DNA of 39,078 bases from a virus (taxonomy: Duplodnaviria > Heunggongvirae > Uroviricota > Caudoviricetes), in the IMG/VR virus record IMGVR_UViG_2711768071_000018; one strand, given 5' to 3'. Numbering within the stretch: position 1 is the first letter of the stretch; each line of letters opens with the position of its first letter. Of the stretch, positions 1 through 39,078 are shown piece after piece. The position numbers were made by a program, and so were the translations under genes. A model generated the notes under the pieces. That model was given only the letters and a program-made list of their open reading frames with translations, was not told the origin of the DNA and did no database searches.

Positions 1-13090: not shown

Positions 13091-13771
13091 TTATGCCTGC
13101 CGCCCGATAACCACCACCTTCCCGTCACCGCCTTCATCACGGGTACTGATGTCCTGGGATATACGGCGGGAGCCAACCAGCATTTCACCGTAAGGCACCG
13201 GCATCGGGTTCCCCTGGGCAATCATGTTATCCAGCGAGGAAAAGTACGTGTTCTGTCTGCCGTTATCCGTTGCGCGGTAATCCGGTGTTTTTGCCTTCGG
13301 GGCCAGCATCTGGGCCACACCGCCCAGAATCATGCTGGCCCCCAGTGAAAACAGCATCGTGGTGGCAGAAAAACCACCGGCTGCCAGGGCTGAACCCCAT
13401 AACGCCATTGATGCCCCGGCAGTGAAGAAAGAGCCCACGATGGCTGCCGCCCCCAGCACAATCTGCAGTCCACCCTTTCCGGCCCCGGCCAGTCGCGGCA
13501 CAATGTGGATGACCGTTCCCTCACCCAGCTGTTCGTGAAGACGGGCGTACACCGCCTCCGGTGCCGTGTCCTCACCGCGAATACGTATCTGGTACCAGCC
13601 TTCGTTCATCTGACGGCGGAATCCCGGCATCTGCATCGACAGGGCACGGATGGCTTCCGCTGCCGTGTTCACATACAGGCTGAGGCGGCGGCCAAATCGT
13701 TGTAAATCCCCGTGAAGGCAGATGCGGACCAGTGGCGGTGACGCCAGACAGAATGCGTTCGTCGTTGCCAT
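13091..13771 (-). CDS. I: Tail tip assembly protein I
   Basis: 226 aa; MATTNAFCLASPPLVRICLHGDLQRFGRR aligns with the lambda gpI N-terminus; overlaps the 3' end of K by 103 nt, as I recall for lambda. Confidence 0.85.
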   Translation of the reverse strand: MATTNAFCLASPPLVRICLHGDLQRFGRRLSLYVNTAAEAIRALSMQMPGFRRQMNEGWYQIRIRGEDTAPEAVYARLHEQLGEGTVIHIVPRLAGAGKGGLQIVLGAAAIVGSFFTAGASMALWGSALAAGGFSATTMLFSLGASMILGGVAQMLAPKAKTPDYRATDNGRQNTYFSSLDNMIAQGNPMPVPYGEMLVGSRRISQDISTRDEGGDGKVVVIGRQA

Positions 13772-14412
13772 TTTTCAGAATACCTCTCCCGTTTACTCAG
13801 TTGTTCAGGCAGATGGTGAAGCAGTTCACCGTTGCCGCAGTAAATGGCGGCATGATTGGCCACCGATGCGCCAAAGCAGCACAGCAGGATATCGCCCGCC
13901 TGTGCAGAGGACAGGGGCACCCGGTAAAAGCCGGTGACCGCCATATTGTCCAGGTAAAGGTTCTGACCGTTGCGCCACCAGTCATCCTCACGCTCAAAAT
14001 CCGGCATATCAATTCCCGCCAGATGGCAGGCATCCCGGAACAGCGTGTAACAGTCCGTCACCCCGTGCTCAAAGCGCCGTCCTGTCAGATGTGGTACACA
14101 GCGGAATTTATGAATTTCCCCCCGGCAGACCAGCCACCAGGACAGTGCACTTTTTATCTGCAGCCGCCGGTCGGCCTCGCTCAGCCAGGGCAGACCACCG
14201 GGATGACTGTGGACCAGTGCCACAATCTCCCCCTGCATCTCTGCCCACAGCCAGTCTTCCGGTGCAATACGAAAATACGCCTCCGGCTCTGCAGAGATAT
14301 TCACACAAGGGATATACCGCTCCCCCTCCGGCGTTCTCACCACGAAGCCGCACGACTCCGCAGGCGCACACCGCCGGGCATGCGCCAGAATCGCTGATTC
14401 AGTCTGTGTCAT
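13669..14412 (-). CDS. K: Tail tip assembly protein K (MPN/JAMM plus NlpC/P60 domains)
   Basis: Internal start MTQTESAILAHARRCAPAESCGFVV matches lambda gpK; HSHPGG (JAMM) motif; the longer ORF-track entry is an upstream extension overlapping L. Confidence 0.85.
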   Translation of the reverse strand: MTQTESAILAHARRCAPAESCGFVVRTPEGERYIPCVNISAEPEAYFRIAPEDWLWAEMQGEIVALVHSHPGGLPWLSEADRRLQIKSALSWWLVCRGEIHKFRCVPHLTGRRFEHGVTDCYTLFRDACHLAGIDMPDFEREDDWWRNGQNLYLDNMAVTGFYRVPLSSAQAGDILLCCFGASVANHAAIYCGNGELLHHLPEQLSKRERYSEKWQRRTHSVWRHRHWSASAFTGIYNDLAAASACM

Positions 14413-14422
14413 AAACCGGGAT

Positions 14423-15121
14423 TTACTGCGAAAGTTTATTAATGGAAAGGAAACCGCCAAAATTAGCCACCATGCCGCGCATCTCACACCCGCGCATGCA
14501 CTTGCTGCATCTGTCCCTCCGGATATCCGTGGTGGGTTTATCGAACTCATCCGCCACCGCCCCGCCCGTGTAACCACACTCATCAGAGCGGTAGGTCCAC
14601 ATACAGGTGTTCGCCAGCATGATGCGACCGGGAAACAGCGCCCCGTCCGTCTCGGTCGGTGTGGCCAGCACAAACGAGGCCGTCATGGCCGTCAGCTCTG
14701 ATAACTGCTCCACCACCCAGCGGTCGCTCAGCTCCTGCTCCGGGTCCGCTTCCGGATTGCCCGCCACAAAATTCACCGCATCCAGAAAACGCGCATACAC
14801 CCGGCGGCGGACCACCGTGGCCCCCACCAGACTCTGCAGGTCTTCCGCCATCCCGGTGACCAGACCGAACAGATTGGACACCGTCATCGACGGTCTGGCA
14901 CTGCTGCCCTTCCCGTTCATCTCAAAGCCGCTGCCGTCAATCGGGTATGCCTGGTACTTCCGCCCCTGCCAGGTGACCGGCTCCCCTTTTTCATTCAGCT
15001 CATTACAGAAAAAATACCGCTCACCACCCTGTACCGTCAGGTCGATTTCCCAGAGTACCACCCGCGGTGACTGCTCTGATTTAACCGACTCGTTCAGACT
15101 TTCTTCGTGAATATCCTGCAT
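14423..15121 (-). CDS. L: Tail tip protein L
   Basis: 232 aa, same length and position as lambda gpL, directly upstream of K. Confidence 0.85.
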   Translation of the reverse strand: MQDIHEESLNESVKSEQSPRVVLWEIDLTVQGGERYFFCNELNEKGEPVTWQGRKYQAYPIDGSGFEMNGKGSSARPSMTVSNLFGLVTGMAEDLQSLVGATVVRRRVYARFLDAVNFVAGNPEADPEQELSDRWVVEQLSELTAMTASFVLATPTETDGALFPGRIMLANTCMWTYRSDECGYTGGAVADEFDKPTTDIRRDRCSKCMRGCEMRGMVANFGGFLSINKLSQ

Positions 15122-15450
15122 CAGTTCACCACCTGCTTAAACTCCGCGCTGAATTCAACCCGCAGCATGCGAACCCGTGATGACCAGGCGGCACAGGTCA
15201 CCTTTATCTGCCGCCAGGCATAAGGCGGTGTCCACAGAAACGCCTTCCAGCCACCGTGCTCTGCCAGGAATGCCTCCAGATGTCGGGCCTCCTCCCGGGT
15301 CACGGAAAGCGTCACACGGTATGTTTTCAGGTCAGCATTCAGCCCCGCCGCCATACGCTGCGAATACCCGTCACCAAAACGCACTTCACGCACCGATGGC
15401 TGCGAGTTCACCTCCATATCCGGCTTCACTTTCCAGCGAAATGTTTTCAT
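15121..15450 (-). CDS. M: Tail tip protein M
   Basis: 109 aa, same length and position as lambda gpM between H and L. Confidence 0.85.
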   Translation of the reverse strand: MKTFRWKVKPDMEVNSQPSVREVRFGDGYSQRMAAGLNADLKTYRVTLSVTREEARHLEAFLAEHGGWKAFLWTPPYAWRQIKVTCAAWSSRVRMLRVEFSAEFKQVVN

Positions 15451-18026
15451 CGCCTGCCTCCGGAAAAGACGCCGCCATCACGCATCTGCGCCTGAATCTC
15501 ATCCTGCGCCCCCTTGCGGGCCATGTCATACACCGCCTTCATCAGCTGCGGCCCCGCCTGTCCGTTGGTGCCGTCGTTCTGAATCACCACGTGATTGTTC
15601 TGATTAAAACTAATGCCTTCCGCCCGCCGCATCTGCGCCGGACTTCCGGCACCGCCCACATAACCACCTTCCGCATACCCGCGCATCAGACGATACAGGT
15701 TGCCGACGCCAATCCGGCTGGTTGCCTCCTTCGTGAAGACAAACTCCCCGCGGTGGACAATACCGGCAGGTTCGTATTTGCCACCGGTTCCCGTAAATCC
15801 TCCGGTCGCGAAATGGAAGTTCGCCGCCGCAGCCTGAATGGCCGTCCCCGTGGAGGCAGACGCCCCACCACCGAAAGCACCACCCATGGCGCTGCCAATA
15901 CTCCCGACAATCCCCACCATGGCCTGCTTCAGAAAAATCTCTGTCAGCATGGAGAGCACAGAACGGGTGAAACCACGCCAGCTCTGTTCGCTGCCGGTCA
16001 GCATCGCTGCCATATTCTGTGCAATACCGTCAAAGGTCTGCGTGGCCACGCTTTTAACCTGCGAAAAACTGTCCGTCGCACTTTCTGCCCACTCGCCCCA
16101 GCCGGACTTCAGACCGGCCATCCAGCTTCCACGAAGCTGCTCCTCCGCAGACCAGGTGTTCTTCAGTGCAGATGTGGCCTTCGCCAGCGCATCCGGATTA
16201 TCACCGTACACGTCACGAAGGCGCTGCTCTTCCGACTCCCGCTGCGCCTGACGGTCGGTGAGTCCGCGGGCTTTTGCGCTGATTGCCGCCTGCTTCGCAC
16301 TCTGCTGCTGTTCAAACCGCGCAGCCTGCTGTGCCAGCTCATTCAGCCGTTTCTGGTGTTCAACTTTGTCTCCCAGCTCAGCCAGCTGGCGTTTGTACTC
16401 CAGCGTCTCTTTCTCATGGGTCAGCAGGGATTTTTCCTGCTCAGATAACTGCCGTTTCGTGGCTGCCTCTTTCAGGACCGCATACTGATTTTCCGCTTTC
16501 CATAAATCGCGACGCTGCTGGCTGATTTTCTCATTCGCACCGCTGTGTTTTTCCAGCGTCCGGAGCTCGGTTTCAAGCGCCAGCAGGGCTGCATGCGTCA
16601 GGTCTTCCTGACGCTCACCGGCTGACACTTTGACTCCTGACGACTTCGGCTTTTTCAGCGTCGATTCATAATCCTTTTTCGCCGCCGCCATCAGCGTGTT
16701 GTAATCCGCCTGCAGGATTTTCCCGTCTTTCAGGGCCTTATTCAGTTCTTCCTGACGGGCGGTATATTTCTCCAGCGGCGTCAGCAGACGCTCATACGCC
16801 TTCTGCGCCTCTCCGGTATACTTCAGCTGTGATGCGTCCCGTTCGGCCCGGTCCCTGGCGGCCAGTTCACCGGCTTTTTCCATATCCGACTGCAGCGTGG
16901 CCGCTGCCAGCCCCAGACGGGCATTTTCCCGGTCATTCCATGCGCCCTGAAGGTTGGCCCGGAAAGAGGCGGTTTTTCCCCGGCGCTGGCTCCGGCTCTG
17001 GTACCACTGCCATTTTTTATCCGCCTCATCAAATGCCTTCTGTGCACTGGCGAGCATATCCGCTGAGGACTCAGGACGACCGATATCCAGAATGGCATCC
17101 CACATCGATTTGAATGCCTTCCCTGTTTTATCCGCCCAGGTCTCCAGTGTTCCCATGTTTTCTTTCAGGCGACGGGTCTGCTCATCAAAGCCTTTCGTGG
17201 CGATATCGTTCGCCGCCTGCAATGCCCCGGCCTCGTCTCCGGAACGCTGCAGCTGTGCAACATACGCAATCTGCTCTGCCGTCACGTTACGGAACTGGCG
17301 CGCCATCGCCATCAGTCCCGACGTCGGGTCGGTGGTCAGTTTTCCGAAAGCCTCTGCAACCTTGTCCACCTCCACACCGGATGCAGAAGCAAAACGCGCG
17401 ACACTCTGGTTGATGGCATCAAACTGTTCACCACCACGCACACCGGCATTCACCAGGGCTGCCAGTGACTCACTCGCCTGGTTAAACGTCAGCCCTGCGG
17501 CCTGTCCGGCTCTGGAGAGCGTCAGCATGCGATCGGCAGTCAGTCCGGACTGATTACCGGAAAGAACCAGGGTTTTATTAAACGCTGAAAGCGTGGAATC
17601 CCCCTGGTACCAGGCGTACGCCAGCGCACCTGTCGCCACCGCCAGCGAGGTGACCCCGACCATCGGCAGGGTGATCGCACCGGCAAGTCCCCTGAACATG
17701 GGGATCATCCCGCCGAAGGAGTCCTTCACCTGACCGCCCTGTTGCAGCAGGATCAGCCAGGGATTCTGACCACCGGCAAGCTGCGTGGCGATATCCGTAA
17801 ACTGTGCGGGCAGGGTTCGCATGGCCGCTTTATACTGCCCGACGGAAATCCCGGCTTTTTGTGCAGCCAGCGCCTGACGACTCAGGTTCTGCTCAACAAC
17901 ACCGGCGGTTTTTCTGGCGTCAGTCTCCAGTCCGGAAAAATGACGCCTTACCCGGCTCATCTGCTCATCGAAACGGACCGCATCCAGACTCAGGTCAATA
18001 ACAAGATCACCAACCGGCTGGGACAT
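15447..18026 (-). CDS. H: Tail tape measure protein H
   Basis: 859 aa; ...PVGDLVIDLSLDAVRFDEQM...RVRRHFSG... through C-terminal ...MRDGGVFSGGRR, collinear with lambda gpH. Confidence 0.9.
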   Translation of the reverse strand: MSQPVGDLVIDLSLDAVRFDEQMSRVRRHFSGLETDARKTAGVVEQNLSRQALAAQKAGISVGQYKAAMRTLPAQFTDIATQLAGGQNPWLILLQQGGQVKDSFGGMIPMFRGLAGAITLPMVGVTSLAVATGALAYAWYQGDSTLSAFNKTLVLSGNQSGLTADRMLTLSRAGQAAGLTFNQASESLAALVNAGVRGGEQFDAINQSVARFASASGVEVDKVAEAFGKLTTDPTSGLMAMARQFRNVTAEQIAYVAQLQRSGDEAGALQAANDIATKGFDEQTRRLKENMGTLETWADKTGKAFKSMWDAILDIGRPESSADMLASAQKAFDEADKKWQWYQSRSQRRGKTASFRANLQGAWNDRENARLGLAAATLQSDMEKAGELAARDRAERDASQLKYTGEAQKAYERLLTPLEKYTARQEELNKALKDGKILQADYNTLMAAAKKDYESTLKKPKSSGVKVSAGERQEDLTHAALLALETELRTLEKHSGANEKISQQRRDLWKAENQYAVLKEAATKRQLSEQEKSLLTHEKETLEYKRQLAELGDKVEHQKRLNELAQQAARFEQQQSAKQAAISAKARGLTDRQAQRESEEQRLRDVYGDNPDALAKATSALKNTWSAEEQLRGSWMAGLKSGWGEWAESATDSFSQVKSVATQTFDGIAQNMAAMLTGSEQSWRGFTRSVLSMLTEIFLKQAMVGIVGSIGSAMGGAFGGGASASTGTAIQAAAANFHFATGGFTGTGGKYEPAGIVHRGEFVFTKEATSRIGVGNLYRLMRGYAEGGYVGGAGSPAQMRRAEGISFNQNNHVVIQNDGTNGQAGPQLMKAVYDMARKGAQDEIQAQMRDGGVFSGGRR

Positions 18027-18878
18027 ATCTCACACCTCCGGAAATCCCCGCTGAAGCCATCATTAATGCGACATCATCCTCGCTGACATCCGCCACATCC
18101 GCAGACGATAAAATCTCACGCCCTCCGTCCCCACCAAACCGGACGCCTCCGGCAAGTCCTGCCGCTTTCTGCATCAGCATTTTTTCCTCATCCGGCATCT
18201 CCGTCTGCGCTTCCTCACGCCGGGGGGCAAGCAGACTGAAATCAGAGGGATGCATATCCGGATCGCAAAAAAACAGGCTGAGTACGGCGTACGTCAGCCC
18301 GGAAAAATGCATATCCAGTTGGGTATCGAGAAAATAATGCGTACGGTAAAAATGTCGCCAGTCGGCATATTCGGTGGATGTCATCCCGGCAAGCATGGCG
18401 CGCCAGTCAGGCCTCCCCATCTCACGCGCCAGTCTGAGGGCAAAATTCAGCTCGCCGTCGAAGACTTTCCCGCAGAAAAATCATCATCAGTCAGCGCGTT
18501 ATTTTTCGCCACTTCGGTGCTGTCAGTATCCGCATGAACAGCCCCGCTCATCCCGGACAGACGCAACACCACATCTTCCGCCCGGGCAATGGCATCCGCA
18601 GGCCAGGTGGTGAGCACCTCCTGTTCGATCTGCATCACAGCCTCATTCATTGACGGTGATGCCGTTTTCTGCGGATGGTTATGCCACAGGGACATCGCCA
18701 CCAGAAACGCGCCGGTTCTGACGAGATCTTCCACGCTTACCTGCAGGTTGCCGCTGGATTCTGCCTGTTCTGCACGCCGTTTCAGGAGGGCAAGATGCTC
18801 AATACGCTGCAGCGCAGACAATTCAGAAAGCGTGACGGACACACCGTTATATTCAAATTGTTCTGTTTTCAGAAACAT
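18007..18878 (-). CDS. T: Tail assembly chaperone G-T (fusion made by programmed -1 frameshift)
   Basis: The T frame (ORF 18007-18420 and its upstream in-frame extension) overlaps the 3' end of G; slippery GGGAAAG lies 6 codons before the G stop and is codon-aligned for a -1 shift into the T frame. Confidence 0.7.
18447..18878 (-). CDS. G: Tail assembly chaperone G
   Basis: 143 aa; MFLKTEQFEYNGVSVTLSELSALQRIEHLAL... matches lambda gpG. Confidence 0.85.
   Translation of the reverse strand: MFLKTEQFEYNGVSVTLSELSALQRIEHLALLKRRAEQAESSGNLQVSVEDLVRTGAFLVAMSLWHNHPQKTASPSMNEAVMQIEQEVLTTWPADAIARAEDVVLRLSGMSGAVHADTDSTEVAKNNALTDDDFSAGKSSTAS
18465..18471 (-). promoter_or_regulatory. Programmed -1 ribosomal frameshift slippery heptamer GGGAAAG (G to G-T)
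   Basis: Plus-strand ctttccc is GGGAAAG on the coding strand, with GGA-AAG in the G frame (Gly-Lys near the C-terminus), the same heptamer as in lambda. Confidence 0.75.
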
Positions 18879-18891
18879 GTATTACCTCCGT

Positions 18892-19644
18892 TTACCCTGC
18901 AGCGCCCGCTTCAGTAACGGTGACTTCAGCCACTGCGGCGAACTGACCATTTCCGCTCACCACAGGGATCTGCACCTTACCTGTCGCCACGCCGTTTACC
19001 GTAATTGTCATATCTTTCACACTAATGGTGGCTTTCGACGGATCGGCGGAAACCGCTCTGAACGTCTTGTCGGTTGCACTTTCCGGCTCAAAAGAAACCG
19101 TCAGGGTGGTTGTTTTCCCTTTTGCCACCGTACCGGATGTCGGCGTCACCTTAATCGCAGTGACCGGCGTAATTTTGCTGCGTTCTTCCGCTACAGAAGG
19201 TTTGCCCACGTTGGTCACTTTCACCGTGCGGGTGATCACTTCTTTCGCCGTCACGGCCTTACCGATACTGCTGACCCAGCCACGAAACACATCCACCGTG
19301 CCGTTCGGAAAACGGATTTTATAGGCCCGCACATCCCCGCTTTCAAACCAGCCTATAAGCCCTTTCTGACCTTCTTCTCCCGGTTTCCAGGCCAGCGTAA
19401 AACTGGTATCTCCTGCAGACTTCTGCCCCTGCCCGGTCGCGGTCCAGTCCGCGTCTTCATCATCCAGGTAGTTATCATCGTAGGGTTCTGCCGTCATCTC
19501 GCCCGGCGTCAGATCCTTCACCTTAGCCAGTCGCTGCCAGTCATCGTCTGACAACGGGTTTGCATAGGCGTCACCCTGACCGTTATAAACCCACAGGGTG
19601 GTACCGGCACCTTTTACCGGCTCAAGGGGATTTGGTGTTGACAT
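18892..19644 (-). CDS. V: Major tail tube protein V (with C-terminal Ig-like domain)
   Basis: 250 aa, lambda gpV length and position. Confidence 0.85.
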
Positions 19645-19651
19645 ATCGTCC

Positions 19652-20047
19652 TCACATCTCGTATGTAATGGAATAAGTCAGATCCGCAGAACTCCATAAC
19701 GCCATATCGTCATCACGACGATACTCATAGCCCTGCGTAACCATCGTGGTAATCAGGTCTGCCAGTGCCGGGATCGCAGTCATCGCCGGATAAATCCGGC
19801 TTTCCATCCACGAATCCAGCTCCGAATCCGGTACCTGTGCTGGTAAAAACACCTCAATATGCAGTGTGGCCCGCCAGGTATCTGCATCCAGCTCTTCACC
19901 GGTATACTCTGCATCCGTCAGATAAACCGCGACCGCGGGAAAATCCTCTTCGTCAAAAACAACGGGGCGACCATCAAACAGCGTCGCCCCGTGTTCATGC
20001 AGCTCCAGTGCATCCAGCACTGCCGCACGGATATCAGTATGTTTCAT
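19652..20047 (-). CDS. U: Tail terminator protein U
   Basis: 131 aa, identical length to lambda gpU; position between Z and V. Confidence 0.85.
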
Positions 20048-20577
20048 CGTTTTATCGCAATCCTCAGTTGTTGTTTCAGCGCGTATGCCAGTTCTCCGGG
20101 CAGACGTTCACGCCGGATACGGTCAACATTCTCATCAAACGCCTGTTTCAGTGGGGCCGCCATCGGGATTTTCACCACATCAATGGGGTAACGGTTTTTC
20201 CCGACCACACGCTGCATGACATGCCAGCGACCATTTTTTAATCGCTGAATAAATGCCCGCTGATAACGATGCTGACCGGCTTTGAGTATGCTGTCCGGAC
20301 GACGCCCCGGCATCCTGATCCCCAGCTTAATCACCGGGAGATCACCGCGGTTAACGATAATTCTGGCATTCGGATTTCTGACCGTGGCCCGTTTCAGTCT
20401 GGACCGTTCCTTAACCAGTTTCCGTCTCACCCTGGTTTCCCGGGCAACCTGTGATGAAGACTGATTAATCGCCGTTGTGGCCACGCGGTTAATGGTCATT
20501 GCAGAAGCCGCCGGAATGGCGTTTTTACGAACCCGGCTCAGATTATCAATCGCCTGCTCAAGCCCTTTTATCGCCAT
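20044..20577 (-). CDS. Z: Tail completion protein Z
   Basis: 177 aa; MAIKGLEQAIDNLSR...IQRLKNGRWHVMQRVVGKNRYPIDVVKIPMA matches lambda gpZ. Confidence 0.85.
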   Translation of the reverse strand: MAIKGLEQAIDNLSRVRKNAIPAASAMTINRVATTAINQSSSQVARETRVRRKLVKERSRLKRATVRNPNARIIVNRGDLPVIKLGIRMPGRRPDSILKAGQHRYQRAFIQRLKNGRWHVMQRVVGKNRYPIDVVKIPMAAPLKQAFDENVDRIRRERLPGELAYALKQQLRIAIKR

Positions 20578-20592
20578 AATTTCACCCTGCGT

Positions 20593-20946
20593 TTATCGTC
20601 GCCGGTTAACGGCGGGTGGTTGCCCACGGTTGAGCCAGAGATAACAGCTGCCCCCGTCATCCGGAGAAACACGATCCACCCAGAACGTCTCACCATTAAT
20701 GGTCAGCGTGTCACCACGCCGCACAGCACGAACCGTATCCGTCCGCACAAATAATGACGGGCTGCTTCCTTCAATACGGACCCCGCTACCGGCAAATCCC
20801 AGCGACTCCGGATCGTCAAAAACCCCCTGAACTTCTCCGCCACACTGTGCCCCCGAGGTGAACTGTGCACAGAGCCCCATCACTTCAACAATCGTACTGT
20901 CCACCCCGGCAAGGGCAGCATCAAAGGCATTCTGAAAATCACGCAT
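20593..20946 (-). CDS. FII: Head-tail joining protein FII
   Basis: Internal start MRDFQNAFDAA...; C-terminus ...GDTLTINGETFWVDRVSPDDGGSCYLWLNRGQPPAVNRRR matches lambda gpFII. Confidence 0.8.
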   Translation of the reverse strand: MRDFQNAFDAALAGVDSTIVEVMGLCAQFTSGAQCGGEVQGVFDDPESLGFAGSGVRIEGSSPSLFVRTDTVRAVRRGDTLTINGETFWVDRVSPDDGGSCYLWLNRGQPPAVNRRR

Positions 20947-21313
20947 AAACAGCCATTCCGCCATCAACGTGTGTTTTTGCATCTGAGGACATAATCAGAA
21001 TCACCCGACCAACATCCGCAATCTCAACGGATTCCCCTGTTTCACCATCAATGCCACAGAGATGGAGGCAGGTCAGAACTTTGATGCGCGTTAACGCACC
21101 GGATGTATCCTCACGAACATCATGAGCCGCGGTTTCCCGCTCCCGGATCACCGTATCCCCAACCTGAACATCCTCGCCGGATGACTGTATTTCCTCTTCC
21201 CATTCCGCCACCCGCTGCGCTATCTCTGCGGCACTCCCGGATATATCCGGCTCACGCCCCAGAATCAGGGCCAGTTCATCAAGCCGTTTCAGATTTTGCT
21301 CTTTCGTTGCCAT
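20939..21313 (-). CDS. FI: DNA packaging protein FI-like
   Basis: Lambda FI position between E and FII; start MATKEQNLKRL chosen for its AGGGGG Shine-Dalgarno; sequence diverges from lambda FI, so the call is positional. Confidence 0.5.
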   Translation of the reverse strand: MATKEQNLKRLDELALILGREPDISGSAAEIAQRVAEWEEEIQSSGEDVQVGDTVIRERETAAHDVREDTSGALTRIKVLTCLHLCGIDGETGESVEIADVGRVILIMSSDAKTHVDGGMAVYA

Positions 21314-21364
21314 ATCAGCCCCCTGTGAAAAAAGACACGGGGGCATTTCGCCCCCGCTCACGGA

Positions 21365-22393
21365 TTATTTCACCTGTACCACCACAAACTCATCCGGGTC
21401 CGGCAACACCATCAGCGGCGCGGACTGCGTCATGGTAAATTCACGGGCGGGATCCCCCACCGTCAGCCAGTGTTTCGGATAACGGGAAGAGGCCACCACA
21501 CCTTCGGACAACGCCTGCGCATCCTGAATGGCACCGTAACAACGGATCCCATCTGCAGCAGTATTCCCCAGAACCAGCATGCCCTCCGGCAGATAACGTT
21601 TTTCGATACCGTCTTCTGCTATATAAGACGTTTTCGCCACAACAATGGCCAGATCGCCGTAATACCCCTTGAAGGACACCACTGCGCCCAGATCTTTCAC
21701 TGCCGTTTCGAGTTGAGAATTTGAACCGCGACGGGTATCCAGTTTTTCGCGGAACAGCTTAAAACCATTCAGAAGACGCCAGACGGTACCGTCCATAATG
21801 GCAATATTCACAAGACCGCTGGCCTGGTCGCAGTAGAGGTCAAGATCATGTGTAGGATCGAACGTGTCACGATCCTGTTTTGACCACTCCTTACCACTAC
21901 CCTGAGTGATGTTATTCTTCGTCGACCTGCCAAAATCGACCTCAATTTTCTCGAACTGGTCTCCTTCCATCGTATATTTGCCATACAACACAGCATTTAC
22001 CGCCTGTATTTCTTCCACCTGGACAATCGCGTGCTCTTCCTGTTTGAGGTTATCGGTAATGATACGCAGACGGCGGTAAGCCGGATCGTTCAGTTGAGCC
22101 GGATCTTCACCAGGAAGGCGCTCAACCGCCTGCTGGTAATTAAATTCGTGTTTCGGCTTGACGTAGCCCGGACGTAACACGCGGGTTTCACCACCACGAT
22201 GACGCAGCACTTTTCCTTCAACAACCGGGGAGACATAGGCCGCCACCGGCGTTTTTCCGGTAATTTTGTCCAGCATCACCTCTTCGGTATGGAAATTCAC
22301 CGTACGGCGGAAAAACAGCTCCAGAAACAGCGCACGAAATTTCACTTTTTGTTCGGTATAACCGAGTAACTGGCGGGTCGTAAACAATCCCAT
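21365..22393 (-). CDS. E: Major capsid protein E
   Basis: 342 aa; ...PGYVKPKHE...KLDTRRGSNS.LETAVKDLG...GDPAREFTM.QSAPLM matches lambda gpE. Confidence 0.9.
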   Translation of the reverse strand: MGLFTTRQLLGYTEQKVKFRALFLELFFRRTVNFHTEEVMLDKITGKTPVAAYVSPVVEGKVLRHRGGETRVLRPGYVKPKHEFNYQQAVERLPGEDPAQLNDPAYRRLRIITDNLKQEEHAIVQVEEIQAVNAVLYGKYTMEGDQFEKIEVDFGRSTKNNITQGSGKEWSKQDRDTFDPTHDLDLYCDQASGLVNIAIMDGTVWRLLNGFKLFREKLDTRRGSNSQLETAVKDLGAVVSFKGYYGDLAIVVAKTSYIAEDGIEKRYLPEGMLVLGNTAADGIRCYGAIQDAQALSEGVVASSRYPKHWLTVGDPAREFTMTQSAPLMVLPDPDEFVVVQVK

Positions 22394-22450
22394 AAATCAG
22401 TTCCTTTCATTCAGAAATCAGTCAGGCCACCGCGGTGGCCTGATAACGTG

Positions 22451-22798
22451 TTACGGCAGCGCCGCGTGACTCAGGGCACTGCCGGCAAAGGCATTTGCCT
22501 TTTTGTGTTCATCCACACTTTCAGGCCAGCGGATTGCCTCCGTCGCAAAGGTCCCCGACTTGTAATAGGTCAGTACCGTCTCTGTGCCTTCAAGCGGCAG
22601 TACCAGTATGCCAACTGCACTACCGGCTTTCTGTCCGTCCCAGACCACCAGTTTCCCGCTGGCTTCATCCAGCATCAGGGGCGTCAGTGCCGGTGTTGCC
22701 GAGGAAATCCCGCTGCTGCCTGTGGCGGTATGAGCCGGATCATTACCGGCAAAAATACGTACTTCCGCACGCTGTTCAGTGATGTTTTTCGTTACCAT
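22451..22798 (-). CDS. D: Head decoration protein D
   Basis: 115 aa; ...NDPAHTAT...TPLMLD...KLV.WDG...AVGIL...YKSGTF matches lambda gpD. Confidence 0.85.
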   Translation of the reverse strand: MVTKNITEQRAEVRIFAGNDPAHTATGSSGISSATPALTPLMLDEASGKLVVWDGQKAGSAVGILVLPLEGTETVLTYYKSGTFATEAIRWPESVDEHKKANAFAGSALSHAALP

Positions 22799-22834
22799 AT
22801 TGTAAAAACCTCCTGTTGATGGTCAGCACTGACT

Positions 22835-24340
22835 TCATGGCATGGCCATGAGCATTTTCACGTCCGCATCACCGTCTGCTGACGTCTGTGGCACGCCACC
22901 CTGTACCGCAGCCGGTGAATGGTTCGCCATGATGCGTTCAAACAGGGCGGTTGTGGATGCAGAGACCGGTTCTGCCTTACCTGATCCCGCAGCCAGCACA
23001 GCCCGGGCGCTCTCCACAGTCATTCCCGGGCAGGCAGCCAGCTGTTCAGCCTGCGCCTCAGCCCCTTTTGCCTCATCCAGTGCCATGATCTGATCACGGA
23101 GTGAGGGTCCGGCATCCGCCTGCGGTGAAGCAGCCAGGATCGGGCGGGCTTTTTCCACCGTCATCTCCGGCATCGCCGCCAGCGTTGCCGCCAGTTGTTC
23201 ACGACCGTTCGCTTCTTCACACGCCATAATGCGATCGGCTTCACTCTGCGTGGATGCCACCGGCTGCTGCGGTGCCGCCGCGGCCAGAATCGCCCGGGCC
23301 TGTTCAACGCTCATGCCCTGTTGTCCTGCCAGCATCGTGGCAAGCTGTTCACGTCCTTTCGCTTCCTGGCATGTCAGGATCCCCATCACTCGCTGGTTCT
23401 CCTGCGCGGCGGCTTCCGTTGCAGTTAATTGCGGCATAGTGCCTCCTCTGACATTACTGTTCAGCGCCGTGGCCATCACACTGATGGCATCCGACGCATT
23501 GACTAATTCATCCGCCAGCCCGGCATCAATGCCGTACTGACCTTCAAAAACGGCGGCCTCTGTTCCCGTGACGGCATCAACAGACAGACCGGTAAACATC
23601 GCCACTTTTTCGGCAAACATCCGGCGCGCCGCATCAATGCGCTGCTGCATGTCCTGGCGAACCTCTGCCGGTAAGGCTTCAAACTGATTGCCATCCACCT
23701 TGTGCGTCCCTGAGTAAATCAGCGTGATATCCACACCGGCCTGCGCCAGATGACCGGCATAGCTGACATGGCTCATCATCACGCCAATGGAGCCGATACG
23801 GGATGTCTGGGTAACCAGCCGTCGGGAGCAGGCCGACGCCAGCAGCATGGCTGCAGAACAGGCCGTGTCATTGCACAGTGCCCAGACCGGCTTCTGCTGA
23901 CGGAGGCGGTAAATCATGTCAGCGCAGTCAAACGCGCCGGCGGCCTGCCCGCCCGGACTGTCAATGTCCAGCAGTACGCCCCGCACCTGGCTATCCGCCA
24001 TTGCCTGCCGAAGACAGGCGACAATACCGTCATAGCCTGTCATTCCGGAAAATGGCCGCATACCACCCAGCCGGTGCACCAGCGTGCCGGTCACCGGCAG
24101 TACAGCAATACCGTTCACCACCCTGTAAACACGGGCCGGTCGTTTACCTCCGGCCATGTACTCGTCCGTTTCAGCCAGCATTCCGGGAGCATCAAACTGT
24201 ACCTGCTGTTGTGGTACCGAAAGACTTGCTGCCCCCATCTCGCGCCCGAGCGCGCAAAAGAAAACCCGCGCATAGGCGGGCTCCAGAAGCAGCGGTTCAT
24301 TGAATGCTGCGGCAATAATGTGTGAAAGATTACGTCTCAC
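22835..24340 (-). CDS. C: Head maturation protease C (S49/ClpP-like) with nested scaffold (Nu3-like) C-terminal region
   Basis: 501 aa at the lambda gpC position between B and D; the C-terminal part holds three tandem ~40-aa repeats. Confidence 0.8.
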   Translation of the reverse strand: MRRNLSHIIAAAFNEPLLLEPAYARVFFCALGREMGAASLSVPQQQVQFDAPGMLAETDEYMAGGKRPARVYRVVNGIAVLPVTGTLVHRLGGMRPFSGMTGYDGIVACLRQAMADSQVRGVLLDIDSPGGQAAGAFDCADMIYRLRQQKPVWALCNDTACSAAMLLASACSRRLVTQTSRIGSIGVMMSHVSYAGHLAQAGVDITLIYSGTHKVDGNQFEALPAEVRQDMQQRIDAARRMFAEKVAMFTGLSVDAVTGTEAAVFEGQYGIDAGLADELVNASDAISVMATALNSNVRGGTMPQLTATEAAAQENQRVMGILTCQEAKGREQLATMLAGQQGMSVEQARAILAAAAPQQPVASTQSEADRIMACEEANGREQLAATLAAMPEMTVEKARPILAASPQADAGPSLRDQIMALDEAKGAEAQAEQLAACPGMTVESARAVLAAGSGKAEPVSASTTALFERIMANHSPAAVQGGVPQTSADGDADVKMLMAMP

Positions 24341-25922
24341 GTGGTGTTGTCTCCTCTTCCGGCCTGCGACTCTCCGCTATCTGCTGCTGATACGCCTGCG
24401 CTATCCACACCGGACGTGAGAGTCCGGCTTTTTGCCGCTCTGCAGATTCCCTGACCTGCTGGCGGAAAATGTCCTGATAATCCTCGCCCATCAGCGCCAG
24501 CTCTTTCTCATACGTGCTCAGTCCGGCCTCAATGCGCATCACCGATTCCTGAACCTCCTTGAGCCCGTCAATGGCCATTCTTCCGGCACCAATCCACTCT
24601 GCCCGTGACCAGGCTGATCGCGCCTGATAAAAATCAAAACGCGCCCGTGGCGGACGGATAATCCCCCGAAGAAGTGCCTCTTCCAGCCAGCAGGAAAACA
24701 TCTGCGTGGCCAGCCGGGCCGCAATAAATTTTCGCCGCCCCATAAAATAGCGCCACGACTCATTGGCAGAGGCCCTGGCACTTGAATAACTGACCTTCGA
24801 GTAATCACGGGACAACTGTTCGTAGGAAACGCCAAGACCGGCGGCGATATACCGCAGCAGCGCCTGTTCAAGCGCCGAAAATCCATTGTCTGAATCCTGC
24901 GCAGTCTGTAGTTTCAGATCATCCCCGGGGAAAAGGTGCGGAATTTTGACACCACCCAGCGTCACGTTATTCGTGTCATACCAGCTGGAGAACTTCTCCA
25001 GAATATTAATAAGCGGATTATCCTTCTGCCCCTGCGGCGCACCGGCGATATATTCAAAGGCCTTTTCGGTATCAAGGTCACTTTCAATCGTCGCTGCATA
25101 CATGGCTTTCACAATGGCCGACTGAAGCTGTGTTGCCTGCAGGGAATCGAGCATCTTCAGCCGTTCCATGACGCTGTAAAACTGGTTGGCCCCACGGGTC
25201 TGCCCGTCCTCCACCGGCTCGAAAATATGCAGCATGGCCGGACGCCCGGTGGGAAGTTCACGCGGGATCCGTTCCCATCGTCCACTCCCGGAGCGAGGAA
25301 AATCATCCTCACAGATATGGTACGCAACGGCACGGCCATATCGATCGACCTCCACCCCGGCCCGCAGAAAACGGTTCCCCATACCGTGTCCTGGCGTGTC
25401 CACCCGTTTCGGACTCACGGCTTTAAAACGCGTACGGAATAACTGCGTGGTTTCCGTATCCCAGACCGGCTGCACAAAGATTTCGCCGTTAAACGCATGA
25501 ACGCCCACACCTTCACGGATAAATTCCGTGAACGTGCGTTTCTCTTCCACGTCGATCTCGCCAGACATCCCTTCGGCGTATTCCGACCAGGCCGCCTCCA
25601 CCTCATCGACAAAACTTTTTGCCGCAGTCTCCCGCATCCCCAGCCAGCGCCAGTTCGGACGGTAGCTGATCAGAAACATATGCCCGACAATATGATCCTT
25701 ATGCAGGGCCACCGCATTGGCCGCTATCCCGTTATTGCGCACCAGATCATCTGCCCGGGCATTCCCCAGACGCAACGCAGGCAGCAGGGCTGCATCGGCA
25801 CTCTGCGCCGGTGGCAACCACTCCGCCATTTGCCCGCCAAATCCTGCGCCGCCCCCGTTGTAGCTGAGACTCTCACGAAGCGGAACGCCGTTCACATCAA
25901 TCAGGACAGGCGTTCGTTTCAT
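24330..25922 (-). CDS. B: Portal protein B
   Basis: 530 aa at the lambda gpB position between W and C. Confidence 0.9.
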   Translation of the reverse strand: MKRTPVLIDVNGVPLRESLSYNGGGAGFGGQMAEWLPPAQSADAALLPALRLGNARADDLVRNNGIAANAVALHKDHIVGHMFLISYRPNWRWLGMRETAAKSFVDEVEAAWSEYAEGMSGEIDVEEKRTFTEFIREGVGVHAFNGEIFVQPVWDTETTQLFRTRFKAVSPKRVDTPGHGMGNRFLRAGVEVDRYGRAVAYHICEDDFPRSGSGRWERIPRELPTGRPAMLHIFEPVEDGQTRGANQFYSVMERLKMLDSLQATQLQSAIVKAMYAATIESDLDTEKAFEYIAGAPQGQKDNPLINILEKFSSWYDTNNVTLGGVKIPHLFPGDDLKLQTAQDSDNGFSALEQALLRYIAAGLGVSYEQLSRDYSKVSYSSARASANESWRYFMGRRKFIAARLATQMFSCWLEEALLRGIIRPPRARFDFYQARSAWSRAEWIGAGRMAIDGLKEVQESVMRIEAGLSTYEKELALMGEDYQDIFRQQVRESAERQKAGLSRPVWIAQAYQQQIAESRRPEEETTPRET

Positions 25923-26125
25923 AACCTCACTCCCAGCGGACGACGGCGACGTCGGGTTGTCCCCAGTACCGACTCCGCATCATTGATCGCCCGGTTAAGC
26001 TCATCCAGAGAAGCCGCCGTATATTCAATTCTGCGACCATCTTTCTGGACAGACACCACCCGTTTACCGGTTAATAAATCAAGGCGCGCCTGACGTAGCG
26101 CCTGTAGTTCAGCGACTGTAACCAT
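25919..26125 (-). CDS. W: Head-tail connector protein W
   Basis: 68 aa; ...LTGKRVVSVQKDGRRIEYTAAS... matches lambda gpW (…[22 protein letters not shown]…). Confidence 0.8.
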   Translation of the reverse strand: MVTVAELQALRQARLDLLTGKRVVSVQKDGRRIEYTAASLDELNRAINDAESVLGTTRRRRRPLGVRL

Positions 26126-28037
26126 TCACTCCTCCGGACAGCTTCGCTGCCAGTTCTTTCAGGGTTGGCCGGGTCGTCTCTTCTTCCCGGGATTTTGCCA
26201 GTACAGCCAGATCAAGCTGCCAGCGTTGCACGGACACACGTAATGCCGCGTAGGCATACACCAGGCAGTCCAGCGCTTCGTTACGCCGCTTTTTGTTATC
26301 CCACAGCAGACGCATCTTTCCTTTTTCCCACTTCTCCACAAGCTCTTCCGCGACCAGTTGCTGCGCCTCTGTCTGCGAAAAAATCTCCGGATCATCAGGA
26401 AAACGGATGGCATACGACGTGGCTTCATCCGCAGGCGTGGGATCGGCTTTCATACGGGCATAGAGAATTTCTTTTGCGGTGTCCGTCCCCACTTCACACA
26501 GATACACGCCCCGCTGATTGCGGGTTTTCGGCATGGTGATCACCGGCTTGCCATAGACAGATGCGCCTTTTACCGGCAGCACCCGGAAAACACCGTGTTT
26601 TTTTGACCTCTGATAGACAATTTCACCATCGATCCCCCCGGTGTCCCAGCAGACACGGGAAATGGTCATTTCGGTGCCATCCGCATGGCGGTATTTTTTG
26701 TTGATCGCCGCATCCACACGTAACAGTGTCTCTTCCTCATCAGGACGCCCCATAATGATGATTTTATCCACCAGAAAGGCTTCCTCTCCCGGAGCCCATC
26801 CCCAGACATACATCTCAAAACGGTTTCGCTGCGAGTCAATGCCCGCCGTCAGATAAACCACCCGGGCAGGCACCGCCGCCGTGTAACGCTCCACCTTATC
26901 CATCAGTACCTGGTGATCGAGTTTTTCGCCCACGGCCTCTCCCCAGGTCTCGCCCAGCGTGGTGTTCACAAAGGTTTTCAGGCCGTTGGGATCTTTCAGT
27001 GCATCCAGCCAGTCATAGACAATCTGTACCCAGGTGGTGAACGGACTGTACGCCGTCCAGATATGGAACGTGATGGAGCGCGGCGGCGGAATTTCATCAC
27101 CCCGGGCGCTGAAAAACGTCAGACCGTCACGGGTCCACATGCCCGTGTTTTCACAGATCCACCGCCCGTTACTCTGGTCAAGCTCAGACTGATGGATCAC
27201 ACAGCCATGATGCTCACAAAGGTAGAAAACACTTTCTGGCTTATTCTTCTCCCACTTAAGACCGAAAGGCGAGGCATCATCGCCAAATTTCAGATACTGC
27301 TCCTCCCCACAGTGCGGACAGGGCACATAAAAACGCATGAAGTGTGCCGACTCGTTAGCGGCTTTTTCGATCTGGCAGGTGCCTTTGATTTTAGGCGTCG
27401 AGCCGCGAATGGATTTTGGCCACACCGACCCCTCAATACGCTTATCCCCCAGCAGGGTTGGCGAGCCCTCTTTTTCGACATCCGGCTCGAACGAGGAAAG
27501 TTCGTCATAGCAGACCACGTCCACGGATTTTTCACGGTAGTTTTTGGCGGCAGCGCCGCCCAGGCACCAGAAACCGACGCCCGATGAAAAGCGTTTCAGC
27601 GTGAGAGTATTGTCACGATGTTTACGACCCAGCCATGGGGAAAGGTCTTTCAGGCATGGCACGTTCCGAATCGTCGCCTCCACGTGAGACTTCATAAAAT
27701 CTTCAGCGGCAGAATCCGTGGGCTGAAAAAGCAGACTGTTTCGGGATTTATGCTCAATAAAATACCCGACCACCCCCAGCAACATCTTTGTATAGCCAAC
27801 ACGGGCAGATTTAATCAGGTTAACCGTGCGAACCTGGTCGTTACCCATACAGTTCATAATGGCGATCTGGAATGGCAGCGTTTTCCATTCTCCCTCACCA
27901 TATGAAGATTCTTTCGGCAGATAATAATTTTGATCAGCCCATTCAACTGGCGTCACCGGCAATGCCCTTATCAGGGGCTGTAATGCTGTTGTGACAGCGC
28001 TCATCATATTATTCAGTTGTTGCTCTGATATATTCAT
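26109..28037 (-). CDS. A: Terminase large subunit A
   Basis: Internal start MNISEQQLNN...; WADQNYYLPKES, KSARVGYTKMLLGV, FMRFYVPCPHCGEEQYLKFGD and WDTGGID all match lambda gpA. Confidence 0.9.
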   Translation of the reverse strand: MNISEQQLNNMMSAVTTALQPLIRALPVTPVEWADQNYYLPKESSYGEGEWKTLPFQIAIMNCMGNDQVRTVNLIKSARVGYTKMLLGVVGYFIEHKSRNSLLFQPTDSAAEDFMKSHVEATIRNVPCLKDLSPWLGRKHRDNTLTLKRFSSGVGFWCLGGAAAKNYREKSVDVVCYDELSSFEPDVEKEGSPTLLGDKRIEGSVWPKSIRGSTPKIKGTCQIEKAANESAHFMRFYVPCPHCGEEQYLKFGDDASPFGLKWEKNKPESVFYLCEHHGCVIHQSELDQSNGRWICENTGMWTRDGLTFFSARGDEIPPPRSITFHIWTAYSPFTTWVQIVYDWLDALKDPNGLKTFVNTTLGETWGEAVGEKLDHQVLMDKVERYTAAVPARVVYLTAGIDSQRNRFEMYVWGWAPGEEAFLVDKIIIMGRPDEEETLLRVDAAINKKYRHADGTEMTISRVCWDTGGIDGEIVYQRSKKHGVFRVLPVKGASVYGKPVITMPKTRNQRGVYLCEVGTDTAKEILYARMKADPTPADEATSYAIRFPDDPEIFSQTEAQQLVAEELVEKWEKGKMRLLWDNKKRRNEALDCLVYAYAALRVSVQRWQLDLAVLAKSREEETTRPTLKELAAKLSGGVNGYSR

Positions 28038-28518
28038 CGAGTAAATCCGGTAATTTATCCCCTGCCCGCGCACACTGATTTGCCCCCTTCGCAATAAGGG
28101 TTTTCAGATGGTCAAGATGGCGCGGTGTTAAATCAGGAAACTGTCGCTGCATGGATAAAGGGATGGAATCAAGCGTACTTGATAACGCCATTGCCAGCTT
28201 ACTGAGGGCAAAAATACAGAATCCGGTGTCAATCAGTTTTCCTTTTGACACCTCATTTTTTAGCTGCTGTGTAACAGCCTGTTCTGCTGTCAGTTCCCAT
28301 CTGGCAATAAGCAATTTCTCCTCATAGTCGTCTTCGCTATCGCCATCAGGCACATCGTTTTTACTTCTCCTCAGATACGATATGTAAAAATCGCGCCAGG
28401 CATCCAGATCCAGTTGCCCTCGCTTATTTGATATCGGGGCACCCGGCAATTTCTGCAATCTGCGAAGCTGGCGATCGGTCAGACTTAAATGCCTGGCAAC
28501 TTCAGTCTGCGTAGCCAC
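28009..28518 (-). CDS. Nu1: Terminase small subunit Nu1
   Basis: 169 aa; N-terminal helix-turn-helix and C-terminus ...LDSIPLSMQRQFPDLTPRHLDHLK... similar to lambda Nu1; start ~185 bp from cosN, as in lambda. Confidence 0.75.
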   Translation of the reverse strand: MATQTEVARHLSLTDRQLRRLQKLPGAPISNKRGQLDLDAWRDFYISYLRRSKNDVPDGDSEDDYEEKLLIARWELTAEQAVTQQLKNEVSKGKLIDTGFCIFALSKLAMALSSTLDSIPLSMQRQFPDLTPRHLDHLKTLIAKGANQCARAGDKLPDLLDEYIRATTE

Positions 28519-28689
28519 TCCTCACCTCGCAAAAACTCTCACCTCACAATTAGCACAAAACCGATCATGTCCGGTTTATATGTCCATTTTTTGCGCATGT
28601 CCGGTTCACGGAAAGCCCGTTCTTATATTTTTCATGTAGTTAACTTGCAGAGAAACCGGACATGGTTCCCGGAAAATTTTCATAAATAG

Positions 28690-28725
28690 CGAAAACCCGC
28701 GAGGTCGCCGCCCCGTAACCTGTCG
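28690..28725. other. cos site (cosN with the lambda 12-nt cohesive end GGGCGGCGACCT)
   Basis: Plus strand reads ...gaaaacccgcgaggtcgccgccccgtaacctgtcggatc..., the reverse complement of the lambda left end GGGCGGCGACCTCGCGGGTTTTCGC joined to the lambda right end; coordinates approximate. Confidence 0.75.
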
Positions 28726-28912
28726 GATCGCCGGAAAGGACCCGCAAAATGATAATAATTATCATCTACATGTCACAACGTGCATCTACGCCATCAAACC
28801 ACGTCAAATAATCAATTATGACGCAGGTATCGTATTAATTGATCTGCGTCAACTTAACGTAAAAACAACTTCAGACAATACAAATCAGCGACACTGAATA
28901 CGGGGCAACCTC

Positions 28913-29107
28913 ATGTCAACGAAGAACAGAACCCGCAGAACAACAACCCGCAACATCCGCTTTCCTAACCAAATGATTGAACAAATTAACATCGCTCTTG
29001 AGCAAAAAGGGTCTGGGAATTTCTCAGCCTGGGTCATTGAAGCCTGCCGTCGGAGACTAACGTCAGAAAAGAGAGCATATACATCAATCCAAAGTGATGA
29101 TGGATGA
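28913..29107 (+). CDS. Small cos-proximal protein (YlcI/DUF3950-like, possible ribbon-helix-helix)
   Basis: 64 aa, MSTKNRTRRTTTRNIRFPNQMIEQINIALEQKGSGNFSAWVIEACRRRL; the flanking DNA closely resembles the lambda right end as I remember it. Family assignment is from memory. Confidence 0.4.
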   Translation: MSTKNRTRRTTTRNIRFPNQMIEQINIALEQKGSGNFSAWVIEACRRRLTSEKRAYTSIQSDDG

Positions 29108-29294
29108 ACATCCCGGTTTCTTCCACCATCGCACCGGAAAAGCGACTATGAGGGTAACCCTGCGTCTGTCAGCACAGTAAAACCCGGTGTGCATCGTTTT
29201 TGATTATTCCCGCACACTCACGCAGAAGGAATTCCCCGTCGGGCTACGGTCATGGTTAATGCGGGAATACGGCGACGATACAGCGCATAATGTG

Positions 29295-29843
29295 TCAGGC
29301 TTGAATACCTTTATCGAATCCCGGTAATAAAAACTGTCCCTGTCTCTCCAGACGTTCCAGCTTTGCAAGCAATTGAGGTTTTTTCGTTCTCCCCCAGCGA
29401 TTGAGCAGACGGCCTGACATGCTGGCGACATCCTTCTCTTTCATGTACTCCAGCATTACGGCGTTACGTTCTGCTTCATAACTTTCGCTGTACTTACGGA
29501 GTTCTGCTGACATCCAGTTAAACGCATTGATATAGGCTTCTTTAACAGCATCGGCTTTTGCCCCGTTAAATCCCATAACCAGCATAACGAAGCCACTAAA
29601 GTCCATGCGGTAGTAAATCTGTTTCTTGTCAAAAATACCTAAGTCATTGATTTTCTCGACGGCCCAAAAATGGGTTGTCGAGAATTCCTCAGAACATCTC
29701 AAACATTTAATAGCCCTAATCACATGCTGATGGCGTTTACCAAATGCCCTGGCAATCTGGAAGGTGTCAGTTACCGGTTGACCTTCTGCTGCGGTAACTA
29801 ACTGGCGAAAGTCGAAGTCATGATTCGCAATTAATTCATTCAT
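29295..29843 (-). CDS. Rha-family phage regulatory protein
   Basis: Internal start MNELIANHDF...; ...QPVTDTFQIARAFGKRHQHVIRAI... and ...GFVMLVMGFNGAKADAVKEAYINAFNWM fit the Rha family pattern. Confidence 0.6.
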   Translation of the reverse strand: MNELIANHDFDFRQLVTAAEGQPVTDTFQIARAFGKRHQHVIRAIKCLRCSEEFSTTHFWAVEKINDLGIFDKKQIYYRMDFSGFVMLVMGFNGAKADAVKEAYINAFNWMSAELRKYSESYEAERNAVMLEYMKEKDVASMSGRLLNRWGRTKKPQLLAKLERLERQGQFLLPGFDKGIQA

Positions 29844-29995
29844 GGCGTTGCCTGCTTCTTTGAAATGAACCTTTGCCGCATAGGAAACCAGCCCACCGAG
29901 GCTCGCCAGCACTAACTGGTATCCTCAAAGGCCCATTCCAAAGGGTCAGGTTCGGTGTTTATTGTGCGCTGCGGTGCGCGGTGAAATACCGGTAC

Positions 29996-30024
29996 AAAAA
30001 TGCCCCGCATCTGCGAGGCATTTT
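29996..30024 (-). terminator. Hairpin terminator downstream of Rz/Rz1
   Basis: aaaatgccccgcatctgcgaggcatttt: imperfect GC stem flanked by A-run and T-run; coordinates approximate. Confidence 0.4.
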
Positions 30025-30061
30025 CCTGAAAGTCACTTGTTAAATTTCAGTGAAATTAAAA

Positions 30062-30499
30062 TTATTTTAAGCACTGCGTCCTGATGTATTCCTGCAGGTA
30101 GTTAACCTGCGCGGTTATCTTGTCGATTCCACCTCGGAGACGGTAATAATTGAGTTCAGCATCTGCTGTAAGTCCTGGGCTTTCTCCATCGCCCATGCTG
30201 CTGGCTCCGGTCGTTGACTTTGCACAGGTGGCGGAGACTTGCAGGCGCTTACGCCCAGCAGAAACATCAGCACGGAGACTTTCGATAGTCGCATTAGCAT
30301 CAGCAAGCTCCTTTGTGTATCTGGCGTCAAGTTCTGCTACATCACGTTGCCGCTTCTGCATATCAGCGATGATGGATGTGGCTTTATCGCGCTGCTCTTT
30401 GTAGGCGATGGCGTTATCACGGTAATGATTAACAGCCCATGACAGGCAGGCGATAATGCAGATAACCAGAGCGGAGATAATAACGGTTACCCTGCTCAT
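30062..30499 (-). CDS. Rz: Rz i-spanin (inner-membrane spanin subunit)
   Basis: Start [30 protein letters not shown] matches lambda Rz; overlaps the R stop (ATGA). Confidence 0.85.
30115..30330 (-). CDS. Rz1: Rz1 o-spanin lipoprotein, embedded in the +1 frame of Rz
   Basis: ORF wholly inside Rz; signal peptide with lipobox ...[10 protein letters not shown], then a Pro-rich stretch [13 protein letters not shown]; exact start uncertain. Confidence 0.6.
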
Positions 30500-30993
30500 T
30501 GTTGCCCCCACAAACAGACTTCACGCTCAATCTCGCGGCGAGTCATCAGCCCTTTCCATTGCTTACCGCCAGCGTATGTCCAGCGCCGTAGCTGATCACA
30601 TGCGCTTTTGATATCGCCCTGGTTTATTTTGCGAAGAAGCGTCGATGTTCTGAAATTGCCAGCGCCCACGTTGTAAACGAACGAGTAAAGAGCGCCGCGC
30701 GTTGTTTCCGGTATATCGACGTTGATGTACGGGTTAATTTGTCTGGCGACCGTGGCAAGGTCTTTATTCAGGAGGGCTTTGCATTCTGCTTCGGTATACG
30801 TTTTACCGGGCATGATGTCTTTTCCGGTGTGTCCGTGACATACAGTCCATACGCCAACGATATCTTTGTATGGTATGTAGCTGACACCTTCCAGACCATC
30901 GTTACCACCTGGACCAGTGATGAGCACAGACGCTATGGCAACAGCCCCACCACCAATAGCAGCTGCAACAGCCTTGCGTAATGACGGCGACAT
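30496..30993 (-). CDS. R: SAR endolysin R (phage-21-type lysozyme)
   Basis: 165 aa; Gly/Ala-rich N-terminal SAR segment [20 protein letters not shown]; ...[27 protein letters not shown]...[33 protein letters not shown] matches remembered P21 R. Confidence 0.85.
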
Positions 30994-31199
30994 TATTCAC
31001 CTCTCGCAGCCTTACGCTTATCTTCTTTAATCTTGAAATAAAGATTTGTCAGATACGTCAGCAGGCCAAACAGCAGACTTCCCAGCACACCTATTGCCAC
31101 CCACTGGGACGGAGAGACTTTGTCCAGCAGCTGCAGTAACCAGTATCCCGTCCCCACCGCTGACGTGGTGTATGACACACCTGTTGTGATTTTTTCCAT
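30993..31199 (-). CDS. S: Pinholin S (phage-21 S21-type class II holin)
   Basis: 68 aa; ...[51 protein letters not shown] matches remembered S21. Confidence 0.8.
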
Positions 31200-31243
31200 C
31201 TGATGTATGTCTCCGTCACCGCCGACAGAAAATGAAAGTAAAG

Positions 31244-31280
31244 AAAAACAAAAAAGCCGCCAGTGTCACCCACTGACGGC
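31244..31280 (-). terminator. Rho-independent terminator ~45 nt upstream of S
   Basis: Hairpin gccgtcagtgggtgacactggcggc followed by ttttttgtttttc on the minus strand; coordinates approximate. Confidence 0.5.
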
Positions 31281-31377
31281 CAACGCCGGGAGCCGTGATT
31301 ATGGCATTCAGGCTCTGCTAAAAATGCCAGATAACATTCCGGCCTCCCCTGATTCAGGTTATAAATGACACAATATC

Positions 31378-31497
31378 TTGACAACATCCGTCACTGTCTG
31401 TCAGAAAATGTACTGCCATATAGAAGCAACATGTGAAGTACATCTATCCTTTTGAGCCAGCACCTCTCCACCGAAAGTCAGTGCTGGCTGTTTTTTC
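31378..31497 (+). promoter_or_regulatory. Candidate small transcription unit 1 (TTGACA-like box to hairpin/T-tract), antisense to the late operon
   Basis: ttgacaacatccgtcactgtctgtcagaaaatg ... agccagcacctctccaccgaaagtcagtgctggct + gttttttcc; no ORF of 60 aa or more. Confidence 0.25.
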
Positions 31498-31544
31498 CTT
31501 AATAAGGCATCTGTAACTGAAACAATCCGCATATTGATAATATA

Positions 31545-31647
31545 TTGACAGGCATCATTGCTGTCTGTGAAAAATAAGTCTCTACAAACATATAAGGCCT
31601 TTTAGCCAGCGTCTTCTTTTTCAGGTCAGTCGCTGGCTTTTTTTATT
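31545..31647 (+). promoter_or_regulatory. Candidate small transcription unit 2 (similar copy of unit 1)
   Basis: ttgacaggcatcattgctgtctgtgaaaaataag ... agccagcgtcttctttttcaggtcagtcgctggct + ttttttatta; same layout and similar stem as unit 1. Confidence 0.25.

Positions 31648-39078: not shown

What the first reader, a model, noticed from the sequence alone, without database searches (positions are those of the whole stretch)
31378..31647. Tandem pair of promoter-like / hairpin-terminator units on the plus strand, antisense to the late operon, just upstream of the lysis cassette
Between nanS-p and S there are no ORFs of 60 aa or more, but two similar ~110-bp units: each starts with a TTGACA box and a shared ctgtctgt motif and ends ~70 nt later in a GC hairpin (agccagc...gctggct) followed by a T-run on the plus strand. 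Their orientation opposes the surrounding late genes, and on the minus strand the hairpins are not followed by T-runs. They could encode a duplicated small RNA that meets late transcription head-on just before the holin gene, or short peptides (a 15-codon ATG ORF sits in unit 1). A separate minus-strand terminator (31244-31280) lies ~45 nt before S.
Basis: seen in the sequence. Interest (0 to 1): 0.55.

Follow-up and report, generated by a model that had tools for sequence, protein, structure and literature searches.

The report
Known prophage small-RNA genes PasA and EcOnc51/52
The two look-alike promoter-to-terminator units between the sialate esterase gene and the lysis genes are real.

Summary
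Two collinear, paralogous units lie on the + strand at 31378-31496 and 31545-31645. Each has a perfect TTGACA box, then 10 nt, then CTGTCTGT, an A-rich -10-like stretch, a short body, and an AGCCAGC/GCTGGCT hairpin followed by a T-run.

The intergenic region is identical, apart from one T, to the pasA locus of EPEC E2348/69. The published PasA Northern probe matches 31464-31488 exactly. PasA (major form 85 nt in E2348/69, Hfq-stabilised) maps to 31413-31496. Its minor 236-nt form ends at the unit-2 terminator, at about 31647.

After I calibrated the Sakai genome-version offset, the Hfq-CRAC peaks EcOnc51 and EcOnc52 (Tree 2014) both map to unit 2, at about 31578-31650. RIL-seq also recovered unit 2 as an sRNA-like partner, for example of escD.

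Both mapped 5' ends lie 27-30 nt after the TTGACA boxes, which fits each unit having its own promoter. The 15-codon ORF is rejected.

There is no Rfam family for these units, and their cellular function is unpublished. One minor new point: the single-unit PasC locus looks like unit 1's promoter and 5' body fused to a unit-2-type terminator.

Verdict: a real feature, already known, of low interest.

The parts
31378..31383 (+). Perfect -35 box (TTGACA) of unit 1
   Evidence: It is invariant across 23 distinct two-unit loci, while the transcribed 5' body next to it varies.
31394..31409 (+). Shared CTGTCTGT motif plus an A-rich -10-like stretch of unit 1 (TCAGAA at 17-nt spacing, or GAAAAT at 20-nt spacing)
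   Evidence: Only a weak match to TATAAT, and not called by the scanner. Its role as a -10 element is inferred.
31413..31496 (+). PasA sRNA, major form (84 nt here, 85 nt in E2348/69)
   Evidence: E2348/69 coordinates 743499-743415 (table S6 of PMC8550237) were mapped through alignment A1. The Northern probe matches 31464-31488 exactly.
31456..31465 (+). Published PasA seed GCCAGCACCU, which overlaps the 5' arm of the terminator stem
   Evidence: Fig. S5 text of PMC8550237. Noted as unusual by Zhu et al..
31455..31496 (+). Intrinsic terminator T1 and likely Hfq-binding 3' module (9-bp stem, 17-nt loop, G plus U6)
   Evidence: Compensatory changes occur in the stem across variants. Annotated as a terminator in phage 434.
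31545..31550 (+). Perfect -35 box (TTGACA) of unit 2
   Evidence: Conserved in the IS629-truncated Sp4 copy and in the plasmid-borne copy.
31561..31575 (+). Shared CTGTCTGT motif plus an A-rich -10-like stretch of unit 2 (TGAAAA at 17-nt spacing, or AAAAAT at 19-nt spacing)
   Evidence: Its role as a -10 element is inferred.
31578..31647 (+). Unit-2 sRNA, equal to EcOnc51/EcOnc52 of EHEC Sakai (about 68-70 nt). It is also the 3' part of the 236-nt PasA read-through form.
   Evidence: EcOnc coordinates come from Tree 2014 table S2 and were re-mapped with calibrated genome-version offsets. RIL-seq entry pasA.E2348C_0688.IGR includes an escD chimera that maps to 31617-31644. Fold z-score -4.45.
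31604..31645 (+). Intrinsic terminator T2 (8 bp, a mismatch, then 2 bp, followed by U7). It directly abuts the nanS-p stop codon.
   Evidence: Annotated as a terminator in phage 434.
31413..31647 (+). Minor 236-nt PasA isoform (reads through T1 and ends at T2)
   Evidence: Table S6 of PMC8550237 gives the minor end at 743264, mapped through alignment A1.
31245..31281 (-). Late-strand intrinsic terminator 45 nt upstream of S (context, not part of the sRNA genes)
30993..31199 (-). Phage-21-type class II holin S (flanking gene)
   Evidence: Pfam PF04971, E = 1.2e-32.
31646..33496 (-). nanS-p / SASA sialate O-acetylesterase gene (flanking gene). In this window it is interrupted by an in-frame TAG at 32954-32956.

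Best explanation
The region holds two tandem, paralogous genes for Hfq-binding small RNAs of lambdoid prophages. They are transcribed convergently to the late (lysis) operon.

Unit 1 is pasA. It most likely starts about 30 nt downstream of the TTGACA box and gives an 84-nt RNA (31413-31496). This RNA ends at an intrinsic terminator whose stem-loop and U-tail bind Hfq, and the 5' arm of that stem carries the published seed.

Unit 2 is built the same way, with a shorter and different 5' body, and gives the roughly 68-nt RNA known as EcOnc51/52. Some PasA transcripts read through terminator 1 and stop at terminator 2, which gives the 236-nt minor form. Terminator 2 sits exactly at the nanS-p stop codon, so antisense transcription does not enter that gene.

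Both RNAs act in the lysogen as trans-acting, Hfq-dependent base-pairing regulators of core and virulence mRNAs.

Shown (published, on a sequence that differs from the window only by one extra T in the terminator U-run): the existence, size and strand of PasA, its Hfq dependence, and its RIL-seq partners.

Inferred here: each unit has its own promoter, unit 2 is an independent gene, and the units arose by tandem duplication. The physiological role has not been established.
For: - Window 31200-31700 equals the E2348/69 PP2 pasA locus except for one T.
- The PasA probe matches exactly on the strand that detects a + strand RNA.
- PasA is reduced in the hfq deletion strain (log2 fold change -2.8). 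It ranks 12th by number of RIL-seq interactions, and its targets include ftsB, frr and the 3' end of the esterase mRNA.
- The synteny esterase-pasA-holin-lysozyme is as described by Zhu et al..
- The window's intergenic region is 99.2% identical to phage YYZ-2008, their reference PasA phage.
- EcOnc51 and EcOnc52 map to unit 2 after offset calibration, with the 5' boundary at 31577-31579.
- Unit 2 appears only as the second (sRNA-type) RNA in RIL-seq chimeras.
- The mapped 5' ends lie 30 nt and 27-29 nt after the -35 boxes.
- The promoter-like and terminator segments are conserved while the 5' body varies.
- The terminator stems show compensatory changes.
- Unit 1 has 2849 places in 692 of 5426 complete E. 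coli genomes. Unit 2 has 2304 places in 677 genomes.
Against: - The -10 elements are weak, or else lie at non-canonical 19-20 nt spacing. The consensus scanner called no promoter here.
- Zhu et al. state that Northern data suggest the PasA 5' end arises by cleavage of a longer transcript.
- EcOnc51/52 reads cannot be assigned to one copy, and they could come from the 3' part of read-through PasA transcripts.
- No TSS (TEX or Cappable-seq) data could be consulted.
- The fold of PasA as a whole is not exceptional (z = -1.6).
Confidence: 0.85

Rival explanations
1. There is only one gene, pasA. Unit 2 is not transcribed on its own. It is a back-up terminator and the 3' extension of read-through PasA, and the roughly 68-nt Hfq-bound species is a processing product of the 236-nt form.
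For: Pearl Mizrahi et al. list unit 2 as the minor 236-nt end of PasA and treat both entries as one sRNA. Unit 2 is nearly invariant, so it gives little evolutionary signal of its own. Its -10 element is weak.
Against: Unit 2 repeats the whole promoter-like layout: TTGACA, 10 nt, CTGTCTGT, then an A-rich stretch. The EcOnc51/52 5' boundary falls 27-29 nt after that box. That layout stays intact in copies cut off from unit 1 by IS629 (Sp4) and in about 100 plasmid-borne copies that have diverged about 10%.
Confidence: 0.2
2. The main role is in cis. Convergent transcription, or the antisense RNAs themselves, interfere with late transcripts that run from nanS-p into S. This would damp leaky lysis-gene expression in lysogens or set lysis timing, in the manner of lambda OOP or anti-Q antisense RNAs.
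For: Both RNAs are fully complementary to the nanS-p-to-S stretch of the late transcript. The position next to the holin gene is conserved. Analogous antisense modules occur in unrelated intergenic-region types upstream of the same holin. RIL-seq recovers PasA chimeras with the esterase mRNA 3' end.
Against: No experiment bears on this. The 5' bodies vary between prophages together with their own antisense target, so this variation says nothing either way. Most published partners are trans targets in the core genome and the LEE. Unit 2 persists on plasmids and next to IS elements without any lysis genes.
Confidence: 0.12
3. The units encode short peptides, for example the 15-codon ORF at 31409-31456.
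For: The ORF exists.
Against: Its ATG lies 4 nt upstream of the mapped 5' end. The ATG is ATA in the common PasA-2 variant. I saw no Shine-Dalgarno sequence by eye. Unit 2 has no counterpart ORF.
Confidence: 0.02
4. The hairpins are merely terminators for the flanking genes and the TTGACA boxes are chance matches.
For: Phage 434 annotators labelled them only as terminators.
Against: The T-runs are on the + strand only, and no + strand gene lies upstream of them. The motif pair is far above chance. Discrete Hfq-bound RNAs have been detected experimentally.
Confidence: 0.01

Closest known systems
PasA (pathogenicity-associated sRNA A) of EPEC E2348/69 prophage PP2 (Pearl Mizrahi et al. 2021, PMC8550237; Zhu, Shabalina and Storz 2026, bioRxiv 10.64898/2026.05.13.724894)
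   Same: Unit 1 has the same sequence apart from one U in the tail. It has the same strand, the same flanking genes (esterase and holin), the same terminator and the same seed.
   Different: Nothing of substance. The window's nanS-p carries an in-frame stop, and the prophage backbone is a different mosaic.
EcOnc51 / EcOnc52, orphan Hfq-binding sites of EHEC Sakai prophages Sp12 and Sp4 (Tree et al. 2014, PMC4104026)
   Same: After version-offset calibration, both peaks cover the Sakai counterpart of unit 2, from about 28 nt after the TTGACA box to just past the T-run. The sequence differs from the window only by loop and T-run indels.
   Different: They are known only as CRAC peaks. They were never characterised, and published coordinates refer to the older NC_002695.1. 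The published note treats them as 'homologues of PasA', not as the downstream twin.
PasC of E2348/69 prophage PP5
   Same: Same promoter-like region as unit 1, a unit-1-type 5' body, and the same position against the esterase stop codon.
   Different: It is a single-unit locus. Its terminator is of the unit-2 type (G-C at stem pair 8, and a loop also found on a unit 2 in IMG/VR locus L146). It therefore looks like a unit1/unit2 recombinant, or like the unduplicated ancestor.
AgvB / AsxR anti-sRNAs (Rfam RF02702, RF02703)
   Same: They are short Hfq-bound prophage sRNAs transcribed against the late operon. They have conserved 3' terminators and variable 5' seeds.
   Different: They lie at a different site, between the moron and nanS-p rather than between nanS-p and S. 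There is no sequence or model match. A sponge function has not been shown for PasA.
HnrS (EcOnc10/11/12), a multicopy 66-nt prophage sRNA that represses hha (PMC13502914)
   Same: It is a multicopy, Hfq-bound sRNA in the late region of the same prophages, and is enriched in LEE-positive strains.
   Different: It is a different gene, located downstream of Rz. It is absent from this window.
Lambda OOP and anti-Q (paQ) antisense RNAs
   Same: They are short phage RNAs transcribed against an operon of the same phage.
   Different: They act in cis on cII or Q. No such action has been shown here. This comparison rests on general knowledge, not on a test.

Membership tests
PasA/PasC sRNA family | Sequence match to E2348/69 PasA, including its Northern probe | tested here: met
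   Alignment A1 shows identity across 31413-31496 except for one T. The probe matches exactly at 31464-31488.
PasA/PasC sRNA family | Synteny: lies between the sialate esterase gene and the holin-lysozyme genes, on the opposite strand | tested here: met
   compared with the description.
PasA/PasC sRNA family | A 3' stem-loop followed by poly-U (intrinsic terminator and Hfq module) | tested here: met
   Compensatory changes occur at 3 of 9 stem pairs.
PasA/PasC sRNA family | Conserved seed GCCAGCACCU | tested here: met
   Present at 31456-31465. It is unchanged in the common unit-1 variants. One rare variant has GCCAGUACUU with a compensating change on the other stem arm.
PasA/PasC sRNA family | Expressed as a discrete Hfq-stabilised RNA | not testable with these tools
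   Published for E2348/69, whose sequence differs from the window only by one extra T in the terminator U-run.
EcOnc51/52 (for unit 2) | Published peak coordinates fall on the homologous sequence | tested here: met
   The offset from NC_002695.1 to NC_002695.2 was measured as about +137 at Sp5, Sp10 and Sp12, and 0 at Sp4. With these offsets the peaks fall at 2237616-2237693 and 1181998-1182075. The unit-2 homologues lie at 2237616-2237686 and 1182007-1182077.
Independent sRNA gene (for unit 2) | Its own transcription start | tested here: inconclusive
   The promoter-like layout is duplicated, and the CRAC 5' boundary fits it. However, no primary-5'-end data were available, and CRAC reads multi-map.
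AgvB/AsxR anti-sRNAs | Match to Rfam RF02702 or RF02703 | tested here: not met
   No hit at the gathering threshold or at E <= 10. The same models do find AgvB and AsxR in Sakai.
STnc100/PasD | Match to Rfam RF02076 | tested here: not met
   The units do not match it. A separate STnc100-family element lies at 33634-33806 on the minus strand.

The most novel reading that the evidence does not exclude
The locus is a two-gene array, not one gene with a long isoform. Unit 2 would be an independently transcribed third paralogue of the PasA/PasC family, with its own 5' seed region. PasC-type single-unit loci would arise by recombination between the two units. Unrelated intergenic regions upstream of the same holin carry analogous single or tandem antisense modules, so the nanS-p/S junction would be a general insertion and shuffling site for modular sRNA genes. 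These genes would share a conserved promoter and terminator and carry exchangeable seeds, and they might also act in cis on lysis-gene transcripts.
Probability: 0.5. Interest if true: 0.3.

Novelty: already known. Interest (0 to 1): 0.18.

Why it matters
Prophage-encoded sRNAs such as PasA link carriage of Stx-type prophages to post-transcriptional control of host and virulence genes. PasA is one of the best-connected accessory sRNAs in EPEC, yet its function has not been established.

For this scan, the result shows that reading the sequence alone found a genuine sRNA locus that has experimental backing.

Three small additions could help people working on Pas sRNAs:
- EcOnc51/52 correspond to the downstream twin unit rather than to PasA proper.
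- Both mapped 5' ends sit at promoter distance from perfect -35 boxes. This argues against the published suggestion that the PasA 5' end arises by processing.
- PasC looks like a fusion of unit 1 and unit 2.

None of this changes the classification.

Tried and rejected
- **Rfam:** searches at the gathering threshold and at E <= 10 gave only noise over the units.
- **Peptide reading:** rejected.
- **RNAduplex:** unrestricted RNAduplex of PasA or unit 2 against the esterase mRNA 3' end was uninformative, because shuffled targets scored similarly for PasA.
- **Whole-window annotation:** I tried to borrow it from strain 2013C-3264, but only 30383-34867 is collinear with that genome. No complete E. 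coli genome holds this exact mosaic.
- **TSS data for EHEC:** the supplements of Sy et al. 2020 are not held. I did not pursue the EDL933 Cappable-seq tables.
- **HnrS:** I checked whether the multicopy 66-nt sRNA HnrS was unit 2. It is EcOnc10-12, a different gene, and is absent from the window.
- **PasD:** its probe is absent from the window.
- **EcOnc51 mapping:** my first naive mapping of EcOnc51 onto unit 1 was wrong. Published coordinates refer to the older genome version, and I corrected this by calibration.

Full report
**Context.** On the minus strand the window carries, in order:
- a lambdoid late region: DUF968, RusA and a Q-type antiterminator (36518-37060);
- a DNA methylase and two tRNAs;
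- an STnc100-family sRNA (33634-33806);
- the nanS-p/SASA esterase gene (31646-33496);
- a 446-nt intergenic region;
- the phage-21-type holin S (30993-31199), the endolysin, Rz, a Rha-like gene and the terminase.

The finding lies in the intergenic region, on the opposite strand.

**Observation.** Both hairpins and their + strand T-runs are present:
- hairpin 1: 31455-63/31481-89, then G plus T6;
- hairpin 2: 31604-14/31628-38, then T7.

The shared stem motif occurs twice against 0.01 expected. The composite TTGACA-N10-CTGTCTGT motif occurs twice, exactly, against 0.24 expected even with two mismatches allowed. The two units align collinearly block by block: AATAT-TTGACA, CTGTCTGT, an A-run, CCTTTT-AGCCAGC, and GTCAGT-GCTGGCT-T-run. 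The best local segment beats 2000 of 2000 shuffles.

On the minus strand the hairpins are followed by AAAAGG. The late-strand terminator 45 nt before S is confirmed. The unit-2 RNA folds much better than shuffles (z = -4.45). PasA as a whole does not (z = -1.6).

**Identity of unit 1.** The intergenic region occurs in 699 of 5426 complete E. coli genomes, with a median of 6 places per genome. It also occurs in Stx1a phages, phage YYZ-2008 and phage 434, where curators marked both hairpins as terminators.

Pearl Mizrahi et al. 2021 (PMC8550237) described five prophage sRNAs of EPEC E2348/69. Their table S6 gives the following for PasA:
- coordinates NC_011601.1, minus strand, 743499 to 743415 (major form, 85 nt) or to 743264 (minor form, 236 nt);
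- flanked by E2348C_0688 and E2348C_0689;
- Northern probe GCCAGCACTGACTTTCGGTGGAGAG.

That probe matches the window exactly at 31464-31488, in the orientation that detects a + strand RNA. Window 31200-31700 is identical to the E2348/69 locus except for one T in the first T-run. Mapped through that alignment, PasA is 31413-31496, and the minor form ends at about 31647, which is the unit-2 terminator.

PasA is depleted in the hfq deletion strain. It ranks 12th by number of RIL-seq interactions. Its published seed is GCCAGCACCU (31456-31465), on the 5' arm of the terminator. Its listed targets include ftsB, frr and the 3' end of the esterase mRNA.

Zhu, Shabalina and Storz (bioRxiv 2026) describe the esterase-pasA-holin-lysozyme synteny and name YYZ-2008 as the reference PasA phage. 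They state that the function of the Pas sRNAs has not been elucidated. Rfam 15 has no model for PasA.

**Identity of unit 2.** Table S6 lists a second automatic entry for the same sRNA, pasA.E2348C_0688.IGR, and notes EHEC homologues EcOnc51/EcOnc52. In RIL-seq that entry appears only as the second, sRNA-type partner. One of its chimeras, with escD, maps to window 31617-31644.

Tree et al. 2014 list two peaks, both flagged as having a terminator and with nearly equal read totals:
- EcOnc51: Sp12, 2237479-2237555, + strand;
- EcOnc52: Sp4, 1181998-1182075, minus strand.

Those coordinates refer to NC_002695.1, whereas the tool holds NC_002695.2. I calibrated the offset in four ways:
- Rfam places AsxR at +135 to +139 and AgvB at +137 to +146 relative to the published peaks.
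- The 282-bp distance of AsxR from stx2B is reproduced only with this offset.
- The identical sRNAs EcOnc10 and EcOnc11 give about +137 at Sp12.
- The EcOnc08/21/42 probe shows an offset of 0 at Sp4.

With these offsets both peaks fall on the Sakai counterpart of unit 2:
- EcOnc51: 2237616-2237693, against the unit-2 homologue at 2237616-2237686;
- EcOnc52: 1181998-1182075, against the unit-2 homologue at 1182007-1182077.

Their 5' boundaries correspond to window 31577-31579. In Sp4 an IS629 element sits 24 nt upstream of the unit-2 TTGACA box, and unit 1 is not adjacent. Because the unit-2 sequences in Sp4 and Sp12 are identical, reads cannot be assigned to one copy. This shows a discrete Hfq-bound RNA, but it does not prove a separate promoter.

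**Promoters.** The PasA 5' end (31413) lies 30 nt after the last base of TTGACA (31383). This is the canonical distance from a -35 box to +1. The unit-2 boundary lies 27-29 nt after its box.

The -10 candidates are weak:
- at 17-nt spacing, TCAGAA and TGAAAA;
- at 20- and 19-nt spacing, GAAAAT and AAAAAT.

The scanner called neither unit.

Across 23 distinct two-unit loci, anchored on flanking sequence rather than on the motifs, the promoter-like segments and terminators are almost invariant. Variation is concentrated in the unit-1 5' body (31407-31450), where it forms the PasA and PasA-2 haplotypes. The loci themselves were collected partly by a motif scan. Plasmid-borne copies of unit 2 are about 10% diverged but keep the box and the spacer intact.

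I therefore consider that each unit most likely has its own promoter. The published remark that the PasA 5' end may arise by cleavage stands against this.

**Structure and evolution.** Across unit-1, unit-2 and PasC-type terminators the 9-bp stem keeps 95% standard pairs. Changes on both sides occur at three pairs, for example A-U to G-C at pair 8 and C-G to U-A at pair 7.

The PasC locus of E2348/69 has a single unit. It has:
- unit 1's promoter-like region and a unit-1-type body;
- a terminator with the unit-2 stem;
- the esterase stop codon directly after it.

The PasC loop type also occurs on the unit 2 of one two-unit locus, L146. PasC is therefore either a deletion by recombination between the two units, or the unduplicated ancestor. 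The direction cannot be decided here. In IMG/VR fragments of this intergenic-region type, two-unit loci outnumber single-unit loci 82 to 19, though these counts are redundant.

**Rejected readings.** The 15-codon ORF starts upstream of the mapped 5' end, and its ATG is lost in PasA-2. A role only as gene terminators does not fit the strand of the T-runs or the detected RNAs. A cis-antisense role against the late transcript is possible but untested. Most published partners are in trans.

**Verdict.** Novelty: already known. Interest is low. The only increments are the assignment of EcOnc51/52 to the downstream twin, the promoter-distance argument, and the fusion-like nature of PasC.

Noticed in passing
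window 33634-33806 (-): An STnc100-family sRNA (Rfam RF02076, 101.5 bits) lies just upstream of nanS-p, where PasD sits in E2348/69. The PasD Northern probe is absent from the window, so this is an STnc100-type relative rather than a PasD-type one.
   Followed up: partly
window 32954-32956 (-): The nanS-p/SASA esterase gene has an in-frame TAG. This splits it into a 180-aa DUF1737 part and a 415-aa SASA/DUF6645 part. The two nearby phage tRNAs are Arg(UCU) and Met/Ile(CAU), not suppressors.
   Followed up: partly
L019, L046, L073 (IMG/VR), upstream of the holin: Unrelated intergenic-region types upstream of the same phage-21-type holin carry analogous antisense modules, each a TTGACA box followed by a hairpin and T-run. 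L019 and L046 have one module and L073 has two in tandem. In L019 and L046 the terminator abuts an esterase 3'-end remnant (ATTATGCTGC / ATTATGATG); in L073 the second terminator abuts ATCATGCCGC, which only loosely resembles it. L019 also contains the PasD probe sequence about 190 nt beyond that remnant.
   Followed up: partly
L007 (plasmid NZ_CP027220.1) 2470-2680, and about 100 other plasmid places: Unit 2 occurs alone on roughly 90-kb E. coli plasmids, with an 87-bp esterase remnant, next to uilS and IS600/IS66. It is about 90% identical to the window, with the promoter-like layout intact.
   Followed up: partly
NC_002695.2 against published NC_002695.1 coordinates: Coordinates of EcOnc sRNAs in Tree et al. 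2014 are shifted by about +137 nt in the current Sakai RefSeq record from somewhere between 1.18 and 1.27 Mb onwards. At Sp4 the shift is 0. Naive look-ups therefore land on the wrong feature.
   Followed up: yes
window 31255-31281 and 31326-31343 (-): Two terminator-like hairpins lie on the late strand between nanS-p and S. The first is strong and sits 45 nt before the S start codon. Late transcripts would need Q-modified polymerase to reach the lysis genes.
   Followed up: no
window 27000-37000: The prophage is a mosaic. No complete E. coli genome in the collection covers more than 80% of this stretch. Only 30383-34867 is collinear (96.7%) with the genome that matches the intergenic region perfectly.
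   Followed up: partly
window 31400-31418 (-): RIL-seq in E2348/69 recovered a late-strand fragment opposite the PasA 5' end, in chimeras with PasB. This means that some transcription of the sense strand crosses this intergenic region in lysogens.
   Followed up: no
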